Notes under the pieces: model-generated
Told to the model about the DNA's origin: nothing
Seen by the model: the letters and a program-made list of their open reading frames with translations, nothing else
Database searches by the model: none
Position numbers and translations under genes: made by a program
Part shown: positions 1-64,000 of the stretch, one piece after another
Numbering within the stretch: position 1 is the stretch's first letter
How the letters are laid out: every line of letters begins with the position of its first letter
Assembly: GCA_965243395.1 (NCBI GenBank)
Contig: CBDEUS010000002.1
Span: 64,001-128,000, forward strand
Reading direction: 5' to 3'
Length of the DNA stretch: 64,000 nucleotides
Origin: Gammaproteobacteria bacterium
GTDB taxonomy: Bacteria > Pseudomonadota > Gammaproteobacteria > UBA4575

Positions 1-195
1 AAAGTCAAGGACCTCTAAAACTAAGGGGTGCTCATAATATACTAGAACCATTATCCTCATTATTAGAATCATTTACAGCCATGCAAAGAATGAAGATATC
101 TAGCAGTGGCTACAAACCCTGTTATGAAATAGAGTTCTCTGATTGATTGCTGGTTTCAATTCTTGATAAGAATTATTCATTCTGAATCAAGAAAC

Positions 196-426
196 TTATT
201 TCCAAAAATCCCAAACCTCATAGTAAGTATGATCATTTTTGAAAATAGTTCGAATACCTGCTTGACGATTATGTTTTTTACATCTTTCCACTGCGTGGTT
301 ATAGGCAGAAGAACCATCCGAGTCTTTTCGCGCGCGAAAATGAGTAACCAGATACCAACCTTTGCGGTTTAAAATATCTGTATCCTCACCATCGAGAGTT
401 TCAATTTTTATAGAATTTTCTGACAC
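196..426 (-). CDS. hypothetical protein (76 aa)
   Basis: ORF with GTG start and a GGAGG Shine-Dalgarno just upstream on the minus strand; no recognisable motif. Confidence 0.5.
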   Translation of the reverse strand: MSENSIKIETLDGEDTDILNRKGWYLVTHFRARKDSDGSSAYNHAVERCKKHNRQAGIRTIFKNDHTYYEVWDFWK

Positions 427-686
427 GCTAGTCCAACCTCCCTTGTTTTTGAATCTAAATTCATTTTAAATCCATGTAATACATAGACTTATAGTATTCA
501 CACTATACATATAACTACTAAGGATCATGAGTGAATACCGATGTTGTGCAAAATTCTAGGTTTAAATGGCTGGACTTTACAATTATTACAAACACATATT
601 ATCTTGGATGAGAGCGTTTAATAAAACTCAAAAAATTGATCGCTTTTTTTATATAAAAATTCAAAAAAATTAACCATCTTTAATGT

Positions 687-1280
687 ATGCCTTTATCTAA
701 TCGCACAAACTTACTACCAAAAGATGGAGAGGTATATTTTCATCCCGGTTTATTTTCTGAATTCGAGAGTCAAATATTATTTAATTCATTATGTGATTCA
801 ATCGAATGGAAACAAGAAGAAATCAAAATTTTTGGAAAATGGGTAAAACAACCAAGACTAAGTGCATGGTATGGAGAACTGAATAAAGAATATTCCTATT
901 CAGGAATTACTCTCAAAGCCAAACCCTGGAATCAACCACTTCTTGCAATAAAAAATAAAATTCAATTGGCTATAAACTATGAGTTTAACAGTTGTTTGTT
1001 AAACTTTTATAGAAACGGACAAGACAGTATGGGCTGGCACCGCGATAATGAAAAAGAACTTGGTCGTAGACCCGTGATCTGCTCTGTAAGTCTAGGGACA
1101 AGTAGAATTTTCCGTATGCAACATATTAAAGAAAAGAAATCGAAAGTAAGTATTGATTTACCTTCGGGTAGTTGTTTATTAATGCGAGGAGATGCGCAAC
1201 AATTTTGGAAACATGCTATACCCAAACAGCCTAAATGTAGCAAAGCTAGAATTAATCTTACTTTTAGAAAAATTTTCTAA
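687..1280 (+). CDS. 2OG-Fe(II) dioxygenase, AlkB/ALKBH2-3-like alkylated DNA repair protein
   Basis: HxD (WHRDNE), distal His (KHAIPK), RINLTFR motif, QPRLSAWYG motif. Confidence 0.9.
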   Translation: MPLSNRTNLLPKDGEVYFHPGLFSEFESQILFNSLCDSIEWKQEEIKIFGKWVKQPRLSAWYGELNKEYSYSGITLKAKPWNQPLLAIKNKIQLAINYEFNSCLLNFYRNGQDSMGWHRDNEKELGRRPVICSVSLGTSRIFRMQHIKEKKSKVSIDLPSGSCLLMRGDAQQFWKHAIPKQPKCSKARINLTFRKIF

Positions 1281-1346
1281 TCATTATTTTCTAAAATCCA
1301 ATGGATAGTAAAATATTTATGACATTACTCTGAATAACTCACTAAA

Positions 1347-2549
1347 TTATGCAGTCACTGTTTCTTTTGCTTCCTGTGATAAACTCTTGTTTAATACGAA
1401 ATAACCTAATATTCCTGAAAGAAGTGAGCCTATAAGAATACCGATGCGTTCATCAACTAAATAATTGGCGCCTGTTTCTTCAAATGCTAACGAGCCAATG
1501 AATAAACTCATTGTAAAACCAACCCCACAAAGTGCTGCAGTGCCATATAATGACATCCAGGAAATATCCTCAGGTAATGTAGTGAGACGCAATTTAACGC
1601 CTACCCAACAAAAGATAAAAATTCCTATTTGATTTCCAAAAAATAATCCAAGCGCAATTCCAAGAGGAATGCCATGCAAAATTTTATCCAGCCCAAAATT
1701 TGAGAAATCTACGCCAGCATTACAAAATGCGAATATGGGTAAAATAATGAGCGTAACAGCTGAATGTAAGTCTTTTTCTAAACTTTTCAGTGGTGAAATA
1801 TTTGGGTTTGAGGTTGAACGAAATGGAATAAACAACGCAAGTATTACGCCTGCAAGAGTCGCATGTACCCCTGATTTCAGCATAGCAACCCACATTACTA
1901 TCCCTAAAATAATGTAGATACTTTTATCGGTAACTCCTTTTCTGTTGATAATAAAAAGAATCAAACATGAAAATGCTACCACTATCAAAGCAGTCAAAGA
2001 TATTTTACTTGTATAAAATAAAGCGATAATCAAGATTGCACCAATATCATCTAAGATCGCTAACGAAGTAAGAAAAACTTTCAAACTGATAGGTACTCTT
2101 GAGCCTAAAAGTGAAAGAATCCCAAGTGCAAATGCAATATCAGTAGCAGCAGGAATTGCCCAACCCTGTAACGCTATTGGATCATCAAAATTAACCGCTG
2201 TATAAATTAATGCAGGAATCATCATTCCACCAACAGCACCTAACGCTGGCAGAACAATTTTTTTACGATCAGATAATTCCCCCTCTACAAATTCACGCTT
2301 AAGCTCAAGGCCAATTAAAAAGAAAAACACCGCCATGAGCCCATCATTTACCCAGAGTAACAACGGCTTATATATCTCTAAACCCCCAACTTTTACCGCC
2401 ACAGGAACATCAATCAGCATCGAGTAATAAACGCTCAACGGCGAGTTCGCAACAAGAATAGCCATGAAAGCAGTGGTAACTAAAAGAACACCTGCAAATG
2501 ACTCCTCCTGGATATACTTGGCTATAAATGTATGATTTTCGTTTTGCAT
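1347..2549 (-). CDS. nhaA: Na+/H+ antiporter NhaA
   Basis: WVNDGLMAVFFFLIGLELKRE, GWAIPAATDIAF, AILDD, LKSGVHATLAGV, LCGVGFTMSLFI signature motifs. Confidence 0.96.
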   Translation of the reverse strand: MQNENHTFIAKYIQEESFAGVLLVTTAFMAILVANSPLSVYYSMLIDVPVAVKVGGLEIYKPLLLWVNDGLMAVFFFLIGLELKREFVEGELSDRKKIVLPALGAVGGMMIPALIYTAVNFDDPIALQGWAIPAATDIAFALGILSLLGSRVPISLKVFLTSLAILDDIGAILIIALFYTSKISLTALIVVAFSCLILFIINRKGVTDKSIYIILGIVMWVAMLKSGVHATLAGVILALFIPFRSTSNPNISPLKSLEKDLHSAVTLIILPIFAFCNAGVDFSNFGLDKILHGIPLGIALGLFFGNQIGIFIFCWVGVKLRLTTLPEDISWMSLYGTAALCGVGFTMSLFIGSLAFEETGANYLVDERIGILIGSLLSGILGYFVLNKSLSQEAKETVTA

Positions 2550-2553
2550 AGGA

Positions 2554-3453
2554 CTATATGAAGAGTTTCTCTCTTGCAGTTTCGGTAATACACATCACAC
2601 CTGGATGTTTTAACTTACGCTCAGGCGATATCGCATAATAAGTTTCTTTCAGTTCTTCAACGGTACCAATCAAACCAGCGTGATACATATGTTCAACATG
2701 ATCAGAAATAGCGGTTGGAGCAGGGAAAACACCTGCACCTGCGCTCCCAAATGCCTTTAATAAAGCGCTGTCGTCAAATTCTGAAACAACACTGACATCG
2801 ATTCCAATTTGGTCAAACCAATCTTCCAAATTTCTTCTCAATACATTTGATTTTACCGGCATTAGCATCGGCGCATTATTTAGTGATTGTGGAAATTTTT
2901 TTTTATAAGGGTGAGCTATTCGTTTTTGTGCAAAAAATGAAATCGTACTATTTCCAAGAATATGGTTGTAAGCCTTAACATTAAGACCGGTAGGCAGAGG
3001 TCGGTCTGATAAAACTAAATCTAACTTATGAACCGCTAAATCACCAAGAAGTTTTTCTAAATTACCCTCGTAGCAGACTACTCTTACTGGGTCTTCTAAC
3101 TTGAGCACGGGCTCTAGAATACGGTAAGCAATCAGCTTAGCTATTGAAAAAACTACTCCTACATTCAATTCAAGAGGTTTACCAGGTTCCTTGCTTTTCA
3201 GGCGCTGTGAAAGCTCAGCACCAAGTGAAAAAATTTCATCTGCATAAATATGGACAATTTGCCCTGTATCTGTGAGCACTAAACCTCGGCCTTTCCTTTG
3301 AAAAAGTGCTTCGCCAACGGTTTCTTCTAACAGTTTCAACTGTCCACTGATGGTTTGAGGCGTAATGTGCAGCACCTCCGAGGCCCTGGCGATACTTCCT
3401 TCCCGCGCAACCGTCCAGAAATAAAGCAAGTGATTGTAATTAAGGTGCCTCAA
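2554..3453 (-). CDS. nhaR: LysR-family transcriptional activator NhaR
   Basis: LNYNHLLYFWTVAREGSI N-terminus, EFDDSALLKAFG, ERKLKHP; adjacent to nhaA. Confidence 0.93.
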   Translation of the reverse strand: MRHLNYNHLLYFWTVAREGSIARASEVLHITPQTISGQLKLLEETVGEALFQRKGRGLVLTDTGQIVHIYADEIFSLGAELSQRLKSKEPGKPLELNVGVVFSIAKLIAYRILEPVLKLEDPVRVVCYEGNLEKLLGDLAVHKLDLVLSDRPLPTGLNVKAYNHILGNSTISFFAQKRIAHPYKKKFPQSLNNAPMLMPVKSNVLRRNLEDWFDQIGIDVSVVSEFDDSALLKAFGSAGAGVFPAPTAISDHVEHMYHAGLIGTVEELKETYYAISPERKLKHPGVMCITETAREKLFI

Positions 3454-3537
3454 GTGTTCTTTTTATCAAGGTAAAGGAAGGTAGATATAATGCCTGAAGT
3501 CTTTTATAAGGAAAAGTCGTATTTTAATACTTTATTA

Positions 3538-3552
3538 TTCGGTTTTATCGAA
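3538..3552. promoter_or_regulatory. LysR-type dyad TTCG-N7-CGAA, candidate NhaR operator
   Basis: ttcg-gttttat-cgaa in the divergent nhaR/hpf intergenic region; weaker CGAA half-sites at ~3611 and ~3633. Confidence 0.5.
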
Positions 3553-3696
3553 TTATTGATACGGACGAAACAGATCTATTTCCAGACAAAAACTAATCAT
3601 CTAGTTAAAACGAAGTATGCCTCAAAAATAAACGAATTGTGGTAGTGGTTTTGTTTGATTAGCCTTTACACATCATTAACGACAGTAAAGGTAAAC

Positions 3697-4098
3697 ATGC
3701 AACTTAGTATTCAGTCTCATAATATTGAGATAACTGATCATTTACACAGTTTCACTGAAAAGAGAATAATCGAAACATTTTCTAATTTGAACAAGAACGT
3801 CAAAAAAATAAATGTTCGTTTGTTTTTGCTTAACAGTAACTCAAAAACCTCTAAAGTAGCATGCCAGCTACAGGTGCACACCCGCTGCCTCCCTACAATT
3901 TATAGTGAGTTACGTGCAAACGACGTTTATAAAGCAGTTAATTCAAGTGCGAAACTTGCTCGTAAAAGTGTTAGCAAAAGACTCACAAAATTTGAAGCAT
4001 TACTTAAGAAAATTAAGTTTCTTAATAAACAAAAGGCTCGCACCTCAACTCTGAAATTACCTTATCGTCAACAACAACTAACAAGAGAATACGCATGA
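3697..4098 (+). CDS. HPF/RaiA-family ribosome-associated protein (copy 1) with basic C-terminal tail
   Basis: MQLSIQSHNIEITDHLHSFTEKRI ... DVYKAVNSSA fits the HPF pattern; ATG at 3697 with AAGGT RBS is preferred over the TTG at 3655. Confidence 0.7.
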   Translation: MQLSIQSHNIEITDHLHSFTEKRIIETFSNLNKNVKKINVRLFLLNSNSKTSKVACQLQVHTRCLPTIYSELRANDVYKAVNSSAKLARKSVSKRLTKFEALLKKIKFLNKQKARTSTLKLPYRQQQLTREYA

Positions 4099-4769
4099 AG
4101 ACATTTAATTTAGCATCAATAAACAAACCAAGATTTTTATTTGCATTGGTTTTATTTTTACCTTTTGCTACTCAAGCAGAAATTCAGAAAAATAATATCT
4201 CAGGAAATAACATAGATACCAATACTGTCAATATATTGGTTGAAAATATTCTCAAAGAAACTGAGGATGCATTAAGGAAAGTAAAATCTGAACCTGACAA
4301 TTCTCTTGAACATGTTAAAAGTGCTATAACTACCATTCGCTCGCTTGAGCGTCAGCTATCACCTGACACTCATGTGGAAAATAAAAGTCCTTTGATTGTT
4401 GATAATTCGAAGGAATATTGGTTTGCATATCCATCCATTCGAAAAGAAGTTGTTGATAACAAAACTATGTTTCCAACCATTCACACCAAATTTGAATCCG
4501 GTATCTTATACCAGGGCTCTAGCACTGACGTTAAGGATCAATTTAACGCCTACTTCGATTATCCCTTCGCACACGCAAGTTTAATCACGGCAAGAGAGGC
4601 ATTGGTTGCTAACAACGAACGAGAGGCTATAAGCTCACTCAAATGGGTTTTCGAAGCTATATATATAAGTCCTGACTTTTATGTAGCTGATTTAGAAGAT
4701 GAATTTTTAATGGATAAACTATTCAACCTTAAGGGTGAATTCCCTTCTTTTACAAGTTTAACTAAATAG
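4095..4769 (+). CDS. hypothetical exported protein (signal peptide, helical)
   Basis: Hydrophobic N-terminus ending ATQA; ATGA overlap with the upstream gene. Confidence 0.7.
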   Translation: MKTFNLASINKPRFLFALVLFLPFATQAEIQKNNISGNNIDTNTVNILVENILKETEDALRKVKSEPDNSLEHVKSAITTIRSLERQLSPDTHVENKSPLIVDNSKEYWFAYPSIRKEVVDNKTMFPTIHTKFESGILYQGSSTDVKDQFNAYFDYPFAHASLITAREALVANNEREAISSLKWVFEAIYISPDFYVADLEDEFLMDKLFNLKGEFPSFTSLTK

Positions 4770-4871
4770 CAATTGTAGAAATTGGTGACGTTTATCAATC
4801 AATAAACTTACATTCATTTTTGGATTTGTTTTATTACTGTTTATTTAGAAATAATTATAGGATTAGAACTC

Positions 4872-5333
4872 ATGTTAAGAACAGACGATATATATGAAGA
4901 AATCATTAGAGAGCATATATTTCATTCTAAAAACTATATGAAATCTCTGGATAGTGCACATTATCATTCACATGGCGTTAATTTAGCATGTATTGATGAT
5001 ATTAAAATACACATCAGTATGCATGATAATGTAATTCATGATGTCAGTTTTGAAGGCGTATGCTGTTCAATTACTAAAGCTTCAGCCTCTTTAATGACCG
5101 AAGAACTAAAGGGGAAACCTCAAATTGAAGTATTAAATTTATTCAAGAAAATTGATCTGCTATCGACTACCAATTGCGATTACGATGGTATTTTTGAGCT
5201 CTTAATTAAACATTTATTTGAAGTTTCTTCAAAAAAGCAGAAGCATGAAACGAGTGCGTGTGTAATGCTCCCATGGAAAACGATGATAAAGGCTATTAAG
5301 AGTAGTAAATTAACAAGCCAAAGCTATAACTGA
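4872..5333 (+). CDS. SufU/IscU-like (NifU-N) Fe-S assembly or sulfur-transfer protein
   Basis: YEEIIREH, NLACID (NPxCGD-like), FEGVCCSITKASASLM, ACVMLPW: three Cys plus Asp retained. Confidence 0.8.
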   Translation: MLRTDDIYEEIIREHIFHSKNYMKSLDSAHYHSHGVNLACIDDIKIHISMHDNVIHDVSFEGVCCSITKASASLMTEELKGKPQIEVLNLFKKIDLLSTTNCDYDGIFELLIKHLFEVSSKKQKHETSACVMLPWKTMIKAIKSSKLTSQSYN

Positions 5334-5431
5334 TGATAAATTTAACACCAAGGATTTAAAGTTTACCTTGTTGACAGCACACGATTAAATCCCTTACCCA
5401 TTAGTGCTGATATCCTCCCCCCAAGGTATTT

Positions 5432-5472
5432 ACCCCGACTTTACATTAATTATTTGTAAGTCGGGGTTTTTT
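5432..5472 (+). terminator. intrinsic terminator
   Basis: accccgactttac ... gtaagtcggggt stem followed by a T-run. Confidence 0.75.
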
Positions 5473-5578
5473 ATATATATAAAGACTATAAAAATCGAAT
5501 TATTAATGCGTCATAAACGACTAGTCGATTAATGCTACATCAAATAAACTTTTAATTAATTTGATATAAGGTCATAAA

Positions 5579-5950
5579 ATGGAAGAAATAAATATACAAT
5601 CACACGGCATTAAACTAACAGAGCAAATGAGAAAACATATAATGCAACGTTTAAACAGTGTTTTTGGTTTTGATAAAACAAAAGTCCAAAAAATTGTTAT
5701 TAAATTATTCGAACATGATCAGAATAATAGCGGTTCAGAAATTACCTGTCACATTAAAATTTATATCAAAAATAAACCTGTAATTATTACTAAACTAAAG
5801 TCTCTAGATGTTTTAACAGCAATTACTTTAGCCATAGAACGTACAAAACTTAAACACGACCATCAATTAAACGATCAACACAATAAGAATAAACGAATAC
5901 TACTAAACCAAAAGCCACTTGCGTATGGCTCATACAGAATTTATCAGTGA
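5579..5950 (+). CDS. HPF/RaiA-family ribosome-associated protein (copy 2)
   Basis: INIQSHGIKLTEQMRKHIMQRL ... CHIKI ... DVLTAITLAIER; AAGGT RBS. Confidence 0.7.
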   Translation: MEEINIQSHGIKLTEQMRKHIMQRLNSVFGFDKTKVQKIVIKLFEHDQNNSGSEITCHIKIYIKNKPVIITKLKSLDVLTAITLAIERTKLKHDHQLNDQHNKNKRILLNQKPLAYGSYRIYQ

Positions 5951-6036
5951 TTAACAATTAAGTGTCTAGTAAATATGAAGACTATGAGTAATTGTGATCA
6001 TAATGAATTACAATCTACGCTAACCTACCAATGTGG

Positions 6037-6933
6037 TTAATAGAACTCGTTTTCTTGAGAAAATAAAACAAGCTCTTCTAAAACGTCGTTAGCTTTATAA
6101 AATCGATCTTTAGGGTATTTGGCTAACATTTTATTTATGATGGGCTGTAATTTTCGTAACTCATAGGGAAGTTCAGGAATTGGGTTGCGTAAATGTGCAA
6201 ATAATACGGTAATGATATCTTTTCTTGTATAAGGCGGTGTACCGCAGTCGTATGGGGGTTCACCTGTTAACATCTCATAGAATACAACTCCTAAAGAGTA
6301 GATATCTGAGCTAGGACCAATCGGCTTTTTACGCAAAATGTCGGGGCTCATATATCGTGGAGTACCTTGACTGGATTTATTCATAACTTCCTTACGGTGC
6401 TCTAGCTCATCGGCGATTCCGTAATCTGATAAAACCACAGAGTTCTCATCTCTAAATAAAATATTTTCTGGTTTAATATCACGATGAATAAAACCATGTT
6501 CATGCGAATAAGCGAGTGCGGAAGCCACTTGTTTCACTACATTAAAGGTCCACTCTAGATCGAATGATCCTTTCATATGTCTGCGCAAATTACCCCATGG
6601 CATATACTCCATAGCAATGTAGTGATATTCATCAACTGTACCAACATCATGGATGGGAATGATATTTGAATGTGAAAGGTTGGCGTTTATGCGTCCTTCT
6701 TGAAAGAAATTTGCAACACGCTCTTCATCATGTACCAGATGCGGATGCATGATTTTCAAGGCAACTTGCCTACTTAAAGATCTTTGAATGGCTACATAGA
6801 CTTCTGCCGTCCCACCAGTTCCGCATATGCCGACAATTTCGTAACCCGGGACATTTATGTTATACGAGCTTTCTTTAAAATCACTAGCAGTTTTACCATC
6901 TGCCCGAAAGGTAAGATCTAAGATTTCAGTCAC
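6037..6933 (-). CDS. Hanks-type Ser/Thr protein kinase (catalytic domain only)
   Basis: GTGGTAEVY, VALK, HRDIKPEN, DYG, GTPRYMSP, SDIYSLGVVFYEMLTG. Confidence 0.93.
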   Translation of the reverse strand: MTEILDLTFRADGKTASDFKESSYNINVPGYEIVGICGTGGTAEVYVAIQRSLSRQVALKIMHPHLVHDEERVANFFQEGRINANLSHSNIIPIHDVGTVDEYHYIAMEYMPWGNLRRHMKGSFDLEWTFNVVKQVASALAYSHEHGFIHRDIKPENILFRDENSVVLSDYGIADELEHRKEVMNKSSQGTPRYMSPDILRKKPIGPSSDIYSLGVVFYEMLTGEPPYDCGTPPYTRKDIITVLFAHLRNPIPELPYELRKLQPIINKMLAKYPKDRFYKANDVLEELVLFSQENEFY

Positions 6934-7021
6934 ATGTACCCCTATCCTTGTATTACAGATAGCTTAACAACAACTATCTCATTTTTATACTTTTTGCAGT
7001 ACAGAGCAATTCTTCTTTCAC

Positions 7022-9886
7022 TTATGATGCAATCTTGAAGGAGTTTATAAGCGTTATTAACTCGTCTTCATTATACGGTTTAGTAATATAAGCATTCACA
7101 CCTAATCGTTGGGCTTCTTTTCGATGTTTTGCCGTCGCTTTGGAGGTAATCATAATGATCGGTGTTAATGCCGTTTCAGTGTTCGCTCGTAAATGGTCGA
7201 TTAGCTCAAGTCCATTCATACGCGGCATTTCCAAATCAGTGAGCACGATTGACGGCACTTGTTTTCGAATTTTATCAATAGCCTCAACTCCATCTTTCGC
7301 AGTGCTGACATTGAAACCTAAATCTTGCATGAACAGTGCTAAAGATTTTCGCGTACTAATAGCATCTTCAACAATTAGTGCAGAGTATTCTAACTGCTGT
7401 GTATTTATAAAATCTTTTTGAGGTGCTTCATTGGTAGAACGTGAACTTATATTATCGAGCAATTCAACTATATCTATCACGGCAGTGACCGTGCCATCTC
7501 CTAATATTGTTGTTCCATGCAATCCTGAAATTTTAGGAATAAACTGGCTCAATGGTTTTGTCACTATATCGCGAGTATCAAATATTTCATCAATCATAAT
7601 CGCGTATTTTTTATTTGTTTCATCTCTAATAATTAAACTTATTTTATTTTCAATCGGCTTGTTATGAGAAACTTTATCAAGCATAAACTGTAAGTCATAC
7701 AGATCGTATTTTTCTTTCCCATATTGCAAAAAATATTTACCAACTTCAGAAATAATTTCGCCTGCACCCGCAAACAATATCTCGTCAACACCACGGTTTG
7801 AAATTGCTATTATGCTTTCTGCACAACGTACAATTAAAGCATGCACAGAATTAAAAGTTGTAGGTACAACAATATCTACTTTGACACCTAGCCCACTTTC
7901 ACTATCAACTATTACTGACCCTTTTAAATCCTTGATCTTATTATGTACTGCAGCTAATCCAACACCACGGCCTGATAATTGTGAAACTTTTTTCTTTGTT
8001 GAAAAGCCATGCTTAAGGATAAATTCAATAGCAAGTTCTTTAGTTAATTCGTCATTTTTGCCAAGCCAACCATTGGCGATCGCTTTCTTTTGTATGCCCA
8101 ACATATCAAGGCCTGCTCCATCATCCTTACATACAACTCGGACAAGATTACCTTCTTTTTTAAAATTAAGTTGAATCTTTCCGTTTGGCTCTTTCCCATG
8201 TTTAACTCGAAACTGACTATCCTCTATTCCGTGATCAATTGCATTTCGCAGCACATGCATTACAGGATCAACAAGTTGATGAATATATTCACTGTCAATT
8301 AGCGTCTCTTCTCCTTTAATTTCAAGATCTACTGTACGACCGGATAACTTACAGGCTTGTCTCACGGAGCGTTTTAATCTTGGTAAAATGCTTTTAACTG
8401 AAACCATACGTATACGCAGTACAGCTTCTTGATTCTCATGTAAAGTTCTAACTTGTGTAGTAGAAAGTTGCTCCAACTTTGATGCTGATTGCTCAATTTG
8501 CTTGGAAAACTCCATTGAGTCGTCCGCACCCTCCAATATTTGATTGGCAAAGGTGTGCAATTCATTAAATTGATCAATTTCAAGTGAATCAAATTTTTCA
8601 TCTTTAGAAAAAGAATCAAGTTGTGGTAAAAATCCACGCAGCTCGATCATATTCTCAAGTTCTTGAGCTAGTGCTTTGACTTTTTCATTACTTGCAGCAA
8701 GACGTCGAATAGAAGAAGTTAATTGATAAGCCAATTCCTGTATTTGCTCATTTGAAATAATGTTCTCACCTGCTCGTTTTAGCAAATCATCTACAAGATT
8801 CACAGAAATATGCAGAGTTGGTTCTACTTGTACTTCTTTATTTGATTTTTCAATTGTTTCATTGTGCGTGCTTAATGCTTCTGATTTTGAATATAAAGCC
8901 TCTTCCTTTTCAGGGTAGTCATCTATTCTGCTATCAACACCATGCAAATTAATTTTATTGACCCAATCCAGTACATTTTGTAAAACTTCTAAAGATTGTT
9001 CAGGAAAAACTCCATTACCGTTCAAAAACTCTGTCATTTCTTGCAGGCAATCGCTGGCATTAAGGATACATTGGTGAAGATCATCGGAAGGTTTTTGTTT
9101 TGATTTCAGTAATGCCGAAAAAATTCCTTCCAAATAATGTGTAAAGTTTACAATACCAGCAATATTTGCGGTATTTCCTGCACTTTTTAAAGTATGAGCT
9201 ATGCGTTCCGAAATTTCTAACTGTTTAATAAAGTTATCATTTTGCAACTCAAGAACCGAAAGACAAAGCTCTTCCGTTTGCCTGGTTAAATCTAGCATCA
9301 GACTATTAAAAATCTCATGATCAACATCTTCTGAAATGTTTAGACTTACTAAATCAGGTGTGGCTTCATGTATAAACTCGGAAGTATCTGCATTGATTCG
9401 AGATTTTTTAAAATATTTTTCTATATCATTTCTTTTTTCCTGTGTGAGCTTAACAGGAAATTCTTTTTGACTTAAAAAATCTATCATTAAGTTAATATAA
9501 TCCTTATCATCCGGCGAAATAAGGTATGTGCGGGAAATATCTGGCCAAAATAAAATAGTTGACCTCAACGAAATTATTATTGCTGGGTTAACATCAATAA
9601 TAAACTCAAAATTATCTTTTATATGCATGCAAAACATATATAAGCCATGCATACCAATCATTTGTGCAGCAGATCCTATGCGTTCCGCATGCCGGATCTG
9701 TAATTCAATTATTTCAGGCAACCGTTCTTTGCTATCAGAAAAATTATTTAAACTAACTGAGAGCTTTACCTGATCCACAAGCAAGTCTGAAACTTCATCG
9801 TATATAACATTCAGTAGTTCTTGCTCTATATGTGTAAGGTCTGACGACAAACTAGGATCATCAACATTTATGATGTTCTCATTCAT
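7022..9886 (-). CDS. CheA/ChpA-like chemosensory histidine kinase (Hpt-HATPase-CheW-REC)
   Basis: AHTLKSAG Hpt, DPVMHVLRNAIDHGIE, DDGAG, SGRGVGL, CheW domain, C-terminal receiver (TDLEMPRMNG). Confidence 0.92.
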   Translation of the reverse strand: MNENIINVDDPSLSSDLTHIEQELLNVIYDEVSDLLVDQVKLSVSLNNFSDSKERLPEIIELQIRHAERIGSAAQMIGMHGLYMFCMHIKDNFEFIIDVNPAIIISLRSTILFWPDISRTYLISPDDKDYINLMIDFLSQKEFPVKLTQEKRNDIEKYFKKSRINADTSEFIHEATPDLVSLNISEDVDHEIFNSLMLDLTRQTEELCLSVLELQNDNFIKQLEISERIAHTLKSAGNTANIAGIVNFTHYLEGIFSALLKSKQKPSDDLHQCILNASDCLQEMTEFLNGNGVFPEQSLEVLQNVLDWVNKINLHGVDSRIDDYPEKEEALYSKSEALSTHNETIEKSNKEVQVEPTLHISVNLVDDLLKRAGENIISNEQIQELAYQLTSSIRRLAASNEKVKALAQELENMIELRGFLPQLDSFSKDEKFDSLEIDQFNELHTFANQILEGADDSMEFSKQIEQSASKLEQLSTTQVRTLHENQEAVLRIRMVSVKSILPRLKRSVRQACKLSGRTVDLEIKGEETLIDSEYIHQLVDPVMHVLRNAIDHGIEDSQFRVKHGKEPNGKIQLNFKKEGNLVRVVCKDDGAGLDMLGIQKKAIANGWLGKNDELTKELAIEFILKHGFSTKKKVSQLSGRGVGLAAVHNKIKDLKGSVIVDSESGLGVKVDIVVPTTFNSVHALIVRCAESIIAISNRGVDEILFAGAGEIISEVGKYFLQYGKEKYDLYDLQFMLDKVSHNKPIENKISLIIRDETNKKYAIMIDEIFDTRDIVTKPLSQFIPKISGLHGTTILGDGTVTAVIDIVELLDNISSRSTNEAPQKDFINTQQLEYSALIVEDAISTRKSLALFMQDLGFNVSTAKDGVEAIDKIRKQVPSIVLTDLEMPRMNGLELIDHLRANTETALTPIIMITSKATAKHRKEAQRLGVNAYITKPYNEDELITLINSFKIAS

Positions 9887-9935
9887 TTTATGCCAACTGC
9901 CTGCTCAAAACATTCTGTTAAGATAATTGAGAGGT

Positions 9936-12230
9936 TCAAGCACTAAGAAGTTGTTTTTCTTCCCTTGCTGTTGATTTTCGACTTACAATTTTTGCAGTCG
10001 TAACCCCTTGTGGTGCTTTCTTCCTAGTTCTTATCTGTTGTTTGGCTTGTTGAATATCTTCTTCTTTGACAGGGAGTTTAAATACGCCAACAGTAGTAAG
10101 TAATAAATTCGAATAACGAACTAAGTTATTCGCCGTAGTCATCTGTTGATGCAAATGCTCATCCGTTTTACGTGTGCTCTCTACAATTTCATTTGAGTTG
10201 TCAGCTAACTGGAAAGTGGCATTTGCTTGCGCTTTTGAACTCTCGGTAATCAGATTCACCGCCTGCACAAGATCTTCAGTGGATTCTTGTGTTCGTTGCA
10301 TCGCAAATCCGGCTTGTTCAGCTAATGCGGTACCCTCTGCTACTTGTGAAATTACAGTATTCATTGCAGTAACTGTATCTTTTGTTTCTATACGAATGTT
10401 ATTTACCAGTGAATCAATTTCAGTTGTTGCTTCTCGTGCATTCTCGGCCAAACGCTGAACTTCTTCAGCAACTACAGCAAACCCTCTACCCGCTTCACCT
10501 GCGGACGCTGCGTGCATACTGGCATTTAAGGCTAGGATATGGGTTCGCTCAGCAATGCTATTAATTAAATTAACAATACCTGTTATCTCTTGAGAACGTT
10601 CGCCCAAGCGTTTTAGACGCTTTTCAGTTTCACGTATAGTATCGCGAATACTATTTATTCCCTCTATTGAACTGTTTACTGTTTGTAGTGCTGATTGAGT
10701 ATTATTCAATGCATTATCCGCGCGTTTGTTTGCATCGATTGCATCCCATGAGATTTTATTCATTGCATCAGAAGCTTTATTTAATTCATCTTTCATAGCT
10801 TCTACCTGGCGTCTTTCTTTTTCTGCTACTGCCATTACAAATTTTGCCTGACGCTGCACACGGTTAGATTCAACTACAACACGTACAGATATTTCTTTTA
10901 CATCACTTAACGCTGTAGCCGTTTCTTTAGTCAATAAATTTAGAGAATCCCCTAATGCCCCTGTAACGTCCTCAAATACTGGCGCTTTAATAGTGAAATC
11001 TTTTTTACTTAATAGTGCAACAGAACCAAGTAATGAAATTACTGATTCATTTAATTCATCATTATTTTTTTCTGTTATGGAAAGTTGAGTAACCTTTTCG
11101 TCTAACAATTTATCAAACGCAGTAGATAACTCACCTAATTCGTCATTACGATTTAAATTTGATCGTGCTCTTAAATTTCCACTATTCACCTCGTGAATAG
11201 TGTTTGCCATGGTGTTAATTGGTTTAGTTAATGTTTTTCCAAATAAATACAGCAGGAATGTAATCAGTGCCCCTATCAGTAACAGTGTAAATCCTACAAT
11301 ACCTGTAATTGCGTTCGTGGTTATTGCCTGTGAAGACTGGTTTTGAATGATGCTTAATGATGAAGATTGGCCCATCTCATCAAATAGAGGGCCTAATATG
11401 AAATCGTAAAGTTCAGTGTATTCGTTTGCATTACGTTTATTTGAAACAATATCGTTGATCACATTTATGTAACTATTACTGTAACCTTGTAAAATTGGCT
11501 TTACAGTATCATCATCAAACGTTGTATTTTGTAACCACCTGTTTAAAAACTGATGGTTAACTTTTAAAGCTTCATGGGACTCAGTTAAATCAATAGACTG
11601 TAATATATGTTTCTCGTCTGCTTTAATTTTTGCCAAAATATTGAATATATCTGGGTTTGCTATACCACTAATACCCTCCTCTATACGTGAAATTAAAAAG
11701 TTTGCTTTTTGTCTTAATCCATCCGCATCTGTAAATCCGATGATCTGATTAAACTTTAGAATATCTGAAAAAGATTCTTTATAGTCGTTAACAGTCGTAG
11801 ACGCTTGATCCACTAGGTGCAACTGGTATTCAATAGGCATCGCTACTTCATTTATGACTATCTCCTCTTCAGAGCTTGCATCAATCAGCTTACTCAATGT
11901 GCGAAGATCTTCCATGTTCAATTCTAGCAACTGAATATGTTTGGTATGCTCTTCTAAAGGAGTGTTGTTATATGTCTGCCCTGTTGATGCGGTAATACTT
12001 AATAAGAAATCTTTTTCAAAACGCCTAACTTTGAAATAATTTTTTTGTGCTTCACTTACTAGCTGACCATATTTTATAAACAAATTGGATCTATCTGTCG
12101 CTTCACGCTCGTTTTTAATTACTAGCCAGTAGGTAATTGCTACAGCAATAAATCCTATAGCAACGGCAGCGAACAATATTGCTAGCTTCTTGGTGATATT
12201 GATATCAGAAAATCTGTATAGATTAATCAT
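9936..12230 (-). CDS. PilJ-like methyl-accepting chemotaxis protein
   Basis: Two TM segments, HAMP, IAERTHILALNASMHAASAGEAGRGFAVVAEEVQRLAE hairpin tip of PilJ type. Confidence 0.92.
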   Translation of the reverse strand: MINLYRFSDINITKKLAILFAAVAIGFIAVAITYWLVIKNEREATDRSNLFIKYGQLVSEAQKNYFKVRRFEKDFLLSITASTGQTYNNTPLEEHTKHIQLLELNMEDLRTLSKLIDASSEEEIVINEVAMPIEYQLHLVDQASTTVNDYKESFSDILKFNQIIGFTDADGLRQKANFLISRIEEGISGIANPDIFNILAKIKADEKHILQSIDLTESHEALKVNHQFLNRWLQNTTFDDDTVKPILQGYSNSYINVINDIVSNKRNANEYTELYDFILGPLFDEMGQSSSLSIIQNQSSQAITTNAITGIVGFTLLLIGALITFLLYLFGKTLTKPINTMANTIHEVNSGNLRARSNLNRNDELGELSTAFDKLLDEKVTQLSITEKNNDELNESVISLLGSVALLSKKDFTIKAPVFEDVTGALGDSLNLLTKETATALSDVKEISVRVVVESNRVQRQAKFVMAVAEKERRQVEAMKDELNKASDAMNKISWDAIDANKRADNALNNTQSALQTVNSSIEGINSIRDTIRETEKRLKRLGERSQEITGIVNLINSIAERTHILALNASMHAASAGEAGRGFAVVAEEVQRLAENAREATTEIDSLVNNIRIETKDTVTAMNTVISQVAEGTALAEQAGFAMQRTQESTEDLVQAVNLITESSKAQANATFQLADNSNEIVESTRKTDEHLHQQMTTANNLVRYSNLLLTTVGVFKLPVKEEDIQQAKQQIRTRKKAPQGVTTAKIVSRKSTAREEKQLLSA

Positions 12231-12261
12231 ACTATTCTTCCTTATGGATATATTTCTTAAT

Positions 12262-12846
12262 TTATTTACTTTTAAACGAATTTATTAAAGCTAGAAAATC
12301 AACACATAACCATTGATTGTGATTTTTTTTATAGGCAATGCTAACGAAAGGTTTTAGTAGTTCGGGGGTTTTAATTATTTTTTCGGATTGTTCCTCTTTT
12401 TTAAACTGAATTGCTTTGGGTATTTTATTTAAAATTATACCTATTGCTTTTTCTGCACTCCCAATCATTAAAATTATATTCTGTTTAGCAGTGATTTCAG
12501 TTTTTTGATTATTTAGAATTTGGTTTAGATCTATAATCGGCAAGATATCGCCACGAACATTGCATGCACCAATTAACCATTTAGGCGCTAAAGGTATGCT
12601 GTGCACATAACTATCTTCTAAAACCTCTGACATAGCGTCTTTGTGAACAAGAAAATTTAATCCTGCAGAACTGAATGAGTAATAACGTCTAGCTAGTGAA
12701 TCGTCACTAGCCCCTTGAGGTTGCTGATATTCAGCTTCTAGTTTGGTAATTAACTCGGCATGTTTCTCTACCCAGTTTGACCGAGAACTCTTGTTTGTTA
12801 GTTCCTCAGAAGTCGTTCCAACAGCGACTGTCGTTGTATCTTCCAT
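12262..12846 (-). CDS. CheW/PilI-like coupling protein
   Basis: IPLAPKWLIGACNVRGDILPIIDL motif. Confidence 0.85.
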   Translation of the reverse strand: MEDTTTVAVGTTSEELTNKSSRSNWVEKHAELITKLEAEYQQPQGASDDSLARRYYSFSSAGLNFLVHKDAMSEVLEDSYVHSIPLAPKWLIGACNVRGDILPIIDLNQILNNQKTEITAKQNIILMIGSAEKAIGIILNKIPKAIQFKKEEQSEKIIKTPELLKPFVSIAYKKNHNQWLCVDFLALINSFKSK

Positions 12847-13208
12847 TAAATATACTTATTTATTTGCTGCACTATTTGATCAGTTGTGTATGGCTTGGAT
12901 ACCAATGCTTTACCACCTTGAAGCTCGGCCCAAACGCGATCAACTTTTTGACATTTAGCAGTTACAAAAACGACAGGGATGTTTTTTGTATTACTATCGG
13001 AAGTTATTTCGCGGCAAGCTTCAAAACCATCTTTGTTGTCCATGATGACATCCATAAAAATCATGTCTGGACGCATGCTTTTAGCTTTTTCAACTGCCTC
13101 CTCACCGGATACAGCGGTTATGACTTGATACCCTTGGCCAAGAATGATTTTTTTCAAACTTTCTAAATCAGGCTGTGAGTCATCCACTACTAGCACTTTA
13201 TTGATCAT
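12846..13208 (-). CDS. PilH-like single-domain response regulator
   Basis: KVLVVDDS, DMIFMDVIM, DGFEACR, QKVDRVWAELQG, KP; ATG at 13208 preferred over GTG at 13235. Confidence 0.88.
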   Translation of the reverse strand: MINKVLVVDDSQPDLESLKKIILGQGYQVITAVSGEEAVEKAKSMRPDMIFMDVIMDNKDGFEACREITSDSNTKNIPVVFVTAKCQKVDRVWAELQGGKALVSKPYTTDQIVQQINKYI

Positions 13209-13339
13209 GTTATCTCGACCCAATTCATTAAACACACGTCCACAAAAAAGCTAGTACTTGTCATAAGCACTGCCAAGAACTTAAATTTATTATTGTTATT
13301 ATGCTGTGGATGTTCCCAGCAAATCACTGGTAGTTAAAC

Positions 13340-13355
13340 TGTGAAGGGATTCACA
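13340..13355. promoter_or_regulatory. CRP/Vfr-type binding site
   Basis: TGTGA-AGGGAT-TCACA perfect core with A/T flanks, upstream of the chemosensory operon. Confidence 0.7.
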
Positions 13356-13496
13356 TTTTTTGTCAATGTAATAGTGTGACTATCCAGCACCATTTTTAAG
13401 TTACGTTCGCCTATAAGAACGCTTTATTAAAACTAAAACTTTGACGTATAGATTAGAATCTCGCCCGAACTAGTTGAAATATTGTTAATTTATTAT

Positions 13497-13519
13497 ATGG
13501 GGCTACGTTCTAGCCCCAT
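13497..13519. terminator. hairpin downstream of the giant adhesin gene
   Basis: atggggcta-cgttc-tagccccat perfect 9-bp stem just after the stop codon; no clear U-tract. Confidence 0.5.
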
Positions 13520-13531
13520 GTGCGTGATTCT

Positions 13532-16500
13532 TTAAAACATTTCGATTGCATTATCAACAGCCGGATCAACAAGCGACTCATCCATATCTGGATCGATTGG
13601 AGAGTTTTGTATCACTGGCTGTAAATTAATTATGTTTGATTGATTTGCATTCAAATTATTCTGCGTCATTTGTTGTTGTGATGACTGTAGTGTTTGCAGG
13701 TTACTAAAATCGAACGCACCGTCATCTTCCATTAACAACTGAACTTGTTGTGTACCACCGACAGCTAACGATGCCGACATGGCTGATCCTGCTGCTGGCG
13801 TAAACTCAACATAGTCCACCCGTGCCGGTTCACCACCACTTCGGAATGCCTCCAGGGTCAATACATCTCCTAACTGTATATCGATTCCTGAAATCGTTTC
13901 CGTTCTAAAACTTTGCGTGGTCGGACCCCCCGTTCCTGCTGTGGAGTCATACACAATCGTACCTACTTGAACTCCGTTCAATAAAACATTCAATGTACTC
14001 ACACCATCCGTTTCATCAAAAATTCCTACGGTGATGTCATTCACACCTGCAACTATTCCTGTACCACTATCAATATTTAAGTTGGCAAAGGCAGGGTTCG
14101 CTATATTGCCCGTATGTGCAATCAACTGCCCTTCATCTGCAGCAGGTCTATCCTGTATCGAGTAGCGAGTGAAACTATCAAAGTCTTCCGCTTGAATGCG
14201 TACCGGATCTTGAGGAATCGGAGCATCATCTTCTGTAACATTGCCAACACCCGTGTCGTTTCCACTGTCAATCACGGCATCCCCTGCAGTGATTCCAGTC
14301 AACATGACCGTGACCGTCTCGGTGCCGTTATCTAAGTCATCATTCGCTACATCTACATTGATGATGCCGCCAACCGCTGCAATGACTTGTGTGAGTCCTG
14401 TTGTTGTTGAACCATTAATGTCTACTGAGTATTGAACGGTTACCGGACCCGATGGCGGAGTATCAAAACTCACTGCATAACTTAATGTGGTATTCCCTAC
14501 ATCACCACTCTCTTGTACTGATCCTGCATTACCAATCGATACGACTGATGGAGGAATCGGAGCATCGTCTTCTGTAACACTACCAACACCCGTGTCGTTT
14601 CCACTGTCAATCACGGCATCCCCTGCAGTGATTCCAGTCAACATGACCGTGACCGTCTCGGTGCCATTATCTAAGTCATCATTCGCTACATCTACATTGA
14701 TGATGCCGCCAACCGCTGCAATGACTTGTGTGAGTCCTGTTGTTGTTGAACCATTAATGTCTACTGAGTATTGAACGGTTACCGGACCCGATGGCGGAGT
14801 ATCAAAACTCACTGCATAACTTAATGTGGTATTCCCTACATCACCACTCTCTTGTACTGTGCCTGCATTGGCTATGGAAATCGAAGGGGTCACTGGACCA
14901 GTAGGCGTAAACTCAACATAGTCCACCCGTGCCGGTTCACCACCACTTCGGAATGCCTCCAGGGTCAATACATCTCCTAACTGTATATCGATTCCTGAAA
15001 TCGTTTCCGTTCTAAAACTTTGCGTGGTCGGACCCCCCGTTCCTGCTGTGGAGTCATACACAATCGTACCTACTTGAACTCCGTTCAATAAAACATTCAA
15101 TGTACTCACACCATCCGTTTCATCAAAAATTCCTACGGTGATGTCATTCACACCTGCAACTATTCCTGTACCACTATCAATATTTAAGTTGGCAAAGGCA
15201 GGGTTCGCTATATTGCCCGTATGTGCAATCAACTGCCCTTCATCTGCAGCAGGTCTATCCTGTATCGAGTAGCGAGTGAAACTATCAAAGTCTTCCGCTT
15301 GAATGCGTACCGGATCTTGAGGAATCGGAGCATCATCTTCTGTAACATTGCCAACACCCGTGTCGTTTCCACTGTCAATCACGGCATCCCCTGCAGTGAT
15401 TCCAGTCAACATGACCGTGACCGTCTCGGTGCCGTTATCTAAGTCATCATTCGCTACATCTACATTGATGATGCCGCCAACCGCTGCAATGACTTGTGTG
15501 AGTCCTGTTGTTGTTGAACCATTAATGTCTACTGAGTATTGAACGGTTACCGGACCCGATGGCGGAGTATCAAAACTCACTGCATAACTTAATGTGGTAT
15601 TCCCTACATCACCACTCTCTTGTACTGATCCTGCATTACCAATCGATACGACTGATGGAGGAATCGGAGCATCGTCTTCTGTAACACTACCAACACCCGT
15701 GTCGTTTCCACTGTCAATCACGGCATCCCCTGCAGTGATTCCAGTCAACATGACCGTGACCGTCTCGGTGCCATTATCTAAGTCATCATTCGCTACATCT
15801 ACATTGATGATGCCGCCAACCGCTGCAATGACTTGTGTGAGTCCTGTTGTTGTTGAACCATTAATGTCTACTGAGTATTGAACGGTTACCGGACCCGATG
15901 GCGGAGTATCAAAACTCACTGCATAACTTAATGTGGTATTCCCTACATCACCACTCTCTTGTACTGTGCCTGCATTGGCTATGGAAACAATTGAAGGTAT
16001 GTCATCTTCTGTAACATTGCCAACACCCGTGTCGTTTCCACTGTCAATCACGGCATCCCCTGCAGTGATTCCGGTCAACATGACCGTGACCGTCTCGGTG
16101 CCATTATCTAAGTCATCATTCGCTACATCTACATTGATGATGCCGCCAACCGCTGCAATGACTTGTGTGAGTCCTGTTGTTGTTGAACCATTAATGTCTA
16201 CTGAGTATTGAACGGTTACCGGACCCGATGGCGGAGTATCAAAACTCACTGCATAACTTAATGTGGTATTCCCTACATCACCACTCTCTTGTACTGTGCC
16301 TGCATTGGCTATGGAAACAATTGAAGGTATGTCATCTTCAGTCACCATGCCTGTGCCACTGGTAGTACCCCCCAGCAGAATTCCGTTAGTAGCTGCTGTT
16401 AGGGTTACCGTTACATTTTCCGTACCATTATCAATGTCATCATTGGCCACATCGACACTAATTGAACCGTCACCAGTGAATAGTTGAGTATTGCCTGTTG

Positions 16501-19500
16501 TAATAACACCGTTATTGTCAACGGTATAAGTAACGGTAGTTGAACCAGCTAAAGCAGGGCTAAATGTAACTGGGAATAATAATGTTGTATTGCCTGCATC
16601 ACCGGTCTCTTGTAACACGCCAGCGTCTGCAATCGACACTGAAGGGGTTACTGGTCCTGCAGGAGTGAAATCAACATAGTCCACCCGTGCCGGTTCACCA
16701 CCACTTCGGAATGCCTCCAGGGTCAATACATCTCCTAACTGTATATCGATTCCTGAAATCGTTTCCGTTCTAAAACTTTGTGTGGTCGGACCCCCCGTTC
16801 CAGCTGTGGAGTTATACACAATCGTACCCACCTGGACTCCGTTCAATAAAACATTCAATGTACTCACACCATCCGTTTCATCAAAAATTCCTACGGTGAT
16901 GTCATTCAATCCCGGGGTAATTCCAGTGCCACTATCAATATTTAAGTTGGCAAAGGCAGGGTTCGCTATGTTGCCCGTATGTGCAATTAACTGTCCTCCA
17001 TCAGCATTACTATTATTTTGTGTCGAGTAACGTAAGAAACTATCAAAGTCTTCCGCTTGAATACGTACCGGATCAAAACTGATTACTTTTATTTCTGCTG
17101 GATCAGATAGCAAACTCGTCAACACACCACTTGCATTTACAACACCTGCAGAAAGGAAAAACAAATCATCAACTGTAGCAGGAACCGCACCATCGGTACT
17201 GGTATCTAGGTTAACTGTAAAAGTTGCAGTACCTGTACCATCTGCTATTTCTGAAGCAATGGTCGGCGCAGTATCAAGTTGGTTTGCATGAAAAAGATCA
17301 TCGGGTAACGTTTCCGTACCATTTCCTCCATGCTTTTCATATCCTGATGCATCAAGTAAATATAACTCAACAGTGTCGCCCGGATTTACACCACTGACTA
17401 CAACTTCATGAGTGGTCTGTAATGTTTCAACACGTCTTACACCATTAGTAAGACCTGTAACTTGCAAGGTTGGAGCAGCTGATGGTCCATTACCATCGAA
17501 TTGTGCAAATGAACTATTTAACCCTGTAATTTCTAACTGTCGTGTTTCGGTAAACTGGTTACCATTATTATCTTCAAAAGTAATCGTCGCGGTAACGCCG
17601 TGCATCTCACCTGGAGAGTAAGCACCTGCTTGGCCGGTACCACTTGCATTTTGAATAGATTGCGGATCTACATCCACACCAAATAAGAAAGTATCACCAG
17701 CGTCGAAACTATTGAAATTGAGATCCATAAACTGGTAACCACCAGGCTGCCCATTATCACCACCGAGTAGCTGATTCGAGAAAGGATAAGGCGAAGTGGT
17801 TGTGTTGCCAGGTGCGACAACTGGCACACCGTTCTGATCCAAGAACCCTGCGACATTTCCAATTCCTGGATTAATAATAATTCCTTGGCTGCCCGCATCA
17901 CCCGCTTCACCCGTTGGATCCCAAACTGCACCAAGAAATTCTCCATTTACATCAAGACCTGTTGATAAGACCGCAGAAGCAATGTCGAACTGAACATTAA
18001 TTATCTGAACACCTGGGTCAGAAGTATTAACAATTTGAATTTTATCGTTGCCAAAAGTAGTGTCACCACCACTCATGGTTATGGTGGCACCAATATTGGC
18101 GTCATCATCTGCAATATTTACGGTTGCTGTATCGGTGGTGCCGATACTGACATTGGCATCACCCGTTACATTAGTGAGCGTAACGGTTACATTCTCTAAA
18201 CCCTCAATATCAGAATCATCGATAACCGTGACATCAATAGGAGCGGAGAGAGAACCAGCAGGAATAATGACGGTACCCGTAAGTGCTGTGTAGTCAACAC
18301 CCGGAGTTGCAGCGCCTGCACTCACATCATCTACTGTGTATGTAACTACTGTATTCGTTTGTGCAATTGCGGTAAGACTTACAAGGAATTGTCCATTAAC
18401 ATCTGGCTCAGCCGCATCTCCATTGTTTGCTATGGATACTTCATTAGGTACATCATCATCACCTATATTGACAGTTGCTGTATCTGTAGCTCCGATTGAA
18501 ATGTTTGCATCACCCGTCACCCCGTTTAGTGTGACGATTACATCTTCAGAACCTTCAAGTTCTAAATCATCAATGACTTCAACATCAATTGGTGCAGTTA
18601 ATTGACCTGCTAAAATTGTTACGGTCCCTGTTAATGCAGTGTAGTCGCTTCCTGCGGTTGCAGAACTTGTAACATCAACAGTGTATGTAATGATTGTGTT
18701 TGTTGTAGCAATTTGGCTTAAGCTAACCAGGAATTGGCCGTCTACATCCGGTTCGGAAGCATCTCCATTGTTTATAATGCTTAATTCGTTAGGTACATCG
18801 TTATCTATGATGTTAACTGTAGCAGAATTATTACTTGTACCAATTACAACACTTGGATCTCCAGTTGCACTGGTAAGAGTCACAATTACATCTTCTAAAC
18901 CTTCTACTTCGAGATCATCTAAGACCAAAACATCAATGGGTGCAGAAGTTGTACCTTGTGCAATTACAACAGTTCCGCTTAAAGCAGTGTAGTCGTCTCC
19001 TCCTGTTGCTGAACCTGCAACCGTATAATTAATTGTTGTTTCAACACTTGCAGCTTCTTCTAAGCTAACGACAAATTGTCCATTGATGTTTGGTTCTTCT
19101 GCATCAGTAATGGCTAAAATTGTCGCTTCGTTTTGACCTGTTGATGTGGGTAAGACCATTACAGTAGCATCATCATCATCGCCTACAGAGTCATCGCCTG
19201 GAGTTGAATCTGGGTCGGCTAAGTCTGAAGTTAAAATCTGAGCATAGTTGTCAAAATCCAGAACTGATTGCGAGGCATCTCGAATTACAATCGCACTAAC
19301 CTTGGCGTTATCAACAGATGCATCGAACGTGATATCTAAATTATTTAAATCTCCAAAGTCACTTGGATCAAATGTCCCTGGAACATTCACTACAATCGGA
19401 ACATTTATATCCTCACCGTTTAGAGCGAGGATATCGAAGTCGGTTAAAATTTGTTGTCCCTCTATACTTACATCGAAAACGCGACCACCTGAGGGTGGAT

Positions 19501-22500
19501 TAGCAAAAATTTCTGCAAAGTAAAGATCAACTGCATAATCACCGGCAGCTAATGGTGCAGAAAATTGCAACGGATCAAACCAGCGTTCGGTTTCATACAC
19601 GGTTCCATCAAAGATAGTTTGATCACCATTTGCGCCACCGCCGCCTGTATCTGAGAAAATATTACCGTTTAAAAATCCGGTATCTGCATCGAAGTTTATG
19701 CCATCCTGAACTAATGCAGGTCCACCAGCATTGACAGCAAGTACGATGGGTCTTGGATCATTTACAACTGCAGTAATTTCCAAGCTGGCGCTTGCACCAC
19801 TTGCAATATCGCCGATGGTCCATACACCAGTAATAGGATTATAGTCACCACCGCCGTTATCACTTATATAAGTAAAGCCATCAGGCAAAAGATCCTGTAC
19901 GGATACACCGCTTGCATTGGAGCCAGAAACATCAACATGGTCTACGGTTAATGTAAACGTTACGGTATCTCCAAATGCCGGAGTAGAATCGGATACAGTC
20001 TTAGTGAGTTCTAAATCTGCAGTGATATCGGGTGTTACAACAACTGTGGAATCATCATCTTCTAATGCGGCACCATTTCCAGGTGTTGAATCGGGGTCTG
20101 CTCTATCAGATGTGAGAATTTGTGCAAAATTTGTGTAATCAGGAACGACGGGAGTGGTGTCATTGATTTGAATAATCTCAATGCCGTTAACGAGTGTATT
20201 TTCTACTCCGTGAATAAACTCAATATCAATAGTACCATCGGTAATTTCAACAACATTTGAAATCAAACCTCCTACTTGATGACCAAATTGATCTGATAGA
20301 TCGACATCATCAAGGTTTGGCAATACGCTGCCTTCAATTTCAACATCGAATACTCGTTGTCCGGGTTGACTGGTTCCGTTAAAACCATTGCCCATATAAA
20401 GACGCACTTCATAAAAGCCATCATCAGGTACATCAAACGCCCATAACATTTCACCGGCAGCATCATTACTGTTGTCCCAGCGCTCGGTACTGAAAATATT
20501 ACTTGGTGTAGTTGGTGGAACAGTAGTGCCCGCGCTGACCGGAAATGCGCCTGTATCATTTGAACCTGCATTTATAAGATTAGTATTATTTGCAGCAGCC
20601 GTATCTGCAGCCCAATCAAGACCACCGTCAATTGCAGAAATTTGTGGTCCTCCAGCATTAACACGATAAAGCACGACTTCCGCAGGCGGAACTTCGGGAG
20701 CATTAACTGTCACATCGATATTTAATGTGGCAACACCACCGTTTGCGAGATCGCCAATGGTCCATATCCCCGTACTTGAATCATAATCACCACTGCTGTC
20801 ATCACTCACATAGGTAAATCCATCTGGCAAAATGTCTTGCACGGTAACATTTGAGGTATCGGAACCCGAAACATGATTCACAGTTAGTGTGAAAGTTATT
20901 TGCTCACCCAACACAGGTGTATCATTCGAAACTGATTTTACTAATTCTAGATCAGCCGTATTATCAGGTGTTACTGGTGTAGTGACATCATCGTCGTCAC
21001 CAACAGAATCATCACCTGGAGTTGAATCTGGATCTAAAACATCCGAACTTAAAATTTGAGCATAGTTGTCATAGGCTTGTGTGACGATATCGCCGCCAGG
21101 ATCTAGAGCATTAATTGCGATAGCACTTATTTTTGCGTTATCAACTATTGTGGTGAAATCAATGTCAATATTTCCATCCACTACATTAATATCGAAGCTT
21201 TTCACAACCGCTACATTTTGTCCGCTGCCACCCGTTTGCGAAGCGGCGTCTGCAAATATGTCGTAGTTATCTAATACCGTGTTCCCCTCAATTGAAACAT
21301 CGAACACTCGACTGCCCGCAGCAGTTGCAAAGATCTCTGCAAAATAGAGCTCTACTTCGTAATCACCATTGGCTACGGCAAAATCCCATTGTTGATTGCC
21401 AAATCGTTCTGTTTCGAATACAACTTCAGGTGCTGGGTCACCACTTGGTAACAAAGAAAGGTCAAAAGTTGGTGCACCATTTTCATTTCCAAATTGATTT
21501 CCTCCCGTACGACCTGGAAATGGGGATCCATCTGTGTCAACGGCCCAATCGGGTGCTGATGCATCCGTTGCAACTTGATTTGTACCACCTGCATTAACAC
21601 GGAACAGCGGTGTTTCAACACGTGGTGATAAAATTTCATTCACTGTCACCGTTATTGCATGACTGACACTCGCACCATTCGCTACAGCACCAACATCCCA
21701 TATGCCTGTACTATCGTCATACGTTCCGTCACCTTCCGCACTCACAAATGTGTATCCGGCAGGTAAGATGTCTTCTACTTGTACACCGGTAGCATCACCT
21801 GTGCCATTGTTATCAACAGTCAGCGTGAAAGTAATTTGTTCACCAATTATCGGTGTTGAGTTGTTTGCTGTTTTAGTGAGTTCTAAATCGGCCGGTAATA
21901 TGTCGGTGTATTGCAAGAATATGGGATCACTTACAGAACTAGTTGGCAGGTTACTATTGTTAGGATCGATTACACTCGTAGCAAAAACAAGAGGTAACTG
22001 ATCCACAAGTGCATCGGTAAAACCACCGCCACCAACAGTTTCACCATTTAATAACTGGGAAACATCAAATAAGTTAGAGATGTCCTGATCCGTTCCATCT
22101 AACAATACATCAACGGTTTGAAATTCCACAGCATTGTTAATTGGAGAGTTTGATGCAACCAATGCATTTAATTGTGCATCAAGTTGTGATGCAAAAGGTT
22201 CTGAAAAATTATTTTCACCAGGCTGGATGAAACCTTTCATTAATACAACCCGCGCAGTTTGACCGGCAGGGCCGTTTATAGTTACGGTTGGTGAACCGTT
22301 ATATGTGCCTACACCACCCTCGGTTAAACCATTTACAGTTAAGACGGGCTCCATTACTGAAATATCTTGAGATGCCTGTCCAGTTGCACCTCCCTGTGTA
22401 CCATTTCCTTGTAATTGTCCGGTGGCTGTAGTTCCATCTTCAAATGTGATGGTGAAGGTTGAACCTATTAACTCGGCACCCGAAACACCGCCGATATCCC

Positions 22501-25500
22501 AACCCGCAGGATCTGCACCTGAATCAAGTGTGCCCTTGTCAGAACCTGCGATGGAATTTGGATCCATATCTACAGAGAAGCCAACGGTTTCCCCAGGTTC
22601 AAAACCACCATTAGTATTTACATCAAATAAAAGCTGAAGACCTTCAAAACCTGCAGTACCACCCGCACCTACATAAGGTGCGGGAGCGTTAACACCCGTT
22701 CCACCTGCTGTATCAATCGATAATTCTTTACCGATGGTATCGCCCGCAATCCCAAATGGATCAAATACAGCGTCTGTTAACAAGGCATTCGAAACATCAA
22801 TATCAACTTGGGTAATCTTTTTATTTCCAGTGTTCGTAATTTGGAATGAGTTCGCACCAAAATTTGAACTGTCTACATCGGTTGCGTTTGGAGTAACTGA
22901 AAATTCTGCTGCACCTCCGGAAGGATCGGCTTCACGAATAACAATTGCACTAATTTTTCCATTGTTAACGGATGGGTCAAAAGAAATATCTAGTGTGCCA
23001 TTCGCTCCTGGTGAATAAGTGCCGGGAGCAAGAAATTGAATGGTTTCATTTATATCACCATTGTTCTGCGCAAGAATATCGAGATCATTGATAACTTGCT
23101 GACCTTCTATACTTACATCAAATACACGAGTACCAATTTGATCCTGGAATATTTCTGCAAAGTACAATTCGACCGTGTAATTACCAGGATCGAGTTCAAT
23201 AGAAAATTCAGAAACCGCGGGATCATCACCACCAAAGAAACGTTCTGTTTCAAAGACTGTTCCATCAAAGATCGATTGTATTCCGTTTCCTGGACCCGCA
23301 GCTGTTGCATCATCACCATCTCCATCTGTAAACGGATTTCCCGATGGGAAAGTGAAGTTATTGCCATTTGATGTGCCCATCGTTGGCGCATCCATGCCAC
23401 CACCTTCATTTGCAGCAAAGCTAATACCATCTTGAACTAATGCAGGACCACCCGCGTTTATTGCAGCGACTACTGCGCCTAATGTGACATCATCATCTTG
23501 AATGGTAACCGTGGCACTACCCGTACCGATTTGGGCATTAGCACTTACATTCGTAATATTTACTGTGAAGGTTTCATCTAACTCAACATCCATATCCTGA
23601 AGAATATCGATCAGGAACGTAACGTCTGAAGAACCTCCTGCAATAGAAACAGTATCGGTATAAACCGTGCCATCAAAACTTCCCGAGTTATATTGGTAAT
23701 CTACTCCCGGTGTAATTCCGCCATTAGGAACAATTTCAAAAGTTACATCAACGGTTTCCATTGCCGGCACAGTAATGTTTGTAGCCAATGAGATTTGCAC
23801 TTGCCCATCATTTTCATTGACGGTTTGGTTGCCACTAACAATCGAAACTATTGGATCGGAACTACTACCGAGTTGAATAATTTCAATTCCATTTATAAGT
23901 GGGTTTTCAACTCCATGAATGAAATCAATATCGATAGTGCCATCGGTTACTTGAACAATATTCGATATCATGCCTCCAACTTCATGGCCAAAGAAGCTTG
24001 CGTTATTAGAAAGGTCAATGTCGTCAAGACTTGAAAGAATATTACCTTCAATCGCAACATCGAAAACACGCTGGCCTGGTGAACTTGTACCACTAAAACC
24101 ATTACCCATATAAAGGCGGACCTCATAGAAACCCTGAACTGGAACATCAAACTCCCATTGCATTTCTGTGCCACCGGGTTGATCCCAACGTTCAGTATCG
24201 AAAATTTCCCCAGGAGTTGTAATTGGAACCGTAGCACCAGGATCAACTGCAGGAAATGCTGCTGTATTATTACTGCCTGGATCAGCAAGATTAGAATTAT
24301 TTGCAGCAGTCGTATCTACAGCCCAATCTAGTCCACCATCAATTGCAGCAATTTGTGGTCCACCCGCATTTACACGATAGAGTACTGTACTAGTTGAATC
24401 ACCCGTCGCTGTAATTTCAATGTCATCGAAAATAGCCTGGAAGGCATCATCCGTAGATTGACCGTTATTTGTGTTAAACAAACCTATAGCCAACCCAGTG
24501 GTCTGCCCATTCACCATGAAATCACCATTAATAGCATCCAGCACATTTGTACCGGTCAGTGATATAGCACTGCCTGTTATAGGTGTGCTCGTTCCTCCAC
24601 CTGGAAGTTCATAACTTACAGTCGGAGTTGCGGTTTCAGCAGTCGGATCAATTTCTAATTCAAGAAATATTTTATTTAGATTGATGGGTTGATTGGTAAA
24701 TAGATCATCGGCCTGAATGAATGATTCTGTAACACTATCATTGTTTTCAAGTGATACCTGTATCTCACCACTACCATGCTGGATAGCAACAATCTTTAAA
24801 TAATTACTTTGATCACCCGTACCTATGTAACCACCAATTTGTTGGAAGTTACCTGTGAAGCCTCCATCACCTTGCGTTTGTGAAAGACCTGGATTGAATA
24901 CAGTCCATTTAACCGTAAATGTTTCTGCAATTGGCGCAATGGTTACACCGGTATGAAAAATAAATTCACCATTGTTGTTGGCTTCAAATGGATCACCATT
25001 AGAAGCAAATTCAACTACCGTAGTGCCTCCACCTGCTGCAGTGATAAATTTTACGTTGTCTAAATTAATGTCTTGATCGGGACGCGGAGGGTTAGGTGCA
25101 GCTTGGAAAAAGTCTTCAAAATTAGTAGTTCCATTCACCAAGACACCCGTTAAACCACCGCCATAACCATTAGGTCCTGGTAGATTGCCATCTTGATCGG
25201 CATCAAAATCCCATAGATATTGCTGACCGGGGAATACAATTACGGAACCGCCATTACTAGGGTCACGTATAAACGGATCGACTACATTTAAGAGGCCATC
25301 ATTGTCAAAATCGTCTGGATTTGCGGGCGTATCTCCAGGTGCAAAAACTTGAATACTATTTCCACCAATTTCTGCAACCCAAATCGTGCCATCAGGACCT
25401 TCAATTACATCTAGTGGTGTAGAAAGTCCGGTAATCAAAGGGAACACTCCATCGGCGTCAGCAACAAAATCGTCACCGGTGCCAAGAACACCATCATCAC

Positions 25501-26920
25501 CAGGGTCAATAAGTGCTTCTAGAGCAGTACCTGCATCATTTAAATTTAATAGAGAAATATTCCCATTGAATGAAGCCACAAGAAGTGCACCTTGCAAAGC
25601 ACCATCAAAATTATTACTGGTGTATTCGACTAGACCATTACTTGATGAACCAATTGTTGCTAGTGAGAGTGGATTAGCATCCTTCTCTACACGTACACCG
25701 CTTTGATCCAGCCTTGCTTGATCACCGGTAAATTTCGATGGATCAATAATAAATCCGCTTTGTATGTTTACACTTGCTGGCACCAAAGACGATAGATCAG
25801 TAACTGAGTTTGGTGTCACGCTTGTATCGGGCACACCCGAATCATCATATACAAAGAATTCGAGATCTTGATTGGATCGAGTTGGATTTGGGTGACCGTA
25901 GTAACCTCCATCCGTAATTAAAAACAATGCATCCGGATCACCCGAACCACCATTATTTATTGCATCAGTAGGATCACCATTTAAATCCGTTACAGGATCA
26001 CCACCTAAACCACCATTAGATCCGTTATCAAAGGTATAAAGAATACCGTTTTGAGTGAGCACAACATCGTATTGATTACGAAAGCCGTCTGCAAAAATTC
26101 GTAAAGGCGCATCGGATGGGAGAATTGCTTGGTTAAATCCATCATTACCACCAAATGGTCCATTAACATCTAAACCATTTGCATCTTCTCTTACGCCATC
26201 ATTAGCAACACTTGGATCATCTAATGTAGGCAAATCGTAAACATAATCACGCGCCGTTCCACCTTGGCCTCCATCCGCATCGGTTAATACGGTACGCGAG
26301 TTAATGTCGGTTAAATCAATTTCAAGCAGTGTTCCGGAAAGCGCATATTCACTGGTATAAGAGAAAAACTGACTCGGCGCTCCATTATTTGTGTTACCAC
26401 CCACTTGCACATATAACAACGTTCCATCTGCACTTAGCGTTAAACCGTTATTCGAGTGATTTTCTTCAGAACGCGGTAATCCGCGGACAATATCAACCGT
26501 ATCCCATGACCCGGTTTGGTTTTGAGTTACGCGTGTAATAATTCCCGAGTTGGTATCTAAATTAACTTCACCATTTGCTGCAATACGCGGATCACTAGAA
26601 GTGACATAAAGAACAACATTGCCACTTCCATCTTCGGTAACAACTAAACCCGTTACTTGCCGGTTTCCTTCATTAGAATTTGAACCATCGTCATTATGGT
26701 TTTGAATGTTTTGAACAACATCATTACCGTTTGCATCCAATAGCACTTCACTTGCTGTGGCAACGTAGTTACCGTTTTGAAGTTCAACAGTAAATGCAGT
26801 AATGGTTCCGTTTTGTTGAGATACGTAGAGTCGTCCGTCTGGACCAAATTGTAGTGAAGTTGGGTTTCCAATTCCGCCAATAGAACCAACATTAGAAAAA
26901 CTGATAGCCATTGTGCTCAC
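13532..26920 (-). CDS. giant (4462 aa) Ca2+-binding adhesin-like T1SS substrate: N-terminal beta-propeller, 5 malectin, 3 DUF11, Calx-beta/Ig repeats, 3 CBM6/35-like domains
   Basis: NPTSLQFGPDGRLYV propeller blade; five xxNAGG...RVFDVxIEG malectin motifs; ADLELxK DUF11 starts; ATVxIxDDD Calx-beta ends; PVRIQAEDF...RVDYVEF domains; no Sec signal; GGAG RBS before the GTG; divergent T1SS genes. Confidence 0.88.
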   Translation of the reverse strand: MSTMAISFSNVGSIGGIGNPTSLQFGPDGRLYVSQQNGTITAFTVELQNGNYVATASEVLLDANGNDVVQNIQNHNDDGSNSNEGNRQVTGLVVTEDGSGNVVLYVTSSDPRIAANGEVNLDTNSGIITRVTQNQTGSWDTVDIVRGLPRSEENHSNNGLTLSADGTLLYVQVGGNTNNGAPSQFFSYTSEYALSGTLLEIDLTDINSRTVLTDADGGQGGTARDYVYDLPTLDDPSVANDGVREDANGLDVNGPFGGNDGFNQAILPSDAPLRIFADGFRNQYDVVLTQNGILYTFDNGSNGGLGGDPVTDLNGDPTDAINNGGSGDPDALFLITDGGYYGHPNPTRSNQDLEFFVYDDSGVPDTSVTPNSVTDLSSLVPASVNIQSGFIIDPSKFTGDQARLDQSGVRVEKDANPLSLATIGSSSNGLVEYTSNNFDGALQGALLVASFNGNISLLNLNDAGTALEALIDPGDDGVLGTGDDFVADADGVFPLITGLSTPLDVIEGPDGTIWVAEIGGNSIQVFAPGDTPANPDDFDNDGLLNVVDPFIRDPSNGGSVIVFPGQQYLWDFDADQDGNLPGPNGYGGGLTGVLVNGTTNFEDFFQAAPNPPRPDQDINLDNVKFITAAGGGTTVVEFASNGDPFEANNNGEFIFHTGVTIAPIAETFTVKWTVFNPGLSQTQGDGGFTGNFQQIGGYIGTGDQSNYLKIVAIQHGSGEIQVSLENNDSVTESFIQADDLFTNQPINLNKIFLELEIDPTAETATPTVSYELPGGGTSTPITGSAISLTGTNVLDAINGDFMVNGQTTGLAIGLFNTNNGQSTDDAFQAIFDDIEITATGDSTSTVLYRVNAGGPQIAAIDGGLDWAVDTTAANNSNLADPGSNNTAAFPAVDPGATVPITTPGEIFDTERWDQPGGTEMQWEFDVPVQGFYEVRLYMGNGFSGTSSPGQRVFDVAIEGNILSSLDDIDLSNNASFFGHEVGGMISNIVQVTDGTIDIDFIHGVENPLINGIEIIQLGSSSDPIVSIVSGNQTVNENDGQVQISLATNITVPAMETVDVTFEIVPNGGITPGVDYQYNSGSFDGTVYTDTVSIAGGSSDVTFLIDILQDMDVELDETFTVNITNVSANAQIGTGSATVTIQDDDVTLGAVVAAINAGGPALVQDGISFAANEGGGMDAPTMGTSNGNNFTFPSGNPFTDGDGDDATAAGPGNGIQSIFDGTVFETERFFGGDDPAVSEFSIELDPGNYTVELYFAEIFQDQIGTRVFDVSIEGQQVINDLDILAQNNGDINETIQFLAPGTYSPGANGTLDISFDPSVNNGKISAIVIREADPSGGAAEFSVTPNATDVDSSNFGANSFQITNTGNKKITQVDIDVSNALLTDAVFDPFGIAGDTIGKELSIDTAGGTGVNAPAPYVGAGGTAGFEGLQLLFDVNTNGGFEPGETVGFSVDMDPNSIAGSDKGTLDSGADPAGWDIGGVSGAELIGSTFTITFEDGTTATGQLQGNGTQGGATGQASQDISVMEPVLTVNGLTEGGVGTYNGSPTVTINGPAGQTARVVLMKGFIQPGENNFSEPFASQLDAQLNALVASNSPINNAVEFQTVDVLLDGTDQDISNLFDVSQLLNGETVGGGGFTDALVDQLPLVFATSVIDPNNSNLPTSSVSDPIFLQYTDILPADLELTKTANNSTPIIGEQITFTLTVDNNGTGDATGVQVEDILPAGYTFVSAEGDGTYDDSTGIWDVGAVANGASVSHAITVTVNEILSPRVETPLFRVNAGGTNQVATDASAPDWAVDTDGSPFPGRTGGNQFGNENGAPTFDLSLLPSGDPAPEVVFETERFGNQQWDFAVANGDYEVELYFAEIFATAAGSRVFDVSIEGNTVLDNYDIFADAASQTGGSGQNVAVVKSFDINVVDGNIDIDFTTIVDNAKISAIAINALDPGGDIVTQAYDNYAQILSSDVLDPDSTPGDDSVGDDDDVTTPVTPDNTADLELVKSVSNDTPVLGEQITFTLTVNHVSGSDTSNVTVQDILPDGFTYVSDDSSGDYDSSTGIWTIGDLANGGVATLNIDVTVNAPEVPPAEVVLYRVNAGGPQISAIDGGLDWAADTAAANNTNLINAGSNDTGAFPVSAGTTVPPTTPSNIFSTERWDNSNDAAGEMLWAFDVPDDGFYEVRLYMGNGFNGTSQPGQRVFDVEIEGSVLPNLDDVDLSDQFGHQVGGLISNVVEITDGTIDIEFIHGVENTLVNGIEIIQINDTTPVVPDYTNFAQILTSDRADPDSTPGNGAALEDDDSTVVVTPDITADLELTKTVSDSTPAFGDTVTFTLTVDHVDVSGSNASGVSVQDLLPDGFTYISDNGGGDYNPITGVWTIGDIASGASASLEITAVVNDPRPIVLAVNAGGPALVQDGINFDADTGFLNGNIFSDTGGGGANGDQTIFDGTVYETERWFDPLQFSAPLAAGDYAVDLYFAEIFANPPSGGRVFDVSIEGQQILTDFDILALNGEDINVPIVVNVPGTFDPSDFGDLNNLDITFDASVDNAKVSAIVIRDASQSVLDFDNYAQILTSDLADPDSTPGDDSVGDDDDATVMVLPTSTGQNEATILAITDAEEPNINGQFVVSLEEAASVETTINYTVAGSATGGDDYTALSGTVVIAQGTTSAPIDVLVLDDLEVEGLEDVIVTLTSATGDPSVVIGTSNNSATVNIIDNDVPNELSIINNGDASEPDVDGQFLVSLSQIATTNTIITYTVDVTSSATAGSDYTALTGTVTILAGQLTAPIDVEVIDDLELEGSEDVIVTLNGVTGDANISIGATDTATVNIGDDDVPNEVSIANNGDAAEPDVNGQFLVSLTAIAQTNTVVTYTVDDVSAGAATPGVDYTALTGTVIIPAGSLSAPIDVTVIDDSDIEGLENVTVTLTNVTGDANVSIGTTDTATVNIADDDANIGATITMSGGDTTFGNDKIQIVNTSDPGVQIINVQFDIASAVLSTGLDVNGEFLGAVWDPTGEAGDAGSQGIIINPGIGNVAGFLDQNGVPVVAPGNTTTSPYPFSNQLLGGDNGQPGGYQFMDLNFNSFDAGDTFLFGVDVDPQSIQNASGTGQAGAYSPGEMHGVTATITFEDNNGNQFTETRQLEITGLNSSFAQFDGNGPSAAPTLQVTGLTNGVRRVETLQTTHEVVVSGVNPGDTVELYLLDASGYEKHGGNGTETLPDDLFHANQLDTAPTIASEIADGTGTATFTVNLDTSTDGAVPATVDDLFFLSAGVVNASGVLTSLLSDPAEIKVISFDPVRIQAEDFDSFLRYSTQNNSNADGGQLIAHTGNIANPAFANLNIDSGTGITPGLNDITVGIFDETDGVSTLNVLLNGVQVGTIVYNSTAGTGGPTTQSFRTETISGIDIQLGDVLTLEAFRSGGEPARVDYVDFTPAGPVTPSVSIADAGVLQETGDAGNTTLLFPVTFSPALAGSTTVTYTVDNNGVITTGNTQLFTGDGSISVDVANDDIDNGTENVTVTLTAATNGILLGGTTSGTGMVTEDDIPSIVSIANAGTVQESGDVGNTTLSYAVSFDTPPSGPVTVQYSVDINGSTTTGLTQVIAAVGGIINVDVANDDLDNGTETVTVMLTGITAGDAVIDSGNDTGVGNVTEDDIPSIVSIANAGTVQESGDVGNTTLSYAVSFDTPPSGPVTVQYSVDINGSTTTGLTQVIAAVGGIINVDVANDDLDNGTETVTVMLTGITAGDAVIDSGNDTGVGSVTEDDAPIPPSVVSIGNAGSVQESGDVGNTTLSYAVSFDTPPSGPVTVQYSVDINGSTTTGLTQVIAAVGGIINVDVANDDLDNGTETVTVMLTGITAGDAVIDSGNDTGVGNVTEDDAPIPQDPVRIQAEDFDSFTRYSIQDRPAADEGQLIAHTGNIANPAFANLNIDSGTGIVAGVNDITVGIFDETDGVSTLNVLLNGVQVGTIVYDSTAGTGGPTTQSFRTETISGIDIQLGDVLTLEAFRSGGEPARVDYVEFTPTGPVTPSISIANAGTVQESGDVGNTTLSYAVSFDTPPSGPVTVQYSVDINGSTTTGLTQVIAAVGGIINVDVANDDLDNGTETVTVMLTGITAGDAVIDSGNDTGVGSVTEDDAPIPPSVVSIGNAGSVQESGDVGNTTLSYAVSFDTPPSGPVTVQYSVDINGSTTTGLTQVIAAVGGIINVDVANDDLDNGTETVTVMLTGITAGDAVIDSGNDTGVGNVTEDDAPIPQDPVRIQAEDFDSFTRYSIQDRPAADEGQLIAHTGNIANPAFANLNIDSGTGIVAGVNDITVGIFDETDGVSTLNVLLNGVQVGTIVYDSTAGTGGPTTQSFRTETISGIDIQLGDVLTLEAFRSGGEPARVDYVEFTPAAGSAMSASLAVGGTQQVQLLMEDDGAFDFSNLQTLQSSQQQMTQNNLNANQSNIINLQPVIQNSPIDPDMDESLVDPAVDNAIEMF
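13797..16340. repeat. near-identical intragenic tandem duplications (1107-bp block x2; 330-339-bp unit x5)
   Basis: Identical antisense ORFs recur at offsets of 1107 (14114/15221), 339 (15594/15933) and 330 (15933/16263). Confidence 0.92.
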
Positions 26921-27073
26921 TCCTTGTAGAAGTAATTAGCAGCGCGATAACTGCAATTACTACGCTTAATAATACTTGGAGGAGTTACAGGGCTAAGCGG
27001 GCTATAAAAAATTAAACTGTAATTAACTTTTAAATTATTAACTACGAACTTAAAAACAATTTATTGCAGCCTC

Positions 27074-27123
27074 TACATACTATTTGTACATACTATTTGT
27101 ACATACTATTTGTACATACTATT
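27074..27123. repeat. 13-bp tandem repeat TACATACTATTTG x ~3.8
   Basis: Read directly in the adhesin/T1SS divergent intergenic region. Confidence 0.92.
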
Positions 27124-27394
27124 AGCGCCTATAAAATAAAGCATTGTCCCCTCCTTCAGCATCATTAAAAAAACCGTATTAAACAAAAGTAATTTAATAC
27201 GATAACAGTTTTATTTTTATTGAGTTTTGATAATACTTCGTTAAAAAACTCAATCAACGGTATTTTTATTGATGAATTATAGATAAAAACGATATTTTTT
27301 TTATTAACTAATCATCTTATAAGTTAGTAATACCACATAGTGACAGTTAGTTATCTTGAATATAAGTATTAGTCCACAAAAATTTAATGAAGAA

Positions 27395-27410
27395 TGTGTT
27401 CTGTTTCACA
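27395..27410. promoter_or_regulatory. possible CRP/Vfr-type site
   Basis: TGTGT-TCTGTT-TCACA, 9/10 match to TGTGA-N6-TCACA. Confidence 0.4.
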
Positions 27411-27647
27411 GTTAAAAGTTTCTAAATCAACGCTAATTAGTGAGTTATTAGCACGCGGCTACTAGACGCGATAATTATAATTTATAAAGCTAATATTACT
27501 TTTAGAGAATCAAATAAGAAGTAATCTTTCATACTACAATTAAATTTTTTATCTAAGGAGATAGATTTAATACAAATAATTTTTAACGATCATTATTTTT
27601 ATGAATCGTCTAGTCAGGATTAGTTGAAGAACAGTTAAGGGGCAAAA

Positions 27648-29396
27648 ATGCAAGAAGGCAAGATTGCTAAAGATGCAAAAATGGCAAACGTGCTGAAATC
27701 CGTGCGCAGCATTCTTATATATGCCGCAGGGCTAAGCTTTTTTGTCAACTTGCTAATGCTAACCGGTCCACTGTATATGCTACAGATTTACGACCGTGTG
27801 TTATCCAGTCGATCATATGAAACATTGACTGTGCTGACAGGTTTAATCTTAGTTCTATTTGCCGCAATGGCATTGATTGATTTTACGCGAAGTGCATTGC
27901 TTGCACGCGCAGGCACAACATTTGAAAATGACTTGAAATCTATTGCTTTCGACTCCGCAATGGATATCGCACGCACAGGCTCATCAAAAAAAATTAACCA
28001 CAACGCAGTTGAAGAACCATTAAAGGATTTGCGCCAAGTACGTCAATTTATGAGCGGACCAGGATTAACCGCTGTTTTTGATGCGCCTTGGACACCTTTT
28101 TTTATAGGCGTTATTTTTTTAATGCATCCATTATTGGGTTGGGTCGCATTAGCTGGCTTATTCATACTATTAGCACTGGTACTTTTAAATCAAAATTCTA
28201 CTCAGCAAACCAATCTTCATGCACAAACAAAAGTTAATGAAGCTGACAACCTCGCAATTGCTACATTAAAGAATGCTGCTGCAACCGACGCAATGGGAAT
28301 GCGCAGCGCATTAAAAAATCGTTGGCTTACGCTTGGTTCTGATGCATCAAATAGCTCATTAATTTCTAACGACAGAATTAGTGGCTTCACAGCCTCCACT
28401 AAAGCCGTACGTCTTTTTCTGCAGTCTGCAATTCTAGGTACAGGTGCCTATTTGGCCATTCAAGGAATTGTTACACCCGGAGTAATGATCGCAGCATCTA
28501 TCATAGCGGGGCGAGCACTAGCACCTGTAGAGATTGTCACCAGTCAATGGAGAAATTTTGCATTAGCCGGATTCGCATATCAGCGATTGTGTTCTCGTAT
28601 TGGAGATATTAATGAATCACCAGTACGCACTAGTTTGCCTGCACCTACTGGTGCGCTCTCGGTTAATCATTTATTTTGCCAACCACACGGTGCGAAAAAA
28701 CCCATCATAAAAGATGTAAATTTTTCTTTAGAAGCAGGTGAAGTTTTAGGAATAATTGGTCCAACCGCTGCAGGCAAAACAACTTTAGCAAGAGCTTTAG
28801 TAGGAGTTGAAAATGTTACGAGCGGCGAAGTTCGGCTCGATGGTGCAGATATTACACAATGGGACAAGAATGAGTTAGGCACTCACCTTGGGTTTTTACC
28901 ACAAGAAGTAGAACTTTTCAGCGGGACCGCTGCAGCTAACATTGCACGATTTACGGATCAACCTTGCGATAAAGAAATTATTGCCGCCGCCAAAGCTGCA
29001 GGCGCGCACGAGATGATACTAAATTTTGAAAATGGTTATGACACTGAAATTGGCGACCAAGGTAAACATTTATCTGCGGGTCAACGACAACGTTTGGCAT
29101 TAGCGCGAGCACTATTTGGTAACCCAACTTTTGTTGTGCTGGACGAACCTAATGCAAATCTAGATTCTATGGGTGATGCTGCATTAGCAAATGCAATTCA
29201 TGGTTTAAAAATGCGGAAAGCGACTACAATAATTATTGCTCATCGTCCTGCTGCAATTGCAGGTGCAGATAAACTTTTACTATTGTCTGATGGAATGATG
29301 CAATCTTTGGGTACTCGAGACGAAATTTTGCAACAACTTGCGCCAAAAAAAGTTACGCCTTATAGGGGAACAAATAAAGCAGGTGTACAAATATGA
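27648..29396 (+). CDS. type I secretion ABC permease/ATPase (PrtD/AprD family)
   Basis: LYMLQIYDRVLSSRS, FDAPW, GPTAAGKTT Walker A, LSAGQRQR, LDEPNANLD. Confidence 0.94.
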   Translation: MQEGKIAKDAKMANVLKSVRSILIYAAGLSFFVNLLMLTGPLYMLQIYDRVLSSRSYETLTVLTGLILVLFAAMALIDFTRSALLARAGTTFENDLKSIAFDSAMDIARTGSSKKINHNAVEEPLKDLRQVRQFMSGPGLTAVFDAPWTPFFIGVIFLMHPLLGWVALAGLFILLALVLLNQNSTQQTNLHAQTKVNEADNLAIATLKNAAATDAMGMRSALKNRWLTLGSDASNSSLISNDRISGFTASTKAVRLFLQSAILGTGAYLAIQGIVTPGVMIAASIIAGRALAPVEIVTSQWRNFALAGFAYQRLCSRIGDINESPVRTSLPAPTGALSVNHLFCQPHGAKKPIIKDVNFSLEAGEVLGIIGPTAAGKTTLARALVGVENVTSGEVRLDGADITQWDKNELGTHLGFLPQEVELFSGTAAANIARFTDQPCDKEIIAAAKAAGAHEMILNFENGYDTEIGDQGKHLSAGQRQRLALARALFGNPTFVVLDEPNANLDSMGDAALANAIHGLKMRKATTIIIAHRPAAIAGADKLLLLSDGMMQSLGTRDEILQQLAPKKVTPYRGTNKAGVQI

Positions 29397-30718
29397 ATTC
29401 TGCTGCTAATACAAACGCTGTACCTAAACCGAAAGGAATTGGTTTTTTTGTTGTCTTTGGATTTAGTGTAGTAGCAAGTGTATTTGGTGGATTATTACTT
29501 TGGTCATTGTTGGCACCCATTGATGGTGCGGTTTTAGCTGTTGGACAAGTTGCGGTAGAAAGTAATCGCAAAGCTGTACAGCATTTAGAAGGTGGTGTTA
29601 TTGGTGAAATTTTTGTGCGAGAAGGAGATGCTGTAATAGCTGGTCAAACGGTTGCGCGTTTGGACGATACTATGCAAAAAGCGAATGTAGCACTCATAGA
29701 TGGTCAATTAAGTGAACATTATGCAAGACGTGCGCGACTTGAAGCCGAACGCGATGGATTGGAAACAATGACTTTACCTAGAGGAAATGAAGCTGTTCTA
29801 AACTTACCTCAATTCAACGAAAAACTTGACGGCCAACAATCTCTTTTTATTGCACGTCGAACAACACGTTTAACTCAGAAAAATTTACTTCAAAAACGCA
29901 TTGATCAACAACAAGAGCGTATCAGTGGTCTTAAAGTTGAAATGAAATCTTTTGAGGAACGTCTTACGCTTTCTCAAAATGAACTTGTTGATATGCGTGA
30001 TTTACATGAAAAAGGTTATGTATCTAACACAAGAATGATGGAGCTTGAACGGGAAGGTAAAAGTCTGGAAGGTGAACGCGGATCATTACGTGCAGATATC
30101 GCTGAAGCACGTGGCATTATTGCTGAAGCGGAACTTGAAATAGAACGATTAGCAGAAACAGTACGTGAAGAAGCAATTGAAGAATTACGTGAAACTGAAG
30201 TATCTATTGCCGAATTAGAAGAACGACGTATCACCGCAATCGAAACATTAACGCGTACGGATATTAAAGCACCTCAATCTGGTCATGTTCTTGGCTTAGC
30301 CGTTCACACAATTGGGGGTGTAATTGGAGCTGGTGATCCTTTAATGGAAATCGTACCAGTAGGAGATCGGCTTCAAGTTACAGCAAGAATAGCGGCACAG
30401 GATGTAGATAAAGTACATTCAGGCCAAGAAACACTATTACGATTTTCGGCATTTGGCTCAACAAATTCGCCTGAAGCTAATGGCAAAGTACGCATCGTAT
30501 CTGCTGATAGTAAAGTTGATGAATTAAGTGGTGAACCCTACTACTTAGTTGAAATTGATATGCCCGAGGCAGAGATTTTAGCAACTGTTCTGGAGGATAA
30601 AACGCTTATTCCCGGTATGCCTGTTGAAGCTTTTATTCGCACCGGATCAAAACCTGCTATTAGTTATTTGTTAAAACCACTGACGGATGCTTTTGCTCGA
30701 TCATTACGAGAAGACTAA
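29393..30718 (+). CDS. HlyD/PrtE-family T1SS membrane fusion protein
   Basis: VQHLEGGVIGEIFVREGD, long coiled coil, IKAPQSG, LIPGMPVEAFI, YLLKP. Confidence 0.94.
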   Translation: MNSAANTNAVPKPKGIGFFVVFGFSVVASVFGGLLLWSLLAPIDGAVLAVGQVAVESNRKAVQHLEGGVIGEIFVREGDAVIAGQTVARLDDTMQKANVALIDGQLSEHYARRARLEAERDGLETMTLPRGNEAVLNLPQFNEKLDGQQSLFIARRTTRLTQKNLLQKRIDQQQERISGLKVEMKSFEERLTLSQNELVDMRDLHEKGYVSNTRMMELEREGKSLEGERGSLRADIAEARGIIAEAELEIERLAETVREEAIEELRETEVSIAELEERRITAIETLTRTDIKAPQSGHVLGLAVHTIGGVIGAGDPLMEIVPVGDRLQVTARIAAQDVDKVHSGQETLLRFSAFGSTNSPEANGKVRIVSADSKVDELSGEPYYLVEIDMPEAEILATVLEDKTLIPGMPVEAFIRTGSKPAISYLLKPLTDAFARSLRED

Positions 30719-30764
30719 CGTTTCTAAAAGCAATTCTATATTTGACTTTTCAATGGAGGGAAAT

Positions 30765-31046
30765 ATGGCTACTAAAACAAACCCAAAAACTACTAACTCA
30801 GAAAATAAGTTAGATCAATCAACAAACAATAAAGCTGAAGCTATCACAGAAAATCAGCAAAAAAGAATGACCTTAACTCCTGAACAAGTACAGGTTCTAG
30901 TCATGCGTCAACTAAACCAAGTAAACGCAAAAAAAGATGAGTTAACTATTGCAATTAAACAACTTGGTGACCTTGCTACACAATTAAGCAATATCTGTGC
31001 ACAACAAAACAAAGCGCTCGGTCAATTAAAGACAGAAGAAAAATAA
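30765..31046 (+). CDS. small coiled-coil hypothetical protein (93 aa)
   Basis: GGAGGG RBS before the ATG at 30765; heptad-like C-terminal half. Confidence 0.65.
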   Translation: MATKTNPKTTNSENKLDQSTNNKAEAITENQQKRMTLTPEQVQVLVMRQLNQVNAKKDELTIAIKQLGDLATQLSNICAQQNKALGQLKTEEK

Positions 31047-31342
31047 ATCTGTAGTGACTGATTAAATGATGGCAGGGGACATATGCGAGTAATATACATG
31101 CGCTATTAAATTGTTGCGTATGCGCGCATAGAAAATACCTGTTGGATAGTAATTATCCAATATTCTATTGTGTGTTTTTTAACTATTGTTTTCGTGTGTG
31201 TCTAATAGCTAACCATTATATAAATACCAAACTATCATCCTTGTTGATTTGCGAGTTACATATGCTCCGGCCGACATGATTGCCACAGATTCTAATATAG
31301 AAATTAATAACCATAGATTATCAATGATCATATATAAGTAAT

Positions 31343-32032
31343 CTACACCGAGAGATAACTGCTAATTTTTTCAGTATCTACTTCGTTTTTATTGCCTTCA
31401 TAAATAAATTGGCCACGATCGATCACGGTAATTCGATCTGCTACTTCAAGCGCAAAATGCAAAACCTGCTCTGAGACAATTATAGTAATCTTTCGTAGCC
31501 TGCTAATTTCATTCAAGATTTTTGCGATGTCTTTTATGATTGATGGCTGAATACCTTCTGTTGGCTCATCTAATAAAAGAACCTTGGGGTTTGACACCAG
31601 AGCACGCGCAATGGCTAATTGCTGCTGTTGCCCTCCTGATAGATTGCCGCCCTTACGATTACGCATGTCGTGTAAAACGGGAAACAATGCATAAATTTCA
31701 TCAGGTATTTTCTTTTGCTTAACTGTTTCCATTCCTGTTTGTATGTTCTCAGTAACCGTAAGCGTGGGAAAAATCATTCGTCCTTGAGGAACATAGGCAA
31801 TTCCAGAGTCGACTCTTTTATGCGGAGGGAACTTTGAAATATCCTGTCCATCAAGCTTTATTTGCCCAGTTGTTGTTGGCAAAATTCCAATTAGTGATTT
31901 GAATAAGGTTGTTTTACCCATGCCATTTCGACCCATAATGGCAAGTGTTTCACTATTTGAAGTAGACATGCTCATATCTTTAATCACATTGCTTTGCCCA
32001 TAGGCAACATCAAGATTACTTACTTCCAACAT
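31343..32032 (-). CDS. urtE: UrtE-like ABC ATPase (formamidase-linked amide/urea transporter)
   Basis: GRNGMGKTT, YVPQGR, LSGGQQQQLAIAR, DEPTEGIQPS. Confidence 0.88.
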   Translation of the reverse strand: MLEVSNLDVAYGQSNVIKDMSMSTSNSETLAIMGRNGMGKTTLFKSLIGILPTTTGQIKLDGQDISKFPPHKRVDSGIAYVPQGRMIFPTLTVTENIQTGMETVKQKKIPDEIYALFPVLHDMRNRKGGNLSGGQQQQLAIARALVSNPKVLLLDEPTEGIQPSIIKDIAKILNEISRLRKITIIVSEQVLHFALEVADRITVIDRGQFIYEGNKNEVDTEKISSYLSV

Positions 32033-32058
32033 TATTAGTATTCTCCAAAACTTTGATG

Positions 32059-32808
32059 TTAATGACCTAAATAAACTTCAATTACTTTTTCATTTTTCTG
32101 TATTTCTGCCATATTTCCCTCGGCTAACACACTGCCTTGATGCAGCACAGTTACCTTACTTGCAATTTTTTCAACAAAATCCATGTCATGTTCTATGACA
32201 ATTACACTACGGCCTTTACAAATACGTTTTAATAATTCACCAGTTTGCTCGCGTTCCTTTACACTCATTCCGGCAACAGGTTCGTCTAACATTAACAACT
32301 CCGGATCTTGAATTAATAGCATTCCAATCTCTAACCATTGCTTTTGTCCATGACTAAGCAGAGATGCTTCCATATCAAGATATTCATCAAGATATATTTC
32401 AACAGCTATTCGTCGAATTTCATGATCTACTTCAGGAGTAGTTTTGAAAAACAGCGCGGGCAGCACTTTATGTGCGGCTGGATAGGATACTTCTAAATTT
32501 TCGTATACGGTCAAGTTCTCATAAATACTCGGAGTCTGAAATTTTCTACCTACACCCAAAGCAACAATTTTGTGTTCGGCTAATCCCCGTAACTCTTTTT
32601 GATTAAACTTAATTGAACCTGTACTTGCTGCAGTTTTTCCACAAATTAGATCCAGTAATGTTGTTTTCCCGGCACCATTTGGCCCAATAACGACCCGCAA
32701 TTCATCGGTGTCTACATACATTGTGACATTATCTACAGCTTTAAAGCCGTCAAACGATACGGTTAGGTCCTCTATAGAAAGTAGATAATCAGTATTGTTC
32801 GATAACAT
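32059..32808 (-). CDS. urtD: UrtD-like ABC ATPase
   Basis: TVSFDGFKA, GPNGAGKTT, GRKFQTP, LSHGQKQWLEIGMLL, EVYLG. Confidence 0.88.
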   Translation of the reverse strand: MLSNNTDYLLSIEDLTVSFDGFKAVDNVTMYVDTDELRVVIGPNGAGKTTLLDLICGKTAASTGSIKFNQKELRGLAEHKIVALGVGRKFQTPSIYENLTVYENLEVSYPAAHKVLPALFFKTTPEVDHEIRRIAVEIYLDEYLDMEASLLSHGQKQWLEIGMLLIQDPELLMLDEPVAGMSVKEREQTGELLKRICKGRSVIVIEHDMDFVEKIASKVTVLHQGSVLAEGNMAEIQKNEKVIEVYLGH

Positions 32809-32965
32809 TTTTATAGACCTTTAATTCTTTATGCATTTCTAAATTAGGTGAATGAGTTTTGTTTTTATTTTCACTCATTGCTTCTTCATCAACTTCTTTC
32901 GATTTTTTAACAGCATCAATTGTTTCTAGTATGGATATTAAATAATCTGTATTACTTGTAGACAT
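32789..32965 (-). CDS. 58-aa ORF whose N-terminus duplicates the UrtD N-terminus
   Basis: Manual translation MSTSNTDYLISILETIDAVKKSKEVDEEAMSENKNKTHSPNLEMHKELKVYKNVIEQY*; starts 5 nt after the urtC stop. Confidence 0.35.
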   Translation of the reverse strand: MSTSNTDYLISILETIDAVKKSKEVDEEAMSENKNKTHSPNLEMHKELKVYKNVIEQY

Positions 32966-32970
32966 TTTAT

Positions 32971-34209
32971 TTAAATTTTTGCTGGTTCTGGATCAGGTGG
33001 TTGTACATCATTATCTTTTTTCATATTTTTATCTTCACTAACTTCTTTATTTAACTTCGGAACTTCTTGTTCTGTTTTATTTTCATCAACAGATGCTGAC
33101 TGATCGGGCTTTTGAAAAAAGCTTTTCAGCCTGTCTCCATATTTTTCTCTAAGTTGTGTGTATACACCTGCAAGTCCATTAGGAAATGCGACGACAACAC
33201 CAATAAATAAAGCACCCATTAAAAACAACCACAGCTCTGGGAAGCTTTCTGAGAATAATGTCTTGCCATAATTCACCAATAAGGTTCCATAGACGGCACC
33301 AAATAAGGACATTCGCCCTCCAACGGCTGCATAAATTACCATCTCGATTGAAGGAACGATCCCTACAAATGAAGGCGACATGAACCCAACTTGAAGTGTG
33401 AACATTGCACCACCGATAGCGGAAAACATTGCTGCCACACAAAATATAAAAATTTTAAAATTGGAGACATCATATCCAGAAAAACGAACACGATCTTCTT
33501 TATCTTTTAAGGCTAAAAGTAATTTTCCAACGCGACCCGTTAAAATAAATCGTCCTATCAAAATACATATGACTAATAAAACGATGTTGACGTAATAAAG
33601 GATATATTTTGCAGAATCGGACGTGATATCCCAGCCTAATAGTGTACGTAAATCTGTAATTCCATTAACACCGCCAGTTAATCCTTGTTGCCCAATAATT
33701 AAGATTGTCAATATTGCAGCAATGGCTTGCGTGATAATGGCAAAATAAACACCGCCCACACGCCTTTTAAACATTGCAACACCGATGATGAATGCAAAGA
33801 TGGTTGGCACAACTAAAATTGCAATGAGTGCAAATGGAAAACTTTGAAACGGCACCCAAAACCAGGGTAATTCAGTTAATTGATTCCAGTCCATGAAATC
33901 AGGTATACCAGGTGTAGATTGAATAGCGGTTGTTTCTGGGTCTGAAGCTTCAAGCTTGAGAAACATCGCCATGCAATAGCCCCCCAATCCAAAAAACACA
34001 CCTTGACCAAGACTTAGAATTCCACCATACCCCCAACAAAGCACTAGACCAATTGCAACAAACGCATAGGTTAAGTATTTACCTACTAAGTTCAGTCTAA
34101 AGATGTCAAGAAATAAAGGTAAAACTAATGCAATAAAAGCAACTAAAACTAAAAGACCAATAAAATCTTTTTTAGCCCCAAATACTCTTTGTGAAATCGA
34201 CAATGCCAT
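32971..34209 (-). CDS. urtC: UrtC-like ABC permease
   Basis: WGYGGILSLGQGVFFGLGGY, PDFMDWN, GVYFAIITQA. Confidence 0.88.
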   Translation of the reverse strand: MALSISQRVFGAKKDFIGLLVLVAFIALVLPLFLDIFRLNLVGKYLTYAFVAIGLVLCWGYGGILSLGQGVFFGLGGYCMAMFLKLEASDPETTAIQSTPGIPDFMDWNQLTELPWFWVPFQSFPFALIAILVVPTIFAFIIGVAMFKRRVGGVYFAIITQAIAAILTILIIGQQGLTGGVNGITDLRTLLGWDITSDSAKYILYYVNIVLLVICILIGRFILTGRVGKLLLALKDKEDRVRFSGYDVSNFKIFIFCVAAMFSAIGGAMFTLQVGFMSPSFVGIVPSIEMVIYAAVGGRMSLFGAVYGTLLVNYGKTLFSESFPELWLFLMGALFIGVVVAFPNGLAGVYTQLREKYGDRLKSFFQKPDQSASVDENKTEQEVPKLNKEVSEDKNMKKDNDVQPPDPEPAKI

Positions 34210-34221
34210 ATTTTTATTCCT

Positions 34222-35148
34222 TTATTTTCTGATCTTGATGGTGAATAGACCTTCTGGTTTTAACATCAGAATTCCAATTACAGTTAACAAGGTAATGACT
34301 TTCGCCATGGAGCCAGATAGGAAAAATTCTAAAATCGATTGTGCTTGTGCAATTGAGAATGCCGATGCAATAGTGCCCAACAAACTTGCTGCGCCTCCAA
34401 AGACCACTACTAAGAATGTGTCCACAATATAAAGTGAACCACTTGTTGGACCTGTAGAAGCAATAGTTGTAAATACCGCGCCTGCGACACCTGCGATTCC
34501 ACACCCTAATGCGAAGGTGTAACGATCCACTTTACTTGTATTAATTCCGGCCGCACCACTCATAACACGATTTTGTGTAGTTGCTCTTACCTTTAATCCC
34601 CAACGAGAACGATAGAGCAAATAAAAAACTACACCGGTAAGTACGGTAGTAATACTGACCACTAACAAACCATTGATAGGAATTTCGATCGTGTCAGTAA
34701 GTTGCACTGAACCTAAAAGCCAGTCCGGTAATGTTGGGCTGACTTCTCTAGCACCAAAAGAAGAACGAAATATTTGTTGCATAATTAGGCTAAGCCCCCA
34801 GGTAGCAAGCAATGTATCCAGAGGGCGCTTATATAAAAACCGAATTAACGAAAACTCGACTAAATACCCAACGATGAAAGCAATACTAAAAGCAACAAAA
34901 ATTGCTAGTAAGAAGTAATAGTCCATGAAACCGGGAAAACTTTTTTGCGTGATAGATGAAATAAAAAAAGTCGTATAAGCCCCAATAGTTAGAAATTCTC
35001 CATGAGCCATATTAATTACGCCCATTTGCCCAAAAATAATCGCGAGACCCAACGCCATCAATAGAAATACACAAAATAAGCTCAATCCGGAGAACCCTTG
35101 CATCGCAAAAATCGAACCTATTTCTGAAGCGGTATAACCCTCAAACAT
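34222..35148 (-). CDS. urtB: UrtB-like ABC permease (short form)
   Basis: GLAIIFGQMGVINMAHGEF, RPLDTLLATWG. Confidence 0.88.
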   Translation of the reverse strand: MFEGYTASEIGSIFAMQGFSGLSLFCVFLLMALGLAIIFGQMGVINMAHGEFLTIGAYTTFFISSITQKSFPGFMDYYFLLAIFVAFSIAFIVGYLVEFSLIRFLYKRPLDTLLATWGLSLIMQQIFRSSFGAREVSPTLPDWLLGSVQLTDTIEIPINGLLVVSITTVLTGVVFYLLYRSRWGLKVRATTQNRVMSGAAGINTSKVDRYTFALGCGIAGVAGAVFTTIASTGPTSGSLYIVDTFLVVVFGGAASLLGTIASAFSIAQAQSILEFFLSGSMAKVITLLTVIGILMLKPEGLFTIKIRK

Positions 35149-35209
35149 TTGAAATCCTTATTACTCTATTTCTAAATTTTTTTATGTTTCTAAATGAGTT
35201 TCTTAAAAT

Positions 35210-35256
35210 GAGAGGAGACTTAAATGAATCAGGAGTGAGTTAAAAAAGCTCCTCTC
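35210..35256. other. inverted repeat after the SBP gene (probable mRNA-stabilising hairpin)
   Basis: gagaggag ... ctcctctc between urtA-like and urtB-like genes. Confidence 0.4.
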
Positions 35257-35277
35257 GAGCGGGGGCAAACTAAATCA

Positions 35278-36516
35278 TTATTGATAACCTTCCGGGAAAG
35301 GATTGGGTTCAATCAAATCAGATTCCCAAATCACATCAAATTGGCCATCTTTCCTGGCCCTTCCAATTCTGGTTTTACTCCATAAATGGTGATTAGAATC
35401 ATGAATGCGAACATACCCTTCAGGTGCACCATCAAATTCAATCCCGTTTGATGATTCAGCAATCTTATCTATATCAAAGCTTCCTGCTTTTTCTACTGCA
35501 AGCTTCCATAACCATGGTCCGAGATAAGCTGCCTGAGTTACGTCTCCAATTACACTGTCTTCACCCCACATTTCCTTAAAGGCTTTCACGAATGCAACGT
35601 TGTTAGGGTTATCTAAAGATTGGAAGTATTTCATCGCAGCGTAGAATCCCTCTACATTTTCACCACCAATACCTAACATTTCGTCTTCCGTTACCGAGAT
35701 AGTGAGCAGTGTCCATTTATCAGATGTTATGCCAGCTGCTTTTAACTGCTTGTACCAAGAAACATTACTTCCACCAACGACAATGCTGTAGATTACATCT
35801 GGCTTCTTTAATTTAATTTTGTTAATTAGAGAGCCAAAATTTGTATGGCCAAGAGGGTAATATTCCTCACCTACTACTTTGCCACCTAAAACATTTTCAA
35901 TATGCTTACGTGCAATTTTGTTTGATGTTCTGGGCCAAATATAATCAGAACCAATCAGATAAAATGTTTTTGCATCCTTTTCTTCAGCAACCCAATCTAG
36001 GCCTGCAATAATTTGCTGAGTGGCTTCTTGGCCTGTGTAAATTACATTTTTTGATTGCTCAAGGCCTTCGTAAAAGGTTGGGTAATAAAGCATGCCATTC
36101 TCTTTTTCGAAAACGGGCAAAACAGCTTTTCTGGATGCGGAAGTCCAACAACCAAATACAGCTGCTACTTTATCGTTAACCAATAATTTTCGTGCTTTTT
36201 CAGCAAAGGTAGGCCAGTCACTCGCACCATCTTCTTGAATAACTTTAATTTGTCTGCCGAGTATTCCACCTGCCTCATTAATTTGCTTGATAGCAAGTTT
36301 TTCAGCTTCAACCGAGCCAGATTCACTAATCGCCATGGTTCCAGTTACGGAATGTAATATACCCACAGTAACTTCTGTATCTGTTACCGCTAATCCTGTG
36401 GTATTCACTTCAGCAGTAGGGAATTCCATAGAATAAACACTACTAACAGAAACTGAATATAGAATTAGTACCGAAAAATACAGTAGGTATTTTCTCATCA
36501 TTTTTTTAATTAACAT
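35278..36516 (-). CDS. urtA: UrtA/FmdD-like amide-urea substrate-binding protein
   Basis: VGILHSVTGTMAISE, EDGASDWPTFAEKA, FGCWTSASRK, YPTFYEGLE. Confidence 0.88.
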   Translation of the reverse strand: MLIKKMMRKYLLYFSVLILYSVSVSSVYSMEFPTAEVNTTGLAVTDTEVTVGILHSVTGTMAISESGSVEAEKLAIKQINEAGGILGRQIKVIQEDGASDWPTFAEKARKLLVNDKVAAVFGCWTSASRKAVLPVFEKENGMLYYPTFYEGLEQSKNVIYTGQEATQQIIAGLDWVAEEKDAKTFYLIGSDYIWPRTSNKIARKHIENVLGGKVVGEEYYPLGHTNFGSLINKIKLKKPDVIYSIVVGGSNVSWYKQLKAAGITSDKWTLLTISVTEDEMLGIGGENVEGFYAAMKYFQSLDNPNNVAFVKAFKEMWGEDSVIGDVTQAAYLGPWLWKLAVEKAGSFDIDKIAESSNGIEFDGAPEGYVRIHDSNHHLWSKTRIGRARKDGQFDVIWESDLIEPNPFPEGYQ

Positions 36517-36558
36517 TGTTAGCCTCTATTTATAAAAGAAAATAATCAAAACTAACAA

Positions 36559-36574
36559 TGCAATTACAGTGCCA
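36559..36574 (-). promoter_or_regulatory. sigma54 (-24/-12) promoter
   Basis: Minus strand TGGCAC-TGTAA-TTGCA, exact consensus, 42 nt upstream of the start. Confidence 0.85.
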
Positions 36575-36750
36575 ATTTTTTTAGATAATGTTTTTCACAA
36601 ATTTTCAAAATAAATAAAAATAATAAAAATTTTATGCACTAAAAGATTACGGTGCGCACAAAAAAATGATTTTGTGAGAAAAACTAATTAATAATGAATA
36701 GACACTCACGCAATTCACGCAAATATCTTTTTAATACTATTAAATTAAAT

Positions 36751-37023
36751 TTAGAGATTAATCTGAGGAAGTGAACTTTTATTTGTGGAAACAATTTTCT
36801 TTATTGTTCCACAATGCCAAGAAGATTTACGTGGACTTTCTAATTTCTGTTCTTCTAATGTGTATTTTATTTTTTCAAGACTATAGCCACTTCTTCGCAT
36901 AACAAGAATTTTCATTATTGTTTTACGAGCAGAGCTGTCTACCATATGATAACCCGCTTTAGAAATTCTCCATCCATAACGAATTCGATTCGGATTTTGA
37001 TGCGTCTGTTTATATTTACGCAT
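36751..37023 (-). CDS. stand-alone recombinase-type DNA-binding domain protein (90 aa)
   Basis: RYGW ... TIMKILVMRRSGYSLEKIKYTLEEQKLESPRKSSWHCGTIKKIV resembles the large serine recombinase 'recombinase' domain. Confidence 0.6.
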   Translation of the reverse strand: MRKYKQTHQNPNRIRYGWRISKAGYHMVDSSARKTIMKILVMRRSGYSLEKIKYTLEEQKLESPRKSSWHCGTIKKIVSTNKSSLPQINL

Positions 37024-37040
37024 AGTGGATTTTAAACCGG

Positions 37041-37358
37041 TTAATGGCCTAACATCCAGGGACGAGAGTTTTTCCTAGCCGTTTTATATTTAGTTTGCGC
37101 TTCAGCTGATGCATGATGACTGTGTGAACATGTATGCGAATGTGAATGTGAAACATGTTTAGGTTCATGCATGCTCTTCTCATTACGTTGCCATGCCTTC
37201 CGGTTGGTATCCGTCATGATGCTTAAATTAGGCGCAGTAATACATCTATTGGCGAGTCCATTGCATTGCGGACAATTCGTTCGTTCATTCCTTTTTGTAA
37301 TTGGCTTTAATTCAACAAACTCGCCGTGAGTATCACAGGTATATGTATAGATTGGCAT
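37041..37358 (-). CDS. fmdB: FmdB-family zinc-ribbon protein
   Basis: MPIYTYTCxxHG...CPQC, C-terminal RPWMLGH; directly follows fmdA. Confidence 0.85.
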   Translation of the reverse strand: MPIYTYTCDTHGEFVELKPITKRNERTNCPQCNGLANRCITAPNLSIMTDTNRKAWQRNEKSMHEPKHVSHSHSHTCSHSHHASAEAQTKYKTARKNSRPWMLGH

Positions 37359-37367
37359 TTCTCATCC

Positions 37368-38594
37368 TTAAGAACAAACGGCCAAATCTTCACTACCCGT
37401 TACAAATTTTGTAGGGCCATCAGCGTTGATACTAATATCAAAATCAAAGATTCCTGTTGGTAACCACAAAGTGGAACAAGCGTTAGGAATATCTACAATT
37501 CCACTAATGTGCCCCTCAACAGGCGCTGTGCCTAAAATTGCATAACCCTGCGCACCTGTGAAGCCAAAGTTCTTCATGTATTCAATCGCGTTTAGACAAG
37601 CTCTTCGGTATGCAACATGAGGATCTAAGTAATACTGCTTACCATCTTCATCAACTGAAATTCCTTCAAAAATTAAATAATCAGAATAATCAGGATCAAT
37701 TTTGCTCGGCTTAAAAATCGGGTTAATTACAGAATACTTCTCCATTCCACCTTTGATGACATTTACACGGATATCAAGATAACCTGCCATTTCAATTGCA
37801 CCGCAAAATGTAATTTCACCATCACCTTGTGAGAAATGAATATCACCCATCGACAGACCCGCACCATCAACATAAACAGGAAAGTAAACTGTGGAGCCAC
37901 GCGATAAGTTTTTAATATCACAGTTACCTCCGTGCTCTCTAGGTGGAACTGTACGTGCAGCTTCCGCAGCCGCTTTATCACGTGCAGCACCTTCAAGTGT
38001 TCCCATTACTGCTGTATCGGCATAGGGCAAAGCGGCCAGAGGAGGAACACGATCAGGATCGGTATTCACTAATTCGGTTTCACGCGCGTTCCATTCGCTT
38101 AGTAATTCAGCAGACGGTAAACATCCTATTAGTCCTGGATGCATTGTTCCCGGGAATTTAACTTGGGGAATATGTCGACTCGATGCCCACACACCACTGA
38201 AGTCCCAACATGCTTTTCTTGCTTCAGGAAAATGTTCAGTTAAAAAACCACCACCATTTTCACGCGCAAAAAATCCAGTAAAACCCCACGCAGATTCTGG
38301 TAACACACCGACATCTAAAATATCTACAACTAATAGATCTCCAGCTTTTGCACCTTCCACTTTAATAGGGCCACTCAGATAGTGAACCTTCGTTAAGTCA
38401 ACATCGCGAACATCATTTGCACTGTTATCATTTTCAATTTGTCCACCCGTCCAGTCGATACATTCCACTCTAAATTCGTCCCCCGGTTTTACTACACGAG
38501 AAAATGGAATATCCGGATGCCAACGATTGTGCAAAACGTCAGATTGCTCTTCAGGAGTTTTATTAAAATCTACTTCTATGAGGGTTTCGATCAT
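37368..38594 (-). CDS. fmdA: formamidase (FmdA/AmdA family)
   Basis: HNRWHPDIP, DWTGGQI, HYLSGP, PPREHGGNCDIK, GDIHFSQGDGEI, VDIPNAC. Confidence 0.93.
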   Translation of the reverse strand: MIETLIEVDFNKTPEEQSDVLHNRWHPDIPFSRVVKPGDEFRVECIDWTGGQIENDNSANDVRDVDLTKVHYLSGPIKVEGAKAGDLLVVDILDVGVLPESAWGFTGFFARENGGGFLTEHFPEARKACWDFSGVWASSRHIPQVKFPGTMHPGLIGCLPSAELLSEWNARETELVNTDPDRVPPLAALPYADTAVMGTLEGAARDKAAAEAARTVPPREHGGNCDIKNLSRGSTVYFPVYVDGAGLSMGDIHFSQGDGEITFCGAIEMAGYLDIRVNVIKGGMEKYSVINPIFKPSKIDPDYSDYLIFEGISVDEDGKQYYLDPHVAYRRACLNAIEYMKNFGFTGAQGYAILGTAPVEGHISGIVDIPNACSTLWLPTGIFDFDISINADGPTKFVTGSEDLAVCS

Positions 38595-38678
38595 GCGAGG
38601 AATCTCCTTGTGTAATTATTCTTATCACTGTTCTGCTGCTGTTACTAACAAGAACAATGAGTAGTTTTAATTACTAGG

Positions 38679-38694
38679 AGCACGATTCGTGCCA
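38679..38694 (-). promoter_or_regulatory. sigma54 (-24/-12) promoter of fmdA
   Basis: Minus strand TGGCAC-GAATC-GTGCT; TGCACTAAAA NtrC-like half-sites at 38702 and 38766. Confidence 0.75.
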
Positions 38695-38825
38695 AGATTT
38701 ATGCACTAAAAAAACGTGCAATATAAGAGAAAAATCACGAATAATTTAGTTTTAAACCAGTTTTATGCACTAAAAAATATTTCACGCACCGAAATTTAAC
38801 AGGTAACTTAACAATGCTATTGAAT

Positions 38826-39434
38826 TTAATTTAACATCCCATGTGATTTTATAAACTGTATTACTTCATCCAATCCGTCTTGTGATTTGAGATTGGTAAA
38901 CACAAATGGCCTCTCTCCACGCATCTTTTTTGCATCACGATCCATCACTTCTAATGAAGCACCCACCATGGGTGCTAAATCAGTTTTATTAATCACAAGT
39001 AAATCAGATTTCGTTATTCCCGGTCCGCCTTTTCGAGGGATCTTATCTCCAGCAGCTACATCTATGACATAAATCGTTAGATCAGAGAGCTCGGGGCTAA
39101 ATGTCGCGCTTAAGTTGTCACCACCACTCTCTACTAATACAAAATCCAATTTAGGGAACTCATTACATAATTCCTCAACGGCTGCTAAGTTAATAGAAGC
39201 ATCTTCTCTAATCGCAGTATGAGGACAGCCACCTGTTTCTACACCTTTGATTCGTTCTTTAGACAAGGCTTCGTGTTTAATTAAAAATTCGGCATCTTCA
39301 CGTGTATAAATATCATTCGTAACTACGCCAATTTCATAATCTTCACGCATTGCCATACACAGTGCATTGAGTAATGCGGTTTTCCCAGAACCAACAGGAC
39401 CGCCCACCCCAACTCTAAGAACTTGTTTCGACAT
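38826..39434 (-). CDS. ureG: urease accessory GTPase UreG
   Basis: [27 protein letters not shown]. Confidence 0.97.
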
Positions 39435-39448
39435 AACTACCTCTAATC

Positions 39449-40135
39449 TTACGATCTAAATAATCGACTATATTGTGTTTCATGGTTTGCACTGGCAATT
39501 CCTAATCCTACTGCCGTACTTCCTATATCTTCATCTTCAAGTGCATCTGCTATTTCAATTGCTTTTGGAATCTCACTTATTAGAGAAGACAGCATTCTTT
39601 GCCCTGATGTTTGACCCAGTGGAATTAATTTGATGGCTGCATTGACCTGATTTTCACACCAAGCCCAACAAAAACCGGTGCAGCAATCGAATTTAGAAAC
39701 ATTCCATTCTACTGATGCCAGAGAAAACGCAGTTGCATAGGTTGTATGCGGCTTATCAAGTATTTCACTTGCTTGCTGAATATTTAAATCAATGAGTAGT
39801 TTGGATAATGCTTTACCCAAGTATTGATCTTCATCGCGTAGTTCCTGTGATTCTCTGCATGCAAGTAAAAATTTACCCCAGCTAATTACATTGCCCATTG
39901 AATGATTCTGCCAGGCATCATACAAGCGCAATAACACAGGTAAATCTAAATAGGCTAAGGAATTTCGCATTAAGCCTGAAATCCAATCTAATGCGGTATC
40001 CTCATCTTTAATCCACTCCTGATCACAGGCAAATTCTAATCCTTGCGAATAGGCAAATGCACCAATGGGTAGTGATGGGCTCGTAAGCCTCATTAAATTT
40101 AATAACGCAGTATTATTTGAAATTGTATCCAGCAT
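39449..40135 (-). CDS. ureF: urease accessory protein UreF
   Basis: [27 protein letters not shown]. Confidence 0.96.
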
Positions 40136-40137
40136 AA

Positions 40138-40575
40138 TTAATGTGAATGCTTATGGTTGTGATACGCTCCAGACTCAGGTTCAAAAGGTTTCATTTCATG
40201 TGCCACAGTCAAACCCAGACTTATTATCATTTCATCCAGCACGTGGTCTTTTTGATAGACCAATAATGATTCTTCAACTTGCAATGCCACATGACGATTT
40301 CCTAAATGATATGCGGCTTTCATCAACAGCAATTTATCATCCGAACTTACAACCGAAACTTCTTCAGGCGCTGCAATAATTTTCGCAATCTCTCCATCAT
40401 CACTCTTTAAGCAATCGCCACCACGTAAAATTTCACCTCTTGATAACATTAACCCGACTTCTTCACCACTATCTGATTTTGTTTTCAAGCGTGCTTTTTG
40501 TCTTAGCTCATACGCTAGGGTTAATGTATGACTGTGTTCATGTGTGTGACTGACACGTTCAGTAAATATACGCAT
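40138..40575 (-). CDS. ureE: urease accessory Ni-chaperone UreE
   Basis: AYHLGNRH, DHVL, FEPESGAY plus His tail. Confidence 0.95.
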   Translation of the reverse strand: MRIFTERVSHTHEHSHTLTLAYELRQKARLKTKSDSGEEVGLMLSRGEILRGGDCLKSDDGEIAKIIAAPEEVSVVSSDDKLLLMKAAYHLGNRHVALQVEESLLVYQKDHVLDEMIISLGLTVAHEMKPFEPESGAYHNHKHSH

Positions 40576-42278
40576 TAGAATAGAAAATATTTTTGCGCCA
40601 TTGGAAGAACTGTTGCAGGCTCACAAGTTAACAATTCGCCATCCGCACGCACTTCATACGTTTGTGGATTAACTTCCATGTTTGGTTGGTAAGTATTTAA
40701 GTGCAGATCTTTCTTTCTAACATTTCGAGTATTACTAACAGGTGCCACAATCTTATCTAAACGCAACTTATCTTTAATTCCTTCATTCATTGCAGCTTGT
40801 GAAACAAATGTGATGGATGTTGAAGCATTAGCTTTGCTTTGTGCACCAAACATGTATCGGTAATGAGTTGGCTGTGGAGTTGGAATAGAAGCATTAGGAT
40901 CCCCCATTGGGGCTGCAACAATAAACCCACCTTTTATGATTAGCGATGGTTTCACACCAAAAAACGGCGGTTTCCAAAGAACCAAATCGGCCAGCTTACC
41001 TACTTCTATTGAACCCACTTCATTTGCAATGCCATGAGTAATTGCAGGATTGATGGTGTATTTAGCAACATATCGTTTAATTCTAAAATTATCATTTTGA
41101 CTATTGTCTTCAGGTAACGCACCTCGTTGTACTTTCATTTTATTAGCCGTCTGCCAAGTACGAGTGACGACTTCGCCGACGCGACCCATTGCTTGCGAAT
41201 CGGATGCAATCATGCTGAACGCACCCATGTCATGCAGAATGTCTTCAGCAGCAATGGTTTCTTTTCTAATTCTGGATTCAGCAAAAGCAACGTCTTCTGG
41301 TATGTTTGGGTCTAAATGGTGACAAACCATTAACATATCCAGGTGTTCATCAATGGTATTTACTGTAAAAGGTCTTGTTGGATTTGTGCTGGAAGGTAAT
41401 ACATTCGATTGACCGCAAACACGAATAATGTCCGGTGCGTGCCCACCACCTGCACCTTCAGTATGGTAAGTATGAATAGCGCGGTCTTTAAACGCTGCAA
41501 TCGTGTCTTCTACAAACCCAGATTCATTTAATGTATCCGTATGTATGGCTACTTGAATATCAAATTTTTCAGCCACATTTAAGCAGCTATCAATAGCTGC
41601 GGGTGTAGTCCCCCAGTCTTCATGAAGTTTAAGCCCCATTGCACCGGCTTCAATTTGTTCATCTAGCGCTGCAGACAAACTTGAATTGCCCTTACCGAGA
41701 AAACCAAGATTCATTGGTAAACTATCTGCCGCTTCTAACATACGGTGTATGTTCCAGGGACCCGGTGTGCAAGTCGTTGCATTCGTGCCAGTTGCAGGTC
41801 CGGTTCCACCACCCAGCATCGTTGTAACGCCAGACATCAGTGCATCTTCAATTTGTTGCGGACATATGAAATGTATATGCGCATCAATACCCCCCGCCGT
41901 AAGAATTTGACCCTCACCCGCTATCGCTTCTGTCCCCGGACCAATTACAATATCAACATCAGGTTGAACATCCGGATTGCCGGCTTTACCAATTGCAGCA
42001 ATGCGACCATCTTTAATTCCTACGTCTGCTTTTACTATTCCCCAATAATCAACAATGGTTGCATTAGTAATGACGGTGTCTACCGCTTCTTTAGATGTAG
42101 CCTGGCTTTGACCCATACCATCTCTAATTACTTTACCCCCACCAAACTTTACTTCTTCTCCGTAAGTTGCAAAGTCTTTTTCTACTTCTAGTAATAACTC
42201 CGTATCGGCAAGACGTAAACGATCACCTACTGTAGGCCCATACATTTCCGCATAGGCTTGTCTTGAAATTTTACTCAT
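40575..42278 (-). CDS. ureC: urease alpha subunit
   Basis: [39 protein letters not shown]. Confidence 0.98.
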
Positions 42279-42301
42279 CGTTCTAATTACTCATATGTAA
42301 A

Positions 42302-42610
42302 TTATTTAACTGCACCCATTACTTTGGCATTAAAACCATACACTTCGCGCTTACCCACATATTCCACCAACGCGACATCCCGTTTTTGTCCAGGCTCAAA
42401 CCGAACAGCGGTTCCGGCAGGTATATCCAGGCGTTTACCTTTAGTAGCCTCACGATCAAACTCTAAGGCAGAATTGGTTTCATAAAAATGGTAATGCGAA
42501 CCTACTTGAATCGGCCTGTCACCAGTATTTGCAACCGTTATATTAGTTACATTACGTCCTACATTTAGTTCTAGCTCACCATCTGCTGCTAATAATTCTC
42601 CTGGTTTCAT
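42302..42610 (-). CDS. ureB: urease beta subunit
   Basis: [24 protein letters not shown]. Confidence 0.97.
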
Positions 42611-42620
42611 ATTAATTCCT

Positions 42621-42923
42621 TTAGGTAATTGGGTTGTGTACGGTTACAAGCTTTGTACCATCGGGAAAGGTTGCTTCTACTTGGACTTCATGAATCATTT
42701 CTGAAATCCCTTCCATAACATCTTCAATCGTTAACAATGTTCGCCCATATTCCATACACTCGGCAACGGTTTTACCTTCACGCGCAGCTTCTAATATCGC
42801 ACTAGAAATAAAAGCGACTGCTTCTGGGTAATTCAACTTTATACCTTTGGCTTTTCTGCGTTCAGCAAGCATGCCAGCCGTAAAAAGTAATAACTTATCT
42901 TTTTCTCTTGGTGAAAGTTCCAT
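42621..42923 (-). CDS. ureA: urease gamma subunit
   Basis: [31 protein letters not shown]. Confidence 0.97.
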
Positions 42924-42944
42924 AAGAATTCCTTAGTAATAATT

Positions 42945-43805
42945 TCACGTTGCCCAGATTCTTGGTTCACATGGTTTTTTATCTAATGTTATTTGCCTTA
43001 TTGTTTTCCAAATATCAATGAACTTATCCCGAATTGTCATTGAGTTCGTGTCCAGACATCTACAGACCAAAACATTTCCCATTACTGTTACGCTCAAACT
43101 TCTCACGTCATCAATCATTTTTTGTATGAGAAATTTTGCTTGTTGTAATTTTTCTACATCACTGTTAACCACTGTCATCAAACCCATTACAGGTTGGCCT
43201 TGCAATCCCCATAGTCCGTTAAATACTTCTGATCGATTTTGAATGGATACACGATCAATCAAAATCGGATCATCACCAATCCATAATTCATAATTTTGTT
43301 TAAATAAACCTTGGGTAAATTCCTCTTTGCATGCGGGACGACCAAAGCTGACAATCTCCCAGCCTAAAAATTTGCTGTCATTTGAAAGTTCAATTTTAGT
43401 ATTGGAATGCACCTTTGATGTATTAAATAAAATAGTATCCTGTGGAAGCCATTCCATCGTTGCATTTTCTTTGACGACAATATTTTGATTTTGAAATGCA
43501 GTATGCCCATTTGATTGATAAAATTTATTTGCTGCAGGTGTTGTAATAAGTGTAGAAGTATTTTTCTTGCAGCTTACATCTATATTTAAGCTATCTCCTC
43601 CGACGACTCCTCCAGGAGGATGTAATATATATAAGTGACATGTTTCTGCTTCAGGATAAAAAGCGCGCTGAATTCTCAAAGGCCCTTCATGTCGAAGCTT
43701 GTCCAGAACGGTTCTATCGTGTTTTTTTTGCAAGCTCAACTGTAATCTTGCTTCCCAGTTACTAGACGGGACTTCATCAACACGATTTTTAGCTACAGCA
43801 AGCAC
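42945..43805 (-). CDS. ureD: urease accessory protein UreD
   Basis: GPLRIQRAFYPE, LHPPGGVVGGD, PRIWAT. Confidence 0.94.
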   Translation of the reverse strand: MLAVAKNRVDEVPSSNWEARLQLSLQKKHDRTVLDKLRHEGPLRIQRAFYPEAETCHLYILHPPGGVVGGDSLNIDVSCKKNTSTLITTPAANKFYQSNGHTAFQNQNIVVKENATMEWLPQDTILFNTSKVHSNTKIELSNDSKFLGWEIVSFGRPACKEEFTQGLFKQNYELWIGDDPILIDRVSIQNRSEVFNGLWGLQGQPVMGLMTVVNSDVEKLQQAKFLIQKMIDDVRSLSVTVMGNVLVCRCLDTNSMTIRDKFIDIWKTIRQITLDKKPCEPRIWAT

Positions 43806-43809
43806 AAGG

Positions 43810-44016
43810 TTATTTTTTGCGAGTTTTATTATTTAAAAATGCCTTACAAATACCAACACCTACGAACAACAAAACTAACGCAATAACTGTATATGCAAGC
43901 AAGTTTTGTGAATTAGCCAACGCATCATGAGGCCAATGCCCGGGATGTGCGAATAAGCTTATTGGCACTATTATTCCGGCAATAATTGATAAAATTATAA
44001 TATAGGGTTTAATCAC
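43810..44016 (-). CDS. small membrane protein with a HupE/UreJ-like N-terminal AHPGH motif
   Basis: Signal peptide + AHPGHWPH + one TM; AAGGAG RBS; lies in-operon between urtE and ureD. Confidence 0.6.
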   Translation of the reverse strand: MIKPYIIILSIIAGIIVPISLFAHPGHWPHDALANSQNLLAYTVIALVLLFVGVGICKAFLNNKTRKK

Positions 44017-44042
44017 ATTTACTCCTTATTAAGAATAGACAA

Positions 44043-44726
44043 TTATACTTTTAAATAGCGATCGATAAGATCATCGTTTAGTTCGTTTATCTTTCCTCCC
44101 GCCATCATGGAGCCTTTTTCCATAATGCTGAAATCACTTGCTACTTTTCTGGCGAAAGGTAATTTTTGTTCTACTAATAATACAGTCAAGCCAAGATCTT
44201 TATTCAGTTTGTTTATGATATCGCCTATTTCTGAAACAATATTAGGCTGAATACCTTCCGTGGGTTCATCCAGAATTAAGAGCTCAGGCTCTATTGCCAA
44301 TGCCCTGCCAATTGCCAACTGCTGCTGTTGCCCTCCTGACAAATCTCCGCCTCTACGATTTAACATTTCTTTTAATACTGGAAATAGCTCATATATTAAT
44401 GTGGGTAATTTTTTACCTGATGCAATTAATCCTGTTGCTAAATTTTCCTCAACGGTTAACTGTGAAAATATTTCTCTACCTTGAGGAACATATGCAATTT
44501 TGTGACGAGCTCGTTGCTCTGAGGGTTTGGATGAAAACTCAATTCCATTAAATTTAATTTCTCCATTTTTAACTGGCTCTAGACCCATAATACATTTAAG
44601 AAGTGTTGTCTTACCGACTCCATTTCTTCCCATTAAACACATGCACGCCCCTTTCTCGATTTCCATATCGATATTCCAAAGCGTATGACTTTCACCATAA
44701 TAATGATCAAGATTGCTAATTTTCAC
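44043..44726 (-). CDS. urtE: urea ABC transporter ATPase UrtE
   Basis: YYGESHTL, GRNGVGKTT, DEPTEGIQPN; upstream of urease. Confidence 0.92.
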   Translation of the reverse strand: MKISNLDHYYGESHTLWNIDMEIEKGACMCLMGRNGVGKTTLLKCIMGLEPVKNGEIKFNGIEFSSKPSEQRARHKIAYVPQGREIFSQLTVEENLATGLIASGKKLPTLIYELFPVLKEMLNRRGGDLSGGQQQQLAIGRALAIEPELLILDEPTEGIQPNIVSEIGDIINKLNKDLGLTVLLVEQKLPFARKVASDFSIMEKGSMMAGGKINELNDDLIDRYLKV

Positions 44727-45508
44727 TGTTCACCCAAATATACTTCGATCACTTTTTGATTATTTTGCACGCTGTCCATAGAACCCTCCGCCAATACACT
44801 GCCTTGATGTAGCACAGTTACTCGGTTAGCTAGTGAGCGTACAAATTCCATATCATGTTCCACCACTACTACAGAATGTTTTTCAGCAAGCTTTGTTAAC
44901 AGCTCCGCAGTATGTTCTGACTCTTGTTTAGTCATTCCTGCAACAGGCTCATCCACCAACAGTAGTTTAGGGTTTTGCATAAGCAACATGCCTATTTCTA
45001 ACCATTGCTTTTGTCCATGCGAAAGTTCGCCTGCTTCACGAGATAAATAATCTTGCAAGGCAATAATTTCGAGTACCTCATGAATTCTATCGTTGTCTTC
45101 AGCTGTTAATTTGAAAAATAAATTTTCAAATACTTTTCTTCTACCTTCCAAAGCGAGTTTTAAATTTTCAAAAACGGTATGATTTTCAAATACAGTGGGC
45201 TTTTGAAATTTACGACCAATCCCTAAATTAGCAATATCCGCTTCACTGGTTACGGTAAGATCTGTCATGTCATCGAAAATGACTCTTCCCTCATCCGGTC
45301 GTGTTTTGCCTGTGATGATATCCATCATGGTTGTTTTACCGGCACCATTGGGTCCGATAATACTTCTTAACTCATTTTTATTTACATAAAGGCTCAAATT
45401 GTTTATTGCTTTAAAGCCATCAAAACTTACTGTCACACCATCCAGATATAGAATACTTTCATCAGGCAAATGTAATGCAGAGGGTTCTTGAACACTTGGA
45501 ATAGTCAT
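44723..45508 (-). CDS. urtD: urea ABC transporter ATPase UrtD
   Basis: VSFDGFKA, GRKFQKPTVF, LSHGQKQWLEIGM. Confidence 0.92.
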   Translation of the reverse strand: MTIPSVQEPSALHLPDESILYLDGVTVSFDGFKAINNLSLYVNKNELRSIIGPNGAGKTTMMDIITGKTRPDEGRVIFDDMTDLTVTSEADIANLGIGRKFQKPTVFENHTVFENLKLALEGRRKVFENLFFKLTAEDNDRIHEVLEIIALQDYLSREAGELSHGQKQWLEIGMLLMQNPKLLLVDEPVAGMTKQESEHTAELLTKLAEKHSVVVVEHDMEFVRSLANRVTVLHQGSVLAEGSMDSVQNNQKVIEVYLGEQ

Positions 45509-45512
45509 AACA

Positions 45513-46655
45513 TTAACCTACATTTACTTTTTTTGTGTCGGGTTCAATAGGTTTACTAGACTTTGTCGCAAAGTTTTTAACTGCTCCTACAATTCCTTTT
45601 GGCAAAAACAGCGTCACAAAAACAAACAGGCCGCCTAACATGAACAACCAAACCTCGGGAGCAGCCGCAGTGAAATATGTTTTAGCGAAATTAACCACTA
45701 CTGCACCTAAGGCAGCACCATACAGTGTGCCTCTTCCCCCAATGGCCACCCAAATCACCATTTCGATTGAATTGATTGGTGAAAATTCACCTGGGTTAAT
45801 AATGCCAACCTGCGGAACATAAAGCGCGCCTGCAAGGCCTGCTAACATGGCAGCTACTACAAAGACGAATAATTTGATGTATTCATCTCTATAACCTAAA
45901 GCGCGCACCCTACCTTCCGAGTCACGTATAGCGGTTACCAGACTTCCAAGTCTTGATTGCACAATAAACTTACAAATCAGGTAACCAAAAATTACCGCAA
46001 GACCTGAACAAATGAATAGCACAACTCGTGTTGCATCAGACTGAAGATCAAATCCTAAAATATCTTTAAAGTCTGTGAGTCCGTTGTTACCGCCAAAACC
46101 AAAATTATTTCTAAAAAATGCAAGCATGAGTGCATACGTTAACGCTTGAGTAATGATGGATAAATAAACTCCCGTTACCCTGGAGCGAAATGCAAGCCAC
46201 CCAAATACAAAAGCAAGCAAACCGGGTACAAAGAAAATCATAATGAAAGCAAACCAAAACATATCAAAGCCATACCAGAACCATGGCAACTCTTTATAAT
46301 TCAAGAAAACCATAAAATCCGGTAATACTGGGTGGCCATAAACACCGCGATCACCAATTTGCCTCATGAGATACATCCCCATTGCGTACCCACCTAATCC
46401 AAAAAATGCTCCATGTCCTAAACTCAAAATTCCCAAATACCCCCAAACGAGATCTAAAGAAATTGCGAGTAATGCGTAGGTTAAATATTTGCCAACCAAG
46501 GTAACAACGTAAGTAGACATGTGAAATACAGATGTCTCTGGCACAACTAAATTGCAGAAAGGGACTATCACCATAAGAGCTAAAATAACTGCTAGAAAGT
46601 AGCGACCTCCTTTATCGATTTCTAATAAACGAAAAATGATGGGCTTGTATTTCAT
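45513..46655 (-). CDS. urtC: urea ABC transporter permease UrtC
   Basis: WGYLGILSLGHGAFF, LPDFMVFL, GFGGNNGLTDFK. Confidence 0.92.
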   Translation of the reverse strand: MKYKPIIFRLLEIDKGGRYFLAVILALMVIVPFCNLVVPETSVFHMSTYVVTLVGKYLTYALLAISLDLVWGYLGILSLGHGAFFGLGGYAMGMYLMRQIGDRGVYGHPVLPDFMVFLNYKELPWFWYGFDMFWFAFIMIFFVPGLLAFVFGWLAFRSRVTGVYLSIITQALTYALMLAFFRNNFGFGGNNGLTDFKDILGFDLQSDATRVVLFICSGLAVIFGYLICKFIVQSRLGSLVTAIRDSEGRVRALGYRDEYIKLFVFVVAAMLAGLAGALYVPQVGIINPGEFSPINSIEMVIWVAIGGRGTLYGAALGAVVVNFAKTYFTAAAPEVWLFMLGGLFVFVTLFLPKGIVGAVKNFATKSSKPIEPDTKKVNVG

Positions 46656-46657
46656 TT

Positions 46658-48289
46658 TTAACTTTCTGCCGCTCTACCCTTAAGTGCAAACATGCCTCTT
46701 GGATACTTTTGTATAAATAAAATAATAAAAATAAGCACGAGAATTTTTGCAAACACAGCGCCCGTAAAGGGTTCCATAAATTTGTTAGCGATTCCTAATG
46801 TCATGGCGCCAAAGAATGTTCCCCATAAATTTCCAACACCACCAAAGACAACAACCATGAATGAATCAACAATGTAAGCCTGTCCTAAATTTGGCCCCAC
46901 GTTTGTAAGCTGGCTAAGTGCCACACCACCAACACCTGCAATTCCAGAACCCAAACCAAAAGTTAGTGAGTCAACCCAGTTGGTTCGGATGCCCATTGCT
47001 TTAGCCATGTTGCGATTCTGGGTTACCGCGCGCATTTGTAACCCAAATGAAGTTTTCTTAAGTAACCACAGCAACGCAAATAAAACCAATAAGGCAAACA
47101 AAACAATGTACATTCTGTTATAGGTAAGAGATAAAGCCGGATTGAATTCATATGACCCGCTCATCCAATCCGGTGTAATCACAGAACGATTAAGCGGTGA
47201 AAAGATTGATCGAACCGCCTGTTGCAGAATTAAACTTAAACCAAATGTCGCCAATAAAGTTTCAAGAGGTCTGCCATATAAATATCGAATGATCCCACGC
47301 TCTATACCTATCCCTACTAAACCTGTAAATATAAATGCAGCCGGAATAGCGATGAATAATGAATATTCAATCGAATTTGGCATGAGTTGCTGAATGACAA
47401 ACGTCGTATAGGCACCCAGCATTAACATTTCTCCATGAGCCATATTAATTACACCCATTACACCAAACGTTATCGCCAAGCCCACTGCCGCAAGCAGTAA
47501 GACTGATCCTAAACTCAAGCCAAAAAAGATATTTTCGATTTGTTTATAAAATCCCTTCTTAAGTTTCGTGGACTGTATGGACTCATCTAATGCTTCTAGA
47601 AGTTCTGTATCTTTTTCAGGTTTTGCAAGTTGTTCAGCATTTAATTTATCAAGCAAAATACCAATCTCTGGATAAAGAGATCCTGACAATGATTTTATGG
47701 CATGAACTTGTGTGTCTCGATCATCAGATTGCGCATCCACTGCGTGGATACAAATTTGCATAAGCTGTCTAACGTCTTCATCAGATTCCTGCTTGACTGC
47801 GTTTCTTATTATTTCGATTGACGATGGATTAAGATTTTTTAAGATATTTCTTGTTGCTTGTAAGCGAGTTTCTTTATTTTCGCTATAAATAGTTAGCGCT
47901 GCTATTTTTTCATTTAACAAGCCGCGTAATTTATTATTTATTCCTACTTTTCTAAGCTCTTTCTTTTTCTTTTCACCTAACGCTTCATTATTTATTGGAT
48001 CAAATGTTTTAAAATTTTTTGAATTAATCTTTTCAATTTTGACAACTTGTTTGTCTTTTTTTCCGTAATACAACTTCCCATCTAATAAGTTAGATAAGAT
48101 ACTCAGCGCAGACGGATGCCCAGAATCAGAAATAGCATCAATTGCTTTTGTTTTATCTGAAAAGCTTTTGGAAGTTAAAAGCTCAAAACTGCCTTCAAGT
48201 GAGTTGATATTTTCAGAAGACTCACTTGCAAATAAATTGTGTGTCGAGAACACAAAAAGCAACAGCATTACAGAGTAAAGCTTCATCAT
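46658..48289 (-). CDS. urtB: urea ABC transporter permease UrtB (long form with periplasmic N-terminal domain)
   Basis: INNKLR, GLAITFGVMGVINMAHGE, RPLETLLATFG. Confidence 0.92.
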   Translation of the reverse strand: MMKLYSVMLLLFVFSTHNLFASESSENINSLEGSFELLTSKSFSDKTKAIDAISDSGHPSALSILSNLLDGKLYYGKKDKQVVKIEKINSKNFKTFDPINNEALGEKKKKELRKVGINNKLRGLLNEKIAALTIYSENKETRLQATRNILKNLNPSSIEIIRNAVKQESDEDVRQLMQICIHAVDAQSDDRDTQVHAIKSLSGSLYPEIGILLDKLNAEQLAKPEKDTELLEALDESIQSTKLKKGFYKQIENIFFGLSLGSVLLLAAVGLAITFGVMGVINMAHGEMLMLGAYTTFVIQQLMPNSIEYSLFIAIPAAFIFTGLVGIGIERGIIRYLYGRPLETLLATFGLSLILQQAVRSIFSPLNRSVITPDWMSGSYEFNPALSLTYNRMYIVLFALLVLFALLWLLKKTSFGLQMRAVTQNRNMAKAMGIRTNWVDSLTFGLGSGIAGVGGVALSQLTNVGPNLGQAYIVDSFMVVVFGGVGNLWGTFFGAMTLGIANKFMEPFTGAVFAKILVLIFIILFIQKYPRGMFALKGRAAES

Positions 48290-48319
48290 TTGAGCCTGGA
48301 TTTGTTATTATTTTAATTG

Positions 48320-48347
48320 GCGCCACCCCCTCAGTAGAGGATGGCGC
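48320..48347. other. GC-rich hairpin after urtA
   Basis: gcgccaccccctc-agta-gaggatggcgc imperfect stem. Confidence 0.5.
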
Positions 48348-48397
48348 AAGTTTGATTATAGTTTAAGAACAACTATATTTTTAGGGGGATACTGTGT

Positions 48398-49687
48398 TTA
48401 GTAATTCTGACCTGAGCATTTTTTAGTCTCAGTATTGTAATTACCGCAGTTAATGGGATCAGTCCAGTCTGCAACAATAATCTTGCTTTCTGGTAACCAA
48501 TCCGTCCAAGCATCTCCTTCAACTTCACCATCAGTCGACCAAACAATATCAAATTGACCGTCATCTTGAATCTCACCGATTAAGACTGGCTTTGATAAGT
48601 GATGGTTGGGGTGCATGATAGCCGTTCCACCCGTTAGATTAGGTACTTCAATTCCGTATAACGCGGGGCGCACGGTATCAACATCGGTAGAACCTACTTT
48701 CTCAACCGCTTTTGCCCACATCTTGAAACCGATATAGGTCGCTTCCATTGGATCATTTGTTACACGATCTTCATCACCAATAAATCCGTGCCATGCTTCA
48801 ATGAATTCGTCGTTTACTTCAGACTCAGCACTCATGAAGTAATTCCAGGCTGCTAAGTGTCCAACCAAAGGACCAGTATCAATACCAGATAGTTCTTCTT
48901 CACCTACTGAAAATGCAACAACTGGAATGTCCTCTGCAGACAAGCCCTGGTTACCAAGTTCTTTGTAGAACGGAACATTTGCATCACCATTAATGGTCGA
49001 AACCACAGCAGTTTTCTTTCCTGCTGATCCAAAAGATTTAATGTCTGAAACAATGGTTTGCCAGTCAGAATGTCCGAATGGCGTGTAGTTAATCATGATG
49101 TCTTCTTCAGCAACACCTTTTTGCTTTAAGTAAGACTCCAGAATTTTGTTAGTCGTACGTGGATATACATAATCCGTACCCGCTAATACCCAACGTTCTG
49201 CACCTACTTCATTCATTAAATAGTCAACAGCTGGAATTGCCTGTTGGTTTGGTGCAGCACCTGTATAGAAAACATTTTTAGAAGACTCTTCACCTTCATA
49301 CTGAACTGGATAAAAAAGCAATCCATTCAACTCTTCTACAACGGGTAATACGGATTTACGTGATACTGAAGTCCAGCAGCCGAATATCACATCGACTTTA
49401 TGTACTTCGATTAATTCACGCATTTTTTCCGCAAATAATGGCCAGTCTGATGCCGGATCAACAACAACCGCTTCGAGTTCCTTTCCTAGTAATCCACCGG
49501 CTTTATTCTGTTCTTCTACCATCATTAAAACCGTATCTTTAAGTGTGGTTTCACTAATTGCCATGGTCCCTGATAACGAATGCAAAACCCCAACTTTAAT
49601 TATATCGGCAGACAAACCAATCTGAGGTATAAACATGATTAGTACTGCCATGAGTATTGTTTTAAACAAGGGCACTTCTTTCCTCAT
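48398..49687 (-). CDS. urtA: urea ABC transporter substrate-binding protein UrtA
   Basis: VGVLHSLSGTMAISE, DPASDWPLFAE, FGCWTSVSRK, YPVQYEGEE. Confidence 0.93.
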   Translation of the reverse strand: MRKEVPLFKTILMAVLIMFIPQIGLSADIIKVGVLHSLSGTMAISETTLKDTVLMMVEEQNKAGGLLGKELEAVVVDPASDWPLFAEKMRELIEVHKVDVIFGCWTSVSRKSVLPVVEELNGLLFYPVQYEGEESSKNVFYTGAAPNQQAIPAVDYLMNEVGAERWVLAGTDYVYPRTTNKILESYLKQKGVAEEDIMINYTPFGHSDWQTIVSDIKSFGSAGKKTAVVSTINGDANVPFYKELGNQGLSAEDIPVVAFSVGEEELSGIDTGPLVGHLAAWNYFMSAESEVNDEFIEAWHGFIGDEDRVTNDPMEATYIGFKMWAKAVEKVGSTDVDTVRPALYGIEVPNLTGGTAIMHPNHHLSKPVLIGEIQDDGQFDIVWSTDGEVEGDAWTDWLPESKIIVADWTDPINCGNYNTETKKCSGQNY

Positions 49688-49800
49688 TTTACTTCTCCTG
49701 AGTTTTTTAAATTTTTAATGCTTCATGAAAGTAAAATCTCATTAATTACTACTCTCACAAACTCACACTTGTACAAATTTGCACAATTGCTCTACATTGG

Positions 49801-49816
49801 AGCAATATGTATGCCA
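49801..49816 (-). promoter_or_regulatory. sigma54 (-24/-12) promoter of the urt-ure operon
   Basis: Minus strand TGGCAT-ACATA-TTGCT. Confidence 0.8.
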
Positions 49817-49911
49817 AGTAATAGAATTGACTGAATACAATAAGAAGATCAGTCGCTTACCGAAATTTTTAAGGTTTTATCGTTGACCTGAATTTCTGAT
49901 ATCGAATGAAT

Positions 49912-49928
49912 TGCACAGATATAGTGCA
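49912..49928. promoter_or_regulatory. NtrC-type enhancer
   Basis: TGCAC-AGATATA-GTGCA (canonical N7 spacing), ~100 bp upstream of the sigma54 site. Confidence 0.78.
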
Positions 49929-50023
49929 TAGATGTGCAGTATTAGAGCATTGGGGTTAAGTAAGATACGAGTTAGGTTGGAAGTAGAATGTTTATACAAA
50001 CATCCGCAAATAAAGACAAATAT

Positions 50024-50611
50024 TTAATCAACCGTTATATATATATTTTTAAATTCATAATACGAATTTTCATGTGCATGAACTATGGTTTCTCCAGATT
50101 CTATTTCTAGATACCACACTAAAGTATTCCATATATCTTCACACTTAATTTCGAGCGTATTGTATTTTCCCCGAATGGTTTCGACCTGATAACTCAACCC
50201 AACTTTACATGTTCTAACTAAAACCTGATCGCCTAAATTTATTTTAAAATAAAATTTCCTATCCTTTTCCAACGGCCATATTCTCCCGCCATACTCAACA
50301 GTAACAGCATTGTCTTGAAAGGGCTTACAGTTTTTCCACAAGCTCGGAAATGAAAATTGAAAAAGTCTTTTAATAATGCAACCTTCGTTATCAATCCATG
50401 TGAGGCCGCTCTTATCTATCGCTGTGAGGGTTGATTTATAGGGTTTGCCATTTAGTAATGCTGAATATGTATCACCGATTTCAACTTTCTCCGGATGAAG
50501 AATTGTAAAAGTTTCATCAAGTTCAATTATTATCGGCTCATCAGCAAAGATATTTGCACTGAAAGTAATACTAGCCAGCAGCAAGAAATACTTTATACAT
50601 CTCGTCAACAT
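50024..50611 (-). CDS. hypothetical exported protein
   Basis: Signal peptide (…NIFA-DE), several Cys, beta-rich. Confidence 0.7.
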   Translation of the reverse strand: MLTRCIKYFLLLASITFSANIFADEPIIIELDETFTILHPEKVEIGDTYSALLNGKPYKSTLTAIDKSGLTWIDNEGCIIKRLFQFSFPSLWKNCKPFQDNAVTVEYGGRIWPLEKDRKFYFKINLGDQVLVRTCKVGLSYQVETIRGKYNTLEIKCEDIWNTLVWYLEIESGETIVHAHENSYYEFKNIYITVD

Positions 50612-51001
50612 AAGTTATCCAACTCCTAACAAGAAACATTTTTATCTAAATTTATTTTTTCAAGCAGGTTGACTCATTCGATCTTATCCAAGGATTTATA
50701 TACTTAGTGAGTCTCACAAGTTTTGTGATACATCAGTGTAAATTTAAAAATAACTTTATTCTATTGTTTTGGAGTAACAAAAGAATATTTTGATTATCCT
50801 AATTAAGAAAATTTCTAACTTATAGTAAATTTCTTAAGTTATTCATAGGTTTGGCAAAAAGTAATTTGCAAATGAGAATATCTAATTTGTATAAAATTTT
50901 TTTTAATAAATATTTAAATCAATTTCATAACTGATAAACAATTATCAATAGCCTTGAAACTCCAATTAATTTATTCGTATTTAATGCATACGAAGTAGGT
51001 T

Positions 51002-52402
51002 TTAAACGTGAACTTTAATCCACCTATTTTGACGAAAAATTATCAATGAAATAACAGCCATAAGGCTTTCCGCAATAAAGATGGCCCAGAAAACACCATC
51101 GGGATGCTCAAGAACCTTCAATGAAAACCAGTATGCAAATGGGATCTGAATTATCCAAAAACAAATAATATTTATCCAAGTGGGTGTATAGGTGTCACCC
51201 GCACCGTTAAAGGCTTGTATCATTGCCAATCCCAACCCATACAACCCAAAACCGTAACTTAAAATACGCAAACATTTAGCACCAATATCAATGACATCTG
51301 CTTCATGAGTAAACAACCCGATAATAAATTCAGGAATTACAATAAATACAAAAGAAATTAAAATCATTAAAGCAACGTTGTATTTAGTAACTTGATAGAC
51401 CGCCTGTTTTGCTCTTTCTGTATTTTTTGCACCCAAATTTTGGCCGACTAATGTTGATACCGAATTACTCAAACCCCATACGGGCATAATAATAAAATCG
51501 ATAACACGTATAGCAATGGTGTAACCCGCAAGTGCTGTACTGCCAAATTCCGCGATTATTTTCATTAAAAAAATCCAACTCGATGTGGCAATAAAAAATT
51601 GCAAAATTCCACCTATGGATACTTTTACCAATAACACGAGTTCATCAATAACGAGGGTCAAATCTTTAAATGCTAATTGAATTCTTGAAGAACCTTTATA
51701 CAAACTGTAAGCCACATACACTATTCCAATACCGCGCCCAAAAGTTGTGGCAATCGCAGCACCTTCTATACCCAACTTTGGAAAAGGACCTATGCCAAAA
51801 ATCAAACACGGGTCTAAAAAAATGTTAATGATGCTTGCTATCCAAATTGCTTTCATAGCAATAACAGGATTCCCTGCGCCCCTGCATATTCCATTTAAAA
51901 TAAATAACAACAGAATGGTTGCAGACCCGCCGAGCATAATAGCGGTATAACCATAATACTCATTTATGATTGTTTCAGAGGCGCCTACAAACGATAAAAT
52001 ATCTTTTGCAAATACGAAGCCACAAACTCCTATCACAATAGAAAGCACGATGCCTAACAATATTGATTGTCCGGCTAGTACTTTCGCACGTTGTATTTCA
52101 TTTTCACCAATTCTTCTTGCCACTAGTGCTGTTACAGAAATGCTCAATCCAATTCCAATGGCATACAACAATGTAATCACGGCTTCCGTGATTCCCACCG
52201 TAGCCACAGCTTCGGTTCCAAGTTTGGCAACAAAGAAAATATCCGTGATCGCAAACAGGGCCTCTATAGAAGTTTCCAACATCATCGGAATCGCAAGAAG
52301 CACAACTGCTTTATTCAAAGGAATACGTGTATAGTCATACTCATCACCCTGCAACGCAGACTTAACGAGCGCCCACCAATTCATTTGTTCAATCGTTTTC
52401 AT
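51002..52402 (-). CDS. MATE family efflux transporter
   Basis: LAIPMMLE, DIFFVAKLG, NIFLDPCLIFG, LGIEGAAIAT, VGQNLGA; ATGA overlap with the upstream EamA gene. Confidence 0.92.
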   Translation of the reverse strand: MKTIEQMNWWALVKSALQGDEYDYTRIPLNKAVVLLAIPMMLETSIEALFAITDIFFVAKLGTEAVATVGITEAVITLLYAIGIGLSISVTALVARRIGENEIQRAKVLAGQSILLGIVLSIVIGVCGFVFAKDILSFVGASETIINEYYGYTAIMLGGSATILLLFILNGICRGAGNPVIAMKAIWIASIINIFLDPCLIFGIGPFPKLGIEGAAIATTFGRGIGIVYVAYSLYKGSSRIQLAFKDLTLVIDELVLLVKVSIGGILQFFIATSSWIFLMKIIAEFGSTALAGYTIAIRVIDFIIMPVWGLSNSVSTLVGQNLGAKNTERAKQAVYQVTKYNVALMILISFVFIVIPEFIIGLFTHEADVIDIGAKCLRILSYGFGLYGLGLAMIQAFNGAGDTYTPTWINIICFWIIQIPFAYWFSLKVLEHPDGVFWAIFIAESLMAVISLIIFRQNRWIKVHV

Positions 52403-53310
52403 GATGCTTTACAACTTTTACAATTAAGTTCATTGCCTGCACATAGTTTTGAAGATGACTTATTTGCAGGTAATTCAAAAAGAGCTAATCCAAACAAAAT
52501 GAGCCCTCCACCAACAAAGATGGAAACCGATAGAGGCTCATTATTTAAATAAGAACCCAGTAGTAAGGCACACACCGGTGTTATTAATGCTATGAGTGAA
52601 ACTTTCACTGCATTTAACTTATTCAATATGTAGTAATACATTGAAAAACCGGCCGCAGTCGCGATAGCCCCTAAATACAAAATCGAGAGAACAGGTCGAG
52701 TAGTAAAATTGCCAACGGACTCACCCGATAATAAAAAAGTCACCATGATTAATGGTACGGCTACAAGCAAACCTCCAAACGTAGATTGTGTTCCTGTAAT
52801 AGGTGCATTGATTTTCTTCAGAATCACAGCACTTGTAGCATGCGCAACTGTACTCATTAGCATGGCAAGCACACCAAATATTGAATGGATACCCATAGCA
52901 GCACTGGTATGAAAAATTACAATTAACCCAATAATTCCTAAAACCATTCCAAGTGTTTTATATTTTGTGAAATGGTTTTCATCTAATAAGACAATCGAAG
53001 CAACACCCGTGAAAATGGGGGATAAACCAAAAATCACAGAGATCCATCCAGATGGAATGTATTGAGCACTCCAATATACAAGTGACATCGCAAAATAAAT
53101 TCCCAAACCAGCAGCCAGATAGGCAACACAAGCTTGCATATTGAAAATTAGCTTTTGTCTGGAAACAGCAAATAATACGCCCAGCACAACAAGACCGAGA
53201 CTCATACGAGACATCAGTCCAAATAACATTCCAGATTCAATGCTCCACTGGATAGCAAGAGGAGTAGTACTCCAAATCAGCATGACAGATATATAAGTTG
53301 TTTTAACCAT
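52399..53310 (-). CDS. EamA/DMT family transporter
   Basis: IWSTTPLAIQWS, ~10 TM, two EamA halves; ATG at 53310 preferred because the track's TTG start lies inside the terminator T-run. Confidence 0.88.
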   Translation of the reverse strand: MVKTTYISVMLIWSTTPLAIQWSIESGMLFGLMSRMSLGLVVLGVLFAVSRQKLIFNMQACVAYLAAGLGIYFAMSLVYWSAQYIPSGWISVIFGLSPIFTGVASIVLLDENHFTKYKTLGMVLGIIGLIVIFHTSAAMGIHSIFGVLAMLMSTVAHATSAVILKKINAPITGTQSTFGGLLVAVPLIMVTFLLSGESVGNFTTRPVLSILYLGAIATAAGFSMYYYILNKLNAVKVSLIALITPVCALLLGSYLNNEPLSVSIFVGGGLILFGLALFELPANKSSSKLCAGNELNCKSCKAS

Positions 53311-53329
53311 TAGTAATTTTTCATAAGGC

Positions 53330-53363
53330 AAAAAAAAGGCCGCTAGTTTTACCTGCGGCCTTT
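53330..53363 (-). terminator. intrinsic terminator/attenuator in the EamA leader
   Basis: Minus strand AAAGGCCGC-AGGTAAAACTA-GCGGCCTTT-TTTTT, ending ~20 nt before the EamA ATG. Confidence 0.85.
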
Positions 53364-53386
53364 CGAAACGAATTCTTTGATTCAGC

Positions 53387-53470
53387 TCAACATAAACACA
53401 CAGGCAAGGAATTATCTGGACGCACTACCAGATCCCAAGTGATTTTTAGTTTTGTGGCTGAAATATTCAT
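53387..53470 (-). CDS. candidate leader peptide MNISATKLKITWDLVVRPDNSLPVCLC*
   Basis: Manual translation; the ATG lies 7 nt after the -10 box (leaderless) and the stop lies 23 nt before the terminator. Confidence 0.65.
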   Translation of the reverse strand: MNISATKLKITWDLVVRPDNSLPVCLC

Positions 53471-53477
53471 GGCGCGA

Positions 53478-53505
53478 ATTCTACATTTACATAATGCCAA
53501 GTCAA
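53478..53505 (-). promoter_or_regulatory. sigma70 promoter
   Basis: TTGACT-16 nt-TAGAAT followed by GC-rich discriminator TCGCGCC. Confidence 0.7.
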
Positions 53506-53590
53506 TAGGATTTTCAAAATATTTAAATAAATATGGACGAGTGGTTAGTCAATTTTGACAGTAGAGTTACATATAAAAGTAATTGGTGTT

Positions 53591-53724
53591 TTAAACGATG
53601 TGAAAAATTTCGGATCTATATGTGTGATCCCCATCAACTTTAACATCTTCCAATGCTCCCTTAGCCAAATCTATATCCGCTTGGCTATTTTCTATTAAAT
53701 TATTCTTTCTGATAGATAGCCCAT
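53591..53724 (-). pseudogene. truncated, frameshifted Rcp1-type response regulator remnant
   Basis: With one base restored it reads MGYLSERIILIENSQADIDLAKGALEDVKVDGD, matching the ILLVEDNPADxxLxxEAL receiver start; lies directly downstream of the kinase. Confidence 0.6.
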
Positions 53725-53763
53725 ATCAATATCAGTTATATATTAGGTTTTTTTAAGTTATTG

Positions 53764-55743
53764 TTAGGCAGCAATACTATTAATATTTTCTACAGTATAT
53801 CGATCATCAATTGGCAAAGTAAAAATAAATGTAGATCCTTCGTTTGGTTTTGATTCTAATGTGATTTTTCCCCCATGTCGCTCAACTATTTTCTTACAAA
53901 TAGACAATCCAATCCCTGTGCCAGGATATTTATCTCGTGTGTGTAATCGCTCAAATATTAAGAATATTTTTTCATGATGTTTTTCTTCTATACCAACACC
54001 ATTGTCTGTTATATAAAACTTCCAATATTCAGATTCTTTGCATGCTTTTATGTGGATTTTTGGTGGCTTACTGAGATTATACTTAATGGCATTACTTATA
54101 ATATTTTGAAAAACAGTTTTTATTTGCACTGGATCAGCGTAAATAGTTGGCATTTCATCCCATGAAATCAAAGAATATGTTTCATTAATTTTAATTTTCA
54201 GATCATTTTTAATCTGACGCAAAATTTTCTCAATCCATATGGATTCCTTTGGTGTATTTTGTGTATCTACACGAGAAAACTTTAATAACCCGTCAATTAG
54301 TGATTCCATTCTTGAGCAACCTGATAGAACATAATCAATGAATTTATCCGCATCTTTATCTAATTCATTTGAATATCGTTTTGATAATAACTTTGAATAA
54401 CTGCTTATAGCTCGTAATGGTTCTTGCAAGTCATGAGAGGCTACATAAGCAAATAAACTAAGATCTTCATTTGACCTTTTCAGCAATATTGATTGTTTTC
54501 TTAACTTCTCGTTTATAACTTTTCGTTCTGAAATTTGATTTTTTAATGTATCTAGTGCAAGAGATAACTTCGAAAATTCATCATTACCCGAGGTGTCGAT
54601 CTCAAAGTTTAAATTTTCTTTAGATAACATGTTTGTCACATCAGATAAATTTGAGAGTCTCAATACAATATCTTTATAAACAAATTTAACTATAATGAAT
54701 ATGAAAATAATAATTGATAAAAGAGCAATTAAATAAAAAATATACTTGCTAGTTAAAATTGTATTACTTAAAGTATTTGCTGAATTTTCAGTACTATCTT
54801 TTACAGATTCACTCAATTGATTTACATTTTCATTTATTTTTTTTGTCAATAAGAAATTTTCTCCGTGAATTTCGTATACTTTTTTATGTGTATTAATTAA
54901 ATTTAGTTTTAATTCAAATATGTCAGGTGTATCTTGCCCATATTTAATTAATGTTAAGATGTGTTTGCCTAATACATCTTGTAGCTGAAGCTCTTTATTG
55001 CTCACAACTTCTCTGGTAATCGCCCTCAGCGAATGATCAAATTCCTGCTCAATTCCTAAAACACTATTCCGAGTACTAGCCTCGTCAATCACTATCAAGT
55101 CTTTACGCAATTCAGCAGATCTGGCTATTAAATCAGAAATAACTTCAAGATTTAAAATGCTAGTCGTTGTATATTTCTCATATTCCTTTTTATTACGTAT
55201 TTCCTTTGTATGCTCAGAAATATCTGCTTTTACATTAATTTTCTTTAGTGATATTAATTGAGTTAATTTTTCTAATGCTTCACGCATCAAAATTGTTTCA
55301 TTATTATAATTAATTTGACGTTGTAAATTACTAGCTAACGCATTGTATTCAAGATTCAAATTAACTTCCAAGATAAGTAGCGTAGATTTTACATTTTTAA
55401 TTATTTCACTATATTGCAAATTATTTTTTAAGCCCTCAAGTTCGATATGCATATTATGAATAGATTCAAAAGATTCATCTGTTCTTGTATTTAATTCATA
55501 TATTGTTTTTGATTCACTCATTTTGATAGTTGACTGTGCAAGATCATGTGCATACGTAGACATGGTATTTACACTAACAAGCGCGGGGATAGAAGAATCA
55601 GTTAATGCATATTTAGATTCTTCAATTTTACGCAATATTACACTTGAAATAATTACAGTAATAATAACTAAAAATAATCCTATTGAAAAAAATAGGATTA
55701 GCTTTTGACTAATCTCAAAAGAATTAAACTTATTTAAAAGCAT
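53764..55743 (-). CDS. membrane sensor histidine kinase (long helical periplasmic domain, HAMP, Cph1-like HisKA/HATPase)
   Basis: Two TMs, FAYVASHDLQEPLR, NIISNAIKY, DNGVGI, GTGIGLSICKKIVERHGG. Confidence 0.92.
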   Translation of the reverse strand: MLLNKFNSFEISQKLILFFSIGLFLVIITVIISSVILRKIEESKYALTDSSIPALVSVNTMSTYAHDLAQSTIKMSESKTIYELNTRTDESFESIHNMHIELEGLKNNLQYSEIIKNVKSTLLILEVNLNLEYNALASNLQRQINYNNETILMREALEKLTQLISLKKINVKADISEHTKEIRNKKEYEKYTTTSILNLEVISDLIARSAELRKDLIVIDEASTRNSVLGIEQEFDHSLRAITREVVSNKELQLQDVLGKHILTLIKYGQDTPDIFELKLNLINTHKKVYEIHGENFLLTKKINENVNQLSESVKDSTENSANTLSNTILTSKYIFYLIALLSIIIFIFIIVKFVYKDIVLRLSNLSDVTNMLSKENLNFEIDTSGNDEFSKLSLALDTLKNQISERKVINEKLRKQSILLKRSNEDLSLFAYVASHDLQEPLRAISSYSKLLSKRYSNELDKDADKFIDYVLSGCSRMESLIDGLLKFSRVDTQNTPKESIWIEKILRQIKNDLKIKINETYSLISWDEMPTIYADPVQIKTVFQNIISNAIKYNLSKPPKIHIKACKESEYWKFYITDNGVGIEEKHHEKIFLIFERLHTRDKYPGTGIGLSICKKIVERHGGKITLESKPNEGSTFIFTLPIDDRYTVENINSIAA

Positions 55744-55950
55744 ATTAAAGAAAATACGAAAAGTGCCGACATACAGTGTACTTGCTTATAACTAAATTAC
55801 ATTGCTGCAAACCGATCGCGGAATAATGAAACAAAGTGTTTTCAAACTTGCACACAAATCCCTTGTATAAATATTTGAGTAGAAATTAAATTAGCCTTAA
55901 AAACTATAGACTATATAACGGCAATGAGTGTGAAAAATTGAGGTGGGAAA

Positions 55951-57426
55951 ATGAAATATAGCTTTTCAAAAAGTCGTCGAAATTTGATCAAAAATACTGT
56001 CTACGCAACAATAGCTTCGCAATTTTCATCTAATGCACTATTTGCAAGGTCTAACCAAGCTAAATTCATGCTTGAGAATTTAGATTCACAAATAGTAGAA
56101 CGGGTTAAAAAGATGACAAACGGTAAAGCGTTATCTTTATCAATTTTACAACCTAAAGGCTCGCTAGGAAATGTTAAACCTGTTGGGGATAAATTTTCAC
56201 AACTAACAGGAGTAAAGGTAAATTATATTGAAGCATCACTTGATGAAATAAATGTAAAGATACTATCTCAATCACTCTCTAATGAAACATATTTTGACAT
56301 ATCTCTTCCTGCTACTTTTGGATTACCTGATTTAATAGAAGCAGGTTCAATACGAGAATTAGATGAATTCGTTGAGAAATATGAACCGACTAATTTTGAT
56401 AGTGAAATGCTTTATCCTATTGGGGATTCCTATAAAGGTAAATTTTATGGATACCAAACTGATGGTGATACCTATTTAATGTTTTATAACAAAGTTTGGT
56501 TAGAAGATGAAACAGAACAAAATAATTTCTATGAAAAATATGGTTACCCGCTAGACACCCCTCAGACATGGGAACAACTTGATCAAATGATCGAATTTTT
56601 CCATCGGCCAGAGAAAAATATGTATGGTGGTGCTTTATATCGAAATAAAGATTACATTGCATGGGAATGGTGGACACGTTTTCACGCAAAAGGATATTAT
56701 CCTTTTAATAATTTGCTACAACCACAAATTAACACACAAGAAGGTGTTGACGCTCTTTCAGAATTAATTAAAACAACAAAATACTTATACCCTCAATCTA
56801 AAACGAATGGACTCTTTGAAAATTGGGAAGCATTTGCAGAAGGAAATATGTTTTGCAACATTGGCTGGGGAGGAACTCAAAAGTACTTAAATGGACCTAA
56901 ATCTAAAATTAAAGGTAAATTAGCTTTTGGACCTACTCCGGGTGGGATCGTAAATCATAAATTGCTGCATACCCCTTATTTCAACTGGGGATGGAATTAC
57001 ACAGTATCCAATTTTTCAAGACATCCTGAGATTGCATATTTATTTACGCTTTATGCATGCAGCCCGAATATGTCTACAGAGGCTGTTAAATTTGCGGATG
57101 GTTATTTTGACCCATTTCGCAGCGAACATTACGTTAACAAAGAAATTATCAAAACCTACTCTGAGCCATTTTTAGCTGCACATAAATTTAGTATGGAGAA
57201 TAGCATTCCTGATTTATATCTCTCAGGACAAGGAGAATATTGGGACATACTAAAAGAAAACATTGATCTAGCAGACCGTGGCACTCTTAGTCCCGAAATA
57301 GCATTAAATACAACGGCTAAAGCATGGAATCAAATTACTTCACGATATGGTAAACAAGAACAGTTAGAACAGTGGCGTTTCTTAAAAAGTAAGTATCCAG
57401 AAAATATAAGAACTAAACTAATTTAG
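55951..57426 (+). CDS. Tat-exported extracellular solute-binding protein (sugar SBP family 1-like)
   Basis: SRRNLIK twin-arginine motif, MFYNK, PQTWEQLDQMIEFF; no permease genes nearby. Confidence 0.8.
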   Translation: MKYSFSKSRRNLIKNTVYATIASQFSSNALFARSNQAKFMLENLDSQIVERVKKMTNGKALSLSILQPKGSLGNVKPVGDKFSQLTGVKVNYIEASLDEINVKILSQSLSNETYFDISLPATFGLPDLIEAGSIRELDEFVEKYEPTNFDSEMLYPIGDSYKGKFYGYQTDGDTYLMFYNKVWLEDETEQNNFYEKYGYPLDTPQTWEQLDQMIEFFHRPEKNMYGGALYRNKDYIAWEWWTRFHAKGYYPFNNLLQPQINTQEGVDALSELIKTTKYLYPQSKTNGLFENWEAFAEGNMFCNIGWGGTQKYLNGPKSKIKGKLAFGPTPGGIVNHKLLHTPYFNWGWNYTVSNFSRHPEIAYLFTLYACSPNMSTEAVKFADGYFDPFRSEHYVNKEIIKTYSEPFLAAHKFSMENSIPDLYLSGQGEYWDILKENIDLADRGTLSPEIALNTTAKAWNQITSRYGKQEQLEQWRFLKSKYPENIRTKLI

Positions 57427-57447
57427 TCCAGTAACTTTCAAATTTAA

Positions 57448-57492
57448 TGGTAGCCAGCGGCAGAATCGAACTGCCGACATGAGGATTTTCAG
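57448..57492 (-). pseudogene. 3' half of tRNA-Phe(GAA), att-like remnant
   Basis: Minus strand CTGAAAA-TCCTC-ATGTC-GGCAG-TTCGATT-CTGCC-GCTGGCT-A-CCA: anticodon loop, T-arm and CCA intact; D-arm and 5' half absent. Confidence 0.85.
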
Positions 57493-57953
57493 AATCACCC
57501 GAAATTATTCTCATCTAATAATACCAGTTTCCTCAATCTCAATTATGTGGATAAGAGTATCACCAAACAGCTTTGCACTTTGTCAGTACATGTGTATGCG
57601 CGTGTTAGATGTCACTATTAACAATGGTATATAACAGAGAAGCAACAGCCACGTACAACTAAGCAGTAGCTATCACATTTGAGTAAAAAGCTCTTTTGGA
57701 AGTTTTATCGTTCTCTGCTTTTGCATGCTTAGTACCCATATGAGCTGTAAGAGCTAGATCATATGCTCTTATATTACTTTACAAATTTTATTTACGTAAA
57801 AGTATGTTCATCGTTAAAAAATGTCCGTTTATTTCTAAAACGATGCCATATAACTCTATTTGGCTGGTGAATTATGACTCTACAAGAAGAATAAATTTTT
57901 ATTCGTTCCTGCCGATAAATTCTTAATTCAATTTACTTTCTAGCAACAACACA

Positions 57954-59423
57954 ATGAATACAATCAAACTTATTGCTTTATCACTTTTTTCTTTATTTAT
58001 TCTATTTCCTTTTAATGCGTACGCAGCAACTGCATCACATGAAATACAAAATTTTACGACGCACTGGGCTGGAATTCTTGCATTAGTTATATTTGCAATT
58101 TCTTATTCTCTGGTAATTTTTGAAGAGCAATTACACTTAAGAAAATCCAAACCAGTACTTGTTTCTGCCGGTATAGTTTGGCTAATAGTTGCACTTGTAT
58201 ACATATCACATGGAGACACTCATACAGCTGAAGTATTAGTTCGTCATAATATTCTTGAGTTTGCAGAGTTGTTTTTATTCTTACTCGCTGCAATGACATT
58301 TATTAATACAATGTACGAGCGGGGGATATTTGACTGGCTGCGTGCATGGATGTTGAAAAAAGGATTTAGTCTACGAGGTGTGTTTTGGGCAACAGGTGTT
58401 GTTTCATTTTTCCTTTCACCCATAGCGGATAACCTTACAACAGCTTTACTTATGGCCACCGTCGCCATGGCTGTGGGTGGCACCAATATCAAGTTCACAA
58501 GTATCGCTTGTGTCAATATTGTCGTTGCCGCAAATGCCGGTGGTGCATTCAGCCCATTTGGTGATATCACCACATTAATGGTTTGGCAAAAAGGAATCGT
58601 TGAGTTCCAAGAGTTCTTTGTATTATTCATTCCATCAGTGGTGAATTGGATAATACCTGCAGTAATTTTAAGTTTCTTCATTTCTAACTCAAAACCAGAA
58701 AGTGTTCATAAAGAAGTCGTACTACGACAAGGTGCATGGATTGTAGTAATTTTATTTTTACTAACGATTGCAATGGCTGTATGCACACATAACTTCTTAC
58801 ACCTCCCTCCTGTCCTCGGCATGATGACAGGCTTAGGAATACTCAAGTTTTTTGGGTATTACTTAAAAATGACAGACAAAGACTCATTTGAAGGAGAAGG
58901 AATTGATGAGATTGAAGACGAAGCACTAGATATTGAAGATGATGCGACACCAGTAGAATATGAACAAAAAAGACTGCATGAAAAATTTGATATATTCAAA
59001 TCGATAGAACGTGCCGAGTGGGACACCCTCATGTTTTTTTACGGTGTTATTTTAAGCGTAGGTGGATTGGGTGCACTGGGTTACATGGCGCTAGGATCCG
59101 AATTAATGTATGAAGGGTTAGGTGCTACGAATGCAAATATTCTTGTAGGTTTCCTTTCTGCATTATTCGACAACATCCCAGTGATGTTTGCGGTACTCGC
59201 CATGGAACCGGCAATGAGCCATGGTCAATGGCTGCTTGTAACTTTAACCGCCGGTGTCGGTGGCTCTATGCTTTCTATTGGGTCGGCTGCAGGCGTTGCC
59301 GTAATGGGACAAGCACGCGGAATTTATACATTCTTTGCACATTTGAAATGGTCTTGGGCCATAGCACTCGGTTATGCCGCAAGTATATGGACACATTTTC
59401 TAGTGAATGGAAATTTATTTTAG
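57954..59423 (+). CDS. nhaD: NhaD-family Na+/H+ antiporter
   Basis: LRKSKPVL, ADNLTTALL, AANAGGAFSPFGDITTLMVW, DNIPV, GGSMLSIGSAAGV. Confidence 0.9.
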   Translation: MNTIKLIALSLFSLFILFPFNAYAATASHEIQNFTTHWAGILALVIFAISYSLVIFEEQLHLRKSKPVLVSAGIVWLIVALVYISHGDTHTAEVLVRHNILEFAELFLFLLAAMTFINTMYERGIFDWLRAWMLKKGFSLRGVFWATGVVSFFLSPIADNLTTALLMATVAMAVGGTNIKFTSIACVNIVVAANAGGAFSPFGDITTLMVWQKGIVEFQEFFVLFIPSVVNWIIPAVILSFFISNSKPESVHKEVVLRQGAWIVVILFLLTIAMAVCTHNFLHLPPVLGMMTGLGILKFFGYYLKMTDKDSFEGEGIDEIEDEALDIEDDATPVEYEQKRLHEKFDIFKSIERAEWDTLMFFYGVILSVGGLGALGYMALGSELMYEGLGATNANILVGFLSALFDNIPVMFAVLAMEPAMSHGQWLLVTLTAGVGGSMLSIGSAAGVAVMGQARGIYTFFAHLKWSWAIALGYAASIWTHFLVNGNLF

Positions 59424-59441
59424 CGATTAAAATTAATACTA

Positions 59442-60248
59442 ATGGTTAATCTAGATAATAATATTAAGAAAAAGAAGCTGAGTAAAAAATACTACCAAAA
59501 AGAATTACTACACTTACAAAAAGAACTCATCAAATTACAAGAATGGGTAAAACAAGAAAAATTACGTGTAGTAGTAGTATTTGAAGGACGCGATGCTGCG
59601 GGTAAAGGCGGTGTAATTAAACGCATTATGCAACACCTAAACCCACGTATATGTCATATTGTTGCACTCGGCACCCCTAGCGATCGTGAACGCAGTCAGT
59701 GGTATTTTCAACGCTATGTTGCGCATCTTCCTGCTGCCGGAGAAATCATGCTATTTGATCGCAGCTGGTACAACCGTGCAGGTGTGGAACGCGTAATGGA
59801 GTTTTGTAATGATGATGAATATTGGCAGTTTTTACGCGACTGTCCTCAGTTTGAAAGAATGTTAATTCAATCTGGCATCATTCTTCGAAAATATTGGTTC
59901 TCGGTCAGCAACGAAGAACAAGAACGTCGTTTTCAAGCAAGAAATAATGAGCCAACTAAACGCTGGAAACTCAGCCCAATGGATATTGAAGCACGCAACC
60001 GGTGGAATGACTATTCACGCGCCAAAGACATTATGTTCGATCATACAGATATTCGTGAAGCACCTTGGCATATTGTTGATGCAGATAATAAAAAACGTGC
60101 ACGTCTAAATTGTATAAGCCATCTACTTAGTTCAATTGACTACAAAGATCTAACACCAAAAGTGTCTAAGCTACCGACACGCGTTATAAAGAACAACTAT
60201 GTCCGTGCACCTATAAATAAAAATAATCTTGTTGACCAAGGTTATTAA
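59442..60248 (+). CDS. ppk2: polyphosphate kinase 2
   Basis: FEGRDAAGKGG, WYFQRY, FDRSWYNRAGVERVM, WKLSPMD. Confidence 0.95.
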   Translation: MVNLDNNIKKKKLSKKYYQKELLHLQKELIKLQEWVKQEKLRVVVVFEGRDAAGKGGVIKRIMQHLNPRICHIVALGTPSDRERSQWYFQRYVAHLPAAGEIMLFDRSWYNRAGVERVMEFCNDDEYWQFLRDCPQFERMLIQSGIILRKYWFSVSNEEQERRFQARNNEPTKRWKLSPMDIEARNRWNDYSRAKDIMFDHTDIREAPWHIVDADNKKRARLNCISHLLSSIDYKDLTPKVSKLPTRVIKNNYVRAPINKNNLVDQGY

Positions 60249-60375
60249 CTTTTTTAGATCAAACTTTTGGATGTCAGTGTTTAAGCTGAAATGTTAACTC
60301 TTCTTTTAATTGCGAATAGAAGATCTTCTATCCTCTATTCCTGAGTATATTGATAAGGGGAACACCAATCCTCAT

Positions 60376-60408
60376 AGCTCTATGTGCTAAAAGATGACAC
60401 ATAGAGCT
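60376..60408. terminator. inverted repeat between convergent ppk2 and flotillin genes
   Basis: agctctatgtg ... cacatagagct perfect 11-bp stem. Confidence 0.55.
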
Positions 60409-60481
60409 TATTGAATAGTAGCATTTGAATCTTACATAAAATGTATAAGCAGTAAGCTGCATAAGACTAAATAAAAATTAT

Positions 60482-62251
60482 TTAATCGCTATGGTTTTCG
60501 CCATTAGTTACTTTTTGTTTTCTTGCTAGCGATTGCGTAAGTCCATTTAGACTTTCACCATCAATACCAATTTCACTTAACAAGGAATCAACAATTGGGG
60601 ACTGCACTTTATATTTAAGCGCACTGTTTACGACTTGGTCTGCAAGATTGGAGTCATCACCTTTACCTGTCCCAGATGACCCATTCCCATTTCCACCACT
60701 ACCGATAGAATTTAAACCATCAATTTGCATGATTTTAATTCCATCAATTTGTTCCATTGGTTTAACACTTTCACGAATGATGTCTGGCATATGTTTAACA
60801 ATTGCCATTTTCACCTGCATTTCAATTTGCTCTGCAGATAAAATATTACTTGCTTCATTGATAGAACGCTTACCTTCTGCATCGACCATATAGCGCATTT
60901 TGGCGGCATCAGCAGCAAGCTTTTCAGCATCTGCTGCACCTTGTGCCTCTATTCTTGCGCTATCTGAATCACCGACTGCTAGAGTTCGTACTGCCTCTGC
61001 CTTATCTTCGGCAGCTTGCTTTTCCGCCTCAGCAGCAACTGTGACAGTAATTGCTTCACGTTCTGCAATCTTTCTAGCTTCAATTAATTCGATTTGTTTT
61101 TGTCGATCTGCAATTTCCTGTTCTTGTGCTGTAACTACTCGCTCTTCTTCTTTTACGGCTTCTGCCCGTGCAATAGAGGCAGCAGCTTCGGCTTCAGATG
61201 TTTCCCTGGATTTCTCAGCAATCACAATAGCCCGATCTTGCTCGGCAAGTTCAACAGTTTTTATCTTATCGATGTCAGTAGTTTCAATTGCTTTGGCTTT
61301 TTGAATATCTTTTTCTTTGATTTGTCTATCTTTCTCGATTCTTTCTTCTTCAACAGCTCGTTCAGCAAGAATATTTGCTAAGTCTATTTTTTGTTGGGCA
61401 GTAATTTGTGCTTCTTCAGCTTCACGTTTTTTTCTAGCTTGTTCTGAAGCAATTTCCGCAGACTGGGCGGCTCTTTGTATTTCAATTTCACGCTGTTGTT
61501 CTAATCTTGCATATTCTTCTTCTTTACCAATTTCAAGCTTTTGTCTTTCAGCCTCAAGATCCTTAGTTTTTATAGCAACCATAGTATCTTGCTCTATTTC
61601 GTTCCTGCGCTTTTTACGTACTTCAATTTCTTCTGTAAGTTTTGTGAGACCCTCTGCATCAAATGCATTGTTAGGATTAAAATACTCTTTGCTTGTTTGG
61701 TCTAATCCAGTCAATGAGACAGCCTCTAATTCTAAACCGTTTTTAAGTAAGTCTTCTGATACTACTTGTTGCACTTTTTGAACAAAGTCCACACGTTGTT
61801 CATGTAACTCTGTCATCGCCATTTCGGCCGCAACAGCTCGCAATGCATCAACAAACTTACCTTCTACTAAATCTCTCAATGAGTCTGGCTTCATCGTGCG
61901 TAAACCAAGAGTTTGTGCAGCATAAGCTATAGATTCTTGATTTGGCTTAACACGAACATAGAACTCTGCTAACACGTCTACTCTCATTCTATCTCTTGTA
62001 ATCAATGCTTGTTCATTTGCGCGTCTTACTTCTAAGCGCAAAGTATTCATGTTAACGGGAATGATTTCATGGAGAACTGGAAACACTAATGCACCTCCAT
62101 TCATTACAACCTTTTGGCCGCCAAAACCTGTTCGCACAAAAGATACTTCTTTTGATGATCTTTTATATAAGCGCGCAAAAATTAAACCAATTGCAAAAAA
62201 AGCAAAAAGAATTATTCCCGCATAAATAACAATGTCATATAGTTGATACAT
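60482..62251 (-). CDS. flotillin/SPFH (YqiK-like) membrane protein
   Basis: FVRTGFGGQKV, NMNTLRLEVRR, NPNNAFDAEGLT, AE-rich coiled coil. Confidence 0.92.
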   Translation of the reverse strand: MYQLYDIVIYAGIILFAFFAIGLIFARLYKRSSKEVSFVRTGFGGQKVVMNGGALVFPVLHEIIPVNMNTLRLEVRRANEQALITRDRMRVDVLAEFYVRVKPNQESIAYAAQTLGLRTMKPDSLRDLVEGKFVDALRAVAAEMAMTELHEQRVDFVQKVQQVVSEDLLKNGLELEAVSLTGLDQTSKEYFNPNNAFDAEGLTKLTEEIEVRKKRRNEIEQDTMVAIKTKDLEAERQKLEIGKEEEYARLEQQREIEIQRAAQSAEIASEQARKKREAEEAQITAQQKIDLANILAERAVEEERIEKDRQIKEKDIQKAKAIETTDIDKIKTVELAEQDRAIVIAEKSRETSEAEAAASIARAEAVKEEERVVTAQEQEIADRQKQIELIEARKIAEREAITVTVAAEAEKQAAEDKAEAVRTLAVGDSDSARIEAQGAADAEKLAADAAKMRYMVDAEGKRSINEASNILSAEQIEMQVKMAIVKHMPDIIRESVKPMEQIDGIKIMQIDGLNSIGSGGNGNGSSGTGKGDDSNLADQVVNSALKYKVQSPIVDSLLSEIGIDGESLNGLTQSLARKQKVTNGENHSD

Positions 62252-62264
62252 ATAATGCCCCTTA

Positions 62265-62921
62265 TCAATTTTCGAGAGATTTGTTCGGATTGCGAATTAC
62301 TTTAAAAACACTTCCTGATTTACTTACTATTAGTACTTTTTCACCTTGACTAATTGATTCATCACCATTGTCAGGCTCAACCATTACGTAATGTGTTTGG
62401 TTGTGAGAATCAATGAGCTTAGCCTCAGCTGGTGAACCTTTTTTTGCTGAGCCTAATGTTATTGTTGCTACTCTTCCTTTAAATGAATCTACTGATACAG
62501 CTTCAGTTTCATCTCTAGGCATAATCTTATTAATCAAACCGCCAAAAACTCTCATGCATGGTAATGCACCTAATACAGCTGGGATTGAAGCAAGTGGGCT
62601 TGGTAACAAGTGACCTGTCATTCCAATAGCACCCTTTTGAATAATTAATCCAATTAAACCAAAAGCGGTCAAAAAGACTATTAATAAAACTAAAAATGGC
62701 ACTTCTCCAATTCTTAACCATCCCAAGAAGTGTGATAACGTAGTGTTAGAATCTAAATTTGGACCATCAATATCGAAATCCATATCTGGTAACATAGATT
62801 CGAGAACGTTAGAAATCCCTAGACCAATTAATGCACCAACACCTTCTAAGGCAGCAATAAAAATCATTACTGCAATTGATACAGTAAAAGGAAGATTTTG
62901 AGCTTCTAGAAAAAAGTCCAT
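62265..62921 (-). CDS. YqiJ-like (NfeD-type OB-fold) membrane protein
   Basis: NLPFTVS, LGWLRIGEVPFLVLL, GSPAEAK, HYVMVEP; precedes flotillin. Confidence 0.85.
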   Translation of the reverse strand: MDFFLEAQNLPFTVSIAVMIFIAALEGVGALIGLGISNVLESMLPDMDFDIDGPNLDSNTTLSHFLGWLRIGEVPFLVLLIVFLTAFGLIGLIIQKGAIGMTGHLLPSPLASIPAVLGALPCMRVFGGLINKIMPRDETEAVSVDSFKGRVATITLGSAKKGSPAEAKLIDSHNQTHYVMVEPDNGDESISQGEKVLIVSKSGSVFKVIRNPNKSLEN

Positions 62922-62936
62922 TTAAACCTTCTTCTC

Positions 62937-63623
62937 TTAGCCTTTTTTCTCAGCCTTAATTTTTGCCAAACGTTCTTTTATTCGATTTTGATGACTTAAT
63001 TTATCAAGCTCTGCTATTTGTGCTGCAGTCTTTGTATCGGTAGTGCTTGATGAAGATGGTCCAATCCCGGTTCCTTTTTCCATAATTCGATCAAACGCTT
63101 CTTGAGCCTTCTCAACTTTTGCAACTACATCAGAGGAGCCGCTAATAGTTTTTCCATCTTCTTGCTTGGTTACAGTTTGCTTTCTACTTTCAACAAAGCT
63201 TCGAAGCTCTTCCCTCATCTCACGCTTTTTAGCTTTCAAAGCAACAATATATCCTTCAAGCTCTTTTTCGCTTTCTGTTGCTTCAGTAATGCTTTTTTCT
63301 AATACTGGAATTTGTGCTTCAATATTTATCTGTTGTGCAATAGCTGCTTCTGCAAGATCATCACGCCCTTCATTAACAGCAAATTCAATTTTTTCAGATA
63401 AATCTTCATATTTTTTGTTTTCTTCCATCATTCTTTTATTCGCTAAATGACGGTTGGCTACTACAGTTCCTAATTCAGAGCGCACATCATATATTGCGCT
63501 GTCTATTTCTCTAATCGCTTCTTCCATCACTAGGTCTGGTGCAGAATTCTCTATAGAGTCAATGATTGCATTGATCCCACCACTCAAAATTCGCCCAACA
63601 CGTGAACTAATACTTTCGCTCAT
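62937..63623 (-). CDS. PspA/IM30 family protein
   Basis: Amphipathic N-terminus, ENSAPDLVMEEAIREID, GRDDLAEAAI, IKERLAKIK. Confidence 0.88.
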   Translation of the reverse strand: MSESISSRVGRILSGGINAIIDSIENSAPDLVMEEAIREIDSAIYDVRSELGTVVANRHLANKRMMEENKKYEDLSEKIEFAVNEGRDDLAEAAIAQQINIEAQIPVLEKSITEATESEKELEGYIVALKAKKREMREELRSFVESRKQTVTKQEDGKTISGSSDVVAKVEKAQEAFDRIMEKGTGIGPSSSSTTDTKTAAQIAELDKLSHQNRIKERLAKIKAEKKG

Positions 63624-63625
63624 TA

Positions 63626-63976
63626 CTATGTCTCCTTAATTAACTTCGTTTCATTGTCTAGCAAGCGTAATAGCTGTATGTATGTATTAAGCTTGTTTCT
63701 AAATATATTCTTTCGAGTAGTATTCGTACTTTGAATAACACCAAGATGAATCGTCCTCTCGAATAATCTTGATACCCGCTCCATCAATTCATTTTCAAAT
63801 TCTTGACAACTTAATATGTTTTCCACATTTCTACCTGATGAAATGAAGTAAGCTAATATTTCTGCTATTGAATCTCGAATAGGCTCTATAACTTGTGAGT
63901 AAGTGTTTTCATCATGCTGAACCTGTTTTATTTGCCTCGATATAGGTAGTAAATAGTTCTCAATATTCGTCAGCAC
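63626..63976 (-). CDS. hypothetical protein (may be the C-terminal part of a gene starting beyond the window)
   Basis: ORF ends 2 nt before the pspA-like start; close to the window edge. Confidence 0.5.
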   Translation of the reverse strand: MLTNIENYLLPISRQIKQVQHDENTYSQVIEPIRDSIAEILAYFISSGRNVENILSCQEFENELMERVSRLFERTIHLGVIQSTNTTRKNIFRNKLNTYIQLLRLLDNETKLIKET

Positions 63977-64000
63977 TTCACTGTAGTCACTACCGCTCAG

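Follow-up and report, generated by a model that had tools for sequence, protein, structure and literature searches.

A conserved leader with a putatively leaderless upstream ORF precedes an EamA-family transporter gene and may act as a trp-like transcription attenuator

The locus described here lies within a 64000-nt stretch of DNA (the window, by which we mean the whole of the stretch analysed) and is read on its minus strand, where an EamA-family gene is preceded by a short upstream ORF (uORF) and an intrinsic terminator. Its features are as follows.

51002–52402, minus strand: MATE transporter gene, a genus-restricted partner, overlapping the EamA stop codon by 4 nt
52399–53310, minus strand: EamA/DMT-family transporter gene, 303 aa (PF00892; below all NCBIfam cut-offs)
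53330–53363, minus strand: predicted intrinsic terminator (folding); its 5′ arm and first loop bases (53363–53350) are the antiterminator 3′ strand
53387–53470, minus strand: leader uORF, 27 codons plus TGA (sequence and orthologous uORFs)
53390–53398, minus strand: Cys25-Leu26-Cys27 codons, of which Cys25 overlaps the antiterminator strand; terminal Cys is conserved only in the window's family
53394–53407, minus strand: antiterminator 5′ strand, codons 22–26, with its core at 53404–53399 (pairing and conservation)
53408–53436, minus strand: uORF hairpin, which takes in a smaller one noted previously (folding and conservation); candidate RNA-polymerase pause hairpin
53411–53440, minus strand: putative control region, codons 11–20, including W12 (53437–53435) and R17
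53471–53477, minus strand: GC-rich discriminator with C at −1 (promoter spacing and base composition)
53478–53505, minus strand: sigma70-type promoter, −35 at 53505–53500, 16-nt spacer, −10 at 53483–53478 (sequence; 10 of 12 consensus matches)

The physical parts that a sequence-only reading of this DNA had described were all found: the two promoter hexamers with their 16-nt spacer, a reading frame of 27 codons from the ATG at 53470 with Cys at codons 25 and 27, the terminator, the antiterminator pairing and the small uORF hairpin. The terminator has a predicted energy of −16.8 kcal/mol and a tail of eight U residues, and was overlooked by a simple terminator scan; the antiterminator duplex comprises 9 bp with two G-U pairs, at −11.3 kcal/mol as a duplex. 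The promoter is the best of eight promoter-like sites in 2 kb, but as shuffled sequences yield 9.5 of them, the scan by itself carries no weight. Among the 80 strict leaders defined below, a TTGACA-like hexamer (at least 5/6) lies 35–36 nt 5′ of the uORF ATG in 59 (range scanned 33–39 nt), and C is found at −1 in 67. As the window's ATG begins 7 nt past the −10 hexamer and is preceded by this C, transcription most likely starts at the A of the ATG itself, which would make the uORF leaderless; an SD-like word precedes the uORF in 1 of 62 leaders. Even where the genome is AT-rich, the discriminator keeps a high GC content (0.70 compared with 0.34–0.35 in the flanks of 18 low-GC leaders). Upstream of the leader, a histidine kinase gene without a receiver domain match (53764–55743, minus strand) diverges from a gene for a family 1 solute-binding protein (55951–57426, plus strand), and a simple scan called no terminator between the kinase and the leader promoter. 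The window also holds a complete urea ABC transporter operon, urtABCDE (44043–49687, minus strand; all above NCBIfam cut-offs), and, at 57954–60248 (plus strand) and 60482–62251 (minus strand), an NhaD antiporter, polyphosphate kinase 2 and a flotillin-like ORF, the last recognized by eye.

Several homologue searches were pooled to give 119 EamA orthologue loci; the orthologue is present in 13 of 56 genomes of the window's order and, class-wide, in 106 of 400, and one relative is 94% identical. A script found the family terminator with an upstream uORF of 20–45 codons at 94 of the 119 loci, 24 of the others being without a called terminator and one without a uORF, and this count is a floor because two of those 24 (L051 and L061) show the leader by eye. 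Leaders were counted as strict, 80 in all, if the uORF began with ATG and the −35 hexamer matched at five or more of six positions. The uORF has 26–37 codons in 78 of these and the stop codon lies 24–40 nt from the terminator arm in 78, ranges which were partly shaped by calling, since the script favoured a high promoter score and then a length near 31; the chance of a 26–37-codon length from a fixed ATG is approximately 0.12. Within the window's family the uORF indels are of 6 and 9 nt. Judged by this comparison, the leader is a real and widespread element. In other classes it was found at 27 of 45 loci, made up of 24 of 30 in a single family (judged from Mariprofundus names among the homologues to be probably Zetaproteobacteria) and 3 of 15 elsewhere; leaders are scattered across a quick EamA tree, in which some labels are mis-called. 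At four loci (L148, L158, L161 and L167), three of them alike, an extra 120–150 nt with inverted-repeat character lies between the terminator and the EamA start.

Neither a peptide profile nor a rough architecture scan found a second copy of the leader in the window's own genome. Near position 749623 of contig C1 of genome G000 (plus strand), a −35-like hexamer, a 10-codon ORF and a strong terminator precede a gene for a 353-aa protein; this terminator probably belongs to an upstream gene. No Rfam family reached its cut-off with the window leader, the best being Trp_leader RF00513 (18 compared with 41 bits, E value 1.4), a scan of ten related loci gave no matches, and the uORF peptides matched no family in Pfam or NCBIfam. 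We found no description of the leader family in the literature, comparative attenuator surveys and their supplements, where a table entry is possible, lying beyond our reach.

The 303-aa protein was not the equivalent of E. coli EamA (YdeD) that the sequence-only reading had taken it to be, as it scored 32.8 against the 472 bits of the NCBIfam equivalog PRK11453 (cysteine/O-acetylserine exporter). The proposed EamA-MATE operon is borne out in the window, where the two genes overlap by 4 nt, but MatE was found behind EamA in genus members only, twice among 65 downstream proteins scanned (of 118 extracted), both times in the same genus (g1). No trp or aro neighbours were found among these 65 proteins. 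A profile of 45 sequences found no solved structure, the single-sequence predicted fold was poor (pLDDT 49), Atlas names were generic, and a plasmid collection held no EamA relative. A pattern search of 401 genomes, from which 16 candidates were fetched, gave four true leaders before genes other than EamA, namely three lipoprotein-like alpha/beta hydrolases, from three genomes and three families, and one PRK03715 acetylornithine transaminase.

L196, 381–1229, plus strand: lipoprotein-like alpha/beta hydrolase under the leader
L197, 259–1164, plus strand: lipoprotein-like alpha/beta hydrolase under the leader
L199, 2743–3639, minus strand: lipoprotein-like alpha/beta hydrolase under the leader
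L198, 2214–3455, minus strand: PRK03715 acetylornithine transaminase, directly under the leader
L045, 2419–3693, plus strand: PRK03715 acetylornithine transaminase, behind EamA

The hydrolases gave weak NCBIfam matches only, including macrolide esterases far below cut-off, and are rare, with 3 of 241 genomes positive at E≤1e-45 (the third being L222). That PRK03715 genes generally stand under the leader was rejected, as two of six matches were linked to it and the other four had no leader in the 500 nt upstream.

Although the window leader folded alone gives a z-score of −2 only, conservation indicates that the fold is more than chance. In the 13 leaders of the window's family, all 78 of 78 cells of the 6-bp antiterminator core are paired, one change being two-sided, and the core includes loop bases that are dispensable for the terminator; the terminator itself is paired in 104 of 104 cells, and the uORF hairpin in 80%, with two-sided changes at four of its seven pairs. 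Class-wide, the duplex of an arm with its own leader is better than cross-pairings in 61 of 79 leaders, and in a test on 41 leaders, whose anchor was chosen without regard to the bases under test, covariation was clear at one of the four positions (29 of 41 paired compared with 19.9 in shuffles, P=0.0002), weak at two and absent at one. The uORF hairpin is stabler than synonymous recodings in 53 of 61 leaders and ends 4–10 nt 5′ of the antiterminator anchor in 55 of 61, which would fit a polymerase pause hairpin that synchronizes ribosome and polymerase. A protector helix is weakly indicated: the antiterminator strand is paired upstream at 0.77, compared with 0.66 in controls, and a candidate 5′ partner motif was not enriched (27 compared with 24.2).

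The effect of a ribosome was modelled on 62 leaders by masking a 28-nt footprint codon by codon, with the upstream RNA held unpaired. In this model the pairing of terminator arm with uORF averages 0.77–0.86 with the A site on codons 2–19, falls to 0.47 at codon 21 and is 0.13 at the stop codon, and the antiterminator is absent with the A site anywhere from codon 21–22 through the stop. The model thus agrees with the earlier claim that a ribosome on the last codons, here codon 21 to the stop, would cover the antiterminator strand. With upstream refolding allowed, the window leader regains a modelled 0.4–0.7 of pairing near the stop; in the ribosome-free state the antiterminator still forms (mean 0.71) and wins at equilibrium.

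The codons on which a ribosome might be slowed were sought in a reduced set, the 80 strict leaders having been cut to 77 (one mis-called uORF and two wrong terminator calls dropped) and then to 62 at 50% peptide identity; the peptides are highly divergent, 64 of 79 being left after dereplication at that identity. Trp is present in codons 11–20 of 51 of the 62 leaders, against 15.6 expected. All codon z-scores are overstated by kinship, as related genomes are not independent. With this in mind, codons 11–20 hold 54 Trp codons in frame, while the remaining two frames give 16 and 2 (z 9.7); Arg reaches z 7.0, and from codon 21 onward the enrichment of any residue stays within z 1.9. Lys, Val, Ile and Leu are likewise enriched in codons 11–20, Gly, Ser, Ala, Tyr, Cys and Asp are depleted, and Asp, Glu, Gly and Ser are almost missing. 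By these comparisons, codon-level selection sits in codons 11–20. Trp lies inside the modelled ON window in 51 of 59 leaders and piles up on its last three codons, with 32 occurrences at −2 to 0 from the edge compared with two at +1 to +4; in the other-class family all 24 of 24 leaders have it at codon 15 or 16. Ten of the 62 leaders have no Trp in codons 2–20. Where Trp is missing, Arg-Arg, Lys-Arg-Arg or Pro-Pro-Gly is found near the ON/OFF edge. Leader L112, with no Trp in the window of control codons, has Pro-Pro-Gly, a stall-prone triplet, at that edge, and two near-identical leaders (L053 and L056) differ at one control codon by Arg (CGG) and Trp (TGG). Two or more Trp codons anywhere in the uORF were found in 15 of 80 leaders; the window leader has one.

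Cys codons behave differently from Trp codons. From codon 21 onward they number 65 in frame compared with 60 and 59 out of frame, 19 of the 62 dereplicated leaders have none there and 7 of 77 have none at all, and the TGYG pairing motif falls in all three frames (11, 15 and 15) with no preference, so Cys near the uORF end mostly follows from the antiterminator strand. The comparison of orthologous upstream regions proposed with the sequence-only reading sustained its conserved uORF, pairing and terminator (at the 94 of 119 loci above) and not its terminal Cys codons, which end 12 of 13 leaders in the window's family (once as TGC) but 3 of 67 elsewhere, where two Cys in the last three codons were found in none of the 67. 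Cysteine sensing as a family mechanism thus lacks support, since many leaders have no Cys, the motif is frame-free and the selected codons are the upstream Trp and Arg; with inverted logic it is unlikely as the main mechanism. The model as first put, in which Cys shortage stalls the ribosome at the terminal Cys codons, masks the antiterminator and causes termination, while fast release gives read-through, we hold to be very unlikely as the main control, although the geometry of the stall model permits it. In a toy race between ribosome and polymerase, read-through falls 5- to 30-fold on slow Cys codons if the polymerase is also slow, but approximately 2- to 4-fold on a low baseline with the other two parameter sets, and the race overstates early release by ignoring that a ribosome cannot overtake polymerase. 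In addition, tested Cys attenuators rely on polycysteine tracts (10.1101/834739). On the toy-race result, the terminal Cys of the window's family is kept as a possible family-specific, secondary trim of basal read-through. The final ten uORF bases (53396–53387, minus strand) are invariant in eight of eight close relatives despite a 9-nt indel between them and the antiterminator core, for which pairing with the 5′ end, slow release at the stop or Cys sensing are candidate causes.

We therefore prefer, with a probability of about one half, to read the leader as a ribosome-mediated transcription attenuator of trp polarity, with Trp as the main and Arg as the helper control codon. Transcription would begin at the A of the uORF ATG and polymerase would probably pause behind the uORF hairpin until a loading ribosome melts it, after which the two would race. 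A ribosome that passes approximately codon 20 in time would cover the antiterminator strand, so that the terminator folds and EamA stays off; one slowed in codons 11–20 would allow the antiterminator to form and EamA, here with MATE, to be transcribed. The ribosome would lose most time at its one Trp codon, with Arg and further codons of this region adding to the delay, and for this reason the signal is most likely a lack of Trp-tRNA (and Arg-tRNA). In favour of this reading, L198 and L045, the leaders tied to acetylornithine transaminase, have Arg and no Trp among their control codons. A control region is defined likewise for trpL, where a stall on the Arg codon also prevents attenuation (PMC1183508). 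Both directions of transport would fit: uptake under shortage, or export of something that depletes Trp- or Arg-tRNA.

Several points weigh against so specific a signal. Ten Trp-less leaders, the small number with at least two Trp codons and the lack of trp or aro neighbours argue against Trp specificity, and a single Trp in a mixed window gives low sensitivity (PMC1183508). The Trp codon itself is in many cases a paired part of the uORF hairpin (mean 0.65), which may account at the RNA level for some of its conservation, and formation of the antiterminator without a ribosome in the model is unlike trp super-attenuation. The discriminator suggests repression by ppGpp, of which GC-richness at this position is a mark in E. 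coli (PMC8550359), and this sits badly with a response to starvation. With the assumed rates of the toy race, slowing translation twofold throughout is as effective in opening the switch as slowing the Trp codon 30-fold.

Together, the insensitive single Trp, the Trp-less leaders, the paired codon, the discriminator and the toy race raise the main rival, which we regard as less likely though serious, namely that the same switch with the same polarity senses translation speed in general. Any slow-down in the first 20 codons, or failed leaderless initiation, would open it, with ribosome-targeting antibiotics, cold or amino-acid imbalance as triggers; ppGpp would shut the promoter in true starvation, the Trp and Arg codons would only set the timer, and the target genes, exporter and hydrolase, would be a detoxification set. 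The modelled ON window does cover codons 2–19 and the ribosome-free state, a twofold general slowing gives approximately sixfold opening in two of three toy-race parameter sets, and the edge motifs of the Trp-less leaders and the lipoprotein hydrolases under the leader also favour it. CGA makes up 24 of 112 Arg codons in codons 11–20, but its share of Arg codons across the window's own genome is 18%. The +X+ motif, at which macrolide-sensing leaders arrest, was not enriched (20 of 62 observed compared with 25.5 shuffled), and general sensing leaves unexplained why Trp should be the one residue that two classes both retain at the edge of the ON window. Ligand-dependent nascent-peptide arrest is of the type known from TnaC and SpeFL. 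Here a metabolite, perhaps the EamA substrate, would stall the ribosome on a loose R-x-x-x-W, which is present in 24 of 62 leaders against 7.7 in residue shuffles, and the scarcity of Asp, Glu, Gly and Ser in codons 11–20 would be a peptide-level signature; we consider this unlikely, as the peptides are very divergent, Trp moves between codons 12 and 20 by clade at no fixed distance from the stop (S.D. 2.7 codons), and the window's own leader lacks the motif. That the uORF is incidental to an RNA-only switch, a riboswitch or protein-bound leader, seems most improbable: pairing does explain much of the family peptide conservation (Leu-Val..Pro, Pro-Val-Cys), but the ATG at +1, the near-constant uORF length and stop position, the in-frame indels, the strong frame-specific codon bias and the lack of an Rfam match all speak against it.

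Set beside known systems, the leader resembles E. coli trpL (RF00513) and the his, thr, leu, ilv and phe attenuators in having a uORF, a hairpin, an antiterminator strand within the uORF and a U-tailed terminator. With trpL it would further share read-through on an upstream stall, and it has a Trp codon adjoining Arg as trpL does (PMC1183508). It differs from trpL in its putatively leaderless start, its approximately 30 codons with usually one Trp in a mixed window, the lack of a dominant protector in the model and the control of a transporter rather than a biosynthetic operon; tandem Trp codons and trp biosynthetic genes, which mark trpL, were not found, the downstream gene being EamA. The leader would work like trpL-type attenuators yet, falling short of the RF00513 cut-off, is not a member of that family. 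Leader-peptide attenuation turns on efflux when translation is impeded in B. subtilis bmrB-bmrCD and P. aeruginosa PA5471.1-armZ (PMC4191407, PMC12057347), and these precedents favour general sensing; the present leader differs in its conserved Trp position and putatively leaderless start, and is likened to them by mechanism, not sequence. A link of P. aeruginosa PA0529–0531 to ribosome stress was not borne out in the literature found. Mycobacterial polycysteine sORFs use a leaderless uORF as sensor, as the present leader probably would, and likewise place several unrelated genes under one leader type (a ‘ribulon’), but act through Cys tracts and ribosome-binding-site access (10.1101/834739), whereas here transcription termination is at issue and there is no Cys tract.

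A further parallel is B. subtilis rtpA-ycbK, YcbK being an EamA-family protein. This system responds to uncharged tRNA-Trp and ycbK bears a TRAP site (PMC10327191), but its T-box, TRAP and translational control have no counterpart here.

A broader scheme, which we offer as rather doubtful, is a phylum-wide regulon of leaderless ‘ribosome timers’ that combine a ppGpp-repressed promoter with a window of Trp, Arg, Lys and branched-chain codons without Gly, Ser, Cys, Ala and acidic codons, so that an exporter of small amino acids would be on only when their excess starves other tRNAs. The terminal Cys of the window's family would then add a second input of opposite sign, closing the leak under Cys scarcity, and the leader would have been re-tuned to Arg before the transaminase and recruited by the lipoprotein hydrolase.

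The trp-polarity reading implies that a leaderless start and a single control codon are enough for attenuation. At approximately 170 nt, the leader is small enough for reporter testing, and the signal that opens the switch would point to the substrate of a widespread transporter subfamily. The leader represents a common regulatory RNA family, apparently uncatalogued, in lineages whose genomes are small and in which few attenuators are known.
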